This document shows positions 1 through 64,000 of a DNA stretch of 64,000 nucleotides, piece by piece. The notes beneath the pieces were generated by a model, which searched no databases, was not told the origin of the DNA, and saw nothing but the letters and a program-made list of their open reading frames with translations. Each line of letters starts with the position of its first letter. Within the stretch, counting starts at the first letter, position 1. Source of the stretch: a virus; the IMG/VR virus record IMGVR_UViG_3300030329_005426, positions 32,001 through 96,000 of that record; one strand, 5' to 3'. A program made the translations under genes and the position numbers.

Positions 1-330
1 TTGTAGCTTCATTAAATTTTGGTTTGTTTCAGATAGTGTTTTAATCAATTGTCCTAATACTTCAAAGGCTCTAGGTGACTGACTAGCCATAGCTAATTGT
101 TTTAATGTATCTAGCGAGTCCATTCCATTGTCTATAATATTTTTTAAATTACCACGCGCATAATTATAGTCTTCGTCAATAGCTGCGTTATTATCATCTA
201 TTACAGCTGGAATAGGCGCAGCAGCAGGCACCATCGACCCAATCTGCATATTCATAACTTCTTCGACTGTATTAGCTGGTTCAATATCTAAAATTTTATT
301 TAGATTATCTTCAGTGTTTGTCTTTGTCAT
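1..330 (-). CDS. terminase small subunit (T4 gp16-like), runs off the window edge; not in the ORF track
   Basis: Manual translation from ATG at 330: MTKTNTEDNLNKILDIE...DEDYNYARGNL...ASQSPRAFEVLGQLIK. The motif is typical of gp16, and the gene lies downstream of gp15. Confidence 0.85.
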   Translation of the reverse strand, partial: MTKTNTEDNLNKILDIEPANTVEEVMNMQIGSMVPAAAPIPAVIDDNNAAIDEDYNYARGNLKNIIDNGMDSLDTLKQLAMASQSPRAFEVLGQLIKTLSETNQNLMKLQ

Positions 331-460
331 TACAATTCTCGCATCTACATTGTTTACATACTTGTATTTGGCCTTGAATACCTTTGCCTGGTGGCCTAAA
401 TTCTTTCCAAAGAGGAACTCCACAATGGCTCTCATGACCACAATTTTGACAATTTATCAT
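311..460 (-). CDS. small Cys-rich (zinc-finger-like) hypothetical protein
   Basis: MINCQNCGHESHCG...VCKQCRCENC; overlaps both neighbours. Likely start is ATG 460. Confidence 0.55.
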   Translation of the reverse strand: MINCQNCGHESHCGVPLWKEFRPPGKGIQGQIQVCKQCRCENCNDKDKH

Positions 461-681
461 TCGAATTGTCCTGTCTCTAGGCCTTGTCTTTCGGAAGACG
501 ATTTCCATTTATCACATACATGATCTACACGACATTCAAAATCAAATAATGTACATATATTCGGCTCATGCCAATATGAACATCCTTTGTCGCAACGCCG
601 GTCGGCATCTTCAATCGTCGCTTTACGATAGTTATGTTTTAAAGCGTCCTGCACTGCTTCATGTATTTTAAATCGTTTCAT
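457..681 (-). CDS. small four-Cys protein (spacing loosely HiPIP-like)
   Basis: YRKA...CDKGCSYW...CTLF...VCDKW; start ATG 681 abuts the gp15 stop. Confidence 0.5.
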   Translation of the reverse strand: MKRFKIHEAVQDALKHNYRKATIEDADRRCDKGCSYWHEPNICTLFDFECRVDHVCDKWKSSSERQGLETGQFE

Positions 682-682
682 C

Positions 683-1555
683 TTATGGCTCCGAATCATA
701 ATGGAACATGTCTATAGCAAAACCATAATCATCATTAGCAGTTATCTGTGACGTAGCAACTGATGCTGCGCTATTAGTTGTAGCAAATCTACCTGTACTA
801 TTTACTATTAAACCAGGCGTTAATTTTATTTTTTCAGATACTGTTGCTTTATTTGTTTGTGCTTGAGTTATAGTAGTATTAGAAACACCACTTTCCCAAT
901 CAGTTCTTGGTATTAGGAAGTTGATATCTGATCTCTTAATAATACCCGACTTGGTAGTAGGTCCAAATATCCATGCTTTGACTAAGAAATCTAAAGTCCA
1001 TATCAATGCCCGACGTGTATCAAAATCACCCTCATATGTATCTTCTAAAGATATACCGTTTAAAACAGTTGCAATATCATAATTTAATGACATTTCTGGA
1101 ATCAATCTAACTGTATTTGTCCATTCTGGTGTAAAAAACGGGAGTATTTGTTCTAGAATTTGAGTTCCATCATCAGCATTTTTAACAAAAATACCTAATT
1201 GAAAATTTAAATCATATGGAACAGGGACGTATTGTTGCTTTACTTTATCTCCATCAGCAGTTTGAATTAATATATTTTTCTGCATCGTATTTAATTTACG
1301 CTGAGGATTATAATTCATACCATTCATTTCAAAACCTATTCGTGGTAATGAAATAGCAACATCTTGGTCAAGATTTGGATCTTGAGCTAGTCTGACTAGA
1401 AATTTTTCTTTAGGACCATATGCGATAGGTACTTTAATTGCCTGAACGCGCTGCCCGGCATTATTTAATCGCTGGACAACTATATCATTAAACATGTTAC
1501 CAAACATGATAACATATTTACGCAAAACTCCGTTATAATATTGATGTCCAAACAT
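683..1555 (-). CDS. tail sheath stabilizer/terminator (T4 gp15-like)
   Basis: FGNMFNDI, VPIAYGPKEKFL, LPRIGFE, PVPYDLNFQL and QILEQILPFFTP motifs; gp13-14-15-16 synteny. Confidence 0.93.
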   Translation of the reverse strand: MFGHQYYNGVLRKYVIMFGNMFNDIVVQRLNNAGQRVQAIKVPIAYGPKEKFLVRLAQDPNLDQDVAISLPRIGFEMNGMNYNPQRKLNTMQKNILIQTADGDKVKQQYVPVPYDLNFQLGIFVKNADDGTQILEQILPFFTPEWTNTVRLIPEMSLNYDIATVLNGISLEDTYEGDFDTRRALIWTLDFLVKAWIFGPTTKSGIIKRSDINFLIPRTDWESGVSNTTITQAQTNKATVSEKIKLTPGLIVNSTGRFATTNSAASVATSQITANDDYGFAIDMFHYDSEP

Positions 1556-2397
1556 TAGTATCTATCCACTTCTGAAAATGGGTTACCTTCACTGAAATCT
1601 AAAATACTATCAGCTTCTAGACCATAAAATTCATTATTCGCTGATGCATCTGTCGTTTCGATTCTAAATGATTCCTGTACAATTGAATCGCCATCCTCAC
1701 TAACCAATTTATCACCTGATTCAAGTAACATTTCATAAAATAACATATCGCCGCTATATCTAGTTTCAATAGCATCAATTTCTGTGTTACCAGTATCAAG
1801 CTGCTCATGACTATATTGAAATAACTCACAACGTAAATCATAAGTTTGAAGTCTTCCTGTTTGATAAAATACTTCTTCATGCTCAACAAATTTTATTTCA
1901 AATATTTTATCATTTAACGGAAAATATATTAAATCCCCTTCTAGAGGCCGGGAGCTGGATATACTATAACTATTAACACCAGCGGACCCAGCCTCTAGCA
2001 TCAGCATGTGACTGTTTGCGGGGGCGGATGTATTAGCAGTCTCAAGCTGATATGTATAACCTACTTCATCTTGTAAACTTTCGCCTTGACTTATCTGATC
2101 AAATCTTTTGCGAGCAACGGTTAATGTCAGTTGGTCTCTAATTTCTAGATTAAATCGAGATAAAAAATCTCCTTCACCTTCAAAACCTTCGACATTTTTA
2201 ATATACATTTCCACAGGAACAGCAAGATTAAACTGTGAAAGAGTATCTTCTCCGAATAAATTATCTTCTTTAACAAGAGTACGGGGCATATACCTTACGT
2301 CATGACCATAGATTTTAATAGCCTCTATAGTCAAGTCTTCGACTAAATCTTGCTCACCAGCATAGGAGAAATTATTAAAATACTTATTAATAGCCAT
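1555..2397 (-). CDS. neck protein (T4 gp14-like)
   Basis: EQDLVEDLTIEAIKIYGHDVRYMPR, PLEGDLIYFP, FEIKFVEHE and DFSEGNPF motifs; synteny. Confidence 0.93.
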   Translation of the reverse strand: MAINKYFNNFSYAGEQDLVEDLTIEAIKIYGHDVRYMPRTLVKEDNLFGEDTLSQFNLAVPVEMYIKNVEGFEGEGDFLSRFNLEIRDQLTLTVARKRFDQISQGESLQDEVGYTYQLETANTSAPANSHMLMLEAGSAGVNSYSISSSRPLEGDLIYFPLNDKIFEIKFVEHEEVFYQTGRLQTYDLRCELFQYSHEQLDTGNTEIDAIETRYSGDMLFYEMLLESGDKLVSEDGDSIVQESFRIETTDASANNEFYGLEADSILDFSEGNPFSEVDRY

Positions 2398-2401
2398 CTG
2401 A

Positions 2402-3145
2402 TTATCCAATCATATCTGAGACTGGCAAGCTATATGAACCTATCATTTCTTCTTCTAGCTTGTTTACCTCTTCGACAGCTTCCTCCCATATTTTTTGTCC
2501 GTTAAATGTTAAACCACCAGGCATTTGCATACCTTCGAATTTTTTAAGATTTTCCCCCCATTGCTTTTTAAATAAAGCGGTGGTATATTGTCTAAGCCAC
2601 CTATCACCATATACTGATGTATAGGTATCTGGATCTAGAACACGATATGCCTCGATAACCAGATATTCACCTAACGTTACATCATCATCCCAATCCATAT
2701 CAATATATAATCTATCTGTATGACGATTAAATCTAATAGGTTGTTTGCCTACAAATAACTCTTCTAATTGTTCAACGTGTCGCATAGCAGTTACATACGG
2801 AACATATGTAGAGCTAGTAAAGTCAAACAAATCATTTAAATGAATTTGATATCGAATATTGAATAGATTTGATGCATTAATGGCATCGCCTATATCAAAT
2901 ATACGGACAACGCCCATAATATTATCTGGGACGGTAATATATTGATTATCTTTATCTGTTTGTGTTATTGCATGTTTAAGGTATGTGCGCTCACTGCCAT
3001 CGAAATGATAATCTCGATAGTATGAAATAGCGTCGTCAATACGATCCTCAAGCTGGCCAGCATCAACATTAATGTCAACAACTGGATAGCCAAGGCGGCG
3101 CAAACAGTAATCTTTTAACTCAGTACGGGAAGCTGGTGTCGCCAT
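2402..3145 (-). CDS. neck protein (T4 gp13-like)
   Basis: LKDYCLRRLGYPVVDINV, YHFDG and KKQWGENLKKFEGMQMPGG motifs. Confidence 0.95.
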   Translation of the reverse strand: MATPASRTELKDYCLRRLGYPVVDINVDAGQLEDRIDDAISYYRDYHFDGSERTYLKHAITQTDKDNQYITVPDNIMGVVRIFDIGDAINASNLFNIRYQIHLNDLFDFTSSTYVPYVTAMRHVEQLEELFVGKQPIRFNRHTDRLYIDMDWDDDVTLGEYLVIEAYRVLDPDTYTSVYGDRWLRQYTTALFKKQWGENLKKFEGMQMPGGLTFNGQKIWEEAVEEVNKLEEEMIGSYSLPVSDMIG

Positions 3146-3168
3146 TATTGATCTCCTTGTTATGTTCT

Positions 3169-3176
3169 TATTTATA
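3169..3176 (-). promoter_or_regulatory. T4-type late promoter TATAAATA upstream of gp13
   Basis: Exact TATAAATA on the minus strand, followed by an AAGGAG RBS before gp13. Confidence 0.75.
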
Positions 3177-3194
3177 AGGAGATTGTATGTAGCT

Positions 3195-4193
3195 TTACAA
3201 CAAGGCTTTGAATTCCTCGGTAAATTGAATACACCATTTTTTAGGAACGCTAGTTGTTACCTTAAAGAACTGCCTTTCAGGATTATCTAGCGACTTATAA
3301 TAGATACCATCTCTGACCAAAATGCCCTTTTCAGATAAACTTTTCCATAAATCTGTCGAATTATGTTGAGGCAAGTCAATCCACAAACTATTCCCAAAAT
3401 TAAATTCATATGGAAATTCTACAGGCATATCTTTCAAATTATCTATAATATAATCTCTGTTCGCAATAGTAGTTTTCTTTAATTTAGGTAGCCATTCTGA
3501 TTTAGTATGTAAGGAAGCACCTGCAGCAAGTTGTCCAATGCTACTGCTCCCTAACTGGTTACCTCTTAATCCAAATACCGCTTTCATATTATCGGGGCTA
3601 CATACAACTGCTCCGGTTCTTAGACCAGCTAAACCTGGTGATTTGGAATAACTAAGAGTAATAAATGTTTTCTCTGGATAATCTTGGTATATTGCATAAT
3701 ATTCATTTAAAAAATCTTTGTAGGTGCAATCATATAATATCCATGCACCGTTTTCTTTTGCCGCGTCTTTAATTTCAATTAATTCATCTACCATATAGGT
3801 ATGCCCTATGGGATTTTGTGGATTAACAATATTAATAACATCAGCGCCTTGAATATGTTTAGGCTTTATCTTTCCAGGAACCAAAAACTGAGGCATTTCT
3901 TTAACATATTCGCGCGGCCATTTCCAAGCTGGATCAGAATCGATAAATCGACCGTTAGAATTTTTTAGAAACATTAATATTTGATATATCGCTGGGCCAG
4001 CGCCATCAGTGATACAAACCTTTGCATCTGTATCGGACAATCCAATATCATCTAATATTTGTTCATGTAGCCAATCATAGCCCATCGGTGGTGGATAATT
4101 TTGAAATAAATTATCTCTTATTCCGGCTCTAATAGTTCTTTTCATAAAACTAGGAGCAGGAAGATGACATGTATTTTGATCCATTGTAAGCAT
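3195..4193 (-). CDS. PLP-dependent class I/II aminotransferase or decarboxylase (HisC/CobD-like fold)
   Basis: NPQNPIG, DCTY and SYSKSPGLAGLRTG (PLP-lysine motif). Confidence 0.85.
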   Translation of the reverse strand: MLTMDQNTCHLPAPSFMKRTIRAGIRDNLFQNYPPPMGYDWLHEQILDDIGLSDTDAKVCITDGAGPAIYQILMFLKNSNGRFIDSDPAWKWPREYVKEMPQFLVPGKIKPKHIQGADVINIVNPQNPIGHTYMVDELIEIKDAAKENGAWILYDCTYKDFLNEYYAIYQDYPEKTFITLSYSKSPGLAGLRTGAVVCSPDNMKAVFGLRGNQLGSSSIGQLAAGASLHTKSEWLPKLKKTTIANRDYIIDNLKDMPVEFPYEFNFGNSLWIDLPQHNSTDLWKSLSEKGILVRDGIYYKSLDNPERQFFKVTTSVPKKWCIQFTEEFKALL

Positions 4194-5329
4194 TACGGAA
4201 CCCTCCATTCAATACCACGGTGTTGCCATTCATTGCTTACAACTAGTTGAGCCCAATCTGCTATCTGACCATATATGTCACTACATACCTCGCCCATTAC
4301 GTGAAAGCAATCTTCATACATCCATACATCACCATGTGGAATATTTTCTTTTACAAATGATATAGCTTGTTCAGGTGGGCATAATTCATCCATCTCACCA
4401 CCTACTAATAGATAAGGCATTTTTATTTTTTTAGCTCTTGCTATTAGTTGCTTATCAATTGCATTACAGTACTTATCAAATTTCTTTTCATCATGTATAT
4501 TAGCCATTTCCATAAAAATACGTCTAAAATTAGGCTGTGCTTGATTAAAGATTATCTCTGTATTTCCAACATTTGACATCTGGCCTATACATGCAACTAC
4601 ACTGGAATTTTTAGCAGCCGCTTCAATTACCCAACGTGTACCAAAGCTCATCCCAAATAATACTACTTGTTTCGAGCGGCCTGGTACACCCAATCCCTTA
4701 ATCATTGTATCTATAGCTTCGGACATATTATCAATTTTAATATAATTTTCATCCATCATTTGACTTACGTGTCCAGGGCCTTCAATTACAACTACATTAA
4801 AACCTCTATTATACCACGGGTTATTATACGGAAATAATACCTCTTCTTTAAATTGATCCATGCCGGGTACTATTACAACATAGGGAACATGAGGATCGTG
4901 TTCCATCACTAAAGCACTATAACCATTACCTCTGATTGTTCTAGCCTTTTCGAAATGTTGTTCGAAATGGGCCCAACAAATTTTTAATTGGCCATAATAT
5001 TCTATCTTTTTAGGATGCCGAATACCTTTAATGGTATGTTGAGCACGGCCGTAACACATAGCAGCTCTATGATAAAATTCGGCTTTTGTTGTAGATGAAA
5101 TAGCACTTCTAGCCATAAGTTCTAATTTATGACCTTGCTTCGCCCAGCTTTTAGAGTAAGAGCGACGACCAGTAATTCTACTATATACTTGTTGTAGATC
5201 ACTATACTTATATCCACGCTCTAATCGTTGAGCTAGAACGCCAGGATGAAGTGTATCCTCATTTTCACTTAATTTTAAAAAATTATCGAATACCCAATTC
5301 TGGTCGTTTCTGGATTTGGTCAGACTCAT
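4193..5329 (-). CDS. alpha/beta hydrolase (FrsA / dihydropseudooxynicotine hydrolase-like)
   Basis: PGMDQFKEE, EGPG, nucleophile elbow GMSFG, acid residue in GGEMDELCP, His in DCFH. Confidence 0.8.
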   Translation of the reverse strand: MSLTKSRNDQNWVFDNFLKLSENEDTLHPGVLAQRLERGYKYSDLQQVYSRITGRRSYSKSWAKQGHKLELMARSAISSTTKAEFYHRAAMCYGRAQHTIKGIRHPKKIEYYGQLKICWAHFEQHFEKARTIRGNGYSALVMEHDPHVPYVVIVPGMDQFKEEVLFPYNNPWYNRGFNVVVIEGPGHVSQMMDENYIKIDNMSEAIDTMIKGLGVPGRSKQVVLFGMSFGTRWVIEAAAKNSSVVACIGQMSNVGNTEIIFNQAQPNFRRIFMEMANIHDEKKFDKYCNAIDKQLIARAKKIKMPYLLVGGEMDELCPPEQAISFVKENIPHGDVWMYEDCFHVMGEVCSDIYGQIADWAQLVVSNEWQHRGIEWRVP

Positions 5330-5840
5330 TTACCATCCACCCTTTCTCATAAAAGTTCACGAGTTCATCGAATGTAAAACCACTACCATCATGTGCTTTG
5401 TCATAGAAACTAATTGTCAAAAGATAACGATGTAAATTAGGATGATCATTCTCAATCTTATGTGGATTCATTGTATTAAAGATTAGAGGTACGTTTGGTT
5501 GATAAGGTACTTCATATCTTTCAAACGTATTAGGTTCAACCATCCAACAACGCTGTGTATCGTTTTGCGCTGTTAGTAACATATTAATCGCACATGTACG
5601 CCTACCATCTTTATGCCAATTAAACCAACTATTAGCATAGAATTTCCCGACATAGGCATAATCAATCTTAACATAGAATAGATTTTTAAGATATGTCATA
5701 TATTCATCAGGTAAAGGAATAGCATATAACCCATAATCATTTGGATTATCATTATCCTCCTTGCCCAACCATTCAAAGATAGGTCCTGTGTTAATATTTA
5801 CTTTTGGAATGTGGTGCCACATTCCCTTCATATTTTCCAT
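5283..5840 (-). CDS. putative Fe(II)/2OG oxygenase-like (DSBH/cupin) protein
   Basis: WHKD (HxD) ... NPHKI distal His ... RYLLTISF. Confidence 0.6.
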   Translation of the reverse strand: MENMKGMWHHIPKVNINTGPIFEWLGKEDNDNPNDYGLYAIPLPDEYMTYLKNLFYVKIDYAYVGKFYANSWFNWHKDGRRTCAINMLLTAQNDTQRCWMVEPNTFERYEVPYQPNVPLIFNTMNPHKIENDHPNLHRYLLTISFYDKAHDGSGFTFDELVNFYEKGWMVNESDQIQKRPELGIR

Positions 5841-6199
5841 TATGTCTCCTTCGGATAGATCAAAAACACTACATGGGCATACTCAGGTACTACCCAGTTG
5901 TGCATTGTGTCGTGATCTAATATCATATCGCCCTTCTTGAAAACTAACAATTCAAAAGAGCGCTCTTTCTCTACTTGCATATGTATTTCACCATCGATAA
6001 CAACACCGAAAGTTAAACCACCCTTATGCCAGCTAGGTTCAACCGGCCCGTGATATACACAAGAACGCCACAGTCCAGTTAGCTCTCTGTCTGTTACATC
6101 CTTCCAACTATTTACGTACTCGAAACCAGGCCGGCCCTCCTTATATGTATGTGCTTCTTCCGCATATCTATCTTGCCACACCTCTGTAAACTTACTCAT
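5840..6199 (-). CDS. cupin-fold protein
   Basis: SWHKGG..GVVIDGEIHM...KKGDMILDHDTMHNW; likely start MSKFTE at 6199. Confidence 0.6.
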   Translation of the reverse strand: MSKFTEVWQDRYAEEAHTYKEGRPGFEYVNSWKDVTDRELTGLWRSCVYHGPVEPSWHKGGLTFGVVIDGEIHMQVEKERSFELLVFKKGDMILDHDTMHNWVVPEYAHVVFLIYPKET

Positions 6200-7199
6200 T
6201 ATGCCATCTCCCAAATCCGCCCATGTTCCAATCTTCGTCAATCCAAGCACCATAAGGAGACCCGTGATTAGGTCGTCCTGTCTTGGCTAAATGTTTGTGA
6301 ACATCAAATAATCTTTTACCTTTATGTCCGAAAAGATTCTTTGGTGTAGATTCTTGTTTAGTCCATTCAAATACGTCATCTGTTCTATAATATTCACGTA
6401 TACTTTCTTTTATTTGAAATTTGTGTATAGAATCATGGCACGTAGCTACAGGATTATTCATCGACCATAATTGAATAAGTGGATGTTCATAAAAATGAAT
6501 TAAATTGTTTATGCGTTTTCTTGCGATACAATGATATCTAGTAGCATTTAATTGCCACTTCATTGTCCAAAATAACCACCAAAATTCATCTGCATTTGAT
6601 TCCAAATCAAAAGGACATGCATCTAATACTGGTTGTAAAAATTCTTTGCGGCTATCAGGAATACCGTCATCAACATCCCATATAAAGCCAGTCCCTTCAA
6701 CCCAACCTTTTTTATTTGCTATACCCACTTCTCTAGTACAGTAATCACCAAACTCACCACTGATTAATGTTACCGGCTTTTCAGATAATTCAGATAACAT
6801 AAGATAAAAATCTTTAAATTTAAATCTTGGTGCTTTTCTAACAATATTTTTATAAAAATATGGATTTTCTTCTATACTCGTATCAGAATATACAATAGTA
6901 AAAAAGGCCCCTATCTTTAAAAGACTCGTAACAATATTAGTACTATCAATACCACCAGACCAAAGAACGTATAAAGGATCATCTGAGTTATTCCAGATAT
7001 CCTCAGCAACGCTTTGTGATACGTCACTAAATGAATCGTTTATTTGTTTGTATTTGGGAATAGGGGATATATCTACCTGATCATATGGTAGATCAATGCT
7101 GTGCGTTCTATCATAAATTCGTTTGTCTGTAAATTCGTGGCTGAGCTGGTTCCAGAATTCATCTTCAAACTCCGCCATAGGCGGCATAATATATTTCAT
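6192..7199 (-). CDS. asparagine-synthetase-like ATP pyrophosphatase (PP-loop) lacking a glutaminase domain
   Basis: LWSGGIDST PP-loop, ISGEFGD, HFY...QLWS, HKFQIKE. Confidence 0.7.
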   Translation of the reverse strand: MKYIMPPMAEFEDEFWNQLSHEFTDKRIYDRTHSIDLPYDQVDISPIPKYKQINDSFSDVSQSVAEDIWNNSDDPLYVLWSGGIDSTNIVTSLLKIGAFFTIVYSDTSIEENPYFYKNIVRKAPRFKFKDFYLMLSELSEKPVTLISGEFGDYCTREVGIANKKGWVEGTGFIWDVDDGIPDSRKEFLQPVLDACPFDLESNADEFWWLFWTMKWQLNATRYHCIARKRINNLIHFYEHPLIQLWSMNNPVATCHDSIHKFQIKESIREYYRTDDVFEWTKQESTPKNLFGHKGKRLFDVHKHLAKTGRPNHGSPYGAWIDEDWNMGGFGRWHNE

Positions 7200-7217
7200 A
7201 GTTTACATCACTTTATA

Positions 7218-7844
7218 TTATTCAGAAAAGATAGCAACTCGCTTTGTTAGAATTGTATTGATACGATCTTTTTCTTCATCAAGAATTTTAGCTGTAGATA
7301 CAGTCGCTGTTGATGCTACGTTGGATGAAGGCCAACCGGAACCGGTATTATAATTCTCAGCATTAGCAACCGCAGTCATATTTGTAATTTCAAGTAACTT
7401 TGAATCAGCTGTTGATCGAATAGACTGACGATAATTAAGAAGGGATTGAGACACAGTAGTATTAGAGGTATTAGCATTTAATTGAGTTTCATAGGCACGG
7501 ACAACTTGCCAATCACTCTGAACCAAAATAGCATAAGCTCTTTCATTAACTTCCATTGAAAGAGTATTTTTAACACTAGCAAGACTAGCAGCTGTTTTAG
7601 TTCCTGGATGTTTTACCACAGTTCCTGCATCATCATCTACAGTATATGTAGGTGAATCCCAGTTAACTGTATAAAAACGCTCATCGATACTTTCCAGTGT
7701 CATACTGTAAATACCAATATCCTTTAACTCGGAAGCTGTCCACGCAGAAAAAATCTGCGAAGAATGTTTAGTTCCGTCAATAGTAATATCTACAGGATTT
7801 AGTAACTCCTGTGATACTGACGATGATTCTACTAATGCCCACAT
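7218..7844 (-). CDS. phage tail fibre assembly/chaperone-like protein
   Basis: IFSAWTASELKDIGIY and SDWQVVR...YRQSIR motifs, seen in fibre-associated proteins; located next to the adhesin. Confidence 0.6.
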   Translation of the reverse strand: MWALVESSSVSQELLNPVDITIDGTKHSSQIFSAWTASELKDIGIYSMTLESIDERFYTVNWDSPTYTVDDDAGTVVKHPGTKTAASLASVKNTLSMEVNERAYAILVQSDWQVVRAYETQLNANTSNTTVSQSLLNYRQSIRSTADSKLLEITNMTAVANAENYNTGSGWPSSNVASTATVSTAKILDEEKDRINTILTKRVAIFSE

Positions 7845-7845
7845 A

Positions 7846-8631
7846 TCATTCGATCCCCAATATTTGATTTGTTGTCCGTTTATCTATCCATTTATGCCAT
7901 GGAGGTAAGTATTTATACGTTTTGTACATAGCAAATTCATGTTGTTCATCTTCATTTAGCTTATTAGTTATATCTTCTGGTAAAGGCTCATACTTACCGC
8001 TTTGATACATACCTTCTACTTTTCTGGCACATCCTACACAGTTTCTGCAATCTTTAAGTCCATCATCTGTCTTAATTGGATAATGACAAGATGTAGTTAG
8101 CTGAACTAATTCAGGTGGTAACATTTGTATAATATCACGTTTACACATATGATTAACCGGTCTCAACCACTGAACATTATTATCAGTTGCTGCTTTAAAT
8201 ATTTTTAAAGCCTTATTAAATAAAGCAGAACCTGTTGTTGTTTCATCAGTTGCTATTCTCCCAGTCGCAATAGCCCTTGTATGATTTTCCCATTCAATAG
8301 GAATATGATCAGGAAGTACCATACATGCACCCAACATTGCATATAATAAATGATCTGGTGGCGCGCCTGTCCCATTAAAGGAAAAGCGTGACCATGTAAA
8401 TCGCTCTATCCATTTAGGCCCGTCACCTGTATTAGCAGGATCCCGTAACCAATTAACTACATTTTGTGCTGCTTGAAATTCTGAGGAATGCTTATGAGAA
8501 CCCCAACGATCCATAATAAGATGATGAATATGAACCGTATATCCATCTTGTATCATTTTATAAATCATTCCAGTAGAATCTAATCCACCAGACAGAAAAG
8601 CAACCACCTTCACGTGATTTGATCTTGCCAT
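7846..8631 (-). CDS. divergent QueC-like PP-loop ATPase
   Basis: FLSGGLDST, KRDII and TTSCH...CRNCVGC zinc motif. Confidence 0.7.
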   Translation of the reverse strand: MARSNHVKVVAFLSGGLDSTGMIYKMIQDGYTVHIHHLIMDRWGSHKHSSEFQAAQNVVNWLRDPANTGDGPKWIERFTWSRFSFNGTGAPPDHLLYAMLGACMVLPDHIPIEWENHTRAIATGRIATDETTTGSALFNKALKIFKAATDNNVQWLRPVNHMCKRDIIQMLPPELVQLTTSCHYPIKTDDGLKDCRNCVGCARKVEGMYQSGKYEPLPEDITNKLNEDEQHEFAMYKTYKYLPPWHKWIDKRTTNQILGIE

Positions 8632-8632
8632 A

Positions 8633-9568
8633 TTAACTTACTATATCAATCCCTAATAGTAAATGAGATTTCCATGCCACAACGGGTTCAAATTTCGTAC
8701 TACAATGTAAGAAATCGGGTCTAAACATAATCATATTACCTATATACCATGGCATAACTTCTTTAATACTTAAACCCTGCTTCATTGCATTACTATGCTT
8801 ATCCCAATTAGGCGGTCCAAGGACAGCGTTAAAATTAGTACTTTTACTTCTTGTATCCTGCTCTGTAACACCTGTTAGGTCAGTTTTAATTACCATTCCG
8901 CCTGCAGTATTAGCTCTACCGTTAGCAAGGGCAGATGGTAAAAATACAACATTATTACCATATCGTTGTTCAAAAATAACTAATCCGGGACCAACTTCAG
9001 GAGATGAATTTGCGGCTGAAACCCAATGTCCATTTGCATTATATCCCGAACCAGAACCCCCAACAGCTACTGATAGGCCGTTGGCATATAACTGATTTGT
9101 TTTGCCTGAATTACCAACTGGTAAACCAAATTTATCCTTTTCTTCACCTTTCGTCGAAGTATCCGATCCCCAACCACTTGACATATAGGCTGGTTTAATA
9201 CGTAACTTAATTGGAATAATTACCGAATAATCATAATCAGAACCATCGGAATGAATTCTAGACGGGAAGGACCATGTTTTAACAGAACACGAATGTATTT
9301 TAATTTTTGTGCCTAATGAAGTCTCTATATCAGATTGTATTGCAGATTGAAGATCTGCGGGCACCGATACAGTTGATCCTAATAAGCGTTGTCTGCTTCC
9401 TGAAGTTGAACCTATAAGATTGTTTGCAGCTTGTTGATTAGTAGCAGATAAAACATTTTCTTTATAGATTATATCATACTTTTCCGGATTATAAACAGCA
9501 TCTCTGATCCAGTAATCAGATTCTGCTGCGCGAGATACAGTATTAGATATAGCGGATTTAACTTCCAT
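8633..9568 (-). CDS. putative Fe(II)/2OG oxygenase-like protein
   Basis: RIHSD (HxD) ... WYIGNMIMFRPDFLHCS; start ATG 9568 overlaps the adhesin stop (TAATG). Confidence 0.55.
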   Translation of the reverse strand: MEVKSAISNTVSRAAESDYWIRDAVYNPEKYDIIYKENVLSATNQQAANNLIGSTSGSRQRLLGSTVSVPADLQSAIQSDIETSLGTKIKIHSCSVKTWSFPSRIHSDGSDYDYSVIIPIKLRIKPAYMSSGWGSDTSTKGEEKDKFGLPVGNSGKTNQLYANGLSVAVGGSGSGYNANGHWVSAANSSPEVGPGLVIFEQRYGNNVVFLPSALANGRANTAGGMVIKTDLTGVTEQDTRSKSTNFNAVLGPPNWDKHSNAMKQGLSIKEVMPWYIGNMIMFRPDFLHCSTKFEPVVAWKSHLLLGIDIVS

Positions 9569-10254
9569 TAACTTGCACTCCCACGCCGAGTTCCTGTCGC
9601 AGACCAAGTAATAGTATTACCATTTGAAACAATATAATAACCCGCAGCACCTCCTGATCCCTGTGGTGAAGGTTGACCTGCTGTACCAAGCCCGCCACCA
9701 GTACCAGCATTATGCCCAGCGGGACCACCAGCAGATGTACTAGCACCCGGATTACCCGGAGCATATCCTGCACCACCACCACCGGCACCTCCAGGATGTG
9801 TTGTGGGAGGGGTCGGATTAGGCGGATCATTTTCACCACCTGGTTGGTTTGGATTCGGACTAGATGTAGGATTACCTTGACGTCCTGCACCACCACCACC
9901 AGATACAGCACTATTATTTTGAATAGTCATTGGATATTGTGCACTAATAGCAGTACCACCGGCGACATGAGGTGCATTACCACCAGCACCCATAATATCA
10001 CCGTTATTAATAACAGTAATTTTGGAGCCAGGTGGAAATGGGTTCCCGGTAAGGAAGGCCGCGTTTGGTGAATTTGGGGCACCTTGAATTACACCAGAAT
10101 TGATTGTTACCGTAACATCTATAGGCCGGTTGGGATTCCAGTTTGAATTAGCAAGTATATAAGTGCGCATGTTGTGTTGGGTAGTTGTAGAACTTGTTAT
10201 ACTATATGAGTATAAAAAAGTTCCTCCACCGAACCATGGATTTCCTAACGCCAT
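9568..10254 (-). CDS. gp38-like glycine-rich receptor-binding adhesin
   Basis: VTVTINSGV, NNGDIMGAGG, IQNNSAVSGGGGAG, repeated poly-Gly motifs and C-terminal GGAAG...TW..TGTRRGS follow the T2/T6/S16 gp38 layout. Confidence 0.75.
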   Translation of the reverse strand: MALGNPWFGGGTFLYSYSITSSTTTQHNMRTYILANSNWNPNRPIDVTVTINSGVIQGAPNSPNAAFLTGNPFPPGSKITVINNGDIMGAGGNAPHVAGGTAISAQYPMTIQNNSAVSGGGGAGRQGNPTSSPNPNQPGGENDPPNPTPPTTHPGGAGGGGAGYAPGNPGASTSAGGPAGHNAGTGGGLGTAGQPSPQGSGGAAGYYIVSNGNTITWSATGTRRGSAS

Positions 10255-10286
10255 ATCATAAACCCTTCGTAGAATGCTTTATGAAT

Positions 10287-10315
10287 ATTATAAGGCATCT
10301 TAAACATAATATCAA
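10287..10315 (-). promoter_or_regulatory. sigma70-type (early) promoter with an overlapping palindrome
   Basis: TTGATA-N17-TATAAT on the minus strand; imperfect inverted repeat ATGCTTTATGA-ATA-TTATAAGGCAT covers the -10 box. Confidence 0.65.
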
Positions 10316-10320
10316 CCCTT

Positions 10321-11493
10321 TTAACTAAATGTCTTATTAACATCGCCAAGTAGAATTCTACCAGGTGCTAATACAAAATAAGGAATCAAGTCAGTTGCAC
10401 CTGCGGCTGTTGAAAGTGTAATTCCAGATCCACTCGTAGTTTCGTAATCTGTACCAAGCGAAAGTGTTCTGCTTCCTGAGCCATCTTGAATAATAACAAT
10501 CGTCCCTGTACAACCAGATACTTCTGTTGATGGATTAGCTAATGTAATATTACCAGTTGCGGTTAATCTAAAGTGCTGATAACTTCCGAAATCAAGTGTA
10601 ACAGAACCAGTTGCACTGGTATTCGTATTAATAGCTGAGTTTGCGGTGCCCTTTACTTGAACACCAATGCTCGTCGTCGCAAACTTATTAACATTATTAT
10701 GGTAAAGATCAACAGCACCATTCAACGTAGTGGTAATAGCATTTTCACTTGTTGAGGAAGTTCTGAAATAGAAGTTATCGGCTTGCACATAGAAGTCACC
10801 AGTTCCACTATGAGACAATGCTGAATTATTTCCATCGTGGTAAATTGACAAGTCATTAGCATTACCAAAATTAACCCTATGGCTATCTTCGAATCTAGTG
10901 TTTGCTTGCATTACAATCTGACCAGTTACTGTACCACCTGCTTTTGGTAGTGCGGCAGACGCGGTCGTTGCAGTTGCAGCAATATAAGAGTTCGTATTAG
11001 CTAGGTTACTAGCTTGCTTAGCCTCTTGTGTATCAAGAGCAGACTGTGTATTCGTATTTAATAGTCGTATTGCTGTATTAGTAGCTAATAAGTTTGTATT
11101 AAGATTGCCAATTGCTAAGTTAGTATTAGCCAACTGTACGTCTGTTGACATTGATGCAATATAGGCATTAGTATTGGCCAGCGCTGCAAGATGATCTGCT
11201 TGGCTTGCCTTTGTAGCAATGTATGTGTTTGTATTTGCTAGGTTACTAGCTTGTTTTGCTTCTTGAGTATCTAGATCAGCTTGACTTGCTTTTAGTGCTA
11301 GTTGAGTCGAATTGGCATAACGTGAATCAGAATCTTGACCCTTTACGTTCAAGGCGACGTTCGCAGATATTGTATTTGCATACAGTGCAGACTCTGAGAC
11401 AGCAAACTGATTCAGTCTAACATACGACTTATTTGCCGATGATAACCAGTCTGTGAATGTCTGGGATGAAACTATTTCAGATATCTGTGTCAT
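10321..11493 (-). CDS. tail fibre protein (paralog 2) with LANTN coiled-coil repeats
   Basis: Duplicated LDTQEAKQASNLANTN.YIA; LPKAGGTVTG and FGNANDLSIYHDG fibre motifs; C-terminal QDGSGSRTL domain. Confidence 0.75.
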   Translation of the reverse strand: MTQISEIVSSQTFTDWLSSANKSYVRLNQFAVSESALYANTISANVALNVKGQDSDSRYANSTQLALKASQADLDTQEAKQASNLANTNTYIATKASQADHLAALANTNAYIASMSTDVQLANTNLAIGNLNTNLLATNTAIRLLNTNTQSALDTQEAKQASNLANTNSYIAATATTASAALPKAGGTVTGQIVMQANTRFEDSHRVNFGNANDLSIYHDGNNSALSHSGTGDFYVQADNFYFRTSSTSENAITTTLNGAVDLYHNNVNKFATTSIGVQVKGTANSAINTNTSATGSVTLDFGSYQHFRLTATGNITLANPSTEVSGCTGTIVIIQDGSGSRTLSLGTDYETTSGSGITLSTAAGATDLIPYFVLAPGRILLGDVNKTFS

Positions 11494-11511
11494 GTCTTTA
11501 TTTATCCTTTA

Positions 11512-13002
11512 TTAAGCATATGCCTGAGTGACCGGCGCAAGTAAAATTCGTCCAGGGCCTACTATATAATAAGGAACAACATCGGTTGCACTTGCAGCTG
11601 TTGATAAAGTAATTCCACCTCCATTTTCAGTTTCGTAATCAGTGCCGAGTGAAAGAGTTCGGCTTCCTGTACCATCTTGTTTAAATACAATCAATCCACT
11701 CTGTCCTGTTCTTTCTGTTGTTGGATTGGCTAATGTTACAGCACCTGAAAGAGTGAGATAAAAATTTTGATATGTTTCAAAATCTAGTGTAACAGATCCG
11801 GATGTTGTAACAGTATACTGAGAGCAATTAGCTGATTTAGTAACCCATGTAGTACCTAAAGATGTTGATCCACCTGTCATACTCGTCGTACCATTAACAG
11901 TCAGCGCGGTTAATGTACCTACCGAAGTAATATTCGGTTGAGCAGCTGTGCCTAACGTACCATAAACATTATCGGCATACAATGTTTGCCATTCGTTCCC
12001 AGAGGCACCTAGATCATATGTACTATCTGTTCCAGGAACCACATTGGCTGTTGCTTTAATACTTTGAGAAAGAATTTGTACTTTAGTCGCACCATTCGCA
12101 ACAAAGCTTATTTCATCAGCAGCACCATCTATCCGCGTATCAGCATCCCATCTTATATGTTGTCCTGTATCAATCGCAATATTACCACCGGAGATGTGTA
12201 ATTTTTGTGTAGGAGAAGTCTGACCTATACCTACATTTTTCGATGAGTTAATTGTTACTACTTCAGTACCACCCGAATACCACGATGCTGTATTAGCTGA
12301 TGTTTGTTTAATTTCAACATTAGCTCCGAAACGAACACCCTTACCTGATGATAATGTAAGTCCATCACCACCAAAGTCTAGGATTTCTGTTGTCGATCCA
12401 CTACTTAAAGCTTTGACAACAATCTTACCATCTTCTGTTCCTGCCGATTGATCGACAATTTCACCAATCAGTGAGGCGTAATCTTTTACAACAGCAGCGT
12501 TATTTTTTCCTCTAAAGTTCATTTGGCCGAGTAAATCAGTACCAGCAGGTGTTGCACTATTTCTATAAAGAGTAAATAGTGGTGCAGCCGAGGCGCCTGA
12601 GTTACTATTTTCTATTACTGCTTCATCTGTAACAGCGTCAAGATAGACATGAAACTTTTCCGTTGGCGTTGCATGGAACCCGACATTAGCTCCCTTCAAA
12701 ATTAATCTATCATTACCAGCAATAGTAAATTTAACAATATCATCAACACCTGCTGACAAAGTACTATCTTGATCAGCATCAAGCATAATGGTTTGGCCAT
12801 TAGCATTAAAGGCTGACTGTAGAATTGTATTACCCGATGATTTAAAACTTGAAGCAATAAAATTTACATTTGCTACAATTGTATTAGCATATAATGTTGA
12901 TTCATTTACGGCAAACTGATTGAGCCGAGAGAAAGCCTGATTAGACCGTATTCTCCACGCGTCAAATGTATCTGTTAAATTGACGTTTGCAATAGCTGCC
13001 AT
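11512..13002 (-). CDS. tail fibre protein (paralog 1)
   Basis: N-terminal TDTFDAWRIRSN anchor, NVGIGQTSPTQKLHISG, YDLG...W..LY and TAAQPNITSVGTLT; C-terminal domain shared with 10321-11493. Confidence 0.78.
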   Translation of the reverse strand: MAAIANVNLTDTFDAWRIRSNQAFSRLNQFAVNESTLYANTIVANVNFIASSFKSSGNTILQSAFNANGQTIMLDADQDSTLSAGVDDIVKFTIAGNDRLILKGANVGFHATPTEKFHVYLDAVTDEAVIENSNSGASAAPLFTLYRNSATPAGTDLLGQMNFRGKNNAAVVKDYASLIGEIVDQSAGTEDGKIVVKALSSGSTTEILDFGGDGLTLSSGKGVRFGANVEIKQTSANTASWYSGGTEVVTINSSKNVGIGQTSPTQKLHISGGNIAIDTGQHIRWDADTRIDGAADEISFVANGATKVQILSQSIKATANVVPGTDSTYDLGASGNEWQTLYADNVYGTLGTAAQPNITSVGTLTALTVNGTTSMTGGSTSLGTTWVTKSANCSQYTVTTSGSVTLDFETYQNFYLTLSGAVTLANPTTERTGQSGLIVFKQDGTGSRTLSLGTDYETENGGGITLSTAASATDVVPYYIVGPGRILLAPVTQAYA

Positions 13003-13004
13003 GG

Positions 13005-13238
13005 TTATTTCCCTGCCTTATCTATTAATTGATGAAGCAAGCCTTTAATATCGGAAATCTCTGTTTTCAATTCTTCGACTTCTTCTAATACATTATTTAC
13101 CCGTTGACTATACTTCTTCTTCTTTTTATATTGCGCTAAAGCGTCTAAATCTGTATTAACAATAGCAGTAGAATCTACTCTCCTGTACCAGCCGACAGCA
13201 TCTTCTACTTTCAAAAAATTTGCATTTTCTCTTCCCAT
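13005..13238 (-). CDS. small conserved virion-cluster protein
   Basis: RVDSTAIVNTD...ELKTEISDIKGLLHQL coiled coil, directly after the VrlC-like gene. Confidence 0.6.
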   Translation of the reverse strand: MGRENANFLKVEDAVGWYRRVDSTAIVNTDLDALAQYKKKKKYSQRVNNVLEEVEELKTEISDIKGLLHQLIDKAGK

Positions 13239-13242
13239 GATA

Positions 13243-16200
13243 TTATACCAATAACGCTATAGCTCGAATATCTTTCATTCGAGGTGGATTTGTTTTAGTA
13301 GAAGATAACATTACAACCTTAAGTCTAAAACGCTTATATCCTTTAAATGAAACACCTTGACTATTAGTATACTCTACTTCACCACCAGCTCCAGTTAATT
13401 TTGCTTCAGGAAAACTATACGTGTATTCTTTAAAGTCTGTTGTATCTTCATTGTCCGATACAATTGCTGAATTAGTATCTTGTTCTAATGCTTGCCAAGA
13501 TGCATCTTCCATTGTATCACTATCATCAGCATTAATTACTTTTGCATATACTTCAATTGTCGCTGATGCGTTTTTATATGCTGTGATATAAACTTTTAGA
13601 TCATCGCTATCTTGACCATCATCAAGTGTAACTGTCTTAGTAATATACCTGCATTGTGCATTACCGCCTGCCGTATTAGCTTCGCCGGTTGAATCGTTAT
13701 TGATAAGATTTTTAACAGTTGTTAAATCAAATCTTTCAACATCAACCGCAGGTGATACAGATACATCTTGACTGCTTAATGTTAGTTTATATTCAGCTGA
13801 TTTTTCACTATTGAGCGTTGCAATTTCATTACTTCTACTTAGAATATATCGTGCTCTGGCAGGAAAATGTGTATTCTCGTTTGCATTCATTGTTATAAAG
13901 TTTGCATCACGTGCTGATACTGATGTCGCCCATTTTGCAGCTGTAGTTAACGTCGCACCTTTAGGTACAAGTGCTTGTTGTTTTGTATGAACAGAATGAA
14001 CGGACAAATTATCTATTGTCGTAATTCTCGATGTTGCTTGAGAAACGCCCTGACCTTTAATCCATGTATTAGCCGCAAATGAACCTGATGTGTTTGCAAG
14101 ATGTAGATAATTATTACCTGCTGTCACTGTATCATAGAAATACACTTTACCTGTTGGTGTTGTAGTACTACTTAATGTTCCAGTAACGCCAGTTGTTAAA
14201 TTATTAGAATGTTTAAATGTAATAGTTTCACCATCACTAAACATTGTTGATGTAACGTTTGATACTCTTACAGTTGAAGATGATACATTTGTTACAAAAC
14301 CGTTCGCACCAGAGCTTCCGCCACTAGCATAAATTGTATTAGCTGCCGTATCCAATCCAGAAACGGTAGCGCCCATAGTCATGGTTGTTTCACCACGAAC
14401 CTCTTCGCCTGATGCATAAAACCCTGTTGATACATTATCGACGGATAGGTATTCTTTATTGGCGTTCTTAAGAATAGCTGTTCCATTTGTATTCTGGAAT
14501 GAGCAATAATATAGATTAAATTTAAGATCTTCTTCTTGGATAGGTGACCAAGTTTTATTATTCGATGAAGCATATAAGATACCCGAAAACGGCCTTTTTG
14601 AAATGCGTTCACCTGTGATTGTATCTTTACCACCTAGCCGTGCCACATAAGCTCTATAATCTGGGTTTTGGCCACCTGGCCTTACTACAAAAGCATATTC
14701 CATATTATTAAGTAAGAATACGGGTGTAGTGAAATAAACCGGTGTTGGTGCCGAACCATCTTCACTAATATTAACGTGTTCTGGTTCCACACCGATAATT
14801 CCGAAAGGAAGAATCTTATTTGTAATCGCTTGTGCAGATTGATCTACTTCTCGAATTTCACACCATACAGGTAATGTTTTATGTTTGGTTCTAAAGAACA
14901 AATCAATTTTAGATAAGAACACTCCACCGGCACTAAATGATCCCATTTGATCCCATGAATTAACATGGAATGTTTGAGCGAGTGGTTCATCACCACCATC
15001 ATCACCACAACCGTCACCGTCGCCATCCCAATCATCAAAAAATTGAGGAGGAGGTGGAAATGGAGTAAACGAAGATGATGTAGAACTAGATACTAATGTT
15101 CTCTGCTCTCGTACATCTTGGAAACCTAATGTTGCTTGTCGTGTTGATAGAACAGTTTCCTGTTTCTCTTGATGTAATCCCTGTGCTGTATATTGTGATT
15201 GTGCTGATGTTACAACCTGGCCTTCTTCATTACCATTATTAAATGAATCGGTTAACCTAAACATTTTTGTTCCGGTACGAAATTTTAGATTATCATCATT
15301 TGGCAATCTGAATATACCATAGAAGTTACCATCATCATCAGTTTGAAGTCTAGATCCCTCACTGCCTGTATTAGCATATTCACTATTAGCAGGGGTAATA
15401 TAAGCATTTACATCTACACTATCGAAGAAACCGTATATCCTAGTACTAGGCTTCATGCCACGCGCGGCAATTAAAACTGGCCGTGAGCGCATATAACCCA
15501 CAATATTCATATTAACTACTTTACTGCCTAATCTAGTTGTTTCTGTAGATTCATTAACCGTTGCAGTTACACCCGAACGTGTTTGATTTTGTGTAGTAGT
15601 TGTTGTTGTACTTGTAGTAATACCGGCTCCACTTGTAGATGAAGATGTGGATGAAGTTGATCCAGACCAAACCGTTTCCCAACTATTCCATTGAGTACCC
15701 CAAGCATTTGCCAAGTTAACCCAGTTCTGTGAGTTGTTATCAAAATCAACGGTAAGATCAGGTTTTGTAGTAGTATCAACCCATGTGTCTCCATCAGGTG
15801 AAAGAACTAATTGTCCGTTCCATCTCCACATTAAACCTGCTGTGTTTCGAATAGTCGAAGCATATTTTTGATTAATAACCTGATCATGAGAATATGGTAA
15901 TGTAATTAACTTGCCAGTCGTACCACTCATATCCATTGCAGTTTTCACTTCAGAGATTGTAGATGATGTGCTACTTGCACCTCCGACAGCACTTGCACCT
16001 GCAATAAATGTGCCGGTCACATCTTCGATATAAAGTCTTGTTCCGACCTGATACGTTAGTTTACCAGAAGCAGCACCGGCTGTAATTGTTTCGCCATTAG
16101 TATATGTACCTGAAGCTATTTCAATTCGAACATCCGATGGGTTAATCACAGTACCTGCACTATTAGCAGAATGATAAACCATATCAGAATTATCGATTTT

Positions 16201-19200
16201 AAAAGTAGGTCTAGCCTCACCGGCTGTAGGATCAATAGCGACCGCATAGTCTACATCAACAGTGTCGCCCACTCTATGCCCCGAGAAATTATCGACAAGG
16301 ATGCCATTTTTAAATCTATTATTACCAGCGACATCAGAAATAGCAAGATCACTTGCTTCTTTTTCAAGCAATGATAATGAAGTATAATATTCAAGACGTC
16401 CAATTCTACGATCAAGATCACCAATATCTCTCATTGTATATCGACGTTGATCCAGCTTTTCTAGTGTAATACCAAGATCCGCTCGGCCCGCTTTAGTAGC
16501 TTCAAGCATCGGTAATGACGGATATGGTGTAAGTCTTAGTTTAGCCAATACAATTGCATCACCAGGCTCTGGCGGGCCTGCCGGATGCAGTGAGGGTGAT
16601 CCCTTAACAACTTGTAATGACCCTGACTTGTTAAGACAAATTAAATCAACGCGTTTTAGATAATAAGAAAGGTCAACTGTAAAGCTTTCATTCGGTGGCA
16701 TAAAATATACACCGCCGCTTGGTTGATCTATACTTGTACTTGTTGCTGGGTTAACCGAGGCTGAACCGACTGATTGTGTAGCAGTAGCTGTATCAGCAAT
16801 ACGTGGCCTGATATCAAAGCTGTCTCGTAAACTAAATGATTTACCATCAGTTGGTGAAATATAAACTGGTATCTGTTCTGTCTGAATAGCATTTGTATTA
16901 GCACTATTGTTATCATCTATTGGATAACTATCAACACTAAAGTATCCAACACCTGTTGCAGTACTATGGGTAAAGTAACATAACTCTACCAAAAATACAT
17001 CATTAGATCCAACGGTATGTGTTCCTGTTCCCTTCTTCTTTAATTTAGCATGATCATAGAAATTGTCATTCTGCCCTGTAATTAATTCAAAAGAAGATGT
17101 AACATCGGTTCCTTGAGACGCCGATGTAAATAATGTATCATCTGTTCTAGCACGTACCGAAATAATTTTAAAAACATCTGAAAGGCCGAGATTCCAAGGG
17201 CCTGTGGTAGTCGCTGAATGCGATGAACATCTGATTTGAACATAATAACTTTTCCTAACAGTCTTAGCTTTTTCACGCCCGTCAACCTTTTTAAGCTCGG
17301 TCGTTACTGTAGCAGACATTGTACTATTAAGTGTTTCTTGGATATCAAAAGAAGCTGATGTGGTAGATCCAATGGTTACTGACCTATTACCATCTGCACC
17401 AACACCACCCATATCAATTACTTGTCCTGGCGTAAATTGTTTAGTAGCAGCTGCACCTGATACCGCACCAGATGGTTGCTGATGCAATGTCATACTAGTT
17501 GTACTTGCGATAGAATTAACAGTATACGTCGTTGCGTCGCCGACAAATTTAATTCGATCTCCAGTATTTAATTGGGTTGACATTGCAGTACCTGAACCAG
17601 TAACAGTAGTGCTACTAGCAGATGTTGTAAATGTTCCTGTTAATGTCGAGTTATTATTTCCAGAGGCATTTGTAACAACCCAAAAACCACCGCGCTTCTG
17701 TGTCGCATTCAGTGCACCTGTAGAAAACGGCCATTGCTCATCTGAGTTATCCGTAGTAATAGTAAAGGTACCATCTGTTGCAATAGTAACATCAAATTTG
17801 TAATGAAATTTAAAATTATTATCAAGTGAACCACCCGCGTCTCGTAATGTTTTAATATAAGAAGCAGGAATTGGATAAATGGCTCTATTAAAACTTGTCT
17901 CGTTTAATTTTGCAACACTATTTGTGAGAACGATATCGGCTCGAGCGTCAGCAGTAGATGATTGATTATAAACAATAGAACGTGTATTACTAAAAGCGGC
18001 ATTAGACATTTTGATATCATATAGATATGCAGATGCCGATCCATCATTCGATCCTTTAGTACCGGAAGAATGTTGTAATGATCTTATCCGTGCATGACCA
18101 ATAACAGCACCGGCTGGTCCTGTTGTACTAACTTCTCCATTACTAACTGCATTCGAGGGAGCGTTTCTAAGCTCAACCTGTGCATGTGAATCTGTTGGAA
18201 AGTTACCTACTACTTCATCAACGGTTACATAGTTACCGTAGTTAGCAGGAATAGTAAGTGCTTCAATATCTTCGGTGCTATTTGCTTTTTCAACCCTAAC
18301 TCTGCGTGTTGAAATAAGTTCTAAATCATATCCGCTAACATATGCTTTACCTGGTTCGACAGATACTGCAAGTAAGTTTGTATTACCTGGATTAGTTGAA
18401 TCAGTAGAAAGAAATAACCCACCATTGTTTCCATCTTTAAGATGTTCGGAAACCTTTACTTGTAATCCACGAACAACATAATCACCGGATTCGTCAAATG
18501 TTCTTCCAGCCATATAATCTCTAATCTTATTATATGGTGGTTTTATTGTATCGTTACTTACTATTTTACCATTTCGTAATTCTGCGATCTGAATAAATGT
18601 ATTAGCGGCTGTATTAGCCTCATCATATGTCATTAACTTGGTAGATAGTTTTAATCGGTTAGCACCTGGTGCTGCATAGTTATATGCGCCTTGTGCGGGA
18701 TCAAGTAACGTAGTATCTAATTCAGATGATACGATATCTTCGACAACTTTAAAACCAACACGGCCTGTATAATGTCGTCCGTATTTTTGAAGAATAATTG
18801 TTTGTTCTTCTGATCTAATAAAGTGATCTTTGGCATATAGAACACCTTCACCAACGGTCATCATTATACCATTACCAGTGGCCTGCGAAACTGTACTAAT
18901 TAAATTTGCCTGATACACTGGCGATGTATTAGATGAAATCTGTTCCCCAGCATTAAATACATTAGAAGCACCATTTGAGCTGCCTTTAGTGTATCTAATA
19001 TACATTGTTTTAAAATCAGGATCAGATGCTTCGGCACCTTCAACTACTCTAGTAACTTCTGCTTGTGCGCCTGAAGTTCCGCCTGTAATTAATGAACCTA
19101 CGAAATTACTTAATGTAACTGTTGATCCGTTTGATGAAGTATCTCTGACTCGAACAAATTGAATCTGAGGTTCCAGAACTGTCTCACCACCACTTATAAA

Positions 19201-19401
19201 TTTACCTTCCTTGAACATATGTGAACCAAAGCGATCGATCTGATTCTGCAAAATAGATTGCATCTGCGTAAGCTCACGAGCCTGCACAGCCATTCCGGGA
19301 CGGAATAACATTCGATGGAAGTTTTTCGACTCATCAAAATCATCATAATATGGGTCGACGTTAAAGTCGGTACTGAGCGAAGAATTATTAGATTGAGACA
19401 T
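13243..19401 (-). CDS. large baseplate/structural protein (VrlC / DUF4815-like)
   Basis: FNVDPYYDDFD...LFRPGMAVQARELTQMQSILQNQI, APGANRLK, RTFDESGDY, RRYTMRDIG, RFKNGILVDNF, PLAQTF, DIRAIAL. Confidence 0.88.
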   Translation of the reverse strand: MSQSNNSSLSTDFNVDPYYDDFDESKNFHRMLFRPGMAVQARELTQMQSILQNQIDRFGSHMFKEGKFISGGETVLEPQIQFVRVRDTSSNGSTVTLSNFVGSLITGGTSGAQAEVTRVVEGAEASDPDFKTMYIRYTKGSSNGASNVFNAGEQISSNTSPVYQANLISTVSQATGNGIMMTVGEGVLYAKDHFIRSEEQTIILQKYGRHYTGRVGFKVVEDIVSSELDTTLLDPAQGAYNYAAPGANRLKLSTKLMTYDEANTAANTFIQIAELRNGKIVSNDTIKPPYNKIRDYMAGRTFDESGDYVVRGLQVKVSEHLKDGNNGGLFLSTDSTNPGNTNLLAVSVEPGKAYVSGYDLELISTRRVRVEKANSTEDIEALTIPANYGNYVTVDEVVGNFPTDSHAQVELRNAPSNAVSNGEVSTTGPAGAVIGHARIRSLQHSSGTKGSNDGSASAYLYDIKMSNAAFSNTRSIVYNQSSTADARADIVLTNSVAKLNETSFNRAIYPIPASYIKTLRDAGGSLDNNFKFHYKFDVTIATDGTFTITTDNSDEQWPFSTGALNATQKRGGFWVVTNASGNNNSTLTGTFTTSASSTTVTGSGTAMSTQLNTGDRIKFVGDATTYTVNSIASTTSMTLHQQPSGAVSGAAATKQFTPGQVIDMGGVGADGNRSVTIGSTTSASFDIQETLNSTMSATVTTELKKVDGREKAKTVRKSYYVQIRCSSHSATTTGPWNLGLSDVFKIISVRARTDDTLFTSASQGTDVTSSFELITGQNDNFYDHAKLKKKGTGTHTVGSNDVFLVELCYFTHSTATGVGYFSVDSYPIDDNNSANTNAIQTEQIPVYISPTDGKSFSLRDSFDIRPRIADTATATQSVGSASVNPATSTSIDQPSGGVYFMPPNESFTVDLSYYLKRVDLICLNKSGSLQVVKGSPSLHPAGPPEPGDAIVLAKLRLTPYPSLPMLEATKAGRADLGITLEKLDQRRYTMRDIGDLDRRIGRLEYYTSLSLLEKEASDLAISDVAGNNRFKNGILVDNFSGHRVGDTVDVDYAVAIDPTAGEARPTFKIDNSDMVYHSANSAGTVINPSDVRIEIASGTYTNGETITAGAASGKLTYQVGTRLYIEDVTGTFIAGASAVGGASSTSSTISEVKTAMDMSGTTGKLITLPYSHDQVINQKYASTIRNTAGLMWRWNGQLVLSPDGDTWVDTTTKPDLTVDFDNNSQNWVNLANAWGTQWNSWETVWSGSTSSTSSSTSGAGITTSTTTTTTQNQTRSGVTATVNESTETTRLGSKVVNMNIVGYMRSRPVLIAARGMKPSTRIYGFFDSVDVNAYITPANSEYANTGSEGSRLQTDDDGNFYGIFRLPNDDNLKFRTGTKMFRLTDSFNNGNEEGQVVTSAQSQYTAQGLHQEKQETVLSTRQATLGFQDVREQRTLVSSSTSSSFTPFPPPPQFFDDWDGDGDGCGDDGGDEPLAQTFHVNSWDQMGSFSAGGVFLSKIDLFFRTKHKTLPVWCEIREVDQSAQAITNKILPFGIIGVEPEHVNISEDGSAPTPVYFTTPVFLLNNMEYAFVVRPGGQNPDYRAYVARLGGKDTITGERISKRPFSGILYASSNNKTWSPIQEEDLKFNLYYCSFQNTNGTAILKNANKEYLSVDNVSTGFYASGEEVRGETTMTMGATVSGLDTAANTIYASGGSSGANGFVTNVSSSTVRVSNVTSTMFSDGETITFKHSNNLTTGVTGTLSSTTTPTGKVYFYDTVTAGNNYLHLANTSGSFAANTWIKGQGVSQATSRITTIDNLSVHSVHTKQQALVPKGATLTTAAKWATSVSARDANFITMNANENTHFPARARYILSRSNEIATLNSEKSAEYKLTLSSQDVSVSPAVDVERFDLTTVKNLINNDSTGEANTAGGNAQCRYITKTVTLDDGQDSDDLKVYITAYKNASATIEVYAKVINADDSDTMEDASWQALEQDTNSAIVSDNEDTTDFKEYTYSFPEAKLTGAGGEVEYTNSQGVSFKGYKRFRLKVVMLSSTKTNPPRMKDIRAIALLV

Positions 19402-19421
19402 TTACAACGAGCTCCGCTAAT

Positions 19422-20969
19422 TTAGAATTTTACTACAATCTTGATGTCTTCAGTCTGATCCGAAGCCCTCTGAATAGATCCCCTGTTTTCTACGTATAAG
19501 ATTTTACCCGTATACGGTTTAAGTGATCCAGACGATACGGAAGCTACAGTAGCTGTAATACTCGAACCGCCCCCTGTAATTGTTTCCGTCGGTGAATATG
19601 TTCCGTCCACATTCGTTACTTTCAATGTGCCAGCTGTGTTTGCTGAATTAGTATTGGCGAAACTTACTACTCGACCTTTTGCATTAGAGGTACCACCGGT
19701 TAGAAGTTCATCTGATGTAAATTTACCTGAACCGGAAACACCGGTTAATGTTAAAGTTGTTGCTTGGTTATATGCTGAAGCTGTTGCTGCGCTACCGTTA
19801 GCTAACATTGGATCTTTAACGATACCAAAGACTCGGAAATCCTGTGCTGTTGGGAATGTATCACCCTCAGAACCAGACAACTGGATATTGAGCATGACAT
19901 TATATCCAAACAATTCGCTGACAGCGTTTGAACCGTGACCACCTGGAGGTGATATACGTGGCGAGGCAGTGGCACCTGTTCCATGAGAGCTATTCGCACT
20001 TATAGTTACGTTAGCTGTTGCATATCCAGAGCCAGTTGATATCATTGAAATCTTATTAACCGTATTTCCGATACCACCTTCTACCACGTTAGCATATGCT
20101 TCGGCACCCGACCCACTACCATTAACAGTAATTTTAGGTCCAATTACATATGTTGAATCAGCATCTGGTGAAACTGAATATCCAGATGTTAATGTAACCG
20201 TTCTGGAAGATCCTGTATAATCAACAATCTCTTTAGCCTGACCGGATCCAGTACCACCTGAAATATACATAACACTGCCGTTGTAAATATTATCTGTCGA
20301 ACTTGCATTAGTATTAACAACCATGACTGAAGTATTCGTTACAGAGAACATTGTTCCTACATGACCGGCATAACTATTACCTCTTGCATCCATATCAATT
20401 ACGTCAATGGCTCCGTTCGAGGCTGCTGTTGCAACAGTCGAGTCCGTCTTAACAGGAATATAACCGGTTGTTAGGAATTTAAGAATATCAGCAGTGGAAA
20501 TGGAATACATATATTTCCATTGATATCCATCAGCTGTGGCTAGTGTACTTGTTGATGTACCCGTTGGTTGAACGGTACTATTCGCACCGTGCACAGAACT
20601 ATTCGCACCATTATTATATAAACACTTATAAACATTATAATCACTAGAAACAACAAAGAAAGTATTAGATACCAAGCTGGCATTAGTGTTATCATAGTCG
20701 GTATAAAAGGTATTATTAGCCCAATCAGTACGGGGGACGGCGTAAGTGATATCAGCTGTTTGAACCTTTTTCATCGCAAGCATTGTTTTCCAAATATCAT
20801 ATTCAGTCGCTTGAACCGAATCAACCGGTACATCTGGATTAGCTTCATCGCCCCATGCTACGGAACGACCTATGAAAAAATACATACGAGTTTCATCAGA
20901 TTCACTGAATGCCTCGTAAAATTGTTCCGCATTATGCTTACGGAAATTGGATGTGACTATACCGGCCAT
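19422..20969 (-). CDS. baseplate wedge subunit (T4 gp8-like)
   Basis: YNVYKCLYNN, DGYQWKYMY, PPGGHGSNAVSEL, YVENR...QTEDIKIVVKF. Confidence 0.88.
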   Translation of the reverse strand: MAGIVTSNFRKHNAEQFYEAFSESDETRMYFFIGRSVAWGDEANPDVPVDSVQATEYDIWKTMLAMKKVQTADITYAVPRTDWANNTFYTDYDNTNASLVSNTFFVVSSDYNVYKCLYNNGANSSVHGANSTVQPTGTSTSTLATADGYQWKYMYSISTADILKFLTTGYIPVKTDSTVATAASNGAIDVIDMDARGNSYAGHVGTMFSVTNTSVMVVNTNASSTDNIYNGSVMYISGGTGSGQAKEIVDYTGSSRTVTLTSGYSVSPDADSTYVIGPKITVNGSGSGAEAYANVVEGGIGNTVNKISMISTGSGYATANVTISANSSHGTGATASPRISPPGGHGSNAVSELFGYNVMLNIQLSGSEGDTFPTAQDFRVFGIVKDPMLANGSAATASAYNQATTLTLTGVSGSGKFTSDELLTGGTSNAKGRVVSFANTNSANTAGTLKVTNVDGTYSPTETITGGGSSITATVASVSSGSLKPYTGKILYVENRGSIQRASDQTEDIKIVVKF

Positions 20970-21024
20970 TGCTTGATATCCCCTTCATATTCGAATAGTT
21001 CGAAATTTATTTGTTCTACATTGT

Positions 21025-21032
21025 TATTTATA
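21025..21032 (-). promoter_or_regulatory. T4-type late promoter upstream of gp8
   Basis: Exact TATAAATA in the intergenic gap. Confidence 0.65.
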
Positions 21033-21038
21033 ATAATT

Positions 21039-23327
21039 TTACCTATGTCCTGTGTGATCAAGTGTACTTACTGCTGCCATTATGTTATTTGAGGCCCCTG
21101 TTTGACCCGGCATATTATTAGCAATATACATTGTTCCGAGGAATACATCACCTTCCTGGAAGTCTCTAGTAAGGAACAATTTAGTATTACTGACGACGTT
21201 ATTAACAGTGTAAATTGTCGAATTACCAATCGCAGTCTGTGATAACATGCCACGAATGATAATAGATTGACCAGCGGTAGGTCTTCGACTACCGAAGGTA
21301 AACGTAACATTTGGATTAGATGTATTAGAAGCCAATACCATATCCATATCTTTTGTCAGGCTGCTAATTGAACTAGTAAGATAATTACTGATTGTATTAG
21401 TACCTGTACTGCTAATTAAGAATGTATTCTTAATTAATATACTATGTCGCAGAGGTCGTCCTGCTCTATGATGTGCAGTCCAAAGCATACTATTACTTGA
21501 ATCAATTGTGCTTACTGTTGTATCAATTGTCTTAGCAATTTGTAAGTTAACACCTGTAGCAGATGTTCGGCTAAAGTATGTTGCTGGAACTGTAACAGGT
21601 ACAGTATTAGCAATCTGCTGAAGATTGACAAATGATACATCACTAACAATAGCACCAATTTGTGATTGTGTATATGTTTCAACACTATCAGATACAATAA
21701 CAGGTACGTTGAGTGTATTTTCATATACAAGTTCTAGGTCTGGTCCATAAACTTGTGTTGATATTGTAGAAGCATCAAGCTCAGCTTCAACCTGTAATTG
21801 ACCAAATATTTTTTGGCCAGCAGGATGAATTAATTCTTTAACTAAATTTTTATAAGTATCTACAAATTGTGTGCTCTTAACAACATAACTATATTCTTGA
21901 TAATAGAAGTTATCTTGTAGTTTATTATTATAAGACAAAAATCCTTTGGTATCTACATATCTACCCGGATGAGTTATCAAACCAGTAACAAGTGGTAATC
22001 CTTTTCCGGCTTGGGTTCCGGCGCGATCACTATTAGCAATTGATGCAGTATTGTACTTATCATACGAGGAGCCCACGGAATTAAGACGTATGGCTGTAAT
22101 AGCACCCGGAATATTTGCAACAGTTACAACAGCATTTTGTCCTTTAATGCCTCCGTTAGGATCTTGCAATTCTTTATCAGCAATCTCTTGGTCAACTATA
22201 GTCGCTGTCGGTAAATAATTATATCCAAACCCGACATCAGTAACGGTAATTCCACTTATAGTTCCTGTTTCTATTTCTGCAAACTGCAATGCAGATGCTA
22301 ATGTAGAAGATACATTTGCCGCGGCTATATTAGCTTCTAAAACTTGTGTGTTAGATACACCTGAAGCAAATACTGGCCCGGAATTTAATGGTACATCTTT
22401 AACTGCTTCGATTGTTGTTGTTCCAAAAGTTACATTTGATGTATTTGAAATTCCATTAATTGTAAACGATGCCCCGAGACCACTACCACCAGCAATTGTA
22501 ATTACGCTATTACCTAATCTATACCCACTACCACCTGCGCGCAAAGTAAAATTAATAGATGATGTATCAGATGTTCTTATAACGACACCATTAGCACCAG
22601 TACCAGATGTATCACTTACTATTTGAATAACATCCCCAACCTGATGATAACCACCGCCTTGTGTAACATTAAATCCGCTTAAAGGGCCTGTTGTTGAAAA
22701 TACTGTTCCGTTAATAGTATTTGAAGCATTGCGAACTAACTCACCATCATTAAATGTTCCGTTAATAGCAGATAGAAACATTTCATCAACCTGCACACCA
22801 AGTTCAGATGTTTTTTCCACGCGCTCTACTTTAGCATGGGCACCTGATTCAGCACCGTATATAATAAGACCATCTAATTCAGCGCGATCACCTGTTCCCG
22901 GTGATGATACACGAATAGATGTTTCTTGAATCCATCGACCGTCACTTGTCCGAAGCATATCAACACCCGGATAATAAAAATCGATCTCCTCATTATAAAT
23001 CATTCTAAACAATAATCTATAAGCGGCTTGTGTGCCCTTAGCACGATACAAATCTTTAATATGCTTAACGAGTAATCGTTTATCTGCTAATGCAGTTTGG
23101 GGTATTCTATCCATTACTTCTGATTTGAAATATTGGATAAATTGATCTAAAGTATTATCGATATCTCTATAATCTAATAAATTTTTGGCACGTTCAGTGG
23201 CATTACCGCTTTGTTCCATCCATTCATAATACGCTTCTATAAACTTTTGAAATTTAGGAGCGTCTTCTTGGATGAAATCAGGTAGCTGTTCTGCAATCAG
23301 TGCTGACGTGATATTATTAGTAGCCAT
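21039..23327 (-). CDS. baseplate wedge initiator (T4 gp7-like)
   Basis: QLPDFI...FIEAYYEWME, YRAKGT, LQDNFYYQEYSYV, HPAGQKIFG; lies between gp6 and gp8. Confidence 0.8.
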   Translation of the reverse strand: MATNNITSALIAEQLPDFIQEDAPKFQKFIEAYYEWMEQSGNATERAKNLLDYRDIDNTLDQFIQYFKSEVMDRIPQTALADKRLLVKHIKDLYRAKGTQAAYRLLFRMIYNEEIDFYYPGVDMLRTSDGRWIQETSIRVSSPGTGDRAELDGLIIYGAESGAHAKVERVEKTSELGVQVDEMFLSAINGTFNDGELVRNASNTINGTVFSTTGPLSGFNVTQGGGYHQVGDVIQIVSDTSGTGANGVVIRTSDTSSINFTLRAGGSGYRLGNSVITIAGGSGLGASFTINGISNTSNVTFGTTTIEAVKDVPLNSGPVFASGVSNTQVLEANIAAANVSSTLASALQFAEIETGTISGITVTDVGFGYNYLPTATIVDQEIADKELQDPNGGIKGQNAVVTVANIPGAITAIRLNSVGSSYDKYNTASIANSDRAGTQAGKGLPLVTGLITHPGRYVDTKGFLSYNNKLQDNFYYQEYSYVVKSTQFVDTYKNLVKELIHPAGQKIFGQLQVEAELDASTISTQVYGPDLELVYENTLNVPVIVSDSVETYTQSQIGAIVSDVSFVNLQQIANTVPVTVPATYFSRTSATGVNLQIAKTIDTTVSTIDSSNSMLWTAHHRAGRPLRHSILIKNTFLISSTGTNTISNYLTSSISSLTKDMDMVLASNTSNPNVTFTFGSRRPTAGQSIIIRGMLSQTAIGNSTIYTVNNVVSNTKLFLTRDFQEGDVFLGTMYIANNMPGQTGASNNIMAAVSTLDHTGHR

Positions 23328-25198
23328 TAGATTATTACCGTATTAACACCTGTTTCGTTTATCTGGGTAGTAGTTCCGGTAGTTGTTATTTCTTTTACAA
23401 TACTTTCAGTCTTTTTTGTAACATTATTAATAATTGTTATTTCTGAATCAGCAAATAAAGGTATTTGATTTCGTACAGTAAATATATCCGATAAATTAGG
23501 TTTTACATCAACCTTAAGATCCGAACCCGAAATAGCAGTGATTAAGATACTTTCAAGTGTAATTAATCCGCTACTATAATCAACCAAGCCGGCTGCTTCA
23601 TTAGTAACTACTTTTGTAGATCCAGTAGAGAAATAATAAAAATTAATAATACCGTTACCATCATCTTCAAGATATGTTCCCGACCTACCATTATAAGTAA
23701 AGCTTGAAGAAACAACAGCACCTAAGTGCCCCGCATGTGGATTTGAAATAGAATTATTAAAAGGTAATTTATATGTTGATGTCAATTCTGCTGATGGTTG
23801 GAAACGCTTCTGTATTTTTAGATCTACTGCAACGGATACAATACTTGTTTCTTTATCTTCTAACGTTCTCATAAAATCAGATTTATAAAAAGCATCACCG
23901 AAATTACCTAGCTTATCTGTTTCATAATCTTGAATTGCTGTTTGTAGTCTAGTAGATATTTCACCTGCAGATAGCGCTGTCTGTTCCGGATTATATCTAA
24001 TTGTTACTTGAGGAACAATATAAACATAAGATGGATCCACAAATTCTGGATCAATCGACATAACATTTCTTTCTTCTAACCAAATTTTAAGGGCATCTTT
24101 ACGTGCAGAAGATAGTTCGTTACCTATTTTTGGCTTAGCACTGATATAAACTTTACCGTAGATTGGCGGATCATTTTCTTCACCACCCCATACCCTAACG
24201 GTTTGAAAATCTGGATTGGCATTAAGAATTAATTGTTTATAATCATTTGCCGTAACTGCTCGATTCTGTGTTTCATAATTCTTAGGTGCATTAAATTTAA
24301 TTGAAGAAACTGTCTCAACATTTGCACCTCCCTCAGCCGCAGTATTAACCGTTATATCATAATTAGAAAACCCAGTTCCTGTTACAGGATTTAATCCGAT
24401 AAGATCTGGACCGGTAAAGACAGCAGCACCGTTTGTTTCTGTACCAGCACAAATTCTATATGAAGCCTGGATAATATTACCATCAGATGGCTTTTTACCT
24501 AATACACCATCACCGAAATTAATTTCATACTGTCCGTCTAAATTTTCCTGAAGGAAAAATACGGTACTAGAGGCCCCAACGCGCGTTAAATCATTAGCTG
24601 TTTTATATAATTCGAAAGCACTATTACTACTAGATTCAATTACTTTGACTACAATACTTCTTGTATCAACCATCTTATTAGGAATAATATATCTTTCTGG
24701 GGTCGTAGAATTAACTTCCCATTCATGAGCAAAGTGTCTTCCTTCTACTACATCAATTGTAGCCGTATACCCTGCAGCGGCATTTACATTATATGATTGT
24801 TCGGTGACAAAAATATAATCATTACCATCGATCGTAGAAGTAAAAGAAGTATTAGCTGGTATAGTAACCGAGTCTGGTGTACCTGGCGGATTGATATCAA
24901 TTAATAGCTGTGCTGTAGCTCCTTGTGCCGATGTAGGAGTATAACCCAACATCTTAGCCCGTGAAACAACATTATTACGAATCAGAGCGCTATCCAAATA
25001 CATTTCATTCGCCACTTGATTTAGATAGACGGAATTATAATAAGTATTGTAAGCCAGGACATCTAACAATTGAGCCATGGCAGAACCTTCAAAATCATAA
25101 TCTAAGAACTCCGTCTGCGCTGACAGAAAGGATTTTAGATTACTTTTAATAGACGGAAAGTTCGTACTAGTTATTTTTAATGCTGCGTTCGCTGCCAT
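23327..25198 (-). CDS. baseplate wedge subunit (T4 gp6-like)
   Basis: DYDFEGS...LLDVLAYNTYYN, FGDGVLGK, QNRAVTANDY, WGGEENDPPIYGKV. Confidence 0.93.
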   Translation of the reverse strand: MAANAALKITSTNFPSIKSNLKSFLSAQTEFLDYDFEGSAMAQLLDVLAYNTYYNSVYLNQVANEMYLDSALIRNNVVSRAKMLGYTPTSAQGATAQLLIDINPPGTPDSVTIPANTSFTSTIDGNDYIFVTEQSYNVNAAAGYTATIDVVEGRHFAHEWEVNSTTPERYIIPNKMVDTRSIVVKVIESSSNSAFELYKTANDLTRVGASSTVFFLQENLDGQYEINFGDGVLGKKPSDGNIIQASYRICAGTETNGAAVFTGPDLIGLNPVTGTGFSNYDITVNTAAEGGANVETVSSIKFNAPKNYETQNRAVTANDYKQLILNANPDFQTVRVWGGEENDPPIYGKVYISAKPKIGNELSSARKDALKIWLEERNVMSIDPEFVDPSYVYIVPQVTIRYNPEQTALSAGEISTRLQTAIQDYETDKLGNFGDAFYKSDFMRTLEDKETSIVSVAVDLKIQKRFQPSAELTSTYKLPFNNSISNPHAGHLGAVVSSSFTYNGRSGTYLEDDGNGIINFYYFSTGSTKVVTNEAAGLVDYSSGLITLESILITAISGSDLKVDVKPNLSDIFTVRNQIPLFADSEITIINNVTKKTESIVKEITTTGTTTQINETGVNTVII

Positions 25199-25602
25199 TA
25201 TCTTGTTCTCTCTACTGATACGGTTACTTCAGTTGGCTCGATTTGGTTAATCGTTGTAAACTTTACAGTTATATCAAGAGTATTTTCATCTTCTTTAGCA
25301 TCAATTTTAACTTCTTCTAGATCTACACGAGGCTCATAGTTACCAATAGCCTCCTCAATCCTCTTTCGAAGAACTTGTTCCGTCATTGGATCAAAGTTCT
25401 CGAATAGCATAGCACGAATATTTCCACCATAATCAGGTTTATAAGGTCGTTCAAACATATTAGATAGAAGAATGTTCTTGACCGACTGCTTAACAGCATT
25501 GTCATTCTTCTTCAAAGATAAGCTTTTCTTAATAGGATGACGAGAAAACGCTATATCGAAATCCTGAAAAGTTATATTTGGGGCAACCCGACCTTGAGCC
25601 AT
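25198..25602 (-). CDS. baseplate wedge subunit (T4 gp25-like)
   Basis: AVKQSVKNILL...ERPYKPDYG...YEPRV. Confidence 0.92.
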   Translation of the reverse strand: MAQGRVAPNITFQDFDIAFSRHPIKKSLSLKKNDNAVKQSVKNILLSNMFERPYKPDYGGNIRAMLFENFDPMTEQVLRKRIEEAIGNYEPRVDLEEVKIDAKEDENTLDITVKFTTINQIEPTEVTVSVERTR

Positions 25603-25629
25603 CTGTTTATTCCTTTGGTATGATTATAC

Positions 25630-25637
25630 TATTTATA
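25630..25637 (-). promoter_or_regulatory. T4-type late promoter upstream of gp25
   Basis: Exact TATAAATA in the intergenic gap. Confidence 0.7.
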
Positions 25638-25643
25638 ATCAAT

Positions 25644-25823
25644 CTATACCGCTTCTGTTTTCTTAGCTTGAATTTCCGCTCGTCTTAGCTTACACACCTT
25701 CGCTATCTCGGACAATAACTTCCGAGCTCTAGTTCCAGCACTCTTATTTCCAGAGGTCTCGAATTTCTCGTTTTCCTCTTTATACTTTTCGAACAGTTCA
25801 GCTATTAATTCATCGTTTTCCAT
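25644..25823 (-). CDS. 59-aa histone H1-like (Hc1 family) protein; not in the ORF track
   Basis: Manual translation MENDELIAELFEKYKEENEKFETSGNKSAGTRARKLLSEIAKVCKLRRAEIQAKKTEAV; GGAG RBS; GNKxAGTRARK motif. Confidence 0.75.
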   Translation of the reverse strand: MENDELIAELFEKYKEENEKFETSGNKSAGTRARKLLSEIAKVCKLRRAEIQAKKTEAV

Positions 25824-25848
25824 TATTCTTCTCCATAAGGTCTAAAAA

Positions 25849-26145
25849 TTAGGGACCAGCGTAACAATTATCGGAGCCGGTAGCAACCGAAGTACACCCA
25901 GATATCGCATCTCCTATTCTACCACATCCTAAACCATTAACAAATACGGTAGGAGAGCCAGTAGCGATTGGGGCAGTATGAGTAGGACAAGGAACTCCGG
26001 GTAACAAATGAGGAGTATTATCGTCAGTCTCTCTACTAATACCTATTCCATTAACGAAGACATTATCAGAACATACATCTCTCCTAGGTACAGAGCAGTG
26101 GACAATATCGGCATCTACGGAATCGCCTCTACAAATTGCTGGCAT
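25849..26145 (-). CDS. PAAR-like spike tip protein (T4 gp5.4-like)
   Basis: MPAICRGD, GSPTVFVNG..CGRIGD, GSDN. Confidence 0.88.
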   Translation of the reverse strand: MPAICRGDSVDADIVHCSVPRRDVCSDNVFVNGIGISRETDDNTPHLLPGVPCPTHTAPIATGSPTVFVNGLGCGRIGDAISGCTSVATGSDNCYAGP

Positions 26146-26359
26146 GATTAGCCCTTTCGTGTGCCATTAATAGTTGTAGCTTATCATTCCATCCATCTAT
26201 TACGGAATGATCCTCTTCAGAATGTCCATCATCAGGCATGTCACCGAGGTCGGGAAGAAATCTTATGACATGAGCTATTTGATTCACTGGAATACTATCA
26301 TAGTCATTATATGTTACAATACTTCCATCAAGTTTTTTGATTCTGAATTCATGTGCCAT
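26129..26359 (-). CDS. hypothetical protein adjacent to PAAR
   Basis: MAHEFRIKK...HVIRFLPD...HSEEDH; likely start 26359. Confidence 0.6.
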   Translation of the reverse strand: MAHEFRIKKLDGSIVTYNDYDSIPVNQIAHVIRFLPDLGDMPDDGHSEEDHSVIDGWNDKLQLLMAHERANHASNL

Positions 26360-26486
26360 TCTTGACTCTCCATCGTTTCTCCTTTGCATTCCAATAGACT
26401 TCGTCAGGGGATGCATGGGAATTGCCGTGAGACATCTTCTTACCCTTAGACCTAACAGTCTTACCTTTCATTAACTTCTTACCCAT
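26349..26486 (-). CDS. small basic hypothetical protein (45 aa); not in the ORF track
   Basis: Manual translation MGKKLMKGKTVRSKGKKMSHGNSHASPDEVYWNAKEKRWRVKNGT; fills the gap exactly, with GGAGG upstream. Confidence 0.5.
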   Translation of the reverse strand: MGKKLMKGKTVRSKGKKMSHGNSHASPDEVYWNAKEKRWRVKNGT

Positions 26487-28448
26487 TTAACTAAATCCTC
26501 CTGTATCAATATCTTCCGCATTATCGGCATCTCGTCTGGCTCTATTCTGTAATTGTAACATAGTTAATCCCTGTGTAGAAGGTAGAGACTTGGCTAGATT
26601 ACCTTTATCATTAGCCTTGGCTATAACTGATGGAGAATTTGCACCCGTCCCCTCAATATTAGAGCCACCGATATCCTCACCTGTCTTATGTAGATTCATA
26701 AAGCTATCAGCATGTAATTCAGCTTCTGCAAGATTATTCTTAGAATCTTCCCATTTAGTTACTTCTTTTTCTATAATAGGAGAACCACCAACAGTTTCAC
26801 TATGTGAGGCCTTAGCCGTTATCTTAGGTGTAGATACGGGAATAGTAATCTCAGTAGGTAAGTTTACTGTAGTAACATCACCTTCAAGCATATTCTTTTC
26901 TGTATGATTACCTTCCTGTGATTGTATTTCTCCTCCACCCCCCGAGCCGGGCCAATCTGGTTTATTGCCGCCAATAAAGATTTCACCGTCCTTATATGGT
27001 TGTTTACGTAATTTCAATCTTTCTAGGGATACTACCTTCTCTATACTATTATTAGTCTGGGCTAATCCAGGATCGGTAACAAATGGAGGAATAGTAACTA
27101 CTGCTTCTTTGGCATCTTTAGCCGTTCCGGGATTAGATTTACCTGCGGTATTCAGGTGAATATCAGAACCCCCTTCGACAGCTATATCGCCGCCTGCTTT
27201 AATATCGGCCTTGCCCCCCACGTCGGTATCCCAAACCCCCCCCACCCCGGTTGTCCAGGCGCCGCCGGTCTTCAGGTCGAATGTCTTGCCTATACCCTGG
27301 ACCATCTCTTTGCCTACCTTGAGGTTGAGCGACTCGGCTACGTTGGCTGCGTGGTGGCCGGCTGTTACTATATCTACGTTGGCTCCGTATTTAAACCTGG
27401 CGCGACCCTTCGTTACTGTATAGTCGTGGGTATTGGCTACTAGATAGATGCTGCTATTACCTATCGTTCTATTATGATCAACCCTTATATCTTCTTCGTG
27501 CCATCCGTATATGAGACTGTGTACATTAGAGCGGTTCTCATTATCTCCTACTTGTATACGACGATTGCCCTTGACATATAGATAGTCGTTGCCCTGGATC
27601 TCTGTGTATCTATTCCCTTGTACCTGGATACGCGCGTCACCGGCAACGGTTATATTATGTCCCTTCATTATATACATATGGTTATTCGCAAACACCACGT
27701 CATAGTTATTACCTACTACACGTGTCTGCTTATCACCGCTATCATCTATCTGATAATACGTGCCACTCTTATGATATTCGTGTATACGTGCGTGGCCTGG
27801 TGTATCATCTACCTCGAATACATGACCGGCCTCATACTCGCGGACGTGATTGCGTGGGTAGGATGCCTTATACGTCGAGACGGGTTGGTCATAGGATAGA
27901 CTATTATTAGAGGACGAAATGGGGTTGCTATTTGATAGGGCCAGGGGTATCCTCGTACGACCCGTCTCGTTAAAGCCCTCGTGATGAGACTGCTTAATAC
28001 GCCGTGTACCGTTATTCCCAGGTTCTATGTAGTCTTCATTACGGGCCAGGCGAGAGACATCTGGTTCATCGAAACGACCAGTATCCTTATCCGGCTTCAT
28101 GTCTGCACCATAAGTCCACTCAGGTATTCCAGGGACTGCGCCAAGGACCATAGGACGTTGCGCTTCGATCGCATCCATAAAGAAGCCGAGTACCATAGAA
28201 CCAACTATAAGTCCCGTGGGTGATGTACCTATATCCGCTTTCTGTCCCGACGTTACCGGCATAATAACTTGGGCCCACGGTAAGGCTTCGGTTGGTAATG
28301 ACTTAGGATCTTGATCATGGACTCCGTATATACGAACACGTACACGACCAGTCTTCAAAGGATCATCACGATCCTCGACTAATCCAAACCACCATTTAAA
28401 GCTATTACCGACATCATTAGGATGTCTAGAGTCCATCGTTTCGGCCAT
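26487..28448 (-). CDS. baseplate central spike (T4 gp5-like; OB-fold plus beta-helix, no lysozyme domain)
   Basis: WWFGLVEDRDDPLKTGRVRVRIYGVH...LPWA, GHVFEVDDTPG...HKSGTY, 8-residue beta-helix repeats ending in IHLN. Confidence 0.9.
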   Translation of the reverse strand: MAETMDSRHPNDVGNSFKWWFGLVEDRDDPLKTGRVRVRIYGVHDQDPKSLPTEALPWAQVIMPVTSGQKADIGTSPTGLIVGSMVLGFFMDAIEAQRPMVLGAVPGIPEWTYGADMKPDKDTGRFDEPDVSRLARNEDYIEPGNNGTRRIKQSHHEGFNETGRTRIPLALSNSNPISSSNNSLSYDQPVSTYKASYPRNHVREYEAGHVFEVDDTPGHARIHEYHKSGTYYQIDDSGDKQTRVVGNNYDVVFANNHMYIMKGHNITVAGDARIQVQGNRYTEIQGNDYLYVKGNRRIQVGDNENRSNVHSLIYGWHEEDIRVDHNRTIGNSSIYLVANTHDYTVTKGRARFKYGANVDIVTAGHHAANVAESLNLKVGKEMVQGIGKTFDLKTGGAWTTGVGGVWDTDVGGKADIKAGGDIAVEGGSDIHLNTAGKSNPGTAKDAKEAVVTIPPFVTDPGLAQTNNSIEKVVSLERLKLRKQPYKDGEIFIGGNKPDWPGSGGGGEIQSQEGNHTEKNMLEGDVTTVNLPTEITIPVSTPKITAKASHSETVGGSPIIEKEVTKWEDSKNNLAEAELHADSFMNLHKTGEDIGGSNIEGTGANSPSVIAKANDKGNLAKSLPSTQGLTMLQLQNRARRDADNAEDIDTGGFS

Positions 28449-30001
28449 TAAAGATCTCCTACATTATAATCACATACATTAAAGTCAAACGGAGACCTAG
28501 CGAAAGCGTTCTTAGTCACAGAGACAGTAGTATGTAACTCATCATTCTCAGATGAATACTTATGCTTGACTGCGGTCACTAGGAAAGTCGATCCATCTAG
28601 ACTATTAGACCATAACCTATTAAGCTCAGCCAATCGAGCCCCATTGTCTTGGTCGTTAGTTTGCGGTATATGGACTTCAACAGTCTGTCCTACCATAGTA
28701 TTCGTATGTCCTGGCACAGTTATATTCAATACAATCTTATCTTCTGAAGCCCAAGAAGCCACAGCCTTATGCAGTTGTGTGTGCCTATTACGGTCCCAAT
28801 ACATCTGCCTATCGTTGATCTTTTCTGTGCCATCATCCCTCTCTTCACTCACACGACCCTTTAAATAAACGGCATTTTTATAGGACCCTTCTAATTTCGG
28901 GGTTTCGGTTGAGATAATGTATCTTCCCTTAGAACTCCCATCAAACTTAGCCTTATCCATCTCATCTGCCTCTGGGTGTATGTCCTTAAACTTCTCTCCT
29001 AAACCTATAGTTACAAGGTTTCCCTTATCAAAGTCTGTTCCATAGTGCCATTTACGCTTTGTATATGTCTTTCTCAGTGGATCTAGAGTAGATACTGTAT
29101 TATCATAGTAGCCTTCATTGATATCATATACCATATCTTTATTATTAATGATGGATATACCTTCTATTACCGTGGCTTCACTCTGTTTCTTACCTGTGCC
29201 CATATCTTGTACATTCATATCACCTGTATACATATCGTCACAGTGTATGTTCTGCATGCTTTTATACCACGATTCTCCGTATCCTCCATAGCCTTTTCTT
29301 AGTTGAGCAAGTGAAGTAAAGTGAAATCCATCCGATCTCTCGAAGAATAGGTAATCGCATACTGGCATTGTCGACCCAGTCTCTTCGTCTACAATGGATG
29401 TTACACTCTCTTTACACACCTGATTGATAAGATCTATTGGACTTCTGCCATTTGCAATGATATGCAGTGGTCTCTCAGGAGTAAAGACTTTGGTATCGAA
29501 GCAGATGTGTAGGGGTTTGTCTCGGTATCCTGGAAGTTTCTGTAGACGATCATCTGGGTTCTGAAGGTAATTACTGTAAACTCTCTGTATGATCTTTCCA
29601 GCACTGAGACCTTGATATGCACCTTTAACGGAAGTATGGAGATCCCTAATAAATTCTTGGGAAACACACTCTAAGATATAGACTTCATCTCTTTCTTTAT
29701 ACCAAGATCTCTCTTGTATACCTTGAACTCTAAACCAATGTCGGGTATACTCGAAGTCTTCTCCACCGGTTTTATATGAAATATAGATATACTCTTGTCC
29801 GACAATCGGAAACCTCTCTACCAAACCCTGAGCATCCATAATACCCAGACCCATCTTCATAGTCGGAGCATAGAGATCTTCGTATATCGAGAACTCCATA
29901 ACCATTTGTTTGATGTCGATTACGTTCTTTAACGTAAAGTCTATAAGGTTTATGAACTCGATATCGACTCGAGTTGGTTTAGATATTGCTGCTCCAGCCA
30001 T
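28448..30001 (-). CDS. baseplate hub protein (gp27/gpD-like)
   Basis: FSIYEDL...PIVGQEY, YLFFERSDGFHFTSL, FLVTAVKH; lies between gp53 and gp5. Confidence 0.7.
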   Translation of the reverse strand: MAGAAISKPTRVDIEFINLIDFTLKNVIDIKQMVMEFSIYEDLYAPTMKMGLGIMDAQGLVERFPIVGQEYIYISYKTGGEDFEYTRHWFRVQGIQERSWYKERDEVYILECVSQEFIRDLHTSVKGAYQGLSAGKIIQRVYSNYLQNPDDRLQKLPGYRDKPLHICFDTKVFTPERPLHIIANGRSPIDLINQVCKESVTSIVDEETGSTMPVCDYLFFERSDGFHFTSLAQLRKGYGGYGESWYKSMQNIHCDDMYTGDMNVQDMGTGKKQSEATVIEGISIINNKDMVYDINEGYYDNTVSTLDPLRKTYTKRKWHYGTDFDKGNLVTIGLGEKFKDIHPEADEMDKAKFDGSSKGRYIISTETPKLEGSYKNAVYLKGRVSEERDDGTEKINDRQMYWDRNRHTQLHKAVASWASEDKIVLNITVPGHTNTMVGQTVEVHIPQTNDQDNGARLAELNRLWSNSLDGSTFLVTAVKHKYSSENDELHTTVSVTKNAFARSPFDFNVCDYNVGDL

Positions 30002-30564
30002 TATTCAAACACAGTCCTGACTTGAGCGATAACTTCCGGTACAAACTCGGTATCTAATATGGAAATCTCGCGGAGTTTCTCGTTCTCTTCGTCTTCATAC
30101 TCATACTTTGTCTTAATCTTCTTATGGGTAGATGATACGGTATTATAGGTTTTCAAGTCTATGTTGATCCATTTCTCTTTTACGATCGTTCCATCTGTCA
30201 GAACCTGATGATCGGTGATCCTTTGCATATATTGATGTACGGTTTCTCTGGCTGCTGCAGTCGAACCATACTTGTTTTTAATATACTTGTCAAGCAAAGG
30301 CTGAGACTTTGGCCATTCCCAGTGGGGATCTACCATTACATTTACGAGTATGATGATCCAATCCAGACGTGAATCATCATAATAGTTATGAGCAATGCTC
30401 TCTGGTGTATCTGATGGAGTGATTTGATGTCTATAATAGATAGCCTGCCTCTCAGTTAGGAATTGTTTTATTGAAAACCCCGCTGTAAGATCCATCATTT
30501 CCAGAGGCAAATTATTCTTATGGAGATCATAGGAGATGATTGGATAGTTTTTAAATAAATGCAT
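30001..30564 (-). CDS. baseplate wedge (T4 gp53-like, LysM-like)
   Basis: DTPESIAHNYY...WIIILVN...WP...YIKNKYG, YEYEDEENEKLREI. Confidence 0.88.
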   Translation of the reverse strand: MHLFKNYPIISYDLHKNNLPLEMMDLTAGFSIKQFLTERQAIYYRHQITPSDTPESIAHNYYDDSRLDWIIILVNVMVDPHWEWPKSQPLLDKYIKNKYGSTAAARETVHQYMQRITDHQVLTDGTIVKEKWINIDLKTYNTVSSTHKKIKTKYEYEDEENEKLREISILDTEFVPEVIAQVRTVFE

Positions 30565-30569
30565 TATCT

Positions 30570-31562
30570 TTACCTATGCTCGCTGACAATATCATCACGC
30601 GTCGTGATGGTTGTTTCTGTAAATGACATAGAAATAGTTATCGAAGCAGGAGAGGGTGAATCACCACCGTTCTTATGGTACAATGGAACACCTTCACCAT
30701 GATAGTCTACATCAAATGTTGTTAGAACCGATGGAGCAATATTAAATAGATACTTAGGATGGTTAAAGTCTATGTCAAACTCGTTAGGATATTTGAATAG
30801 GTGCTTATTGCTGCTCATGTCGGGATGCATATGTATCTTGAAAATCCTAATAATCTCGTTTAGCTTATCGGTTTCGGGCTTGTCTTTTGGCATAAACTTA
30901 TAGCTGAACGAATGTGATCTAAAGCCTGTTCCTGTGAATAGCTGAGCCATATGAGGGTTTATAGCATGTCCAGCACCTGCAGCCATACCACCTTTAACGG
31001 CATTCTGGGCGCCAACACCAGCGACAGCACCGGTGATTGTTCCTACGGTTCCTCCTATTTTATTACCAAGCGCAGCAGCACCCAATGGAGCTAATTCATT
31101 TTGTAGAAGACCCAATCCAGCTGCGGCAACAGCATCGCCAGTGGCCGCCTTGTTAAATGCACCTTGAATCCCTGCCTTGACCTGATCTACTATACCGGCG
31201 CCTTCGACTCCAGCATCGATACCGGCAGCCGTCGCCATACCCATAATACCAAGACCTTCCTGAGCATAGTTTGCTTTATACCCTGTTTTAAGAGTACTCG
31301 GCAACGGTAAAGCGATACTATTTAATATCTTAGTTATCTCTCTTTCACGTCTCTGAAGTTTGTTTCGCTCATATGCATGAAAGACTATCCAGTGACCTTG
31401 AGATGATAGATCATCTGGAAAATTAGACATTAACCCAAACTCTTTACCAGAATTTGAACCAAAAGCCTTGTTAAATTTATTAACCCTACTATTAGACGGG
31501 TTGCGGGCTCCTGGTCGTGTGGCGGATGCTGGTCCTTTTGTTGTCTGTGAAGCTGTTGCCAT
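30570..31562 (-). CDS. baseplate tail tube cap (T4 gp48-like)
   Basis: INPHMAQLFTGTGFRSHSFSYKFMPK, IIRIFK, YPNEFDI, SMSFTE. Confidence 0.85.
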   Translation of the reverse strand: MATASQTTKGPASATRPGARNPSNSRVNKFNKAFGSNSGKEFGLMSNFPDDLSSQGHWIVFHAYERNKLQRREREITKILNSIALPLPSTLKTGYKANYAQEGLGIMGMATAAGIDAGVEGAGIVDQVKAGIQGAFNKAATGDAVAAAGLGLLQNELAPLGAAALGNKIGGTVGTITGAVAGVGAQNAVKGGMAAGAGHAINPHMAQLFTGTGFRSHSFSYKFMPKDKPETDKLNEIIRIFKIHMHPDMSSNKHLFKYPNEFDIDFNHPKYLFNIAPSVLTTFDVDYHGEGVPLYHKNGGDSPSPASITISMSFTETTITTRDDIVSEHR

Positions 31563-31588
31563 TGGTATATCTGTTCCTAAATAGTGTT

Positions 31589-32023
31589 ATGGCTTATAGA
31601 GGTAAATTCAAACCCCGCAACCCGGCAAAATACGTCGGTGATCCTACTTCTATTATTTATAGAAGTTCGTGGGAGCTTCGCTGCATGAATTACTTTGATT
31701 TGACAGAAGATATCATACAATGGGCTTCTGAAGAAGTCGCTATACCTTATAAAAGCCCTATCGATGGCCGTATCCATAGATATTACCCCGATTTCATCCT
31801 AAAAGTCAAGACCAAATCTGGTAAAGAAGAAACACATATGTGGGAGGTTAAACCATATAAACAATCGATTCCTCCTACTGTTCAAACGAAGAAAACTAAG
31901 CGATATATCAATGAAGTTAGAACATATGCCATAAATAAGTATAAATGGGATGCAGCACAACTATATTGTAAAGAACAAGGCTGGCATTTTAAAGTTATCA
32001 CCGAGAAGGAATTAGGTATTTAA
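31589..32023 (+). CDS. head completion nuclease (T4 gp4-like, TnsA-like)
   Basis: MAYRGKFKPRNPAKYVGD..IIYRSSWE, WASEE, HRYYPDF, EVKP, NKYKW. Confidence 0.93.
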   Translation: MAYRGKFKPRNPAKYVGDPTSIIYRSSWELRCMNYFDLTEDIIQWASEEVAIPYKSPIDGRIHRYYPDFILKVKTKSGKEETHMWEVKPYKQSIPPTVQTKKTKRYINEVRTYAINKYKWDAAQLYCKEQGWHFKVITEKELGI

Positions 32024-32613
32024 TGGTCGCATATGTGTTCGATAGAATCCTTGCTAAAGGCGTTCGGGCTGGCCAGTTACCTGCTCGTACACAAGGAGCA
32101 AGAGATTGGTTCCGCGAAGCAGCCAGGAAAACCTCGGCATCACCAGAAGGAATTATGCGTGGTGCTGATAAATCTGACTTCGCTAACAGTGGTGCGTTTG
32201 GTGCTATGTTTATGTTCTATTACGATCCAAAGCATAAAGCTACGTTACCATATTATGATACCTTTCCGTTAGTATTTCCTTTTTCTAAGGCTCCTGGAGG
32301 GTTTATGGGCTTGAATATGCATTATCTACCTCTCCGGCTGAGGGCTAGGCTAATGGATGCATTATATGAAACAGCATCTAATGACAAATACGATGACACC
32401 ACTAAACTTAGACTTAGTTATAATATATTAAATGCTTCTGCTCGTTATAAATATTACAAACCAACAGTTCATCACTATCTGACCGATCATCTTAGATCAC
32501 GTTTATTACGTATATCATCATCTGACTGGGATACAGCATTATTCTTACCGGTCGAACGTTTTGAGAAAGCATCTAAGACTAAAGTCTGGGCCGATAGCAG
32601 GAAAGCAGTATAA
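32023..32613 (+). CDS. DNA end protector (T4 gp2-like)
   Basis: FYYDPKHKATLPYYDTFPL, GLNMHYLP, LFLPVERF. Confidence 0.92.
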   Translation: MVAYVFDRILAKGVRAGQLPARTQGARDWFREAARKTSASPEGIMRGADKSDFANSGAFGAMFMFYYDPKHKATLPYYDTFPLVFPFSKAPGGFMGLNMHYLPLRLRARLMDALYETASNDKYDDTTKLRLSYNILNASARYKYYKPTVHHYLTDHLRSRLLRISSSDWDTALFLPVERFEKASKTKVWADSRKAV

Positions 32614-33332
32614 TGGCATTTAACGTAGACAGTTTTTTAGGCGAAATTAACTCACATGGTGTTGCCCGTAATAAGAATTTTAGGGTAACTATTGATGGAC
32701 CTATCAAGACAAACTCACATGTCACTCCTCGATCAATGTCTATGAGATGTGATAGTATAGATATTCCGGGTAGAACAGCAATGACTGTTGATTATACTAC
32801 TGACTGGGGTGCTATGAGAAAAATACCATACCGTGGTTTGTATATAGATGTCACGTGTTCAATTATTCTGAGCGAAAATCTAGCTGAAAAATTATACATG
32901 GAAGAATGGCAAGACCTAATGATGGGTTCTCATAGAAAGACTGATGATCTGAATGATTTCCATACTGGATATTTTAAAGATTATGTGGGTACCGTTACGA
33001 TAGATCAATTTGCTGAAACTGCGGCAAATCCTAGTCAACCACCTAAATCTGGACCAGATTTAGATCCAGGCATAGGTCTAAGCAGCGACATTGTATATAG
33101 TGTTGAACTTCGTGAAGCCTATCCGATTGTTATAAATCCTATAGGAGGCTCATGGGCTGGTGGTGACATTCATAAAATGAGTGTTATGTTTGCCTATCGC
33201 TATTTCAACGATCAGGATACAAAGAAAAAGAGTTTACCGACAGTTGGTTCTAGCGTGCGTCTTAATAATCCTACTAATAGCACACGCATTACAACGAATA
33301 GCAACAGTAGAGGTTCATCGCGATTTCGTTAA
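32613..33332 (+). CDS. tail tube initiator / tube-like protein (gp54/gp19-like)
   Basis: CDSIDIPGR, YFKDYVGTVTIDQ, LREAYP, VMFAYRY. Confidence 0.75.
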   Translation: MAFNVDSFLGEINSHGVARNKNFRVTIDGPIKTNSHVTPRSMSMRCDSIDIPGRTAMTVDYTTDWGAMRKIPYRGLYIDVTCSIILSENLAEKLYMEEWQDLMMGSHRKTDDLNDFHTGYFKDYVGTVTIDQFAETAANPSQPPKSGPDLDPGIGLSSDIVYSVELREAYPIVINPIGGSWAGGDIHKMSVMFAYRYFNDQDTKKKSLPTVGSSVRLNNPTNSTRITTNSNSRGSSRFR

Positions 33333-33365
33333 AAATTAAATTTGATTTGATAAGGAGATTTGTCT

Positions 33366-34073
33366 ATGTCTATACCTAAGATGACATTGCCAGAGTTTTT
33401 CACCGAACTCCCCACGACAAAAGAAAAAGTAAAATACCGGCCATTCACCGTGGCTGAAGAAAAAGTATTGCTAATTGCTCTCGAAGGCGGAGAGGATTTA
33501 GAAATTCAAAACGCTATATTTAATATCGTAAATGCATGTACGATGGATGATATAGATTTTAATAAAAGACCAATGTGTGATCTAGAATGGATGTTCCTAC
33601 ATATCCGAGGAAAATCAATCAATGACCAAATAGATTTGGTGTTGACGCATCCCTCAGATGTAAATTGTGAACATGAAACAGAAATGATGTTGCCGATCGC
33701 TAATATTAAGTGCGAGATCCCTGATATTGATTCAAATATTAAATTAACCGACGATTATGGCGTAGAATTGAAATGGCCTACAGTTGCATATAACAATACG
33801 GCTGATAACTTTGAAGGTACGGAATATATTATTGATGTCATAGCTAATCATATAGTATCAGTGTATGATGCCGACGAAGTCTACTCAGACTTTACTGTTG
33901 ATGAAGCAAAGGAATGGGTATTATCTTTGACTACCCCACAATTTGAATCAATTCAAGAATTTTTTAGTCAAACACCACAGCTTAATACCCAAATTGAGTG
34001 GACATGTGAAGCTTGTGGTGCAAAGGAATCTGTATCGCTGTCGGGGCTCGGAAATTTTTTCGCCTTTGCTTGA
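33366..34073 (+). CDS. baseplate hub assembly chaperone (T4 gp26-like)
   Basis: VKYRPFTVAEEKVLL, DLEWMFLHIRGKS, FFSQTPQL, CEAC, GLGNFF. Confidence 0.88.
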   Translation: MSIPKMTLPEFFTELPTTKEKVKYRPFTVAEEKVLLIALEGGEDLEIQNAIFNIVNACTMDDIDFNKRPMCDLEWMFLHIRGKSINDQIDLVLTHPSDVNCEHETEMMLPIANIKCEIPDIDSNIKLTDDYGVELKWPTVAYNNTADNFEGTEYIIDVIANHIVSVYDADEVYSDFTVDEAKEWVLSLTTPQFESIQEFFSQTPQLNTQIEWTCEACGAKESVSLSGLGNFFAFA

Positions 34074-34243
34074 GCCAGTATAATCTGGCAACCTATTATA
34101 ATACTAATTTCACTCTAGCCCAGCACCATGATTGGTCACTTACAGAAATCGATGCGTTAATTCCGTTTGAACGAGAAATCTACATAAATATGTTAGAAAA
34201 CTTTCTCAAAGAGCAAGCGGAAAGGCTAGAAAAAAATGGCTAA
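34070..34243 (+). CDS. baseplate hub assembly protein (gp51-like); possibly made as a -1 frameshift extension of gp26
   Basis: YYNTNFTLAQHHDWSLTEIDALIPFEREIY motif; no early ATG or RBS; reading frame is -1 relative to gp26. Confidence 0.75.
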   Translation: MSQYNLATYYNTNFTLAQHHDWSLTEIDALIPFEREIYINMLENFLKEQAERLEKNG

Positions 34244-34526
34244 CAAAGAAGGCGTAACTATCGTAGAGGTAGATCGATCTACAACAGAGGTTGAGGCTAC
34301 TTCATGGTATAACAACACCAAAGGGTTGGATATGATCGATCGATTACGTATCTGGCCACGCATGTTAATTACATTATATGGATTTATGTTCTATCACGTA
34401 TGTGATTGGTTTATGACACTTCCTAACCCTACTAACGCTCAAAGTGCATTTGTATCTGTAGTTGTTGGTGCAGGTGCTGCTTGGTTTGGTTTATATTGCG
34501 GTTCTGGTCCAGCAAAGAAAAAATAG
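34236..34526 (+). CDS. small two-TM membrane protein
   Basis: RIWPRMLITLY...WFMTLPNPTNAQSAFVSVVVGAGAAWFGLY. Confidence 0.65.
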   Translation: MANKEGVTIVEVDRSTTEVEATSWYNNTKGLDMIDRLRIWPRMLITLYGFMFYHVCDWFMTLPNPTNAQSAFVSVVVGAGAAWFGLYCGSGPAKKK

Positions 34527-34535
34527 GAATAGTCA

Positions 34536-37500
34536 ATGGCTCTCCCACAAGGTAAAGCTAACGAAGAAATTTTACGTCTTTTAACGGGCCAAAAGAAACT
34601 GGCCCAATTAGCATTGGTATCTTCAACTGATGATAATATTAAAGATCAGGCTGGTCAGTTAAAAGAAATTATCGGTGAATTAAAAGGTATACGAACGAAT
34701 TCTGATTGGCATAAACGCTTTCTCCAAGACAAACATCAAGATGATTTAATGGCTCAGGCTAAAATGCTTGAGGCTTTGCGCGAGCAAGCTAGAGGTATTA
34801 ATCGTCTTAGAGCAGGTATGCTTGGTGCTGGTGCTGGTGGTCCGGGAGGACCAGGAGGACCGAATGATGGTAAAGGCGGTGGCGGACTACCATGGGGAGA
34901 TATAGCTGCAGGTGCCGCTGGTTTATATGGGGCGAATAAACTTCGTAAGGGTGTTCAAAATAAGCTCAAAGCAAATAAAGCAAATAAGCCGGGCCGTGTA
35001 CCTCCACGCGTACCTCCATCCTCGAAAACGCCTGGTGCTGGCTTAATTCAACGTGGTAAAGACGCCTTTAAGAGAGGCCTTGGTAGAACGCCATGGGGTA
35101 GAATATTCGGCGGCGGCGCAGTTGTATACGGTGCCGCAAAGAGTATGTTTGACGGCGGACCAACACCTAGTGTAAAGCCTGATCCTAATCGATTTAAAGG
35201 TGGGGCAACACCTAAAGTCATTCCTTTTCCCAATCAATTTAAAGGTGGACCAACACCTCGCGTAACGCCCAATCCTAATCTATTCAAAGGTGGAGCAACA
35301 CCTAGACCAGGACCATGGAAACCACCAGTAACTCCTGGTGCTGGCTTAATTCAACGTGGTAAAGACGCACTTAAAAAGATGAAACCTTCGCCGTGGGGGA
35401 TTGCGGCTCCCTTTGTCCTAGGTGCCGGATCATCATTACTAGCCCCTTCCGAAAAAACTAAAGACGGTAGAATTAGAATAAAGGGTGGTGCTGAAGTCGG
35501 TAAAGACGGTACTGCTGGTGAAAAAGGCAGATATATGTTAAGCCAGGCCGCGGAAGGAGCCATGTGGGGTTCTATGCTTGGTAAACCTGGAATGCTGGTT
35601 GGTGGCGCAGTCGGCGCGGTAATGGGTGGTGGAAAGCTTCTTCAAGGCCAAGAACAAGGACGTAATGAAAAAGCCCTTAAAAAGCATCTTGGTGCTTTGT
35701 CGGATACGGATAGTGATAAATCACATGAGGCCTTATTAAAGCTTCGCGCAGAAATCGGCAGCGCCTATGCACGTAAGGCAGGTCGTAAAGGTACAGCACA
35801 TATTGCACCATATGCTAAAAAATTGGTTGCGCTGGCGATACCTATTGCTAAGATGACTGAAAAAGATTGGAAAGACTTGCCGGCTAAAGATTTTGTAAAT
35901 TTAAGTAAAACGTTGGCTGTGTTACTTGGTGCCTTTAAGAAAACCTTTATTGCTGTTGATGCAGGATTAGATCCAAAGCAAGCAGATCAACTTTATGTGG
36001 GTTTGTTAGAAGCTAATGACAGAGTAATGACAGTTATGATGTCTGATAGAAAGAAATATAAAGGAGCAACGGCGACTACCGGTGGTGATGCAGCGATGTA
36101 TAAACAGGGTAAAGAAGCCGGCCCAGAAAAAGCCAAAAACTTTGCTCGATTGATAACTTCAATGGAACGTAAATCTGCTTCGCAATCTGCACCTAGAGCA
36201 AATGTGATGGGTGGAAATGAAGCAGCTGAAGCTATGTTTAAAGGACAGGTTAAACCTAATCCGAGTCCAACAAATACTAATCCAAGTCCAGCAACAGCAA
36301 GGCCTAATTCAGCATCAAAATTCAGCGCAGGTAAGTGGGATGATCCTAAAGTTGTTGCAGCACACTTACAAGCCAAACTGGATGCGAGATCCAAAATTGG
36401 AATGGATCTGGCTAATGATCCTGAGCTTGCTAAACGTGCTGCCTTTAAGAAAGAGTGGGGTGTGACTCAGGCATTCGGCAAGATGACTGGCAAGAAGGGA
36501 TGGAAAGAAGCAGCTGAAGCAGCTGGTATTGGACTCAAAAAAGGCCAATTCGGAGATACACACTTCGTAAAAACAGCATCAGAAAAAGCCGCAGCCGCTA
36601 ATAAAAACCAGATTGATCTGGCAAGAAAGCAATTAGAATCACTTCAGTTGGGTGGAAATTACTTAGGCGAAAGTAAGTATGTTTCAGGATTAAAAGGCGG
36701 AGCCGGCCGAAGAGCTCGCAGGAAATTTACCGACAGGTGGGACGATAACGTTGGAAAAAAGAATGTGTTACGAAAGCTGGAATGGCTTGCTGATCGAGGT
36801 GTAGATATCGGTCAGTTTGGTATGAGTAGAACGCAAAGCCAGGCCGACGGAAGATTAACGACAAAGATAGGTGGTTCATTAACCGGTGATTCAAGGCTAG
36901 CGATCAATAAACTATTCTCTAGTATGACTATGAAACAACATGGTGTCACAGGCTCGTTACCAGGTTATGCTAGAGGTACAGGCGGTAAGTTTGCACGCGG
37001 CGCGGCTATAGTAGGTGAAAATGGCCCAGAATTAATCACAGGTGCTCCGGGTGGATATCAAGTCAAACCGATGAAGATGATGAAAAATATACAATTCCAG
37101 TCAGGTGGAAGAGAAGTTATACACAGAGAAAAATTACCTGACGGTCGTAGAATAATAAAATATGCCGATGGATCATATGAAGAATCTGGAGCTTTCGGTA
37201 AGCGTCATTATGATGCTAACGGTAAATTAAGAATTGAAACATCACCAAGAGTAGCAGGTCTTTCAATAAGAAAATACTTTAATGCTAAAGGGGAGATGGT
37301 GAAAAAATGGGGCTCGATGCGCATGTCGGGGTTGGGTAAAAGTGGTAACGTTACTCTGACATCAGAAGGTGATATGCGCGATGGTAAAATTACACGGGGT
37401 GGTACCGGTGGTGAGTGGCGCACAAAAATATCGGCTCGTGGCCGAGAAACCGAACATTCTCCGAAGGGCCACGCGACTTTAACCGCCGGTTATATGGGTG

Positions 37501-37844
37501 GAAATGAAGAAGCTGGGATTCATTATCAATACGGTAAGGTGGATGCACGCATAAATTCTTCAAGAAATGTTGCGACTGGTAAGGAGACGATGAGCCTCGG
37601 TGGCAATGCTGAAGCCATGGGTAATAAAAATCTCTCTAGGTCGGGAATTTTACGTAAAATTTCGGAAATGGCTGCTACAGCTAAAGGTGGTGGTCAAGCG
37701 GCTCCAATCGTTGTTAATGCTCCGCAATCTACTAATATTTCTGGGGGTGGAGGATCTTCTGGTGGACCAGGCCTACAAATCGCAGATAATCCCATAGGAT
37801 CACGTAATCGCGTTATGGATCGTAAGAATACTCAGGGTGAGTAA
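34536..37844 (+). CDS. tape-measure-like / hub (gp29-like) protein
   Basis: 1102 aa, rich in Gly/Ala/Lys; follows gp26/gp51; contains LPGYARG...IVGENGPE and C-terminal PIVVNAPQSTN. Confidence 0.6.
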   Translation: MALPQGKANEEILRLLTGQKKLAQLALVSSTDDNIKDQAGQLKEIIGELKGIRTNSDWHKRFLQDKHQDDLMAQAKMLEALREQARGINRLRAGMLGAGAGGPGGPGGPNDGKGGGGLPWGDIAAGAAGLYGANKLRKGVQNKLKANKANKPGRVPPRVPPSSKTPGAGLIQRGKDAFKRGLGRTPWGRIFGGGAVVYGAAKSMFDGGPTPSVKPDPNRFKGGATPKVIPFPNQFKGGPTPRVTPNPNLFKGGATPRPGPWKPPVTPGAGLIQRGKDALKKMKPSPWGIAAPFVLGAGSSLLAPSEKTKDGRIRIKGGAEVGKDGTAGEKGRYMLSQAAEGAMWGSMLGKPGMLVGGAVGAVMGGGKLLQGQEQGRNEKALKKHLGALSDTDSDKSHEALLKLRAEIGSAYARKAGRKGTAHIAPYAKKLVALAIPIAKMTEKDWKDLPAKDFVNLSKTLAVLLGAFKKTFIAVDAGLDPKQADQLYVGLLEANDRVMTVMMSDRKKYKGATATTGGDAAMYKQGKEAGPEKAKNFARLITSMERKSASQSAPRANVMGGNEAAEAMFKGQVKPNPSPTNTNPSPATARPNSASKFSAGKWDDPKVVAAHLQAKLDARSKIGMDLANDPELAKRAAFKKEWGVTQAFGKMTGKKGWKEAAEAAGIGLKKGQFGDTHFVKTASEKAAAANKNQIDLARKQLESLQLGGNYLGESKYVSGLKGGAGRRARRKFTDRWDDNVGKKNVLRKLEWLADRGVDIGQFGMSRTQSQADGRLTTKIGGSLTGDSRLAINKLFSSMTMKQHGVTGSLPGYARGTGGKFARGAAIVGENGPELITGAPGGYQVKPMKMMKNIQFQSGGREVIHREKLPDGRRIIKYADGSYEESGAFGKRHYDANGKLRIETSPRVAGLSIRKYFNAKGEMVKKWGSMRMSGLGKSGNVTLTSEGDMRDGKITRGGTGGEWRTKISARGRETEHSPKGHATLTAGYMGGNEEAGIHYQYGKVDARINSSRNVATGKETMSLGGNAEAMGNKNLSRSGILRKISEMAATAKGGGQAAPIVVNAPQSTNISGGGGSSGGPGLQIADNPIGSRNRVMDRKNTQGE
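35031..35368 (+). repeat. 35-nt exact direct repeat plus FKGG(A/P)TP peptide repeats inside the tape-measure-like gene
   Basis: cctggtgctggcttaattcaacgtggtaaagacgc at 35031-35065 and 35334-35368, with F(D/K)GG(P/A)TP units between them. Confidence 0.85.
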
Positions 37845-38474
37845 TTATTGAAAATGGTGTCCGTGACAGTATGTCACTAATGAATGCCGAACACCTTGAG
37901 TAACAGGCTGCACTCTATGATAGATATACGTAGGCATTACATACATAATACCTCGATCTTTCGGCACTGTAAAAATCTCACCATCGTTATCATTTCCCCA
38001 TCCTGGACAGAACATCTGTAATTCACCGCCCTCATAATCATCAGGATCAGATAACTGCACTATCATATTAAGCTTACGAGCTGCTGTTGACGGTCCACCT
38101 GTATGCAAATCATGATGCCATTTCATACCACCTCCAGGTGCTGTATATTTGATAATATCAATACACTCGAAGGTTCCGGTAACTTGAAACTGCCATGCGG
38201 TTCTGTTGAGATCTCTTGCTGCTAATGTTAAATGATCGTATAACCAAATCCATTCTTCATTGACATAACAATGCCCAATCTCTGTATTGGTATATGATTC
38301 ATTTTGCATTCCAGTGCCGTGGATAATTGGCGCTGCCCAATCCTTAGCACCTTCTATTATCGTATCACATTGTTTATCTGATAAGATTTTACCAGTTGAA
38401 AGATAGGGGTGGTGATTGTTAACCTGATCATGATTAAAATAAAAACAATTGGCGTCCAATGCACCACCCTCCAA
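37845..38474 (-). CDS. Fe(II)/2OG oxygenase (PKHD / prolyl-4-hydroxylase-like)
   Basis: WHHD, RKLNMIVQLSDPDDYEGGEL, HRVQPVTQGVRHSLV. Confidence 0.9.
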   Translation of the reverse strand: MEGGALDANCFYFNHDQVNNHHPYLSTGKILSDKQCDTIIEGAKDWAAPIIHGTGMQNESYTNTEIGHCYVNEEWIWLYDHLTLAARDLNRTAWQFQVTGTFECIDIIKYTAPGGGMKWHHDLHTGGPSTAARKLNMIVQLSDPDDYEGGELQMFCPGWGNDNDGEIFTVPKDRGIMYVMPTYIYHRVQPVTQGVRHSLVTYCHGHHFQ

Positions 38475-38476
38475 TC

Positions 38477-39403
38477 TTAGTCTTCGTCAGCTAATTTCTG
38501 GAAGAACGAAAGATCTTCATCTTCATCCTCAGATGTAGCTGCTTGAGGAATTTCCTCTGCTACCGGTTCCGGTGCTTCTACAACTGGTGGTGTAGGAGCA
38601 GGAGCGGCTACATAATCCTCAGCAGTGGTAGACGGCTGAGCACCTGATCCATCAAGACCAAGTACCATATTCAGCTTGTCTTTAAGCTCATCATACGTCT
38701 TAAAATTTGACGCTGACAGAAACTCTTGCAGTGAATACTGCTTGTTCCAAGTCTCTTGCAGCTTCTCATCTTCACCTGCGTGCAATTCAGATGAGCTATC
38801 AAATTCAGACTTATCGTAATTACGGAAGCCTTCTACTTGACGGATTTTAAGCTTAAAATCAGCGCCTTCCCAGAAATCAAAAGGATTAACTGGGGACTCA
38901 TCCTCGAAGGAAGGATTCATAAGATCATTGATTTTATCAAAAATCTTTTTACCATAACGGTACAGGAATACCTGTCCTTCATTGGCCGGATTAGAACTAT
39001 CCTTAATAACAAGGATATTACTAATATAAGTCAATCGACGCTTCTGCTTACGAGCAAGATCTTTACCCGCATCATCACCACGATTCCACAGAACATTATT
39101 ATATTCTGATACCGGATCTTTCTTATTAAGAGTAGTCAGACTATTCTCAATATACCAACGCCCTGTTGGGCCCTGGAATCCATGAGTAAATACTCGAACC
39201 CATGGAAAGTCTTCTCCGGTAGGCGCAGGAAGAAAACGGATAACGGCATAGCCATTACCAGCCTTATCAACCTGTGGTTGCCAGAATCGATCATCCTTGA
39301 AGCTATTCTGCTGAGTACCTTCAGAAATCTTCTGCGATGCTTCGACTAGAGATGTGAGGGAAGTTTTACGGGACCTTTTAAGGTCAGCGAATGATGTTGA
39401 CAT
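38477..39403 (-). CDS. single-stranded DNA-binding protein (T4 gp32-like)
   Basis: DDRFW...GNGYAVIRFLPA, WYIENSLTT, YGKKIFDKI, NYDKSEF; acidic tail. Confidence 0.96.
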   Translation of the reverse strand: MSTSFADLKRSRKTSLTSLVEASQKISEGTQQNSFKDDRFWQPQVDKAGNGYAVIRFLPAPTGEDFPWVRVFTHGFQGPTGRWYIENSLTTLNKKDPVSEYNNVLWNRGDDAGKDLARKQKRRLTYISNILVIKDSSNPANEGQVFLYRYGKKIFDKINDLMNPSFEDESPVNPFDFWEGADFKLKIRQVEGFRNYDKSEFDSSSELHAGEDEKLQETWNKQYSLQEFLSASNFKTYDELKDKLNMVLGLDGSGAQPSTTAEDYVAAPAPTPPVVEAPEPVAEEIPQAATSEDEDEDLSFFQKLADED

Positions 39404-39463
39404 ACGTATTTCTCCTTATAGCAATGTATGTTTCGTATCCACAACTTTCATTATAAAGTTTAA

Positions 39464-40033
39464 TTATACAAGATATTGTTTAATTATTCCAGTAAATTTT
39501 GATTTAGGGAAATCTACAAAACCCTTGTAATTATTTATGAGATTATAGCACTCCTCGAATAATATATCGTCCAATACTTTATTCCAATACGCAGTGAAAT
39601 TCATGAGCCTGTCTAAGATACAGATCGTTTCAAGACTAACATCTCCCTGCATATAACTTACCAGAAGATCTGGATGTTGTCCATCCTTTACTTTTAATAG
39701 GTCGTCTGATAACTTCAATTGACCTATCTCTTGCTTAAACATATACGTTAAACTTTGCATTTTCTTTTGCCAGCCACGATATGAATCCTCTTTCATATCA
39801 CGGATAAATGTATTACCATCTACCCAGTTTGCTACGTAATAATCGACGATCTTGTCTTTATATTTTCTCTCAAGTTTTGCGAATGTATAGCGATCATTGC
39901 GTTTTAGAAATGCTTCATCGCTGGGCTTCCTCATCTTACCATTATACTTGTGGTAATCATATTTCGTAGTAAAATGAGCACGAATCACGCAGTAATGATA
40001 GAAAGCATTATAACCTTCTGTTACTTGCATCAT
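39464..40033 (-). CDS. helicase loader (T4 gp59-like)
   Basis: HFTTKYDYHKYNGK, KRNDRYTFAKL, GQHP...SLET; adjacent to gp32. Confidence 0.88.
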   Translation of the reverse strand: MMQVTEGYNAFYHYCVIRAHFTTKYDYHKYNGKMRKPSDEAFLKRNDRYTFAKLERKYKDKIVDYYVANWVDGNTFIRDMKEDSYRGWQKKMQSLTYMFKQEIGQLKLSDDLLKVKDGQHPDLLVSYMQGDVSLETICILDRLMNFTAYWNKVLDDILFEECYNLINNYKGFVDFPKSKFTGIIKQYLV

Positions 40034-40248
40034 ATATCAAGTTTAGCCTTTTTCTCAAGAAAATTTAAGTCAGTAGCTTCGGCTTCAATCTTAGCCTTAA
40101 TATTCGTATTCAATAACTTGGCTGCTGTTTCGATTTCAAATTCATTACGCTCGCAATAATGGACCACTGCATCCATATAAGGTACCTTCATTTCCTTTAC
40201 CATATCTTCAATCATTGCGCTGAATTTTGCCGTCGTCATAATATCCAT
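40030..40248 (-). CDS. late transcription coactivator (T4 gp33-like)
   Basis: YMDAVVHYCE..EIETAAKLL...KIEAEATDLNFL. Confidence 0.88.
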   Translation of the reverse strand: MDIMTTAKFSAMIEDMVKEMKVPYMDAVVHYCERNEFEIETAAKLLNTNIKAKIEAEATDLNFLEKKAKLDI

Positions 40249-40595
40249 TAATTGGGCATCCCACCGACCGTCTTTCTGATAATATCATCAGATAGTGGCT
40301 CTGGGTAATATAATTCAAAAGCTGCAACATCATCTACTGCTTCAAATGAATGAAATTCACCTGGTTTAACAGTTGTCCATTGTGTAGCACGAAGCGTTGT
40401 AGTATCGACTAGATCATAATCATTCTTATGCACATGAACCATTAAAGTGCCTGATGACACATAGAATAGGTTCCACTTATAGTCATGCTTATGTGTAGAA
40501 CAATAACCACCTTCTCTAATAGCAATTCGGTGGAATTCAATAAACGGATTTTTGAAGATTAATTCAGTTGTACCCCATACTTTACCAGCTTTCAT
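40248..40595 (-). CDS. cupin protein
   Basis: KVWG, CSTHKHDYKWNLFYVSSG, PGEFHSF. Confidence 0.8.
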   Translation of the reverse strand: MKAGKVWGTTELIFKNPFIEFHRIAIREGGYCSTHKHDYKWNLFYVSSGTLMVHVHKNDYDLVDTTTLRATQWTTVKPGEFHSFEAVDDVAAFELYYPEPLSDDIIRKTVGGMPN

Positions 40596-40864
40596 ATTGC
40601 TCTTCCCTTTCGCGAACCATCGGGATCTCGAGATTCGTCAACACATAATATTTGTTTAACCAAAGGGGGTGGGTTCATATCAGCCCAGTTAGCAATTGCA
40701 AATGCTTTTAACCCCTCAACATTCTCATCAACGTATTCAAAGCAGCTCGCCATTGTGGCAAACCGTAATGGTTGTCCGTTGGCCGTTTCAACAGAAATTG
40801 CATCGTTTCCTTGATACGTATAGTCTGCAAAGAACATCGTGATGAGAATGAAGATGGTTTTCAT
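40592..40864 (-). CDS. hypothetical exported protein
   Basis: Hydrophobic N-terminus; F.TMASC...ILC. Confidence 0.55.
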   Translation of the reverse strand: MKTIFILITMFFADYTYQGNDAISVETANGQPLRFATMASCFEYVDENVEGLKAFAIANWADMNPPPLVKQILCVDESRDPDGSRKGRAI

Positions 40865-40866
40865 AG

Positions 40867-41943
40867 TTACTTTCCTCCCCAATAGTAGTCAGCCGCGTAG
40901 CTGTATGGAGTAAAGGCAACATTCTTAAATGGGACTACTTTCGCAGCCCAAGCCTTCTGACTAGCCAGAACCTTCTTGAACCAAGGATTCTTTGCAGACT
41001 CCTCTTTGAACATCTGGTCAATAGTCTTCAGCTCAGCAACGAGGATATCAGCAGGCGTCTTCATTACCTTAACACCATGCTCTTTTACCATTCGCTTCAG
41101 TGCTTCGCCATTCTTTGCTTGGATGTCAGTCAGCCAATATAGATACGACTCATATGCAGCGGAACGAATAGACGTCTGTTGCTGTTTAGTAAGAGATCGC
41201 CAAACCTTACCGTTAATTAAAAGATCACCAGTATTGCTATGCTCATGCAAGCTATTCAGGTAGTAATATTTCCACATAGTAGGGAAGCCAAGTCTTTCAT
41301 CTTCAAGACCACCCACAAACTCTGCGCAGTTAATAACACCCTTCTGAGCAGCTGCTAGAATTTCACCTCCGGGCATTCCAATAGTTTGCATACCCATTCG
41401 AGCATACAGTTCTACATTAATACCTGTTTGTCGGCATTTAAAATTCTTTAAATCTGCCAGGTTTTTAATAGGCCGTTTGAACCAACCGAGTGGCTGGTTT
41501 TGAGTTGGCATTGCGGGAAACGGAACGACATCGAGCTTCAATACATCTTTATAAAAGGTTCGATATAGTTCCAGGCCTCCGCCATGGAACATCCAGCCTA
41601 GGAAGTCAATTCCGTCCATGCCATATGGACCTCCTAGCGGACTATTGAATAGACCAAGAGTTTTATCCTTGCCTACCCAATAATAACTTTGCGTCCATGC
41701 TGCATCAACAGCGCCAGATGACGTTGCATCAAGCACTTGAAATGCTGGAACTAAAGCACCTGATGGATATACCTTCATATTGACTTTACCGTCAGTAAGA
41801 GTTGATATCCGCTTTGACATGAATTCCATCTGCTCATTAAATGTTGATACAGATGGGAAACTGCTTGCTACTTTAAAAGTCTCGGCTTTAACATTTGTTG
41901 TAGCCATAAAAAAGATCGCGCAAAGCGCCACGAAAAATTTCAT
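40867..41943 (-). CDS. dctP: TRAP transporter substrate-binding protein (DctP; TakP-like monocarboxylate/2-oxoacid subfamily)
   Basis: Signal peptide; GALVPAFQVLDA, YYWVGK, QPLGWF, KCR, PGGEI, AEFVG, LHEH. Confidence 0.9.
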   Translation of the reverse strand: MKFFVALCAIFFMATTNVKAETFKVASSFPSVSTFNEQMEFMSKRISTLTDGKVNMKVYPSGALVPAFQVLDATSSGAVDAAWTQSYYWVGKDKTLGLFNSPLGGPYGMDGIDFLGWMFHGGGLELYRTFYKDVLKLDVVPFPAMPTQNQPLGWFKRPIKNLADLKNFKCRQTGINVELYARMGMQTIGMPGGEILAAAQKGVINCAEFVGGLEDERLGFPTMWKYYYLNSLHEHSNTGDLLINGKVWRSLTKQQQTSIRSAAYESYLYWLTDIQAKNGEALKRMVKEHGVKVMKTPADILVAELKTIDQMFKEESAKNPWFKKVLASQKAWAAKVVPFKNVAFTPYSYAADYYWGGK

Positions 41944-41957
41944 CTTTTAACCTCACT

Positions 41958-43340
41958 TCAATTTTTATTTGGTTGTATGGATTTCAGGAAATCTATCTCC
42001 TGTGTATTATATATGACGTCTTTATTATCTTGTTTAAGATAATTAGGGAGCCACGTCGCTGCGCCCGGAACTATGAATAATATAACTACTGCTAGGACCT
42101 GTATCCACATGAATGGGAACATAGCTTTAAAAATCATACCTAAATCCCATTCAGGAACAACCTGCTTCAAATAATAGGATGTTAATGCTACAGGTGGTGT
42201 AAGATAAGCGGTCTGTATAACTATACCTAATGCGGCTCCAAACCATATCAAATCAACTCCTGTAGACATTAACACTGGCATGAAGATTGGCAAGAATACT
42301 AATACTACAACAGGCCATTCAAAAGGCCATCCAAGCAGATGACATAATACCAAAATTGACCCTACAATTGCCCAACCGGGAATTGGTAATCCCTGTAAGG
42401 CAGATGTAATAAGTGTATCTCCTCCCAACCCTGCAAAAATAGCTCCAAAGATTGTAGAGCTAATAGCCAGTAACATAACAACCGCAGATGTGTTAGCTGT
42501 CTTCAATAACGCATCTTGCAAATTATTATAGTTTATTTTACCATGGATCGCTGCTAATGTCAACGCCCCAAATGCACCAAATGCCCCAGCTTCTGTTGAT
42601 GTCGCCAAACCAAATAACATCGATCCAAGAACAGCACTGATAAGAAAGGCAAGAGGTAAGACATCTATTAATACTCTGCCTATTAAACGCCATTCAAATG
42701 GTATATACTCCGGTGCAGGTGCTAATGTAGGGTTGTGCCATACCTTTAATAAGCAGTAGCCTATATACATTGCTGCTATCATTAGGCCTGGAATTAAGCT
42801 TGCTGCATATAGATCTATGATGTTAACATTCATCGTCGGAGCCATGACGATTAAAGGTATAGCTGGTGGAATCATAATAAGTGAGCCACCACCTGCAATT
42901 ACTCCAGCTGATAGCTTAGGATCATATCCGAGCCTCATCATACTAGGAGCAGCCATAATACCTAGCAAGGTTACGGCGGCACCTACAACACCTGTAGCAA
43001 GGCTAACCAGCACAGATACTATAATAACAACTATATAAAGGTTGCCAGGCACGCGAGTAAACAAATTCTTTAGGCTATCAAATAAGCCTTCAACAAGCCC
43101 AGCGCGCTCACATACATAGCCCATAAAAATAAACATCGGAATACTCATCAAGATTTCATCTGATAAGCCGCCCAACAAATTAAAATAGGCTAAATTGAAT
43201 GCTGGTAATGGTCCTAGCCCTATTATTCCAAAAACAAGTGCTAAGAAAATAAGTGTAAAGCTAACCGGAACGCCAACAAAAATACCAGCGATCATGGTCA
43301 ATAGCATTACAAGGGCTAGCCATTCCATTGGCGTATACAC
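41958..43340 (-). CDS. dctM: TRAP transporter large permease
   Basis: Many TM segments; SIPMFIFMG, ATGVVGA, MIPPAI, ATSTEAGAFGA, QTAYLTPP. Confidence 0.93.
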   Translation of the reverse strand: MYTPMEWLALVMLLTMIAGIFVGVPVSFTLIFLALVFGIIGLGPLPAFNLAYFNLLGGLSDEILMSIPMFIFMGYVCERAGLVEGLFDSLKNLFTRVPGNLYIVVIIVSVLVSLATGVVGAAVTLLGIMAAPSMMRLGYDPKLSAGVIAGGGSLIMIPPAIPLIVMAPTMNVNIIDLYAASLIPGLMIAAMYIGYCLLKVWHNPTLAPAPEYIPFEWRLIGRVLIDVLPLAFLISAVLGSMLFGLATSTEAGAFGAFGALTLAAIHGKINYNNLQDALLKTANTSAVVMLLAISSTIFGAIFAGLGGDTLITSALQGLPIPGWAIVGSILVLCHLLGWPFEWPVVVLVFLPIFMPVLMSTGVDLIWFGAALGIVIQTAYLTPPVALTSYYLKQVVPEWDLGMIFKAMFPFMWIQVLAVVILFIVPGAATWLPNYLKQDNKDVIYNTQEIDFLKSIQPNKN

Positions 43341-43780
43341 TTTTTCAATTCAATCAAACCCTGATATAATAACATAACCAAACCTAGAGTTATGCCGATT
43401 TTCATCGGCCATATTATTAACTGAGCCATCGTTGCACTACTTCGCTCATCGATAATAACACTGCGAAATGTATCGAAGAAGCTAATATATGCTAGCAATA
43501 AGAACGATGGAAAAAATAACAATACGTATGCTATAGCATCGATTTTAGCTTTAGTTCCTGTCGATAATTTATTCCAGTATAGATCGGTGCGTATATGAGA
43601 GCCGGTAGATAATGCATAACTACATCCCCATATGATTAGTATTGTATATAATTGGGGTGCGACATCTACGGCAAAGTCAAAGCGTAAATCAAAGAAATAT
43701 CGCCCTAGTACGTTTGTTACAATCAACAACACGATAATCAATGTAAACCATGAATATATCTTAGCTAACCAATCGCTCAT
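43316..43780 (-). CDS. dctQ: TRAP transporter small permease
   Basis: Four TM segments; VLGRYFF, YALSTGSHIRTD, WPMK; directly upstream of dctM. Confidence 0.9.
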   Translation of the reverse strand: MSDWLAKIYSWFTLIIVLLIVTNVLGRYFFDLRFDFAVDVAPQLYTILIIWGCSYALSTGSHIRTDLYWNKLSTGTKAKIDAIAYVLLFFPSFLLLAYISFFDTFRSVIIDERSSATMAQLIIWPMKIGITLGLVMLLYQGLIELKKCIRQWNG

Positions 43781-45245
43781 AATAATCTTTCAAATAATCA
43801 GATGAATCCATGCCGTCTAGGTGATATTTATTTCGATAGCTCTGTGCTCCCATATCTTTCTTGGAGCGATAATGTTTTCTCCATTTTTTATGTAATTCGC
43901 GGGCTTCTATAAGATTCATGGTATCGTGTTTCCAATACATCTCAGGATCAAATCTAAATTCAGTAAACCCATAACGAGCAGGATCCATACTATAATCAGG
44001 ATAATTCGATACTTTCACTAGATCATCTAAGTATGGATACACGTTAAGTGTTCTAAAACGAGCATTTAATATATCTTGTTCAATTGCCCAGCGAAATTGT
44101 CTCTGCTGTGATGTAGCTGTTTCTCCGGGTAAACCAATAATAAAATTACCAACAATAATTATACCCCGATCATTAAATTTAGTCAAGATGTCAATTATCT
44201 TTTCGGGTGATAAGCCTCTTCCTGCTGCCTTGGCAACTTTATGCGTTAAGCTTTCAATACCGACCTGTAATACCTTGAAGCCGCTATCAACCATCATATC
44301 AATAATATCAGGATATTTATTACACAGATCAGTGCGAGCATATGATGTAAACATTGGCTTGAATGGCAAGCTCTTAACAACAGAATAGATGTTCTTGATA
44401 TGTTCGTAATTATCGTTTATGCAATCATCTGTTAATTGAAACTTAGTAACACCAAACCTATTATAATATTCCATAAGCTGATATCGTAGACTCTCCATGT
44501 CTAACTTGACCGATTTACCTTTATCATAATGACAAAACTTACAGTTAAAAGCACATCCCCTACTTGTTTCGAGTGGCAACATCTCATGTGAACCGATAAC
44601 ATCTTTATCTTGGAATGGAGCTAAGGGGATATCATACTTCGGCCACTCAGGATAACGCCCGACATTAATAAATTTATATCCGTTGATATTTTCGTATTCT
44701 ATATCATCCCAATTTTCGATAACATCGGCTACAGCTCGATCACCCCAACCAATTATCCATCTGTCTATATAATCTTTAAGGGCAAATTGATCTGTATCAA
44801 TACCCCTAGCAAGAGTGTATATCTCATTTGTACGAGCACCACCACATATTATTTTAATGTCTGGGCATATTGATTTAATGCGCTCAAAGAATGATATAAT
44901 TTTTTCTGTAGATCCCCAACATAGATTCATACTGGATGATAGATAATTACCTGCTGTATAATTAAATTTCTGATCTTTAACCGACGCAAAGCAGTCACTG
45001 TACGTGTTTTTAATCTGTAACAATTCATCATTGTATAGAAAGGTATTCGATATACAAAGAAATTGTGTATCGTCCGTAACTAACTTTTCAAATACATTGA
45101 AAAAATCGCATTCTACCCTTGTGAAAAAATCAAATACTACTGTATCAAATCCACGTTTTCGAATTTCTTTTACGCATGCATATGAACCTAGATATCTAGT
45201 AAATGCCATGTGCGGTGATTCATTCAAAAAGATGACATCATTCAT
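43761..45245 (-). CDS. radical SAM enzyme (B12-binding-like architecture)
   Basis: ETSRGCAFNCKFC (CxxxCxxC), DDCIND, GIES, FIIGLPGET; N-terminal KIICGG. Confidence 0.88.
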   Translation of the reverse strand: MNDVIFLNESPHMAFTRYLGSYACVKEIRKRGFDTVVFDFFTRVECDFFNVFEKLVTDDTQFLCISNTFLYNDELLQIKNTYSDCFASVKDQKFNYTAGNYLSSSMNLCWGSTEKIISFFERIKSICPDIKIICGGARTNEIYTLARGIDTDQFALKDYIDRWIIGWGDRAVADVIENWDDIEYENINGYKFINVGRYPEWPKYDIPLAPFQDKDVIGSHEMLPLETSRGCAFNCKFCHYDKGKSVKLDMESLRYQLMEYYNRFGVTKFQLTDDCINDNYEHIKNIYSVVKSLPFKPMFTSYARTDLCNKYPDIIDMMVDSGFKVLQVGIESLTHKVAKAAGRGLSPEKIIDILTKFNDRGIIIVGNFIIGLPGETATSQQRQFRWAIEQDILNARFRTLNVYPYLDDLVKVSNYPDYSMDPARYGFTEFRFDPEMYWKHDTMNLIEARELHKKWRKHYRSKKDMGAQSYRNKYHLDGMDSSDYLKDYYERLVS

Positions 45246-45358
45246 TCATAACAACCTATGCGATGTATAATATAATGTATATGAAAAGAGCTAAACAACC
45301 AAGACCTAATAGGAGCTTGATAATTTCTTTAGCCCAATGTGACATACTTTACCTGCTT

Positions 45359-46165
45359 TCATTTATAAAAATTAATCTGATGAAGCTTTTTAATATGTCC
45401 TACAACGCGGCTTAAATCATCTAAATGTATCATATTAGGCCCATCAGATGGTGCGTTATCTGGATCTTGGTGTGTCTCCAAGAATATAGTATTTATGCAG
45501 CCAGTTGCCATTGCAGCATTAGCTAAAAGAGGAGCCATGCTCCTATCTCCACCGGAAGCATTGCCACGTCCACCAGGATGCTGGACGCTGTGAGTGCAGT
45601 CGAAACAAACAGGGTAACCATAATCGCTCATCACTTTCAGGCCGCGCATGTCGACCACTAAATTGTTATATCCAAAACTTGAACCACGTTCGGTAAGCAT
45701 TATTTCCGCGCCTCCGGTCGAGAAGTGTTCCATCTTCTTAACGACCTGTTCCATGTCATGAGGTGCTAGAAACTGGCCTTTCTTAATATTTACTGGCTTA
45801 TTTTCCTGTGCAGCAGCTTCTAGTAAATCCGTCTGTCTACATAAGAACGCAGGGATCTGAAGCATTGTTGCGGGGATTACTCCACACTGCCATATTTCAT
45901 GGACATCAGTGACAATATCAAGACCCATCTGAGCATGCTCAGCGAATGCATAAATTGCTTCGTCTATGCCTCTGCCTCGATAGCTATCTACGCTTGTTCT
46001 ATTTGCTTTATCGAACGATGTTTTGTAAGCCCAGTTGACATTATGAATTACCATAATTTCTTCAATCCAGCCTACCATATCATCCATATGTTGCCGTGAT
46101 TCAAATACACAAGGCCCAGCAATAATACTTAACTTATTTTCAATGACTCCGTTATAAAATCTCAT
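45359..46165 (-). CDS. kdsA: KDO-8-phosphate synthase (metal-dependent type)
   Basis: IIAGPCVFES, FDKANRTS, QIPAFLCRQTDL, NIKKGQF, ERG.SFGYNNLVVDMR, THSVQ. Confidence 0.95.
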   Translation of the reverse strand: MRFYNGVIENKLSIIAGPCVFESRQHMDDMVGWIEEIMVIHNVNWAYKTSFDKANRTSVDSYRGRGIDEAIYAFAEHAQMGLDIVTDVHEIWQCGVIPATMLQIPAFLCRQTDLLEAAAQENKPVNIKKGQFLAPHDMEQVVKKMEHFSTGGAEIMLTERGSSFGYNNLVVDMRGLKVMSDYGYPVCFDCTHSVQHPGGRGNASGGDRSMAPLLANAAMATGCINTIFLETHQDPDNAPSDGPNMIHLDDLSRVVGHIKKLHQINFYK

Positions 46166-46479
46166 ATCCATCCCATCATCATTTTTGTTTCCTCCGGCAC
46201 CATATCCATAGTAAATGGTGGATCAAATACTGTGTTAACTATGACACTCATTACTTCAGGCACATAGCCTGCTTTTTGTATATCATTGACAATTTGATCT
46301 GCAAATGGACAGAATGCACTTGTCAATGTATGTGTTATTGTAACTTCATACTCTCTTAAATCGATAGCAATATCATATATTAATCCTAGATCATATACAT
46401 TAATGCCTTCCATCTCTGGATCGAAAACCTCACGCAAATTTGCTATGATATGATCTTTATCAATCACCGGTCTTTCCAT
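46162..46479 (-). CDS. DUF59 / SufT-like Fe-S cluster assembly protein
   Basis: LREVFDPE..INVYDLGLIY, TLTSAFCP, VFDPPFT. Confidence 0.88.
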   Translation of the reverse strand: MERPVIDKDHIIANLREVFDPEMEGINVYDLGLIYDIAIDLREYEVTITHTLTSAFCPFADQIVNDIQKAGYVPEVMSVIVNTVFDPPFTMDMVPEETKMMMGWI

Positions 46480-46979
46480 TTGTAAAATATATGATCTTCG
46501 ATTCTACCAGTCCGGGTCTTCTTCTTAGCCCAACCTGGCGTCACATAGAAGGCATGGTAAAATACGGCGCCTTCAGTAAAATCAAATATGTGGGTTTCTA
46601 GGAACCAGGATGCCATAGCATAGGCTTCATTAAAAGCTCTTTTATTGCGTGGGTTATCGGATTTACCGTCACACCACCAGCTAAACTGACATCGATTTTT
46701 AATTGGATAGTATGTGCCGTCTTTTTTCCAAGATGCTCTTACAGGCCCTTGCAAGACTACTTCACAAACCGTATTTGGAAAATGAGTATCTTCGACTCTA
46801 TTACGTGTAACGAGAGCTACTGCTACTTGTCCTGCAATGCTCTGATCTCTAGCTTCATGATATATGTTCATCGCTAGACATTGGGTTTCGGTCTTCTGCC
46901 AATCATAAGCATGTGCCCAGCTATGCCAGAACACTACAATAAAAATTATCACGATGGCGTATAATATCTTTTTAAGCAT
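46464..46979 (-). CDS. cell wall hydrolase (SleB / Hydrolase_2)
   Basis: CLAMNIYHEAR, VTRNRV, FPNTVCEVV, CQFSWWCDGK, YHAFYVTPGW, HIFY. Confidence 0.92.
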   Translation of the reverse strand: MLKKILYAIVIIFIVVFWHSWAHAYDWQKTETQCLAMNIYHEARDQSIAGQVAVALVTRNRVEDTHFPNTVCEVVLQGPVRASWKKDGTYYPIKNRCQFSWWCDGKSDNPRNKRAFNEAYAMASWFLETHIFDFTEGAVFYHAFYVTPGWAKKKTRTGRIEDHIFYKWKDR

Positions 46980-47000
46980 TAGACCCTCTCTCAAATTTTA

Positions 47001-47099
47001 GGTGGGGGTTCCTGGAGTCGAACCAGGACTAGGTGTCGCATCACCTCTGTGTCCAATGCGCTGGATAGAACAGTTCGGGAACCATATTATCCACCCCCA
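47001..47099 (-). ncRNA. tRNA-like structured RNA of unknown function
   Basis: Acceptor-like GGGGGT/ACCCCC-ACC, perfect T-arm CCTGG-TTCGACT-CCAGG and two further hairpins; no canonical anticodon loop. Confidence 0.7.
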
Positions 47100-47104
47100 T
47101 AATT

Positions 47105-47465
47105 AAAGTGGTAGGTATTCTGTTGCTAGGAACCTACCGAACCCCATGGGAATTACGCCGCTAGTGCGAATTCCTCGGATGCAAAATTATCGTTTGCATT
47201 TAGAGTGTTTGACCTATTACGCGGTCAGCCGTGTTACTCCAATTCGCTATTAACTACCAGTCGATCCTATATCGCCCCCATCAGAAACAGACCAGCTCCA
47301 GACCGCGGTGTGCACACCAAAAGTCAACTGAATTTTATCGGTAGATAATGTGTTGGCTCGAGTTCCTCAATCATCTAGCGCCCAGATATTTACTGATCTG
47401 CTTGTGGTGGAGGCGACGGGAATTGCACCCGTGTCCTGTCTAGCTTTCACTCCTCTTCAACGTAA
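47105..47465 (-). ncRNA. ssrA: circularly permuted (two-piece) tmRNA, alphaproteobacterial type
   Basis: Acceptor piece ends ...GGGTGCAATTCCCGTCGCCTCCACCA at 47405. Coding piece starts GGGGGCGATATAGGATCGAC at 47279 (G3-U70 pair). Tag ORF 47197-47153 reads ANDNFASEEFALAA*. Outer ends approximate. Confidence 0.93.
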
Positions 47466-47475
47466 CAATATATTT

Positions 47476-47504
47476 ATTATAACTCCTTTGGATTAATTAT
47501 TCAA
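47476..47504 (-). promoter_or_regulatory. sigma70-type promoter of the tmRNA gene
   Basis: TTGAAT-N17-TATAAT immediately upstream. Confidence 0.75.
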
Positions 47505-47518
47505 CACTTTTGTTGACT

Positions 47519-47680
47519 TTAATCTTCTTTTTTCCACATGGTCCAAAGACCCCAAGCGATAGCTGCATACGCAGCCCATTTAGCAAACGGTCCTAAAAAT
47601 AGAACCACTGCACCTACGGCGATAAGCGCAGCTCCATCCCATGAAGTTCGCTCTTTTACTCGATCGGTAATCCATCCCAT
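47519..47680 (-). CDS. small membrane protein
   Basis: MGWITDRVKERTSWDGAALIAVG...AIAWGLWTMWKKED; CAGGAGG RBS. Confidence 0.7.
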   Translation of the reverse strand: MGWITDRVKERTSWDGAALIAVGAVVLFLGPFAKWAAYAAIAWGLWTMWKKED

Positions 47681-47777
47681 GATGGTATCCTCCTGTTGTT
47701 TATATTTTTGCACCGTAATCATACCGTGCAATTATTATTTACCATTCCAAGATCTCTAGAAATACTGTTTTTTTCAT

Positions 47778-47807
47778 AAAAACAGGGGGGCCGAAACCCC
47801 CCTGTTT
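47778..47807 (-). terminator. rho-independent terminator
   Basis: AAACAGGGGGG-TTTCGG-CCCCCCTGTTTTT downstream of the 47833-48096 gene. Confidence 0.85.
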
Positions 47808-47832
47808 GTGGTTACCGTAAAGGTTTACGGTG

Positions 47833-48096
47833 TTATGCGGCAGGTGCACCATACGCGTAAAACGCGCGCACCATTTCGCGGGTGGCTTGACCATACCGAT
47901 AACGACTAGCCATCTGACGACCCCGAGAATCCGTTCCACCTTTATTCAGATAGATAGGAAATCCAGATCGACGGACCGAACTAATTACAGCTCGAGCGCC
48001 GTTCCTAGTTGTTCCGAGAGTGTTGGCTAGCTCACCTTCGGTAAGCTCTTTGCCCTGTTTGACCAAAAGGTCAATGGTTTTCTGCACTCGTGACAT
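47833..48096 (-). CDS. winged-helix/HTH-like DNA-binding protein
   Basis: MSRVQKTIDLL...LTEGELANTLG...RAVISSVRRSGFPIY; GGAGG RBS before 48096. Confidence 0.65.
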   Translation of the reverse strand: MSRVQKTIDLLVKQGKELTEGELANTLGTTRNGARAVISSVRRSGFPIYLNKGGTDSRGRQMASRYRYGQATREMVRAFYAYGAPAA

Positions 48097-48185
48097 ACAT
48101 ACCTCCGTATTGTTGTGCATAACGAAATGAGGGGCTGACCGTGGCCCCTCGCGGATGTATTTCGGCATCACCCGTATACTGAAGC

Positions 48186-49133
48186 CTAGGCGGCTTCAGC
48201 AAACTCTACCGCAGTTTGAAGAGCTGTTTGCTTCTTCTTGCGGTTTTGACCAAACCATGCGGAAGTAACTCGCGCATTGTTGGAACGACCCAACTCATGG
48301 TCTGTTAAGTACGTGACAGTGTTAAAAGCCTGCCAGAAAGAACCACGACCGAACTCAGCACCAGGCTGGGTGTCTAGCACTTCCATAGCCTGCTTTGTCT
48401 GCCGGCTGGTGCGCTCATCAGCATCACGTTTATGTGACATTGAAGGGAATACCGTGTCGAAGTATTCGACGATGCTCTCAGCGGTGTAACGCTTAGCGGC
48501 CAAGAACTGAGCAACCTCTTTATAGGTTTCCATCTTTTCTTTGGCAACACCAAGTGTTTCCTTAACCATATCGGCATCGAATTCCGAGCGATGATTAACT
48601 CGAACCAAACGATCGGAATCAATACCGAGCGCATAATTCAGAGTGTTATTGCATACAACCCGAATATCAGTGCCTTGTACCGTAATACAAGCACCAAACT
48701 TGTGGGGGTTAGCAAAAAGCAGATATGACTCTACTTCATCACCAGGAACGGCTTCGAACACCTGACCTTTAATCTTGGCCAAAGCCCAGATCATCTTCCC
48801 GTCATTCAAGGAACCAGCGGTATGCATTTCCATCTCGCCGGCACCTACGAAATCGTTGAAGAAATCGAAAGCCTGCTCATTCTGAAGAGGATTCCAAGCA
48901 CTGGAAACCACATCCAAAAATTGGCCATCGGAATCACGAACCAAAGCCTCTTTCTTACCGGCTTTAACTCGGCGACCATCGACTTCATAAGTCAGGGGTT
49001 TTTTCGACACAGTCCAATCAAGACCGGCCTTTTCAAGCATCTGAACAGGTGTCAGATCGGAGGGGACTTCCACCCCAAGACCATGCCAAGGAACTTCCCC
49101 TGCATAGGCCATAGTTTCAACAGCAGCTACCAT
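48186..49133 (-). CDS. DUF932 family phage/plasmid protein
   Basis: MAYAGEVPWHGLG, AGLDWTV, LQNEQAFDFF, TAGSLNDGK, RVVCNNTL, WQAFN. Confidence 0.88.
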   Translation of the reverse strand: MVAAVETMAYAGEVPWHGLGVEVPSDLTPVQMLEKAGLDWTVSKKPLTYEVDGRRVKAGKKEALVRDSDGQFLDVVSSAWNPLQNEQAFDFFNDFVGAGEMEMHTAGSLNDGKMIWALAKIKGQVFEAVPGDEVESYLLFANPHKFGACITVQGTDIRVVCNNTLNYALGIDSDRLVRVNHRSEFDADMVKETLGVAKEKMETYKEVAQFLAAKRYTAESIVEYFDTVFPSMSHKRDADERTSRQTKQAMEVLDTQPGAEFGRGSFWQAFNTVTYLTDHELGRSNNARVTSAWFGQNRKKKQTALQTAVEFAEAA

Positions 49134-49176
49134 GATATAATCTCCTTCTCTCTTGCTGTTCTCTTCATTATAATTA

Positions 49177-49205
49177 ATTATAACACAGGTCGTTAATTAA
49201 TACAA
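49177..49205 (-). promoter_or_regulatory. phage early promoter
   Basis: TTGTAT-N17-TATAAT followed by TAATTATAAT; member of the repeated promoter family. Confidence 0.7.
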
Positions 49206-49238
49206 CCGGTTTTTTCATTATTTTGAGATTTTTTTTGG

Positions 49239-49433
49239 TTATCTGCCAACTAAATTATGACAGACACTCTGAGCACGGTTCTGTTCATCGATATACCAAG
49301 CTTCCAGGCCGGCAAGGAATCCGTTGATATCATCAAGTGGGATATCTGCGATATTATCCGCGTCTGACACACTTAGGATGTAATTCGCCTGCGAGGCAGG
49401 AATTTCTTCGTATGAATCAAATGGACCGAACAT
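49239..49433 (-). CDS. hypothetical protein
   Basis: ORF with AGAGGAG RBS and its own promoter. Confidence 0.6.
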   Translation of the reverse strand: MFGPFDSYEEIPASQANYILSVSDADNIADIPLDDINGFLAGLEAWYIDEQNRAQSVCHNLVGR

Positions 49434-49456
49434 GTTGCTCTCCTCTCATTATTATA

Positions 49457-49485
49457 ATTTTATCATAATTCGAAAATTAATGCAA
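49457..49485 (-). promoter_or_regulatory. phage early promoter
   Basis: TTGCAT-N17-TAAAAT. Confidence 0.6.
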
Positions 49486-49496
49486 CCCCTAAATTG

Positions 49497-49979
49497 CTAA
49501 AATCGAGATAAAAATCGCGCAATATGATGGACAAATGGTAGCAAGGATACGGCCATCAGCAAGTTCATTCCTGTATGGGCCATCGCTATCCGCAGCGTAT
49601 CACCCTTAGGCATACCGTCAGATACAAACACACCGGCTAGCCATATTGTTCCTGTTGTGCCAATATTAGCTCCAAGCACAGCTGCAACTGCAGCAGGTAG
49701 GGGCACTGCTCCTGATGCTACGAGTGCAATGATAGCTGTAGTGCTCAACGATGATGATTGCCACAGTAGTGTCATAATGATACCACCAAGAAACATCCAA
49801 TATGGGTTGTGGATGAAATAGCTTAGATGGTCAAGGTTGCCCATCGACTTCATTCCACCAGAAAACATCTTTAATCCGATGTAGAATACGACGAGCCCGA
49901 CGAGGGCAGTAATAACAGGGTTTCCTAGATCCATTTTTTTTACCTTCTTAACTAATTTTTTTGTGTCATTCATTGTCAT
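49497..49979 (-). CDS. half-size Na+/Pi cotransporter family protein
   Basis: GLKMFSGGMK, LLWQSSSLSTT, LGANIGTT; one repeat only; start uncertain. Confidence 0.8.
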   Translation of the reverse strand: MTMNDTKKLVKKVKKMDLGNPVITALVGLVVFYIGLKMFSGGMKSMGNLDHLSYFIHNPYWMFLGGIIMTLLWQSSSLSTTAIIALVASGAVPLPAAVAAVLGANIGTTGTIWLAGVFVSDGMPKGDTLRIAMAHTGMNLLMAVSLLPFVHHIARFLSRF

Positions 49980-50045
49980 TAAATTATCCCCTGACTTTGA
50001 CTTCTCGCTATTTAGCAAAGAGGCATTTTTTACAGTTTGATGACA

Positions 50046-50300
50046 CTAACGCGACCCCTTTCTTCTATCATACCAGTATTTGCTTGACGATCTTAGCTGA
50101 TCATTAGCTTCGCGGACTAATTCACACTCTGCCCTTACCACATCTCTAAACATCTCGATCATCTGCTGATCACAATCTGCATCCTTAGCGAGATTAGACA
50201 TCGAATCAACAAGCTCAATTATTCTGTCTATATGATTACAGGTTAGAGGTGGAATCGGGGGTTTCTTTATATTCGAAATTGTTCGTCTCCTCATTTTCAT
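50046..50300 (-). CDS. hypothetical protein
   Basis: PPLTCNHID...ELVREANDQLRSSSKYWY; same strand, overlaps its neighbour. Confidence 0.6.
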   Translation of the reverse strand: MKMRRRTISNIKKPPIPPLTCNHIDRIIELVDSMSNLAKDADCDQQMIEMFRDVVRAECELVREANDQLRSSSKYWYDRRKGSR

Positions 50301-50688
50301 TTAACAATATAGCGCCATTACGTAAATGAAATCTCCTGGCCATTTCTGTTTTAGGACTCATTGTAACAAATCTTCGCATCCCACGTTCTTTGGCTAAAGC
50401 GATTGCGGAAAACACAATATCTCTGCCGGCACGTGGTGCTGAGTTATATGACCATACAGAATAAAATACGGCAATGTCACCACTACTACTATGTAGTAGT
50501 TCATCTACCGTGGTAGGAATTTTATTACAAAATGCACAGCAGATCACGGCCTTTCGTTCGCCGATTTCTAGACCTCCTGTGTAATACATTTCAAAGTGTC
50601 CTGATGTTCTTTGATTGCCTGAAATTTCAGGGCGCACCGGATCATCAAGACAAAGCATTTTTGCTTCGGCTGGTTTACATTTTATCAT
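50236..50688 (-). CDS. hypothetical protein, possible GNAT-like fold
   Basis: DDPVRP, AVFYSVWSY..AGRDIV, VTMSPKTEMARRFHLRNGA. Confidence 0.6.
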   Translation of the reverse strand: MIKCKPAEAKMLCLDDPVRPEISGNQRTSGHFEMYYTGGLEIGERKAVICCAFCNKIPTTVDELLHSSSGDIAVFYSVWSYNSAPRAGRDIVFSAIALAKERGMRRFVTMSPKTEMARRFHLRNGAILLNENEETNNFEYKETPDSTSNL

Positions 50689-50719
50689 CGATTATTTATT
50701 TACTCCGAAATGACAAAAA

Positions 50720-50796
50720 TGGTCGGGGATGCAAGATTCGAACTTGCGACCCTCTGCTCCCAAAGCAGATGCGCTACCAGGCTGCGCTAATCCCCG
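50720..50796 (-). tRNA. tRNA-Pro(TGG)
   Basis: CGGGGATTAGCGCAGCCTGGTAGCGCATCTGCTTTGGGAGCAGAGGGTCGCAAGTTCGAATCTTGCATCCCCGACCA; full cloverleaf with encoded CCA. Confidence 0.96.
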
Positions 50797-50975
50797 CTTT
50801 CTACGATGTAGAGTTTTTTTTCATGAACAGCAACACGGGCATATGGGTCATTAATTTTAATATCATTCACCCTTAGGCCGCCATTCTTGATCTGCCTCCT
50901 AGCTTCACTCTTAGACTTGACTAAACCAGATATAACAAAAAATTCAGCTACATCCATACCTATCTGGCTTTTCAT
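50787..50975 (-). CDS. stand-alone S4 RNA-binding domain (TyrRS C-terminal-like)
   Basis: [26 protein letters not shown]; GAGG RBS before ATG 50975. Confidence 0.75.
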
Positions 50976-50994
50976 TCTCGCCTCATCTTGAAAG

Positions 50995-51070
50995 TGGTGC
51001 CGCCGCACGGACTTGAACCGCGGACCTGAGGTTTACAAAACCCCTGCTCTACCGACTGAGCTACGACGGC
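50995..51070 (-). tRNA. tRNA-Thr(TGT)
   Basis: GCCGTCGTAGCTCAGTCGGTAGAGCAGGGGTTTTGTAAACCTCAGGTCCGCGGTTCAAGTCCGTGCGGCGGCACCA. Confidence 0.95.
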
Positions 51071-51282
51071 TAAAGACCCAGAACTCTATGAGCTGGTTCC
51101 AATCCTTTTCTCGGGGAATACTGATCACGGAAGTACTCGGCAAGCTGGCCCATATAAAATGAGACGTCGCCGTCAGTATCTTCTTCTGCTTGTTTGAAAA
51201 ATTCGACGAGTGCCTTTGTGCTAATCTTTTCAGGACCATCAAAGGCTGCCGCTTTATACGTTTTTCCAGGACGTTGATGCAT
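51070..51282 (-). CDS. hypothetical protein
   Basis: ORF with GAGG RBS, downstream of an early promoter; its stop abuts tRNA-Thr. Confidence 0.6.
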   Translation of the reverse strand: MHQRPGKTYKAAAFDGPEKISTKALVEFFKQAEEDTDGDVSFYMGQLAEYFRDQYSPRKGLEPAHRVLGL

Positions 51283-51310
51283 CTCTCACCTCACATTAAG
51301 TTAGATTATT

Positions 51311-51339
51311 ATAATAATATACCATAAAAATTAAATCAA
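51311..51339 (-). promoter_or_regulatory. phage early promoter driving the tRNA cluster
   Basis: TTGATT-N17-TATTAT. Confidence 0.6.
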
Positions 51340-51344
51340 CAAAT

Positions 51345-52391
51345 TTATTGACGGGCGCACCAGTCTTTTAAATCTTTGTTATCTTGCATGATGGTTAAAT
51401 TTGGTAATTTATTCATAATACCAGAGTTATTGCGATTAATACATGTGCCATCGTCCTTGATAGCCATTAAATAATATCTCGGCAAGATATTAGCCCTGAT
51501 TTCTCTAATCTTTTTTTCGTTGTTTCGAATTGACCAATTACCGGCTTTGCTGAAAGCCCAACCCTCTAAGTTGGTATGAGAAGCGATGATATTCCGAAGC
51601 TCCATTTTATTTTTGAGATGTTCACTATCATCATCTCTATTAAATGGCACCAACGAGCCATCGATGATACGATTAATGAAATATTTTTCAATCATCTCTT
51701 CATCATAGAACGGCATGATATTTTCTAGATTAATGCGGTGGCCTTTAAAATTTTGAAAAAATCTATATCGCCTGCTAACGCGTCCAAATCGATTTCTTAT
51801 ATACCACACGCGCTTTAGATCACCTTTCAAATGATCTTCGCCCATAGAGCCGTATAAAGCATCTGCGGATCCGCATTCAACAACAACATGATTAGTAGGA
51901 TCAGCAACCGCGAAAAGGCTATCATCTGTATGAATTTTATGGTGATGTTTAGCTACTACTGGCCAGTAACCAGGGCATTCTTCTATACTAGAAGGTGTTA
52001 ATTCAATGTGAATTCTGGGCGTACCGAATTTTAGTAAGACGGCAAGAGCAGCAGTTGAATCAATTCCGCCGGACCAGAAAAATTGAATAGGTTTTTTTCT
52101 ATTAATTATCTGCTCAGCCCGGCGGAACATAAGTTCTTCTAACGACGCAGAGTTGCTATACTCGAATGGTGGCATAGTATCAGACGTAGTCTGAAAAGTG
52201 TATCTATACTTATGACAGCGATCGACAATGCAAGTACCACGTACTCTATTCATTATCTTCTTTTCTTTAGCTATATGATCTATAAAATCTGCTAATGCAG
52301 ATTCCGGAAAACCATTTTCCATGTTAACCATATGCTGAAGCCAATTGCGGATATAATTAGTATATCCTTTATTATAAAATACTAGTGCCAT
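51345..52391 (-). CDS. asparagine-synthetase-like PP-loop protein (paralog of 6192-7199)
   Basis: FFWSGGIDST, TPSSIEE.P, ECGSADALYG, PFY, KMELR. Confidence 0.7.
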   Translation of the reverse strand: MALVFYNKGYTNYIRNWLQHMVNMENGFPESALADFIDHIAKEKKIMNRVRGTCIVDRCHKYRYTFQTTSDTMPPFEYSNSASLEELMFRRAEQIINRKKPIQFFWSGGIDSTAALAVLLKFGTPRIHIELTPSSIEECPGYWPVVAKHHHKIHTDDSLFAVADPTNHVVVECGSADALYGSMGEDHLKGDLKRVWYIRNRFGRVSRRYRFFQNFKGHRINLENIMPFYDEEMIEKYFINRIIDGSLVPFNRDDDSEHLKNKMELRNIIASHTNLEGWAFSKAGNWSIRNNEKKIREIRANILPRYYLMAIKDDGTCINRNNSGIMNKLPNLTIMQDNKDLKDWCARQ

Positions 52392-52392
52392 T

Positions 52393-52872
52393 TCAATTAC
52401 TCGATACTGGTATCCATGATCCTGGTATTGCTTTATTTTCTTTCTTTGGTGTTTTTCTCATCTTGTCGTATAAATCATGATAAAATTCCAGGTCACTCCC
52501 TGTGTTAATCATACATCCAATTTGGCCAGCGGGTGTATCCGCTATCCCCATAATCGTTATTTCCTTTTTCTCGGGATGCACAAAAAGCATCGTCAGTGTT
52601 TCCATACCACCTGGATTTGGTGTTTTCCATATTGCAATTGGTTTTTCACCCACATTAGCAATCGCATTCATCATCTCGCTCGATTTAGAACACATCATGC
52701 TTAACTTCATCATAAAGGCCTGCATAGTTGGTTTATTGCCTGGCTCAGGAATTGTAGGGGCTTCTTGTTTTAACGACGGCGGAGCTTGATCTGCTATAGC
52801 ATCCTTTGTATGCGCCGTGTTACATGCACCCAATAGCAATCCCGCTAATACCAAACTAACTAGGGTTCGCAT
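52393..52872 (-). CDS. putative lipoprotein
   Basis: Lipobox LLLGAC. Confidence 0.6.
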   Translation of the reverse strand: MRTLVSLVLAGLLLGACNTAHTKDAIADQAPPSLKQEAPTIPEPGNKPTMQAFMMKLSMMCSKSSEMMNAIANVGEKPIAIWKTPNPGGMETLTMLFVHPEKKEITIMGIADTPAGQIGCMINTGSDLEFYHDLYDKMRKTPKKENKAIPGSWIPVSSN

Positions 52873-53527
52873 TTTTATATTCCTCTATATGCTCTACCAG
52901 ATTCCAAATATGATCATCACGGTTTTGTATAAAGGTCTGAGTTTCCTGTGTTTCTACTACTGCTATTAATATTACTAATTTAGAAACTGGTATTTTCGTT
53001 CGTTCTTCGAACATAACAGCATAGCCAGCAGCTTGTTCAAAATAGTCGCTGATCCAATCTTTTTTCTTCTCACGTGTCGATGTCTTGAAATCTATGATGG
53101 CGAGCTTTCCATCCCATTCGGCAACGCAATCAGTTCTACCGGCTACGCCAAGATAATCACTGTATAGGGGTATTTCTTGCCCATATACTTTTCCTAAATG
53201 AGTATCTAGCTCCTTTTGTAGTAGCTCGAATAGAGCTAGATTCATTAAGGTGTGACCTTCTCTATAATCAGCAATATTATTTATGTAATCTTCAGCTATT
53301 TTATGGACTTTCGTGCCGCGAATAGACGCTTGGCCAGCAATCTTATTTGCCTGAGCTTCACCAACACGCTTACGCCACTCGAGTAGGCCTTGTTTTTTGA
53401 AATGACCGAGAACTGTTGTGATAGACGGAAGAGGCCCACTTGGTGTTAAGTAGAACCTCTTACCGTCCTTATTCTCAGTTTTGATCTCTTCAAAAACTAA
53501 ATCACTATGCTCAAATCTCTCGCTCAT
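52856..53527 (-). CDS. PD-(D/E)xK exonuclease (T4-like phage exonuclease)
   Basis: PSITTVL, RGTKVH, AGRTDCVAE, IIDFKTS, YFEQAAGYA. Confidence 0.9.
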   Translation of the reverse strand: MSERFEHSDLVFEEIKTENKDGKRFYLTPSGPLPSITTVLGHFKKQGLLEWRKRVGEAQANKIAGQASIRGTKVHKIAEDYINNIADYREGHTLMNLALFELLQKELDTHLGKVYGQEIPLYSDYLGVAGRTDCVAEWDGKLAIIDFKTSTREKKKDWISDYFEQAAGYAVMFEERTKIPVSKLVILIAVVETQETQTFIQNRDDHIWNLVEHIEEYKNANPS

Positions 53528-54275
53528 ATGCTATTTTACTGATGATATATTCTTTCACAAGACCGCTGCGAACAATATCGTGATGGCTAAATTCAATTAG
53601 ATCAAACCCCTTTATTGTCCGGATGATATCCATGAAGCGTCTTATACCATCCCTTTCGTTATCGCGCCATAAATCACTCTGATGGTAGTCACCACAAAAT
53701 ATAACTCTACAGTTCTCACCTAAGCGCGTGATAATACTATCAAGTTCATGAAATGTCATATTCTGTATTTCGTCCACAATAATTATTTTATCATTAAACG
53801 TCGTCCCACGCAAGTATGATGTGGTCGTAAAATTAATTATCTGTCTTCCTGATAACACCGAATAAGCATCGCCTCTGCCAAATAATTGAGAAGCCATTGC
53901 CTCATAGGGTGCTTCGTATGCTTTAGCTTTTTCTTTAACATTACCTGGAAGAAATCCCATATCTCTAGTGGGGACAACACTGCGAATAATCTCGATACCT
54001 TTTTGATCACATTGATTGTGAATGATATCGTCTAATGCCAAATATACAGCTAAAAATGTTTTGCCTGATCCGGCGGCACCATGAAGGAGTAAATTCTGGT
54101 CGTGATACCAACACTCAAATACTTCTTCTTGTGCTGGTGTTAATGGTTCTATACGTCGTAATCGCATTCCTGTTTTTTTATTTGTTGTGTGTCCTTGACG
54201 GCGTAATCTTTTTCTCTCCTTCCGTGATAGTGATGCCATTTGTTCGTCTGAAAATAACGGGATCGGCTGTGCATT
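53511..54275 (-). CDS. phoH: PhoH-like ATPase
   Basis: GAAGSGKT Walker A, RDMGFLPG, YLRGTTF, IVDEIQN, CGDYHQSD, DIVRSGLV. Confidence 0.93.
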   Translation of the reverse strand, partial: NAQPIPLFSDEQMASLSRKERKRLRRQGHTTNKKTGMRLRRIEPLTPAQEEVFECWYHDQNLLLHGAAGSGKTFLAVYLALDDIIHNQCDQKGIEIIRSVVPTRDMGFLPGNVKEKAKAYEAPYEAMASQLFGRGDAYSVLSGRQIINFTTTSYLRGTTFNDKIIIVDEIQNMTFHELDSIITRLGENCRVIFCGDYHQSDLWRDNERDGIRRFMDIIRTIKGFDLIEFSHHDIVRSGLVKEYIISKIAYEREI

Positions 54276-54292
54276 CATCGCGGTATGTTCCT

Positions 54293-54604
54293 CTATTTGT
54301 TTGGATCCGCGCTCCTCTTTTTTCTCCACTTTTCTACAGCGTGTCGTGTTTTCACGTCTTTAATTGATTTTGATCCATACTGAGACCCGAGAGCACTATT
54401 AGGATGCTGCTCTCCGATTTGCGACAAACGCTCTTGAAACCCACCATCAGTCTTTATACCGCCGCGACCAGCGACGATATTGACCTGAGTAATCAGAGTA
54501 CGGATGTTTGGATTGGATTCTAGGTAGCTTTCTCGTTGTGCAATGGACATCATTTCTTCCCACTGCTCACCTGTCGTGTTGTTCACGAATGTATACGTCG
54601 GCAT
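54293..54604 (-). CDS. FmdB-like small regulatory protein
   Basis: MPTYTFVNNTTGEQWE...YLESNP; typical neighbour of phoH. Confidence 0.65.
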   Translation of the reverse strand: MPTYTFVNNTTGEQWEEMMSIAQRESYLESNPNIRTLITQVNIVAGRGGIKTDGGFQERLSQIGEQHPNSALGSQYGSKSIKDVKTRHAVEKWRKKRSADPNK

Positions 54605-54633
54605 TAAATAATTCTTCCTTTCGCTACCTGTCT

Positions 54634-54942
54634 CTATTTAGCAATTCCGGCATCTAGAAAGTACTTAATTATACCATTAGCAAAAATAGCTAGGGCAACT
54701 GCATTAATAACAATAAGAGCTCGGTCATTCCATAACACCGAAACCCAAAGCCAGCCGGCAATACCAACAAAATGGACATATAGATTATATGGATAAAGGT
54801 TGTTCGATGATAATGTCATCGCAACAATTAGGATCAGGGAACTGACCCATTTCAGCCACCATGATAGAGGATGGTGCTGTTTTAAGGGAGTGAGAGTCTT
54901 GGTTGGATTCTCGTGCGCTTTCAATTCTGTTTCGTCTTCCAT
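54634..54942 (-). CDS. small membrane protein
   Basis: WWLKWVSS...YPYNL...WNDRALIVIN; three TM segments. Confidence 0.7.
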   Translation of the reverse strand: MEDETELKAHENPTKTLTPLKQHHPLSWWLKWVSSLILIVAMTLSSNNLYPYNLYVHFVGIAGWLWVSVLWNDRALIVINAVALAIFANGIIKYFLDAGIAK

Positions 54943-54945
54943 CGG

Positions 54946-55140
54946 CTAATCCGAGTTAAATTTTCTTACAATTTCGCCCCGTAGATCAACGTCGATCAGG
55001 CCTTGTGATTGGAGCTCATCGATGCATTTTTCAACACCTTGAGTTACTCCATCAGCAAAGCCGTCACGATAACTAGAGATATACAGGGCTATGACAAATC
55101 CTAACGCTATGTAGAATTGCCACGTGAATAGAAATTCCAT
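54946..55140 (-). CDS. hypothetical membrane-anchored protein
   Basis: N-terminal TM, then YRDGFADGVTQG. Confidence 0.55.
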   Translation of the reverse strand: MEFLFTWQFYIALGFVIALYISSYRDGFADGVTQGVEKCIDELQSQGLIDVDLRGEIVRKFNSD

Positions 55141-55141
55141 T

Positions 55142-55405
55142 CTAGACGGTAATGACTTTTTCTACATCATCAAATTTGATGACAAGTTTTTTATGTCCGG
55201 TCTCAACAGGAACTTCTACCTCGACAAGGCCTTCGCGCTTATCGATAGCGGTAACTACGCCGCTGCTAGAAAACGGTTTTGGGCCCGTAAGAGGAACATC
55301 ACTAAGTCCAGGCAAACGTCCAAACGTATCTAATACAGCAGTGGTCGTAAACTCCACTTCATACGTACCGACACTACACGGCGTTTCAATTTCTTCAATT
55401 CTCAT
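55142..55405 (-). CDS. hypothetical protein (SH3-like beta barrel possible)
   Basis: AAGGAG RBS; beta-rich pattern. Confidence 0.55.
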   Translation of the reverse strand: MRIEEIETPCSVGTYEVEFTTTAVLDTFGRLPGLSDVPLTGPKPFSSSGVVTAIDKREGLVEVEVPVETGHKKLVIKFDDVEKVITV

Positions 55406-55559
55406 GATACTAACTCTCCTTTATCAGCCATCCCCTTGATGCCCCAAAGCATCACAATAACGCCAGCACTGGCTAACAGGATAGCAGTTGCAAGACCAGC
55501 GGTACCTTCAGCGGCACCAACACCGGCGATCATTCCAAACATTCCAATTACAAAACGGA

Positions 55560-55784
55560 TCATTTCGTCACCTCTACAATTTCAAAATTTGGATCGTCAT
55601 TCAGTTTGATCCAACGTCCATCAAAACCTCTGTGACCACGCGGACCTTCTGTTTTAAATTCGCTACGTAGCATCATAGTACCACTGCGAATTTCTTCAAC
55701 AAGCCAACGGTCACCGTGCTGATGCACTCGGTTCTTACCATGGCGTGTCTTGCCCTTGAGCTTTATCCAATTACCTACTTGCAT
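55560..55784 (-). CDS. hypothetical protein
   Basis: LKGKTRHGKNRVHQHG...DGRWI..DDPNFEI. Confidence 0.6.
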   Translation of the reverse strand: MQVGNWIKLKGKTRHGKNRVHQHGDRWLVEEIRSGTMMLRSEFKTEGPRGHRGFDGRWIKLNDDPNFEIVEVTK

Positions 55785-55957
55785 CGCACCGCACCATTCT
55801 TAACGCATTTACGCCAAAATTCACGGGCTTCTTCAGGCAACATATCACCTTGGATGCCAAGATGGCCGTCATTGTCCTGTTCAACGAAAACCGAAGTTCC
55901 GTTGCACGGCGTAAAATGGGTTACGGTGTTAGTTTCCGTATTTTTGAGTGTGAACAT
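55775..55957 (-). CDS. hypothetical early protein
   Basis: First gene after the promoter at 55985-56013; AGAGG RBS. Confidence 0.6.
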   Translation of the reverse strand: MFTLKNTETNTVTHFTPCNGTSVFVEQDNDGHLGIQGDMLPEEAREFWRKCVKNGAVRCK

Positions 55958-55984
55958 ATTTCTCTACCTCTCTCTATTATATTA

Positions 55985-56013
55985 ATTATAAAGCAGGTGC
56001 GAAATTAAATCAA
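55985..56013 (-). promoter_or_regulatory. phage early promoter
   Basis: TTGATT-N17-TATAAT followed by TAATATAATAGAGAGAG; near-identical to 59430-59458. Confidence 0.8.
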
Positions 56014-56579
56014 CCCGGTATTTTCATTTGATCATAAAATAATCCGCGCACATTAGGCGCTTTAACTGGGCGTATAGCCTTGATATCACGAGGGAAAACG
56101 AACCTGAAGGTAACGCTATGATGAACATTACAGAACCATTCTAGATATCCGACGCGGGCTATCTGATCGTTCAATGTAGCTCGCGTTTCTAGCGTATAGT
56201 TATCGGTTCCATCATATAGATTGCTCAACGTAAATTCATTGTCTACGATTAAGAAATCCATGCCCATCACATACAAATAATCATACCCTTGCTTGATAGC
56301 CTCGATCATTGCATTCATACCGGCGTTAGATCGCGGTCTCTGGGGATTATACGCTATAGGTTCGAATTGCTCTTCATATGGAGGCACAATATGTCTCAGC
56401 TCGGGAAAGTCTGATTTCTCGATTTCTTTTGTTATGCCTGGATCGATAGAGACTAGGAACGTTGGATACCATTCCCTGTAGAGAGCATTACATCCGAATG
56501 TAATCACGTCATCTAATTGGCTTAGATCAAATTCTTTACGGCTAGCGCCGTTACATATTATATAAGCCTCTTTCATCAT
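56010..56579 (-). CDS. Maf/DUF115-like (MptE-like) putative glycosyltransferase
   Basis: AYIICNGASRK, FGCNALYR, LVSID, SNAGMNA, LYVMGMDF. Confidence 0.6.
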   Translation of the reverse strand: MMKEAYIICNGASRKEFDLSQLDDVITFGCNALYREWYPTFLVSIDPGITKEIEKSDFPELRHIVPPYEEQFEPIAYNPQRPRSNAGMNAMIEAIKQGYDYLYVMGMDFLIVDNEFTLSNLYDGTDNYTLETRATLNDQIARVGYLEWFCNVHHSVTFRFVFPRDIKAIRPVKAPNVRGLFYDQMKIPG

Positions 56580-56730
56580 AATTACCTTGTAATGCTGCTT
56601 CTTGTATCTGTTTCCTAAATTTTCTTGCTTGTTTTATAGCTGTTCTCTTTTTGTTGGGTTTTTTACTATTGCGATAATCGCGCTTATTGTAGTTCGGATC
56701 GTCACTAGACCGACGATATGTCCGACCCAT
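56551..56730 (-). CDS. small basic hypothetical protein; not in the ORF track
   Basis: Manual translation begins MGRTYRRSSDDPNYNKRDYRNSKKPNKKR; AGGAGG RBS. Confidence 0.5.
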   Translation of the reverse strand: MGRTYRRSSDDPNYNKRDYRNSKKPNKKRTAIKQARKFRKQIQEAALQGNYDERGLYNM

Positions 56731-56746
56731 GATAAGTCCTCCTATG

Positions 56747-57184
56747 TTACCAGTCTTTCGATAAATTTGGAAATGCTTCTGTTACTAGTGGTTGAGTAAT
56801 TCCACGGTAAGGGATTTCTCGGTGGTCTTTTATATGACAGATTAAATCTGCATCATCAGGATCTAGATTTTCTAGAAATTCGATAAACAAGGTTTCACGT
56901 TTAACCTGATTCAAATTATGGTATTCTACACTTTCTACAAAGATCCATAATTTACGTGTATCAGCATATAGCTGAGACTGAGCATCGTGCTCTTTTTCAA
57001 GCTTTTTGAATGGCGGGATGCCTTCAGGTAGTAGCCATTTAATTTTCGGATCAAAACAAAAGCCTAACACAGCTTTCATGGTAGCGCTACTATTTTTTTG
57101 CAAGAATTCTACCTTGCGGCCGCGACTGCCATCACCTTTTATTTCCGAACATTCTTTTAGTAATTCGGCGATGCCTTTCTTCAT
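56747..57184 (-). CDS. conserved T4-like phage hypothetical protein
   Basis: FDPKIKWLLPEGIPPF, KRETLFIEFLENL, AFPNL; downstream of rnh. Confidence 0.75.
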   Translation of the reverse strand: MKKGIAELLKECSEIKGDGSRGRKVEFLQKNSSATMKAVLGFCFDPKIKWLLPEGIPPFKKLEKEHDAQSQLYADTRKLWIFVESVEYHNLNQVKRETLFIEFLENLDPDDADLICHIKDHREIPYRGITQPLVTEAFPNLSKDW

Positions 57185-58054
57185 TTAAAAATCTCCAATA
57201 TGGTCCATTAAATTTTTCAGCCTATTCTTAATAAAATAATTAAGCAGGTGCTCACGGCCAGGAGCGTCATACTCCTCGTAAGCACTTACGGCCTCTTCTT
57301 TAATACGTGGGGGAATAAAATCAAGATCAACAAGCTCTTGATTGCGCTTATAACGATCCAACATATCATCATTACAGAATTCTTCCGGTTCAAGTCCTAT
57401 CCATGTATTTAGCTTTTTTGCAGTTAGGGGCTTTTGCCTCTTGCCGGATACAAATGTATTATCATCGGATAAGAAATTAGGAATACCATCGCCTCTATCA
57501 CCACGCATAATATGCTCTTTGATAAACGCTGCTGGGTTACTAGTCCGTATAAACTTCTTAGCTATAGGACTGTATTGCTCTACGTTGGCATACTTCTGAA
57601 GCTGGATAAAATCTTTATCACCGGACAAGATTAGAATAGGTTCAGCCGATCCATTTGTTATTCCGAGATGACCAAACTTCTCACAGAGAGCACCGATAAC
57701 ATCATCAGCTTCAGCACCTGCAACCTTAATAACTTTATATGGAAAGAACTGTCGAAGCTCATCTTTAATCTTATCGATACACGAAAAAATCGTATACCAA
57801 TCCAGGCCAGATTCCTGTCTATCTTTCTTGCGGTGAGCTTTATAATAAGGGAATACGTCCTTGCGCCAATACTTTTTATCGTCGCAGCACAGAACGAAAG
57901 TACCATACTCTTCACCAAATTTCTGGCGGTACATACGTAGGCTATTTAATACCATGTGACGAACTAAATCTTCATCAATCGGTGCATTCTTATTCGACCC
58001 CAATTGCATCATAAGATTCGAAATCATCACTTGGTTGAGATCAACCAATATCAT
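57185..58054 (-). CDS. rnh: T4-type RNase H / 5'-3' exonuclease
   Basis: MILVDLNQVMIS, YWRK..FPYYKAHRK, EADDVIG, SGDKDFIQL, GDRGDGIPN. Confidence 0.95.
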   Translation of the reverse strand: MILVDLNQVMISNLMMQLGSNKNAPIDEDLVRHMVLNSLRMYRQKFGEEYGTFVLCCDDKKYWRKDVFPYYKAHRKKDRQESGLDWYTIFSCIDKIKDELRQFFPYKVIKVAGAEADDVIGALCEKFGHLGITNGSAEPILILSGDKDFIQLQKYANVEQYSPIAKKFIRTSNPAAFIKEHIMRGDRGDGIPNFLSDDNTFVSGKRQKPLTAKKLNTWIGLEPEEFCNDDMLDRYKRNQELVDLDFIPPRIKEEAVSAYEEYDAPGREHLLNYFIKNRLKNLMDHIGDF

Positions 58055-58084
58055 AACATCTACTCGCTTATTTAATCATGTATC

Positions 58085-58092
58085 TATTTATA
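58085..58092 (-). promoter_or_regulatory. TATAAATA late promoter, overlapping a weak early-type promoter, upstream of rnh
   Basis: Exact TATAAATA; upstream GTGATT-TAATTTCGC matches the spacer of the early family. Confidence 0.55.
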
Positions 58093-58114
58093 ATAGCTTA
58101 CTAGCGAAATTAAA

Positions 58115-58468
58115 TCACTCCTCAAAATCATCTGGATCGAGATTTGGAAAGTCGAAATGATCTGGAATCTCATCCATCTGCTCTAAGGCCTCATCAATCA
58201 TGTCTTGAAACGGATGCTCTACGCCTAAGCTTCTGCTGAGCATAGAACGTAATGTCTCTACTGTAAAGGCAAAGTCAGCCATAAATTGCTCATCATCAAT
58301 TCTAAACCCATGCATACCAAATTTATGAAGAAGTTGGGATGCATAATGATCGATGAGCTCATTACAATATGAAATTTTATTGTCCTCTAAGGACTGTGCT
58401 AACTCGGCATGGTTTTGCGGCGGCCGAGCAGCAGAGCCCTTAGGGAACTTAATAATGTTGTCGGACAT
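58115..58468 (-). CDS. hypothetical protein
   Basis: MSDNIIKFP...VETLRSMLSR..GVEHPFQ. Confidence 0.7.
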   Translation of the reverse strand: MSDNIIKFPKGSAARPPQNHAELAQSLEDNKISYCNELIDHYASQLLHKFGMHGFRIDDEQFMADFAFTVETLRSMLSRSLGVEHPFQDMIDEALEQMDEIPDHFDFPNLDPDDFEE

Positions 58469-59400
58469 TACTTCACGACTCGGAGCAGGATCGTCTTCTT
58501 GTTAATCCTACCACTGGGTACTTCCGATTTGGTGTTAATCGATTCCTCGAGCTTACGAAGTGTTACTTTTCCACCTTCGAGAATCTTCTTAAACACTGCC
58601 TCTGATCCGAAGCCAGGCTTCTTCTCAAACGATGACTTCTCATCGAACCGGAAAATTGTCGAGCGGCGAATTTCTAGTCCGCCACGATCCTCGGCACGAA
58701 GCACACCGATCTTATTCTGAGCGGTGTTATAGTACCAGAGCTCTTGCGCTCCAATGATACTTGCAGGGTCGATAGACGATGTCTTCGACGCATCATGCTT
58801 CTCCATGAAGTTAAAATGCTTCAGGACGCGCTCAACCGAAGGTTTCTTCTTCTTGCGCACCTTACGGTTAGACTTCTTATTAGCAGCCCAGCGCTCAGCA
58901 TTCTCGACAATGGCTTGAGTGAAATCACGAAGAGCTGTTACCTGCTTCTTCGTCATATGGCCGTATCCTTCATTGAGCTGCTCATCTTCGCCACCAAGCA
59001 CTTCATCGAGCTCATCAACCTGCGGCTTATATATCGAAGCAACCAACTCAGCCTGCGGCCGCCCAAGATCATTTTGTGACAGCCACTTGTATGAGTCAAA
59101 TTTTGACTTAAACTTTTTAATGACGAATTTGTCGATTTCCTCTTCCAGCTCACCTGCCAGGTCAGATACCTGATCACGGATCTTCTGCTGAATGGTGCGA
59201 GGGTCCTTAGGCTTCTTACGAGGCGCCTTCTGCTCAGGCTCAGGCTCCGGCGCAATCTTACCGATAAACGCCTTGCCGGCTTCGGCCTCGAGCTCGGCGA
59301 TTGATTTAAGCTCGCTAAGCGGCGTCGTCGGCTCAGGCCGATTCTGTGCTTTTAAGAATTCAGGGATAGCGAGGAGATCATCCTCATTCGGTTTGGTCAT
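58468..59400 (-). CDS. conserved T4-like hypothetical early protein
   Basis: TIQQKIR, DEQLNEGY, SIDPASIIGAQELWYYNT, GRINKKTILL; directly behind a strong promoter. Confidence 0.75.
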   Translation of the reverse strand: MTKPNEDDLLAIPEFLKAQNRPEPTTPLSELKSIAELEAEAGKAFIGKIAPEPEPEQKAPRKKPKDPRTIQQKIRDQVSDLAGELEEEIDKFVIKKFKSKFDSYKWLSQNDLGRPQAELVASIYKPQVDELDEVLGGEDEQLNEGYGHMTKKQVTALRDFTQAIVENAERWAANKKSNRKVRKKKKPSVERVLKHFNFMEKHDASKTSSIDPASIIGAQELWYYNTAQNKIGVLRAEDRGGLEIRRSTIFRFDEKSSFEKKPGFGSEAVFKKILEGGKVTLRKLEESINTKSEVPSGRINKKTILLRVVK

Positions 59401-59429
59401 AGATTTTTCCTTCTCTCTCTATTATATTA

Positions 59430-59458
59430 ATTATATAGCAAGAGCGAAATAAAGTCAA
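59430..59458 (-). promoter_or_regulatory. phage early promoter
   Basis: TTGACT-N17-TATAAT followed by TAATATAATAGAGAGAG. Confidence 0.82.
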
Positions 59459-59468
59459 CCCCCCCAAT

Positions 59469-60488
59469 TTACTCGTTGTTTTCCAACGAACTAAGCATGC
59501 CCTGTAATAGCGCACTCCATTCGTTCGCGCGTAAATCCCAGTTATAAAATGTATTGATGTAATTCATTGCGTGTGTGAGTTTGAGCTGAAAATCCTCCTG
59601 CCAGAGATGTGATATCACGTTATTCATCACGTTGAGATGCATCTGACAATGTGTCCCTTTATCTTCAGCATATGGATACATCGTGGCCCAATTAGCTGTT
59701 GTTTCTGGTAGTGCGGCGAAATTGGGGCAAATAATGGCACATCCAGCGCTCATAGCCTCTAAGACCGATATACAGGATGTTTCTGGCCAGCAGCTAGGAT
59801 ATGTATATATATGCGCTTTCTGGAGCGCTTCACGCACGATTTCATTGGGTTGATAGCCATGATAGTTGATTTTGGGGTGATCTCGGCAAAGTTGGAAGAT
59901 TTCTTCAAAAGGCTTGTCTTGATCCTTCCTACGAGGCCCATAGATCTCAAATGACGAATATACGTCTAAAACGACATCAACCTCAGGCCTGAGCTCACAA
60001 AAACGCTGAAATGCAGCTACAAGGATATCCAAGCCTCTATGTGGCGTCGTGTGATAAATTAAGCGAATAGGGCCGTCTTTATCCTTCTGCTTGTATTCAA
60101 TGGGGTTGATTGCGTTCTTCACGACACAGCCATCCATAAATGGAACGTTCAGCCCTTGAGCATAGGTCCATTGCTGCCAATTTGATACAAATATCAATTT
60201 TCCGAAACGAGCGCGGGATTTCTCATCTTTGAGATGAGAAGACATAGGATCGTCCCAAGTATCATGCAACCAGAGTAAATTTGTCTTATCGCTTTCGATA
60301 TTAGTCACTCTTGAGCAAATAATGTTAAAATTGTCAAGAAGGTCATTATCGACACGTTTGAAGAGCTCTTCGCGCATCATCTCAGTTCCGCCGCGGGCTC
60401 CATCATATGTGCCGTCGTCAAGCATACCTGACATATCAAATCCTTCTAAATCGTCAGGAATACCAGTAATATTCAGTTGTGTACTCAT
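59469..60488 (-). CDS. GT-B glycosyltransferase (GT4-like)
   Basis: GGTE, LWLHD, FVSNWQ, YHTTPHRGL, YPSCWPETSCISVLEAMSAG. Confidence 0.9.
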   Translation of the reverse strand: MSTQLNITGIPDDLEGFDMSGMLDDGTYDGARGGTEMMREELFKRVDNDLLDNFNIICSRVTNIESDKTNLLWLHDTWDDPMSSHLKDEKSRARFGKLIFVSNWQQWTYAQGLNVPFMDGCVVKNAINPIEYKQKDKDGPIRLIYHTTPHRGLDILVAAFQRFCELRPEVDVVLDVYSSFEIYGPRRKDQDKPFEEIFQLCRDHPKINYHGYQPNEIVREALQKAHIYTYPSCWPETSCISVLEAMSAGCAIICPNFAALPETTANWATMYPYAEDKGTHCQMHLNVMNNVISHLWQEDFQLKLTHAMNYINTFYNWDLRANEWSALLQGMLSSLENNE

Positions 60489-60802
60489 TCGCTCATCGGA
60501 CCTTTAATTATAATAGTTTCAGGTGTAAAGGGGATTCTGGCTTCAACCACACTATCCCATCGAAAACTACGCCAAGCGTTCTTTTGACAATCCCAAACGG
60601 GTTGAACATCATCACTGTGAGTCGTAGTGCCTTTAGGCTGCTGATCTTCTGGAATCTCCGAAGAATCAGTAGTACATTCCATTTCCCGCGTTTCACCATT
60701 CTTTTTAATAAATGTCACGGTAACGAAATGTTCCGGTAACCAATGCCTAACATCTTCTCTAAATTCATTAATATCTATCAAGACCAACCTCCTGTCATAC
60801 AC
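60485..60802 (-). CDS. WYL-like / DUF2693 SH3-barrel protein
   Basis: VTVTFIKKNGETREMECT...VWDCQKNAWRSFRWD. Confidence 0.8.
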   Translation of the reverse strand: MYDRRLVLIDINEFREDVRHWLPEHFVTVTFIKKNGETREMECTTDSSEIPEDQQPKGTTTHSDDVQPVWDCQKNAWRSFRWDSVVEARIPFTPETIIIKGPMSE

Positions 60803-61026
60803 GAATCATTATAACTCATTAGATCAGTATATCCACCAATTTTTTTATTCCAAATAATTATTTGTGGGTATGTCGCAAAAACACCAAATTCATCATAAAA
60901 TTCTTCTTGTGTAAAATCATTATTGTCTCGGTTTAATACCTCAACATCAATCTTCTTTTCTTCGAAAAACCGAACGGCTGCAGTACAATAACCACAACCG
61001 TTCCGCATATAAATTTTATTTGGCAA
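60778..61026 (-). CDS. glutaredoxin
   Basis: CGYC, TYPQI, IGGYTDL; likely TTG start at 61026 after GGAGG. Confidence 0.85.
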   Translation of the reverse strand: MPNKIYMRNGCGYCTAAVRFFEEKKIDVEVLNRDNNDFTQEEFYDEFGVFATYPQIIIWNKKIGGYTDLMSYNDSCMTGGWS

Positions 61027-61300
61027 TTTCTGTGATCCTCCATCCGGCTTGTGTAAAGCAGGCGGTGCCAAACATTTCTTCATTGACAAAGGATTGGCAA
61101 TCGCCTATTTCATAATACGGGTCCCATTGAAAATTATTTCTCATTTCAGCGAGACGTTCTTTGTATTTAGGGTCCGGTTGAATGAAGATTGTCTCCTGTG
61201 ATTTACAATTAATCATTTTGCAAAACACAGGAGATATCAAGGAACCCACCAGAGTTAAAGGATCAAATGCATATGCCTTAGTTGGTAGACTTAAGAGCAT
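61016..61300 (-). CDS. hypothetical exported protein
   Basis: Signal-like N-terminus ending AYA-FDP; start uncertain. Confidence 0.5.
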   Translation of the reverse strand: MLLSLPTKAYAFDPLTLVGSLISPVFCKMINCKSQETIFIQPDPKYKERLAEMRNNFQWDPYYEIGDCQSFVNEEMFGTACFTQAGWRITEIAK

Positions 61301-61946
61301 CAAGCTCAGCAGCACGCCGAGCAGACTCTTTCTTCGAAGCAGCATCTGCATTCCTATCTAACTCCTTCCAAGCTTTGTTGGCCCGCAACTTATTATAAAG
61401 AACGCGATCTTTACTAAGACGTTGAGCTAAGACCTTCTTGGCCTCACTTGCTGAATATTTAAGTAATACAAAAGCTCGATATTGAGTACCATGTGGAACT
61501 ACTTCCACCTCAGCGAGCTGATAGCCGGATACATCAGTATCGTTTTGCATATTCTTAACAGCTTTTTCGAGTTCAATAACTACGGCTGAATCTAAGTCGC
61601 TAGATCCAACTTTAGCTTTAAATTGCTTAACTTGAGCCCGAAGTCTTGAGTTAATCCTATCTGCAAGAATTGACTTAGCATTAATAACAGCAAAATCAAC
61701 AGACATCTGCAGATCGGGAACAACAGAAGTACCAACAGACCAAATAGCACCTTCATCGGATTCTGGTTGCTTAAAATACCAATCAGGAATGCTATCAATC
61801 TGCTCTTTCACACGATCGCGCTTATACTTGTAAGACGCAACATCACTCTTCGATGCACCAGGTGATGCAGTATGTTGCATATGCCCGGAACAAGCAGAAA
61901 GAGCAATCGCACCACCTATAGTGGCTAATAGAGCGATCTTATTCAT
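61278..61946 (-). CDS. lipoprotein (LPP20-like)
   Basis: Lipobox LSAC; IPDWY, PDLQMS...AKSILADRIN. Confidence 0.75.
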   Translation of the reverse strand: MNKIALLATIGGAIALSACSGHMQHTASPGASKSDVASYKYKRDRVKEQIDSIPDWYFKQPESDEGAIWSVGTSVVPDLQMSVDFAVINAKSILADRINSRLRAQVKQFKAKVGSSDLDSAVVIELEKAVKNMQNDTDVSGYQLAEVEVVPHGTQYRAFVLLKYSASEAKKVLAQRLSKDRVLYNKLRANKAWKELDRNADAASKKESARRAAELDALKSTN

Positions 61947-62131
61947 ATCGAAGTCTCCTTCTTCGGTTGCACTGGTGGGTTTGGAGCAATAGGAAGATAT
62001 TTTATTTTTTTACCATTAATTTTCTCGTTAATGGATTCACCAATACCTTGGATATCTTTTCCCACTCCACTTATTGTATTACCACAAGCACCCAGTGTTA
62101 ATGCTAAGGCAATAATCACAAAATTCTTCAT
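61943..62131 (-). CDS. entericidin EcnA/B-like small lipoprotein
   Basis: LGACGNTISGVGKDIQGIGESI. Confidence 0.75.
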   Translation of the reverse strand: MKNFVIIALALTLGACGNTISGVGKDIQGIGESINEKINGKKIKYLPIAPNPPVQPKKETSI

Positions 62132-62275
62132 ATCAAAATTTCCTCAATGTCTCAACGGTTGCGTCTCTGGCTCCTGTTTCAACAAATACTTTAGAAACCA
62201 TAGACATTATATCGCTACCTATATCAGGATATAGTGTAACAATGACAGCGCCGACAAAAAATCCAATTACTAATT

Positions 62276-62947
62276 TCATCGGCATTCCTCCGCAAAAGCT
62301 TGCACTTGCTGGCCATTAATCCATACCGTAAAATAATTTTTATGGCATCGTGGACCTTTACGATGGCTAGCAGGCGTCAACGTTTTATGGTTACCATACT
62401 GATCAAATCCATAATGGTTGTAAACAGTATGGGTTGGAACGCGGCCGATCCTTGGCTTAGGTAAAGGAACAGCAGCAACGGGAGGAACAGGAACAGCCTT
62501 AGGCTTAACTGGCTGTACAACTGTATGTGAGACCTTTGGTTCAATTTTAACAGGTGGCTTCACTTTTGCCACGTCATTTGATCCTGCGGTACATTTCTGT
62601 GTCATAACGCCTCGAAGTTTTTCGGGGACAGTTTGACGAAGCAAGCTTTCTTTTGCTTTTGTTTCAGCTAACTTACAAGCTTGATTTTCTGATAAGTCCG
62701 GACCAAAGATATATTCACCTGACGTTGGATGCCATACATCTTTAATCTTGGCCTGAAGTTTAATAACACATTTTCGTGTGTTATCTACATAAGGAAATGT
62801 CTTCCTATCGTAATCTTTCGATGCTTCAATAACACCTTGGAATACTGTACCAACATCTACCTTATGTGCACATTTGCTTAAAGGTTCTGTAGCAAGGGCG
62901 GTTGCGCTTGCTAAACATAATATAGGAACTATCACATAATTTTTCAT
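62276..62947 (-). CDS. exported hypothetical protein
   Basis: Signal peptide, several Cys, Pro-rich linker. Confidence 0.65.
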   Translation of the reverse strand: MKNYVIVPILCLASATALATEPLSKCAHKVDVGTVFQGVIEASKDYDRKTFPYVDNTRKCVIKLQAKIKDVWHPTSGEYIFGPDLSENQACKLAETKAKESLLRQTVPEKLRGVMTQKCTAGSNDVAKVKPPVKIEPKVSHTVVQPVKPKAVPVPPVAAVPLPKPRIGRVPTHTVYNHYGFDQYGNHKTLTPASHRKGPRCHKNYFTVWINGQQVQAFAEECR

Positions 62948-62949
62948 AA

Positions 62950-63192
62950 TTAAGACTTTCTTGCGTGTGTACAGCCAATCTTCAAAAGATTAATTTCATA
63001 GCTGTCTTTCACGATATCGCTAACCGCGGCCATTCCACGGCTTTCTATAATTGACCCCCAATTCGACACGAATTCGGAACAATCTTCCATGGTTTCGAAA
63101 GAACGCGAAAGAACACGAATTTCCTCTTCCATTTCTAGTCCATCTGGGTCAGTTATAGCGAATGCTAAAAATAGCATTACAACTTTACTCAT
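62950..63192 (-). CDS. hypothetical protein
   Basis: SFETMEDC...IGC pattern resembles 40592-40864. Confidence 0.55.
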   Translation of the reverse strand: MSKVVMLFLAFAITDPDGLEMEEEIRVLSRSFETMEDCSEFVSNWGSIIESRGMAAVSDIVKDSYEINLLKIGCTHARKS

Positions 63193-63217
63193 ACTAGCCC
63201 CCTAACAGTTTTAGGCG

Positions 63218-63733
63218 TTAATTAACAGTATGGGAAGTTGAAACACGCAACCTAATTGTACCAGCAGGACGATAATACGTCCTTGTCGTATACTGCCGAC
63301 CCTGAAACTCATAGGTTACTAGATAGCCGTTTGGCCGTTGATTGTGTGATATTTGGTACGTAGTCGTACAAACTGTCCTGTTCTCATAACGAGTACCAGA
63401 CGGTTGAGATAAATTCCCACCGACTATAGTACCAATGATCGCACCAGCAACGGTAGCAGCTTTGTTGCCACTTCCCTTACCAACGGTATTTCCAAGCAAA
63501 CCGCCAGCAACACCACCAATAACATTAGGAACATAGCTACTAGGTGCACCAACGGGAACAAGCTGCTGAGAGCAGCTTTGAACAGGGGTTCTAACTTCAG
63601 ATGTTGCATATTGCGGTGCAACATGAAGCACAGGGGCATCTACATACTGTGCATCAATCATTGTCGGATCTGCCGCAAGAGCAGAGCCAGCAAATATGCA
63701 GGCAGCAGTAGTTGCTAGAATTGTCTTTTTCAT
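63218..63733 (-). CDS. glycine-zipper 2TM outer-membrane protein (YcfJ-like)
   Basis: IGGVAGGLLGNTVGKGSGNKAATVAGAIIGTIVG; GYLVTYEFQG. Confidence 0.85.
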   Translation of the reverse strand: MKKTILATTAACIFAGSALAADPTMIDAQYVDAPVLHVAPQYATSEVRTPVQSCSQQLVPVGAPSSYVPNVIGGVAGGLLGNTVGKGSGNKAATVAGAIIGTIVGGNLSQPSGTRYENRTVCTTTYQISHNQRPNGYLVTYEFQGRQYTTRTYYRPAGTIRLRVSTSHTVN

Positions 63734-63939
63734 TGGGTCTTCTCCTCTTTTAGGCTTTTCTCACCATTACCACAACGCCCATGTCCATCAAAGCCTAAAA
63801 CAGGTGGAACAAAGGGATTATTGAATAACGAAGAACCACATTTATGGTTGTTGTGGTGATCAAACTCATTAATAATAAAATTTTCTTCTTGCTCTAACTC
63901 ACGCATACGCTCAACCAAATCTATAAACAGAATCATCAT
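63730..63939 (-). CDS. hypothetical protein
   Basis: Same-strand ORF overlapping the next gene by 4 nt. Confidence 0.45.
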   Translation of the reverse strand: MMILFIDLVERMRELEQEENFIINEFDHHNNHKCGSSLFNNPFVPPVLGFDGHGRCGNGEKSLKEEKTQ

Positions 63940-64000
63940 TTTTTCAAATTTAGATTCAACTTCATCATTAGTAGTATGAGGAACGCATACGACATTTTTA

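Follow-up and report, generated by a model that had tools for sequence, protein, structure and literature searches.

The window, that is, the whole stretch of DNA analysed here, is 64,000 nucleotides long (positions 32,001 to 96,000 of IMG/VR record IMGVR_UViG_3300030329_005426) and comes from an uncultured marine T4-like phage. Between the gene for its tail-fibre tip and those for its neck, this phage carries seven closely spaced enzyme genes, within a run of nine co-oriented ORFs on the minus strand that extends from 10254 to 3195 (Table 1). The initial annotation had described a nine-gene block with overlapping or abutting junctions, and this arrangement is borne out: the stop codon of the adhesin gene and the start codon of orf324 overlap in TAATG, the QueC-like and orf208 genes are 1 nt apart, and the remaining genes abut or overlap. 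No terminator-like site was seen between genes of the block. Codon usage in the cassette is that of the phage itself, with the exception of orf137 (GC3 of 0.435, compared with 0.21–0.29 in its neighbours). Six of the block's genes have HMM or fold support. The folds originally proposed stand for the gp38-like adhesin, the QueC-family ATPase, the chaperone-like protein, the orf185 oxygenase, the hydrolase and the pyridoxal phosphate (PLP) enzyme, whereas those of orf324, the cupin-like orf137 and the Asn-synthetase-like ATPase are tentative.

Table 1 Features of the locus, listed in the direction of transcription
Feature	Position	Strand	Basis or context
Sigma-70-like promoter TTGATA-17-TATAAT	10287..10315	-	In 66-nt gap upstream of adhesin gene
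gp38-like glycine-/proline-rich fibre-tip adhesin, 228 aa	9568..10254	-	PF05268, phrog_11439, phrog_2056
orf324/311, possible 2OG-Fe(II) oxygenase-like protein with large insertion	8633..9568	-	ESM Atlas leads
Divergent QueC-family PP-loop ATPase, tetracysteine zinc motif, 261 aa	7846..8631	-	PF06508, phrog_1550, 2pg3 profile match
T4-type late-promoter motif TATAAATA	7910..7917	-	66 nt before orf208 start, inside 3' end of QueC-like gene
orf208, tail-fibre assembly chaperone-like (DUF4376-like)	7218..7844	-	Context in relatives, BFVD Foldseek
Virus-type PP-loop ATPase ('AsnB-like'), 335 aa, WSGGIDST, no glutaminase domain	6192..7199	-	Paralogues, Atlas labels
orf137, small cupin-like	5840..6253	-	Cupin_2 below cut-off; codon-usage outlier
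orf185, 2OG-Fe(II) oxygenase, prolyl-hydroxylase-like double-stranded beta-helix	5283..5840	-	AF2 and Foldseek
FrsA-like alpha/beta serine hydrolase, 378 aa	4193..5329	-	Hydrolase_4, Peptidase_S9
Class I/II PLP-dependent aminotransferase (HisC/CobD-like)	3195..4208	-	PF00155
gp13 late promoter TATAAATA (3169-3176) in hairpin loop	3146..3190	-	Downstream boundary of island

Two of the nine genes belong with the tail fibres. The adhesin matches PF05268 with 27.4 bits (cut-off 25), both of its PHROG matches are annotated as tail fibre / host specificity, and 47 Gly, 25 Pro and 24 Asn are found among its 228 residues. The chaperone-like orf208 gene is nested among the enzyme genes. Its homologues in six relatives always lie between fibre genes, and its AF2 model (overall pLDDT 60, with a confident N-terminal domain) matches BFVD models named phage tail assembly chaperone or DUF4376. 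The adhesin and the DUF4376-like chaperone, the latter with its own late-promoter motif, would together constitute a fibre module.

The two genes that follow the adhesin gene are translationally coupled to it and may form a first enzyme module, A. No match to orf324 was found in Pfam, PHROG, NCBIfam or PDB sequences. Its ESM Atlas neighbours are viral clusters, some with DUF6445 or PF13640, and in one lead the TM score is 0.45, the matched cluster having PF13640 in 29% of its members; these leads suggest that orf324, initially called the first of two HxD...H oxygenase-like proteins, is possibly a 2OG-Fe(II) oxygenase-like protein. In the QueC-like protein, PF06508 covers N-terminal residues 8-60, phrog_1550 is also matched, and the profile (A5) finds QueC 2pg3 over residues 7-207 (E 1.5e-5). 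The family is small, with four representatives (including the query's own) below 1e-30 among 1.8 billion proteins. All three canonical CDG-pocket motifs, YxQxHxxE, VPxRN and YPDC, are absent from the protein.

Downstream of orf208, the second PP-loop ATPase has paralogues at 51345-52391 of the window and at 129508-130713 of the genome, the latter 32% identical. The PP-loop in its Asn-synthetase-like assignment is present, but it has no match to PF00733, its profile reaches PDB AsnS only in the P-loop region (E 0.4), and the name derives from nearby Atlas clusters labelled 'Asparagine synthase family'. The cupin assignment of orf137 is similarly tentative (Cupin_2 E 0.011, below cut-off). By contrast, orf185, the second proposed HxD...H oxygenase, is predicted to adopt a 2OG-oxygenase fold (pLDDT 77, pTM 0.77), with Pseudomonas putida P4H, PHD2 and proline 3- and 4-hydroxylases as top PDB matches; protein prolyl hydroxylases and free-proline hydroxylases are equally similar to it, and H76-x-D78, H127 and R138 are invariant in eight sequences. 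The hydrolase has an intact Ser-Asp-His triad (G-x-S228-x-G, D314 and H343, all invariant), and homologues with 39-47% identity, cellular relatives among them, carry PF06500. Its bacterial relatives are from Nitrospinota and Alphaproteobacteria, and no conserved neighbours tying them to other cassette genes were found.

A 45.9 kb fragment of another T4-like phage (L089/G001) encodes a PP-loop protein and homologues of orf185 (49% identity) and of the hydrolase (70%) in the same order. There the trio adjoins an NAD-dependent DNA ligase gene in the replication region, the surrounding genes are homologues of replication and early genes of the present phage, and the fragment carries no fibre or adhesin gene. 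A module B comprising the virus-type PP-loop ATPase, the prolyl-hydroxylase-like oxygenase and the FrsA-like hydrolase is thus mobile and independent of fibres. In the present phage the aminotransferase gene and a cupin-like gene of recent insertion would have been added to it.

The aminotransferase matches PF00155 with 97 bits and NF004870 with 220 bits, the latter below its cut-off of 351. In the closest relative by neck genes (L005), a 45%-identical homologue that keeps the SYSK189S lysine motif lies directly upstream of gp13, with the same order of hydrolase, PLP enzyme and gp13. The nearest cellular relatives, at 31-36% identity, come from 9 of 401 Alphaproteobacteria. Those examined belong to catabolic operons linked to transporters: an alpha/beta hydrolase, an M20 amidohydrolase and an SDR dehydrogenase are encoded with them, and a TRAP transporter lies alongside in both closely examined cases (L183 and L184).

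The sigma-70-like promoter before the adhesin gene is the best such match in the region (11/12). The pattern TTGA-N18-20-TATAAT occurs five times in the window, all on the minus strand, against 1.7 expected, and the other four sites are in the early region (44-59 kb). A late promoter had been thought to come only after the block, before gp13; this does not hold, given the second TATAAATA upstream of orf208. Apart from this second one, the window has six TATAAATA sites, that of gp13 included. Five of them are on the coding strand and precede a gene start by 24-92 nt, and one (32446-32453, plus strand) lies about 160 nt upstream of a gene start, inside the preceding gene. The gp13 hairpin sequesters the gp13 Shine-Dalgarno site (MFE -11.3 kcal/mol, z -4.2), and its combination with the late promoter is a clade-wide design, with TATAAATA in 63 of 76 relatives. 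Transcription of the island may start at the sigma-70-like promoter before the late genes, with late read-through in addition, and the gp13 hairpin and late promoter would insulate the neck genes from upstream insertions.

Comparison of the fibre-to-gp13 gap in 80 relatives found through gp13 revealed very different gene sets. A sulfotransferase accompanies two 2OG oxygenases in one relative (L014), and in another (L069) a radical SAM/SPASM enzyme occurs with three 2OG oxygenases; Pelagibacter phage Mosig carries four 2OG oxygenases, ferrochelatase, endonuclease V, haem oxygenase and pcyA. The gap is therefore a hyperplastic accessory-gene locus in marine T4-like phages. Apart from one short contig, which has the PLP gene and a terminal piece of the hydrolase gene, the cassette enzymes are absent from these 80 relatives, and none has both adhesin and enzymes. 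Parts of the cassette were found in only two other phage fragments, so that any test of assortment rests on few cases.

We favour, giving it about an even chance, the reading that the block is a composite accessory island whose enzymes act on a small compound, either a carboxylate or one resembling an amino acid. A small-molecule AMG island had been named initially as the alternative; the L089/G001 trio and the Mosig AMGs at the same locus now favour it. The island would combine at least two enzyme modules with the pair of fibre-module genes, and its substrate would be a metabolite present in the infected cell. Adenylation of a carboxyl group by the PP-loop enzymes would lead to an amide, the oxygenases would hydroxylate, the PLP enzyme would transaminate or decarboxylate, and the hydrolase would cleave an ester or amide. 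Together they match no described pathway. Small-molecule substrates are established for fold-type I aminotransferases and FrsA-type hydrolases. Because the locus collects accessory genes and half of the enzymes travel without a fibre gene, a small metabolite is a more likely target than a fibre.

The initial annotation had instead proposed tailoring of the adhesin or fibres by the enzymes. Some or all of these enzymes would alter the gp38-like adhesin, or a different fibre protein, post-translationally, possibly by Pro/Asn hydroxylation or by carboxylate amidation or ligation, and so tune receptor binding or stability. We regard this as unlikely. It is unsupported for the downstream half, because the trio lies on a fragment without a fibre gene, the enzymes are rare in relatives and obvious metabolic AMGs occupy the locus in Mosig; the association of enzymes with adhesins across genomes, suggested as a check, thus breaks down for these genes. 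The absence of any relative with both adhesin and enzymes and the catabolic operons around the nearest cellular PLP relatives, two of them beside a TRAP transporter, also argue against it, and we know of no protein-tailoring class I/II aminotransferases or FrsA-like hydrolases. Adhesin tailoring is possible mainly for orf324 and the QueC-like enzyme, because both are translationally coupled to the adhesin gene. Several observations favour tailoring and count against a metabolite substrate: the overlap of the adhesin stop with the orf324 start, the nested chaperone-like gene with its late-promoter motif, the P4H/PHD2-like fold of orf185, the proline-rich composition of the adhesin, and the modification of proteins by Cap9 and QatC, repurposed QueC paralogues that join a nucleobase to the N-termini of proteins (Libby et al. 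2026, PMC13329287). Relatives also have a sulfotransferase with oxygenases, or a radical SAM/SPASM enzyme, beside fibre genes, and hydroxylases and sulfotransferases have been proposed to act on tail-collar and collagen-like proteins that are encoded with them (Iyer et al. 2010, PMC2938197).

It is also improbable, in our estimate, that the enzymes share no pathway and were gained independently of one another, as morons or AMGs, by a permissive locus, each with its own host target. Such an origin would fit the differing content of the locus in relatives, the codon-outlier orf137 that is missing from the L089 trio, and the QueC-like, orf324 and PLP genes, found together nowhere else; however, the order PP-loop, orf185, hydrolase is kept at another locus in a second phage, hydrolase and PLP genes are adjacent in L005, and the junctions are tight throughout, with no terminator-like site. 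Deazapurine chemistry, in which the QueC-family enzyme, perhaps with partners, would take a 7-deazaguanine intermediate made by the phage-encoded FolE/QueD/QueC pathway and turn it into a new DNA or tRNA base derivative, seems very improbable. The genome does encode canonical FolE, QueD and QueC, and the cassette enzyme is a full-length QueC homologue with PP-loop and zinc motif, but the CDG-pocket motifs are all missing, a PF01702 search found no TGT/DpdA transglycosylase, and the other cassette enzymes lie outside any known deazaguanine pathway.

Among known systems, beta-lactam synthetase/clavaminate synthase and CarA/CarC pair AsnB-derived amide- or beta-lactam-forming enzymes with 2OG oxygenases. 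The phage likewise has a glutaminase-less PP-loop adenylating enzyme adjoining a 2OG oxygenase gene, but its ATPase differs in lacking PF00733 and in an AsnS match confined to the P-loop. The alphaproteobacterial operons resemble the island in pairing an aminotransferase with an alpha/beta hydrolase, although their hydrolase is of another alpha/beta family; they lack the PP-loop enzyme, oxygenase and cupin, and the phage lacks the transporter, SDR and M20 genes. With the QueC family (PF06508), Cap9 and QatC, the phage QueC-like protein shares the SGGxDS PP-loop, the C-terminal tetracysteine zinc motif and full-length QueC homology. It has a conserved V-H-x-H-H strand in place of the canonical QueC motifs, neither a QatC model match nor the QatC extensions, and, unlike Cap9 and QatC, no CD-NTase or QatABD partners; its CH...CxxCxGC resembles the Cluster 4 signature of PMC13329287, with a spacing of x12 versus x5. 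The tandem dioxygenase/halogenase array of Synechococcus phage Syn9 (Iyer et al. 2010, PMC2938197) and genes 53-60 of Mosig EXVC030M (MT647606) occupy the same position between fibre genes and gp13, and these islands, like the present one, contain 2OG-Fe(II) oxygenases and vary in content between relatives. In contrast to them, the present island has no halogenase, haem or bilin genes; instead it carries two PP-loop ATPases (one of the QueC family), an FrsA-like hydrolase and a class I/II aminotransferase, with a fibre chaperone gene nested inside.

The source record is 154 kb long and an estimated 85% complete, and the window corresponds to its bases 32001–96000. The enzyme block is genuine and its gene content is unusual, yet it occupies a locus of a type already known. 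Nine minus-strand ORFs fill the interval and, as the initial annotation had described, every junction overlaps or abuts; the adhesin stop codon and the orf324 ATG overlap as TAATG, and a scan for terminator-like sites within the block detected no prominent one. In the direction of transcription, the block encodes a gp38-like adhesin, orf324, a QueC-like PP-loop protein, the fibre-chaperone-like orf208, a 335-aa PP-loop protein, orf137, orf185, an α/β hydrolase and a class I/II aminotransferase. Baseplate wedge proteins, a 2052-aa structural protein and fibre-like proteins lie on its 5' side, and the neck proteins gp13 and gp14 and the sheath stabiliser gp15 on its 3' side; judged by these flanking genes, the phage is a T4-like myophage. 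Compared by gp13, its nearest cultured relatives are Stenotrophomonas phage DLP_6 at 59%, Caulobacter phage Cr30 at 53.5% and Pelagibacter phage Mosig at 48% identity, and at least 268 uncultured relatives in IMG/VR have a gp13 that is 66–75% identical. The complete block, searched as DNA, had no match among cultured phages, two metagenome scans found nothing, and tblastn searches of cultured phages with the adhesin, orf324, the 335-aa protein and the aminotransferase returned nothing or weak partial matches only.

Coordinates of the block and of related features (window positions unless a record or locus is named; G000, the whole genome record; L014, L060 and L069, loci of uncultured relatives; L089, a locus on a fragment of another phage)
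Feature	Coordinates	Strand	Remarks
Nine-ORF block	10254–3195	minus	adhesin to aminotransferase
orf324 ATG	9568	minus
orf137	5840–6253	minus
Internal TATAAATA	7910–7917		66 nt before orf208
Upstream TATAAATA	21025–21032
gp13 hairpin	3146–3190		late promoter in loop
173-aa ORF	49497–50018		close to PhoH; Na+/Pi-cotransporter family (PF02690, E 1.4e-15)
PP-loop paralog	51345–52391		near PhoH and a PD-(D/E)XK nuclease
PP-loop paralog	genome 129508–130713		directly downstream of gp41-like DnaB helicase
Canonical QueC (L082)	G000:C1:221–1015		outside window; PF06508 E 9e-50
FolE (L085)	G000:C1:4393–4926		outside window
QueD (L086)	G000:C1:7083–7466		outside window
Repeat of QueC end	G000:C1:153844–154086		final 80 codons, near-identical, not exact; opposite record end
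Sulfotransferase	L014:2901–5510; L060:8543–9340		by 2OG oxygenases and S74-domain fibre protein
Radical SAM/SPASM and 2OG oxygenase set	L069:7680–8708, 1286–2485, 9359–9982		peptide-maturase-like
Sugar epimerase/dehydratase (NAD-dependent) and DegT-type sugar aminotransferase	L089:453–2811		~6 kb upstream of the three-gene set

Enzyme islands between fibre and neck genes rank among the commonest features without an explanation in the genomes of marine T4-like phages, and for 15 years the question has been whether they tailor virions or host metabolites. The block is a hyperplastic island of this kind, located between the tail-fibre genes and gp13 and varying in content among relatives. In one relative (L014), the stretch from fibre to gp13 encodes a fibre protein with an S74 chaperone domain, a sulfotransferase and two 2OG oxygenases; in another (L069), the gap holds three 2OG oxygenases and a radical SAM/SPASM enzyme. 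The gap in Mosig contains four 2OG oxygenases, ferrochelatase, endonuclease V, haem oxygenase and pcyA; the haem and bilin enzymes among them cannot serve to tailor fibres. Among the 80 relatives examined, the cassette enzymes are absent save in L005, the closest relative by gp14, where the end of a hydrolase gene and a 45%-identical aminotransferase gene lie directly upstream of gp13. IMG/VR scans with alignments of the aminotransferase (A2), the hydrolase (A3) and orf185 (A6) returned only L005 or a single contig, that of L089.

That contig is a 45.9-kb fragment of another T4-like phage, and it carries a PP-loop protein, a homologue of orf185 (49% identity) and a homologue of the hydrolase (70%) in the same order as in our block. 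The trio adjoins an NAD-dependent DNA ligase, amid homologues of the replication and early genes of the query phage, and no fibre or adhesin homologue was found on the fragment. Assortment independent of the adhesin, which the initial annotation had named as refuting tailoring, is thus seen for these three genes. The trio defines a small mobile module, made up of a PP-loop ATPase, a P4H-like oxygenase and a FrsA-like hydrolase, which lends itself to expression and assay on its own.

The initial annotation had the late promoter for gp13, a T4-type TATAAATA motif, come only after the block; a second TATAAATA is located inside the block. Immediately before the adhesin gene is the best σ70-like promoter of the region; four promoters of the early region share its type, all five being on the coding strand. 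This promoter could drive transcription of the block before the late phase, and late transcription could come from the internal motif and by read-through from the TATAAATA further upstream. The gp13 late promoter sits in a hairpin loop, the 3' arm of which covers the gp13 ribosome-binding site (z -4.2). This design is kept across the clade whatever gene lies upstream, TATAAATA being present in 63 of 76 relatives, many of which have strong hairpins. It therefore marks the boundary of the hyperplastic locus and is no evidence on the timing of the island, and we dropped it as a sign of early expression. As a conserved boundary, the hairpin and promoter make the locus permissive for insertions.

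The adhesin, which follows two fibre-like genes, matches the gp38 family PF05268 (27.4 bits against a gathering cut-off of 25, aligned residues 21–227) as well as PHROG tail-fibre families; it has 47 glycines in its 228 residues and is rich in proline. The orf208 product has no match in Pfam or PHROG, and its model (pLDDT 60) recovers only non-specific helical hairpins in the PDB. Its BFVD matches are named tail assembly chaperone or DUF4376 (E 1e-4 to 1e-2, TM 0.2–0.45), and homologues in six relatives all lie between fibre genes.

That the 335-aa protein belongs to the PP-loop enzymes is certain from its sequence: S81, G82, G83, D85 and S86 of the SGGxDS motif of PP-loop ATP pyrophosphatases are invariant in four paralogues and homologues. 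An asparagine synthetase of the AsnB type would have an N-terminal Ntn glutaminase domain, and only ~80 residues precede the PP-loop here; PF00733 gives no match even at E up to 10, and a profile comparison with PDB AsnS (E 0.4) covers the P-loop only. The 'asparagine synthase' label came from Atlas cluster names and serves as a lead only. Two paralogues are encoded elsewhere in the genome. The cotransporter-family ORF near PhoH may be a fragment of a phosphate-related AMG.

By its double-stranded β-helix fold, the orf185 product is a 2OG-Fe(II) oxygenase. Foldseek places its AF2 model (pLDDT 77) with P4H of Pseudomonas putida, with PHD2 and with the 3- and 4-hydroxylases of free proline, at probability 1.0 and TM ~0.5. 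The iron triad H76-x-D78 and H127 is invariant in an eight-sequence alignment, as is R138, which we infer to be the basic residue for 2OG. In the hydrolase, the nucleophile elbow GMS228FG and the triad partners D314 and H343 are invariant in 20 homologues. The protein scores 30.5 bits on Hydrolase_4 (cut-off 27); its phage-like relatives are 57–75% identical and its bacterial relatives 39–47%, the latter carrying the FrsA-like family PF06500, which is recorded on homologues and not on the query. Around the bacterial homologues, no neighbour recurs and none of the other cassette genes lies close by. The remaining gene of this half, orf137, reaches 15.8 bits on Cupin_2 (E 0.011; cut-off 27.2). 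It is missing from the trio on the fragment and is the sole codon-usage outlier of the block (GC3 0.435 and CAI 0.52, against 0.21–0.29 and 0.64–0.70 for all neighbours), and thus was probably inserted recently.

The last enzyme matches the class I/II aminotransferase family PF00155 (97.2 bits, cut-off 19.7) and shares the PLP-binding lysine motif S-Y-S-K189-S-P-G-L-A-G-L-R with its L005 homologue. Its nearest cellular homologues are rare (9 of 401 Alphaproteobacteria sampled, 31–36% identity). In the alphaproteobacterial loci examined, their operon also encodes an SDR dehydrogenase, an α/β hydrolase and an M20 amidohydrolase, and a TRAP transporter adjoins the operon in both loci examined closely. 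Going by its gene content, this setting is a small-molecule context. An ectoine pathway, which would combine a cupin, a 2OG oxygenase and an aminotransferase, was considered and rejected: no ectoine-synthase family is among the Pfam matches of orf137, and the aminotransferase is of class I/II. EctB is a class III aminotransferase.

The QueC-like protein retains the SGGxDS PP-loop (LSGGLDST, residues 13–20, invariant in six homologues) and four invariant cysteines, spaced as C182-x12-C195-xx-C198-xx-C201, a variant of the C(x)8CxxCxxC zinc motif defined in PMC13329287. The canonical substrate-pocket motifs YxQxHxxE, VPxRN and YPDC, shown by mutagenesis to be essential for conversion of CDG (Libby et al., PMC13329287), are absent, the aligned positions reading VHIHHLIMD, APPDHLLY and GRIATDE. 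Its profile aligns over the full length with QueC 2pg3, and its score on the equivalog model TIGR00364 is 32.1 bits (cut-off 150.3). The protein represents a lineage of the QueC family from which the CDG pocket has been lost. The lineage is small: among 1.8 billion proteins, four representatives, including the query's own, fall below 1e-30, and IMG/VR scans with the protein alone and with two alignments (A1 and A5) found no relatives. Membership of QatC/Cap9 would require a QatC match with N- and C-terminal extensions of ~400 aa, or retention of canonical motifs as in Cap9, together with partner genes. PADLOC models gave a generic QueC match at the N terminus only and none to QatC, Cap9 (9nto) aligned over the P-loop only (E 0.043), and no QatABD or CD-NTase partner was found in the block; with the pocket motifs also lost, the protein falls outside this group.

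A canonical QueC elsewhere in the genome matches PF06508 along its whole length with 169.5 bits and, with FolE and QueD, is predicted to form a preQ0-type 7-deazaguanine pathway, such that the phage would make its own deazapurine precursors. No TGT/DpdA was found with PF01702. The record is classed as linear, and the repeated end of this QueC suggests terminal redundancy or the assembly of a circularly permuted population. The neighbour of the QueC-like gene in the block, orf324, contains IHSDG and FLHCS, candidate stretches for an HxD...H triad. Going by its ESM-Atlas neighbours (TM 0.45–0.57, with 10–29% of members carrying DUF6445 or PF13640), the protein may be oxygenase-like; an IMG/VR scan found no relatives.

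What, then, do these enzymes modify? The initial annotation favoured the adhesin or fibres. For the downstream half this reading loses its footing: the locus is hyperplastic, all but L005 of the 80 relatives lack the enzymes and the trio occurs on a fibre-free fragment, so at least half of the cassette is not tied to the adhesin. Taken together, the block would supply two enzymes that adenylate carboxylates, two that hydroxylate, an aminotransferase and a hydrolase of esters or amides, a set that matches no described pathway and that reads most simply as modifying a small carboxylate or amino-acid-like compound. Tailoring of the adhesin draws on the upstream pair, orf324 and the QueC-like gene, whose translation is coupled to that of the adhesin, and on the P4H-like fold of orf185, the proline-rich adhesin, the phage's own deazapurine supply and the finding that QueC-family enzymes ligate deazapurine to protein N termini (PMC13329287). 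Overall, we consider it unlikely. If it is true, no earlier phage adhesin would be known to carry a decoration that enzymes add by nucleobase or amide ligation.

A specific form of such tailoring, to which we give very little credence, is that orf324 and the QueC-family ATPase constitute a phage protein-conjugation system, in which an adenylated carboxylate, perhaps a 7-deazapurine from the phage's own FolE, QueD and QueC, is ligated to the adhesin or fibre. Action on metabolites and action on proteins have both been proposed for related clusters: Iyer et al. (2010; PMC2938197) suggested secondary metabolites for cyanophage arrays and, for certain bacterial operons, tail-collar or collagen-like proteins that are first hydroxylated and later sulfated. 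Relatives L014 and L060 encode enzymes of that combination, a sulfotransferase next to 2OG oxygenases. The proposed conjugation would mirror Cap9/QatC deazaguanylation, but in the service of the virus and on the receptor-binding protein of the virion.

Follow-up and report, generated by a model that had tools for sequence, protein, structure and literature searches.

A tripartite TRAP transport cassette kept by marine T4-like phages and its probable role in uptake

A lytic T4-like marine phage carries a complete set of genes for a tripartite TRAP transporter, and we judge, with somewhat better than even confidence, that these genes specify a working, self-contained importer. The cassette is kept under purifying selection in many related uncultured phages, and thus infected cells probably gain from these viruses an uptake system of their own. 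The stretch of DNA analysed, referred to as the window, comprises 64,000 nucleotides (positions 32,001 to 96,000 of IMG/VR record IMGVR_UViG_3300030329_005426), and all coordinates given below are window positions.

Results

The source record is the 154-kb genome of a marine T4-like myovirus, with the hallmark genes gp23, gp17, gp13-15, gp41, UvsX, UvsW, gp32, gp59 and gp33. The three TRAP genes lie on the minus strand at 40867-43780 and their reading frames contain no internal stops. A sequence-only reading of this DNA had described a complete tripartite system, and this description holds, as dctQ, dctM and dctP are all intact and give full-length domain matches. The small membrane subunit is encoded by dctQ (43316..43780, minus strand; 154 aa; PF04290, E 2.9e-17, 63 bits, profile positions 1-130 of 132); its translation, inspected by eye and not with a transmembrane predictor, has four hydrophobic segments, and it is 57-71% identical to its viral relatives. 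The large membrane subunit is encoded by dctM (41958..43340, minus strand; PF06808, 211 bits, profile positions 2-412 of 413), which scores 222 bits against TIGR00786, under the cut-off of 268. Its likely start is the ATG at 43328, giving the 456-aa form that is on record (P0124); use of the alternative GTG at 43340 would extend it to 460 aa. DctM keeps 158 of the 241 columns that show at least 97% conservation among the nearest cellular DctM proteins. The third gene, dctP (40867..41943, minus strand; 358 aa; PF03480, 120.8 bits), encodes a periplasmic solute-binding protein of TakP type.

The radical SAM gene upstream shares its last 20 nt with dctQ, there is also an overlap between dctQ and dctM, and dctM and dctP are separated by 14 nt, with GAGG preceding the dctP ATG. 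The cassette is flanked at either end by T4-like core genes, which are on its strand and have reading frames that overlap. Downstream, it runs in the same direction as the gp33/59/32 block and overlaps with it; the backbone from the cupin gene to gp32 (38477..40595, minus strand) matches four Pfam families, namely cupin (40248-40595, PF07883), the late-transcription coactivator gp33 (40030-40248, PF16805), gp59 (39464-40033, PF08993) and gp32 (38477-39403, PF08804). These assignments confirm the earlier placement of a phage-encoded system near gp33/59/32. The backbone gene upstream is kdsA, encoding KDO8P synthase (45359..46171, minus strand; NF003543, 342 bits, cut-off 242). The same genome also codes for a TAXI-type TRAP system and a porin.

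Comparison with relatives that have no TRAP genes at the kdsA-cupin site delimits an inserted block of 4.75 kb (40596..45342, minus strand). Besides the trio, it holds an ORF for a 29-aa membrane peptide (about 45256-45345), a B12/radical-SAM methyltransferase-like gene with radical SAM family matches (43761-45245) and an ORF for a 90-aa exported or membrane protein (40592-40864). The block is bounded by a 20-nt direct repeat, also on the minus strand. Its left copy (45343..45362), directly after the kdsA stop, corresponds to the opening 20 nt of the cupin gene, of which it is a relic (ATGAAAGCAGGTAAAGTATG, encoding MKAGKV), and its right copy (40576..40595) is the true cupin 5' end (MKAGKVWGTTE...). 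The two copies are identical at 19 of 20 nt (repeat search, family D4), and the cupin N-terminus is kept in relatives, as in L121 (VKAGKIWGQTE). The empty site, kdsA-cupin-gp33-gp59-gp32 without TRAP genes, is present in six related phage loci, where the kdsA-cupin gap is 67-861 nt. The cassette occupies at least four genome positions among viral relatives; it has moved within phage genomes.

The survey of viral databases proposed in the sequence-only reading recovered the Q-M-P trio in 17 IMG/VR contigs, where it is kept between T4-like core genes (gp41/UvsX/gp43, gp23/UvsW or gp13-15/gp17), and in genomes of ~142 kb that were assembled repeatedly. A DctP of 86% identity was found in 123 index blocks; contigs of 50-200 kb occur in 43 of these blocks, and those read were ~142 kb long. 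In one ~142-kb assembly (L109), dctM was called as two ORFs. Pairwise dN/dS values of 0.06-0.15 for DctP, 0.07-0.15 for DctM and 0.09-0.25 for DctQ indicate that purifying selection acts on all three genes in phages. Close TRAP genes were not found by blastn and tblastn in a set of 50,697 GenBank phage records from which near relatives of this genome may be missing; matches were 22-29% identical and in fragmentary or misfiled records. Full-text literature searches for phage or viral TRAP transporters returned nothing relevant, and TRAP is unmentioned in the pelagimyophage and Melnitz papers.

DctP scores 74.5 bits against NF037995 (TRAP_S1; cut-off 50) and 37 bits, under the cut-off, against TIGR00787. 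Residues 1-20 form a Sec signal peptide (MKFF...NVKA/ETF) with no lipobox, and Sec signal peptides were present in 10 of 10 viral DctP copies examined. In TakP, pyruvate and Na+ are bound at Tyr100, Gln156, Arg177, Glu214, Trp215 (main chain) and Glu240, the cation ligands being Gln156, Glu214, Glu240 and the Trp215 carbonyl (PMC1839085). The motifs noticed in the initial reading (YYW.GK, QPLGWF, a conserved Arg, AEFVG and HE) proved to be real and to align with these ligand and cation positions: Y88 of YYWVGK with Tyr100, Q150 of QPLGWF with Gln156, R171 with Arg177, E208 and F209 of AEFVG with Glu214 and Trp215, and E234 of HE with Glu240. Five of the six positions are invariant among 10 viral and 67 cellular homologs, and R171, the counterpart of the carboxylate-binding Arg177, is unchanged in 77/77 sequences compared. 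Position 209, the main-chain contact, is occupied by F in the viral clade and by W in the cellular proteins. Changes fixed in the viral clade lie beside the ligand positions (H83W, P149N, A151P, D205N, W209F and P230N), and thus the exact ligand may differ from that of TakP.

The closest PDB sequence matches of DctP were 7UG8 (E 4.7e-49) and TakP 2HZK (E 1.3e-48), and an AF2 model (pLDDT 83.4) gave 7UG8 and 2HZL as top Foldseek matches (TM 0.83-0.92). The best fold matches were liganded receptors: 7UG8 (2-oxovalerate and Ca), TakP 2HZL (pyruvate and Na), 4PET, 5CM6 and 2ZZV (lactate and Ca). Near its C-terminus the model contains three helices (298-318, 320-343 and 345-355), and the alignment extends to TakP residue 348 of 365. 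Judged by residue alignment and modelled fold, DctP is a member of the cation-dependent TakP/lactate-binding subfamily, in agreement with the initial assignment.

The phylogeny against cellular homologs, also proposed at the outset, placed viral DctP in one clade (SH-aLRT 100, stem length 1.08), with no cellular sequence nested inside. The nearest cellular homologs, TRAP operons of the COG4663/4664/4665 type in soil and groundwater Burkholderiales, Rokubacteria and Alphaproteobacteria MAGs, share all three subunits with the phage cassette and are 48-55% (DctP), 45-50% (DctM) and 31-39% (DctQ) identical to the window proteins; DctM shows the same gap between viral and cellular sequences as DctP. 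The cellular operons are ordered P-Q-M, whereas the phages have Q-M-P, and cellular DctQ is about 183 aa long against 147-158 aa in phages. The GC content is 0.41 for the cassette and 0.393 for the phage genome, compared with a mean of 0.64 for cellular dctP. Searching 185,579 species genomes and 401 Alphaproteobacteria for a donor returned no DctP match above 55% identity, and small genomes of 1.2-1.9 Mb yielded only 32-37%. As the cellular homologs form the sister group of the viral clade as a whole, none of them is the donor. Together, the single clade on its long stem, the identity ceiling, the cellular gene order and the 64% cellular GC point to one old capture from a donor that is not identifiable.

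The late-promoter motif TATAAATA is absent between 33 and 58 kb, and its count across the window is not above chance. A sigma-70 promoter scan gave 38 sites against 35.8 expected, which is no better than chance, and the scan is therefore uninformative. The phage carries an alpha-type permuted tmRNA, which has no DNA match in the 401 Alphaproteobacteria; its only phage matches are the SsrA of Melnitz and a Rhodobacter phage. Melnitz, a related phage, also has an alpha-type permuted tmRNA yet infects OM43 (PMC9004378). With the tmRNA type shared with this OM43-infecting phage, and no cellular DctP more than 55% identical, the oligotrophic alphaproteobacterial host proposed earlier is not established. 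A cyanophage identity was also considered; psbA was not found in the 154-kb, 85%-complete record, which suggests that the phage is not a cyanophage.

Discussion

Our analysis places a whole transport system in a T4-like phage lineage, and it is scarcely credible that this is an artefact of chimeric assembly or of host DNA wrongly joined to phage. The record is a linear metagenome assembly with a CheckV completeness of 85%, but core phage genes continue in overlapping frames on either side of the cassette, its GC equals that of the phage, and the trio lies inside T4-like genomes in independent assemblies from many samples. Additionally, the exact runs in the 19/20 junction repeat are only 8 and 11 nt, probably shorter than usual assembler k-mers, which makes a misjoin unlikely. 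The chimeric assembly at the operon borders that the sequence-only reading had raised is thus excluded by GC, by the contexts in relatives and by the junction repeat. A function other than uptake, with the exported DctP or the membrane subunits acting as a superinfection block or a sensor, or with the cassette as a neutral passenger, is very improbable. Exclusion is a frequent role of phage membrane and periplasmic proteins, and ORFs next to the cassette specify small peptides of exported or membrane type; however, strong purifying selection on all three subunits extends to the ligand residues, and the whole trio has been retained over several relocations.

If the cassette is an importer, what it imports and for what purpose may be read in more than one way. 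We consider it unlikely that it feeds a specific precursor to a phage tailoring or biosynthetic pathway (LPS/KDO, virion or nucleic-acid modification) instead of general carbon and energy metabolism. Consistent with such a role, the cassette arrived in one block with the B12/radical-SAM methyltransferase-like enzyme, and this block is surrounded by kdsA, a cupin gene and genes for a SufT-like Fe-S factor and a 2OG-Fe(II) oxygenase. The immediate upstream neighbour of dctQ in L016-type relatives likewise encodes a 2OG-Fe(II) oxygenase, and in L007, L008 and L018 the gene immediately after dctP encodes a leaderless, cytoplasmic DctP paralog. Against it, no enzyme partner is common to all of the at least four cassette contexts, and only dctQ, dctM and dctP travel together. 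The suggestion that imports feed the 2OG oxygenases of the phage is unsupported: no oxygenase accompanies the cassette in all contexts, and 2-oxoglutarate is reported to be a poor TakP ligand (PMC1839085). There is likewise only a small chance that the importer takes a ligand class outside that of TakP, such as glycolate/glyoxylate, acrylate/3-hydroxypropionate, an amino-acid-derived acid or some other carboxylate that seawater contains in abundance. No cellular homolog is more than 55% identical to the viral clade, every ligand position is flanked by fixed substitutions, and solved members of the subfamily already cover pyruvate, 2-oxovalerate and lactate, but the TakP cation-plus-carboxylate set is invariant and specifically recognises a carboxylate that bears an oxygen substituent at C2.

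Our preferred reading is therefore that of a working importer of TakP type. During infection, DctQ and DctM would enter the inner membrane of a Gram-negative host, while the host Sec system would export DctP and its leader would be cut after VKA. Periplasmic DctP would bind a cation and a small carboxylate, the latter most likely a 2-oxo or 2-hydroxy monocarboxylate (for example pyruvate, 2-oxobutyrate, 2-oxovalerate or lactate), and hand this ligand to DctQM, which would use an ion gradient to drive its uptake. The genes are probably expressed early or in the middle of infection, together with the replication genes, and the likely benefit is additional carbon and energy with which the phage could replicate in a cell poor in nutrients. 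More tentatively, a widespread marine T4-like lineage may have long kept an import apparatus of its own, comprising the TakP-type TRAP system, the TAXI-type TRAP system and the porin, such that infection adds an uptake that the host lacks or has only in distant form and alters which organic acids are drawn from seawater; we regard this broader view as possible but doubtful.

Selection has maintained these genes for long enough that they make up a deep clade of their own and have acquired the base composition of the phage. Provided that the transporter is active, 2-oxo or 2-hydroxy acids enter infected marine heterotrophs via viral proteins, and the cassette would represent a new class of viral metabolic gene and add a virus-driven term to the rate at which labile organic acids turn over in the ocean. 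The locus also provides a clean example, with both scar and empty site, of how a cassette moves from one variable site of T4-like genomes to another.

Among known systems, TakP of Rhodobacter sphaeroides (RSP_0097/SmoM, PDB 2HZK/2HZL) shares with phage DctP the DctP-family fold (TM 0.85-0.90), DctQ/DctM partners and correspondence at all six Na+/pyruvate-binding positions; the AF2 model of the phage protein also predicts long C-terminal helices, which may correspond to those of TakP. The two differ in that TakP is cellular and only about 32% identical in the Foldseek alignment, and in that its Trp215 is Phe in the phage, a contact made via the main chain. The top match in both sequence and fold, the Synechococcus CC9311 receptor 7UG8, is also marine and binds its carboxylate, 2-oxovalerate, with the aid of a cation (Ca2+); however, it is cellular, 31% identical and lined by different pocket residues, and thus its ligand is not transferable to phage DctP. 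The pyruvate or lactate receptors 4PET, 5CM6 and 2ZZV are similar as well. The leaderless phage paralogs belong to the same family (PF03480) but are without the signal peptide that the window DctP has. To our knowledge, the phage uptake genes described to date, such as pstS, are single parts that fit into host machinery. PstS is a single binding protein that depends on a host membrane permease; unlike it, the phage cassette supplies a receptor and both membrane subunits. In marine T4-like phages (cyanophages and pelagimyophages), pstS is a host-type uptake component found in variable regions (PMC12379486).

A complete TRAP transporter cassette in a phage genome

We found that the tripartite transporter proposed by the sequence-only reading is indeed complete, with dctQ (43316-43780, 154 aa), dctM (41958-43328 from an ATG, 456 aa, or 41958-43340 from a GTG, 460 aa) and dctP (40867-41943, 358 aa) all intact on the minus strand and with full-length matches to their Pfam profiles (63, 211 and 121 bits, respectively). 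The NCBIfam TRAP_S1 cut-off is passed; the more stringent TIGR models for dctM and dctP fall short of theirs, the mark of a divergent lineage. Packing is operon-like: dctQ overlaps the 3' end of the radical SAM gene upstream by 20 nt, the final codons of dctQ contain the dctM start, and GAGG precedes the dctP ATG after a dctM-dctP gap of 14 nt.

The carrier is a phage, recorded as a 154,113-bp IMG/VR virus (CheckV completeness 85%), of which the window covers bases 32001-96000. On its downstream side the cassette is followed by a cupin gene, gp33, gp59, gp32 and a 2OG-Fe(II) oxygenase gene. Upstream, on the minus strand at 43761-46994, are genes for a radical SAM protein, KDO8P synthase (342 bits), a SufT-like Fe-S assembly protein and a cell-wall hydrolase, and beyond them a permuted tmRNA. 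The radical SAM protein (494 aa) is B12-binding and methyltransferase-like, with PhpK as its closest family, far under the PhpK cut-off. Other parts of the genome encode gp23, gp17, gp13-15, gp41, UvsX and UvsW. Identity is 66-67% for gp23 to pelagimyophage Mosig and OM43 phage Melnitz, and ~54% for gp32 to cyanomyoviruses and Melnitz; no psbA was found in the 154-kb record (85% complete). On the opposite strand, a 1102-aa open reading frame (34536-37844, plus) without a Pfam match occupies a patch of higher GC (0.44-0.47).

The cassette is no assembly artefact and recurs in other phages. A chimeric assembly, which the sequence-only reading named as a possible refutation, would not account for a cassette with the same GC (0.41; GC3 0.33-0.39) as the genome (0.393), against a mean of 0.64 for the nearest cellular dctP genes, or for the recurrence of the trio flanked by genes homologous to the core genes of this phage. 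In IMG/VR, 17 contigs carry a DctP 76-86% identical, and the dctQ-dctM-dctP order is the same in all of sufficient reach. One entry, P0002 (DctP 86% identical), is listed in 123 index blocks, 43 of which hold contigs of 50-200 kb; those read were ~142 kb each, with sample labels LUOE20-1. In one ~142-kb assembly (L109:8638-9980), dctM is called as two frames of 360 and 96 aa and is whole in three sister assemblies; a frameshift, decay in a single population or a sequencing error may explain the split.

Movement of the cassette

The cassette moves among genome positions, with at least four contexts among the relatives and this phage. It adjoins gp41, UvsX and gp43 in some metagenomic contigs (L002, L107-L110), lies immediately 3' of gp23 in others (L003, L004, L014, L017) or close to gp13-15 and gp17 (L005-L012, L015, L016, L018), and here sits between kdsA and the cupin gene.

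A 20-nt direct repeat (19/20 identical) is the scar of an insertion event in this phage. One copy (40576-40595) is the genuine cupin gene start (MKAGKVWGTTE), and the other (45343-45362) is a relic immediately past the kdsA stop that reads MKAGKV and then unrelated sequence. The empty site is seen in six related phage loci, ordered kdsA-cupin-gp33-gp59-gp32, with a kdsA-cupin gap of 67-861 nt and no TRAP genes. The inserted block spans 4.75 kb, and the radical SAM gene arrived within it together with dctQMP. At its edges are a 29-aa hydrophobic membrane peptide (45256-45345, minus; MSHWAKEIIKLLLGLGCLALFIYIILYIA) and a 90-aa frame with a hydrophobic N-terminus (40592-40864, minus); neither has a family match or was found with the cassette in relatives.

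Origin and selection

In a collection of 5.8 billion proteins, DctP matches drop from 62-100% to at most 55% identity, and DctM matches similarly from 59-100% to at most 52%. The high-identity DctP group is encoded on contigs of up to 217 kb, with viral neighbours in all members examined. Among 185,579 species genomes, the top DctP identities (48-55%) fall in metagenome-assembled genomes of soil and groundwater Burkholderiales, Rokubacteria and Alphaproteobacteria; among 401 sampled Alphaproteobacteria the top identity is 53%, with small streamlined genomes reaching only 32-37%. The maximum-likelihood DctP tree places 16 viral sequences in one clade (SH-aLRT 100, stem 1.08 changes per site), sister to every sampled cellular relative. 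Cellular operons have the order P-Q-M and a DctQ of ~183 aa, whereas viral operons are ordered Q-M-P. The identity gap, viral monophyly and gene order thus fit a single old capture and long residence in phages, with no identifiable donor.

Among the IMG/VR relatives, viral DctQ measures 147-158 aa; it is longer (178-189 aa) in L104-L106, the deepest-diverging members of the viral-type clade (DctP 62% identical, order Q-M-P). These three contigs are probably viral; they carry no hallmark genes, and among the genes around their cassettes are those for ClpP, a D-Glu cyclase-like protein and a radical SAM protein.

Where dS is unsaturated, pairwise Nei-Gojobori dN/dS was 0.06-0.15 for DctP, 0.07-0.15 for DctM and 0.09-0.25 for DctQ, and a signal peptide is kept in all ten viral DctP copies examined. 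Cassette function appears to be maintained. A leaderless DctP paralog lies directly 3' of dctP in L007 (8158-9117), L008 and L018; the L007 copy (319 aa, PF03480 3e-43, start MSHKVKWVIAHE) has no signal peptide.

Host, expression and proposed function

The N-terminus of DctP is a typical Sec leader (MKFFVALCAIFFMATTNVKA followed by ETF) that lacks a lipobox; such a freely diffusing periplasmic receptor suggests a Gram-negative host. The narrower proposal of an alphaproteobacterial host is no more than a possibility. The permuted alpha-type tmRNA (47107-47508, minus; RF01849, 110 bits; tag ANDNFASEEFALAA), with a sigma-70-like site at 47504-47476, hints at such a host, yet Melnitz, which infects OM43 (PMC9004378), carries an SsrA that shares 74% identity with it across 138 nt. 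Genes for tRNA-Pro and tRNA-Thr lie at 50720-51070.

By analogy with established TRAP systems, the phage would build its own importer inside the infected cell: DctQM would reside in the inner membrane, and DctP, exported to the periplasm via Sec, would bind a C2-oxygenated carboxylate with a cation for uptake powered by an ion gradient. Co-orientation and overlap with the replication block, with no TATAAATA motif between 33 and 58 kb, weakly suggest early or middle expression; a sigma-70 promoter scan gave a result at chance level. The suggestion that the cassette feeds the phage's 2OG oxygenases is unlikely, because TakP, the TRAP receptor of Rhodobacter sphaeroides, binds 2-oxoglutarate poorly (PMC1839085).

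A second TRAP system, of TAXI type, adjoins regA beyond the window (L023:6352-10485, or 142352-146485 of the whole record, G000). It comprises a receptor (TRAP_TAXI, 123 bits; cut-off 84), a fused permease (459 aa, 330 bits; cut-off 321), a porin-like protein with a weak Porin_1 match (24.2 bits; gathering score 23.7) and a 339-aa protein without assignment. In L005, L009, L011, L012 and L016, homologs of this system are located a few kb or less from dctQMP.

Comparison with known TRAP systems

The assignment of DctP to the cation-dependent TakP-type subfamily stands, as ligand positions, sequence and predicted fold agree. TakP contacts pyruvate and Na+ through Tyr100, Gln156, Arg177, Glu214, the Trp215 carbonyl and Glu240 (PMC1839085); in a HMMER alignment these correspond to Y88, Q150, R171, E208, F209 and E234 of the phage protein. 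Across 10 viral and 67 cellular homologs, five of these six residues never vary; at position 209, where contact is through the main chain, the viral clade has F and cellular homologs have W. Beside the ligand positions, the viral clade has fixed H83W, P149N, A151P, D205N, W209F and P230N. By sequence, the nearest solved structures are 7UG8 (4.7e-49), a receptor from Synechococcus bound to 2-oxovalerate and Ca2+, and TakP (2HZK, 1.3e-48). The AlphaFold2 model (pLDDT 83.4) also matches 7UG8 best, followed by TakP with pyruvate and Na+, 4PET, 5CM6 and the lactate/Ca2+ receptor 2ZZV (TM 0.8-0.9 across top matches).

A full-text literature search turned up no description of a TRAP transporter in a phage. 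What is new here is carriage by a lytic phage, the presence of all system parts and a deep virus-only clade. The system itself is of a known kind, since it shows each TakP-type TRAP feature that could be tested.
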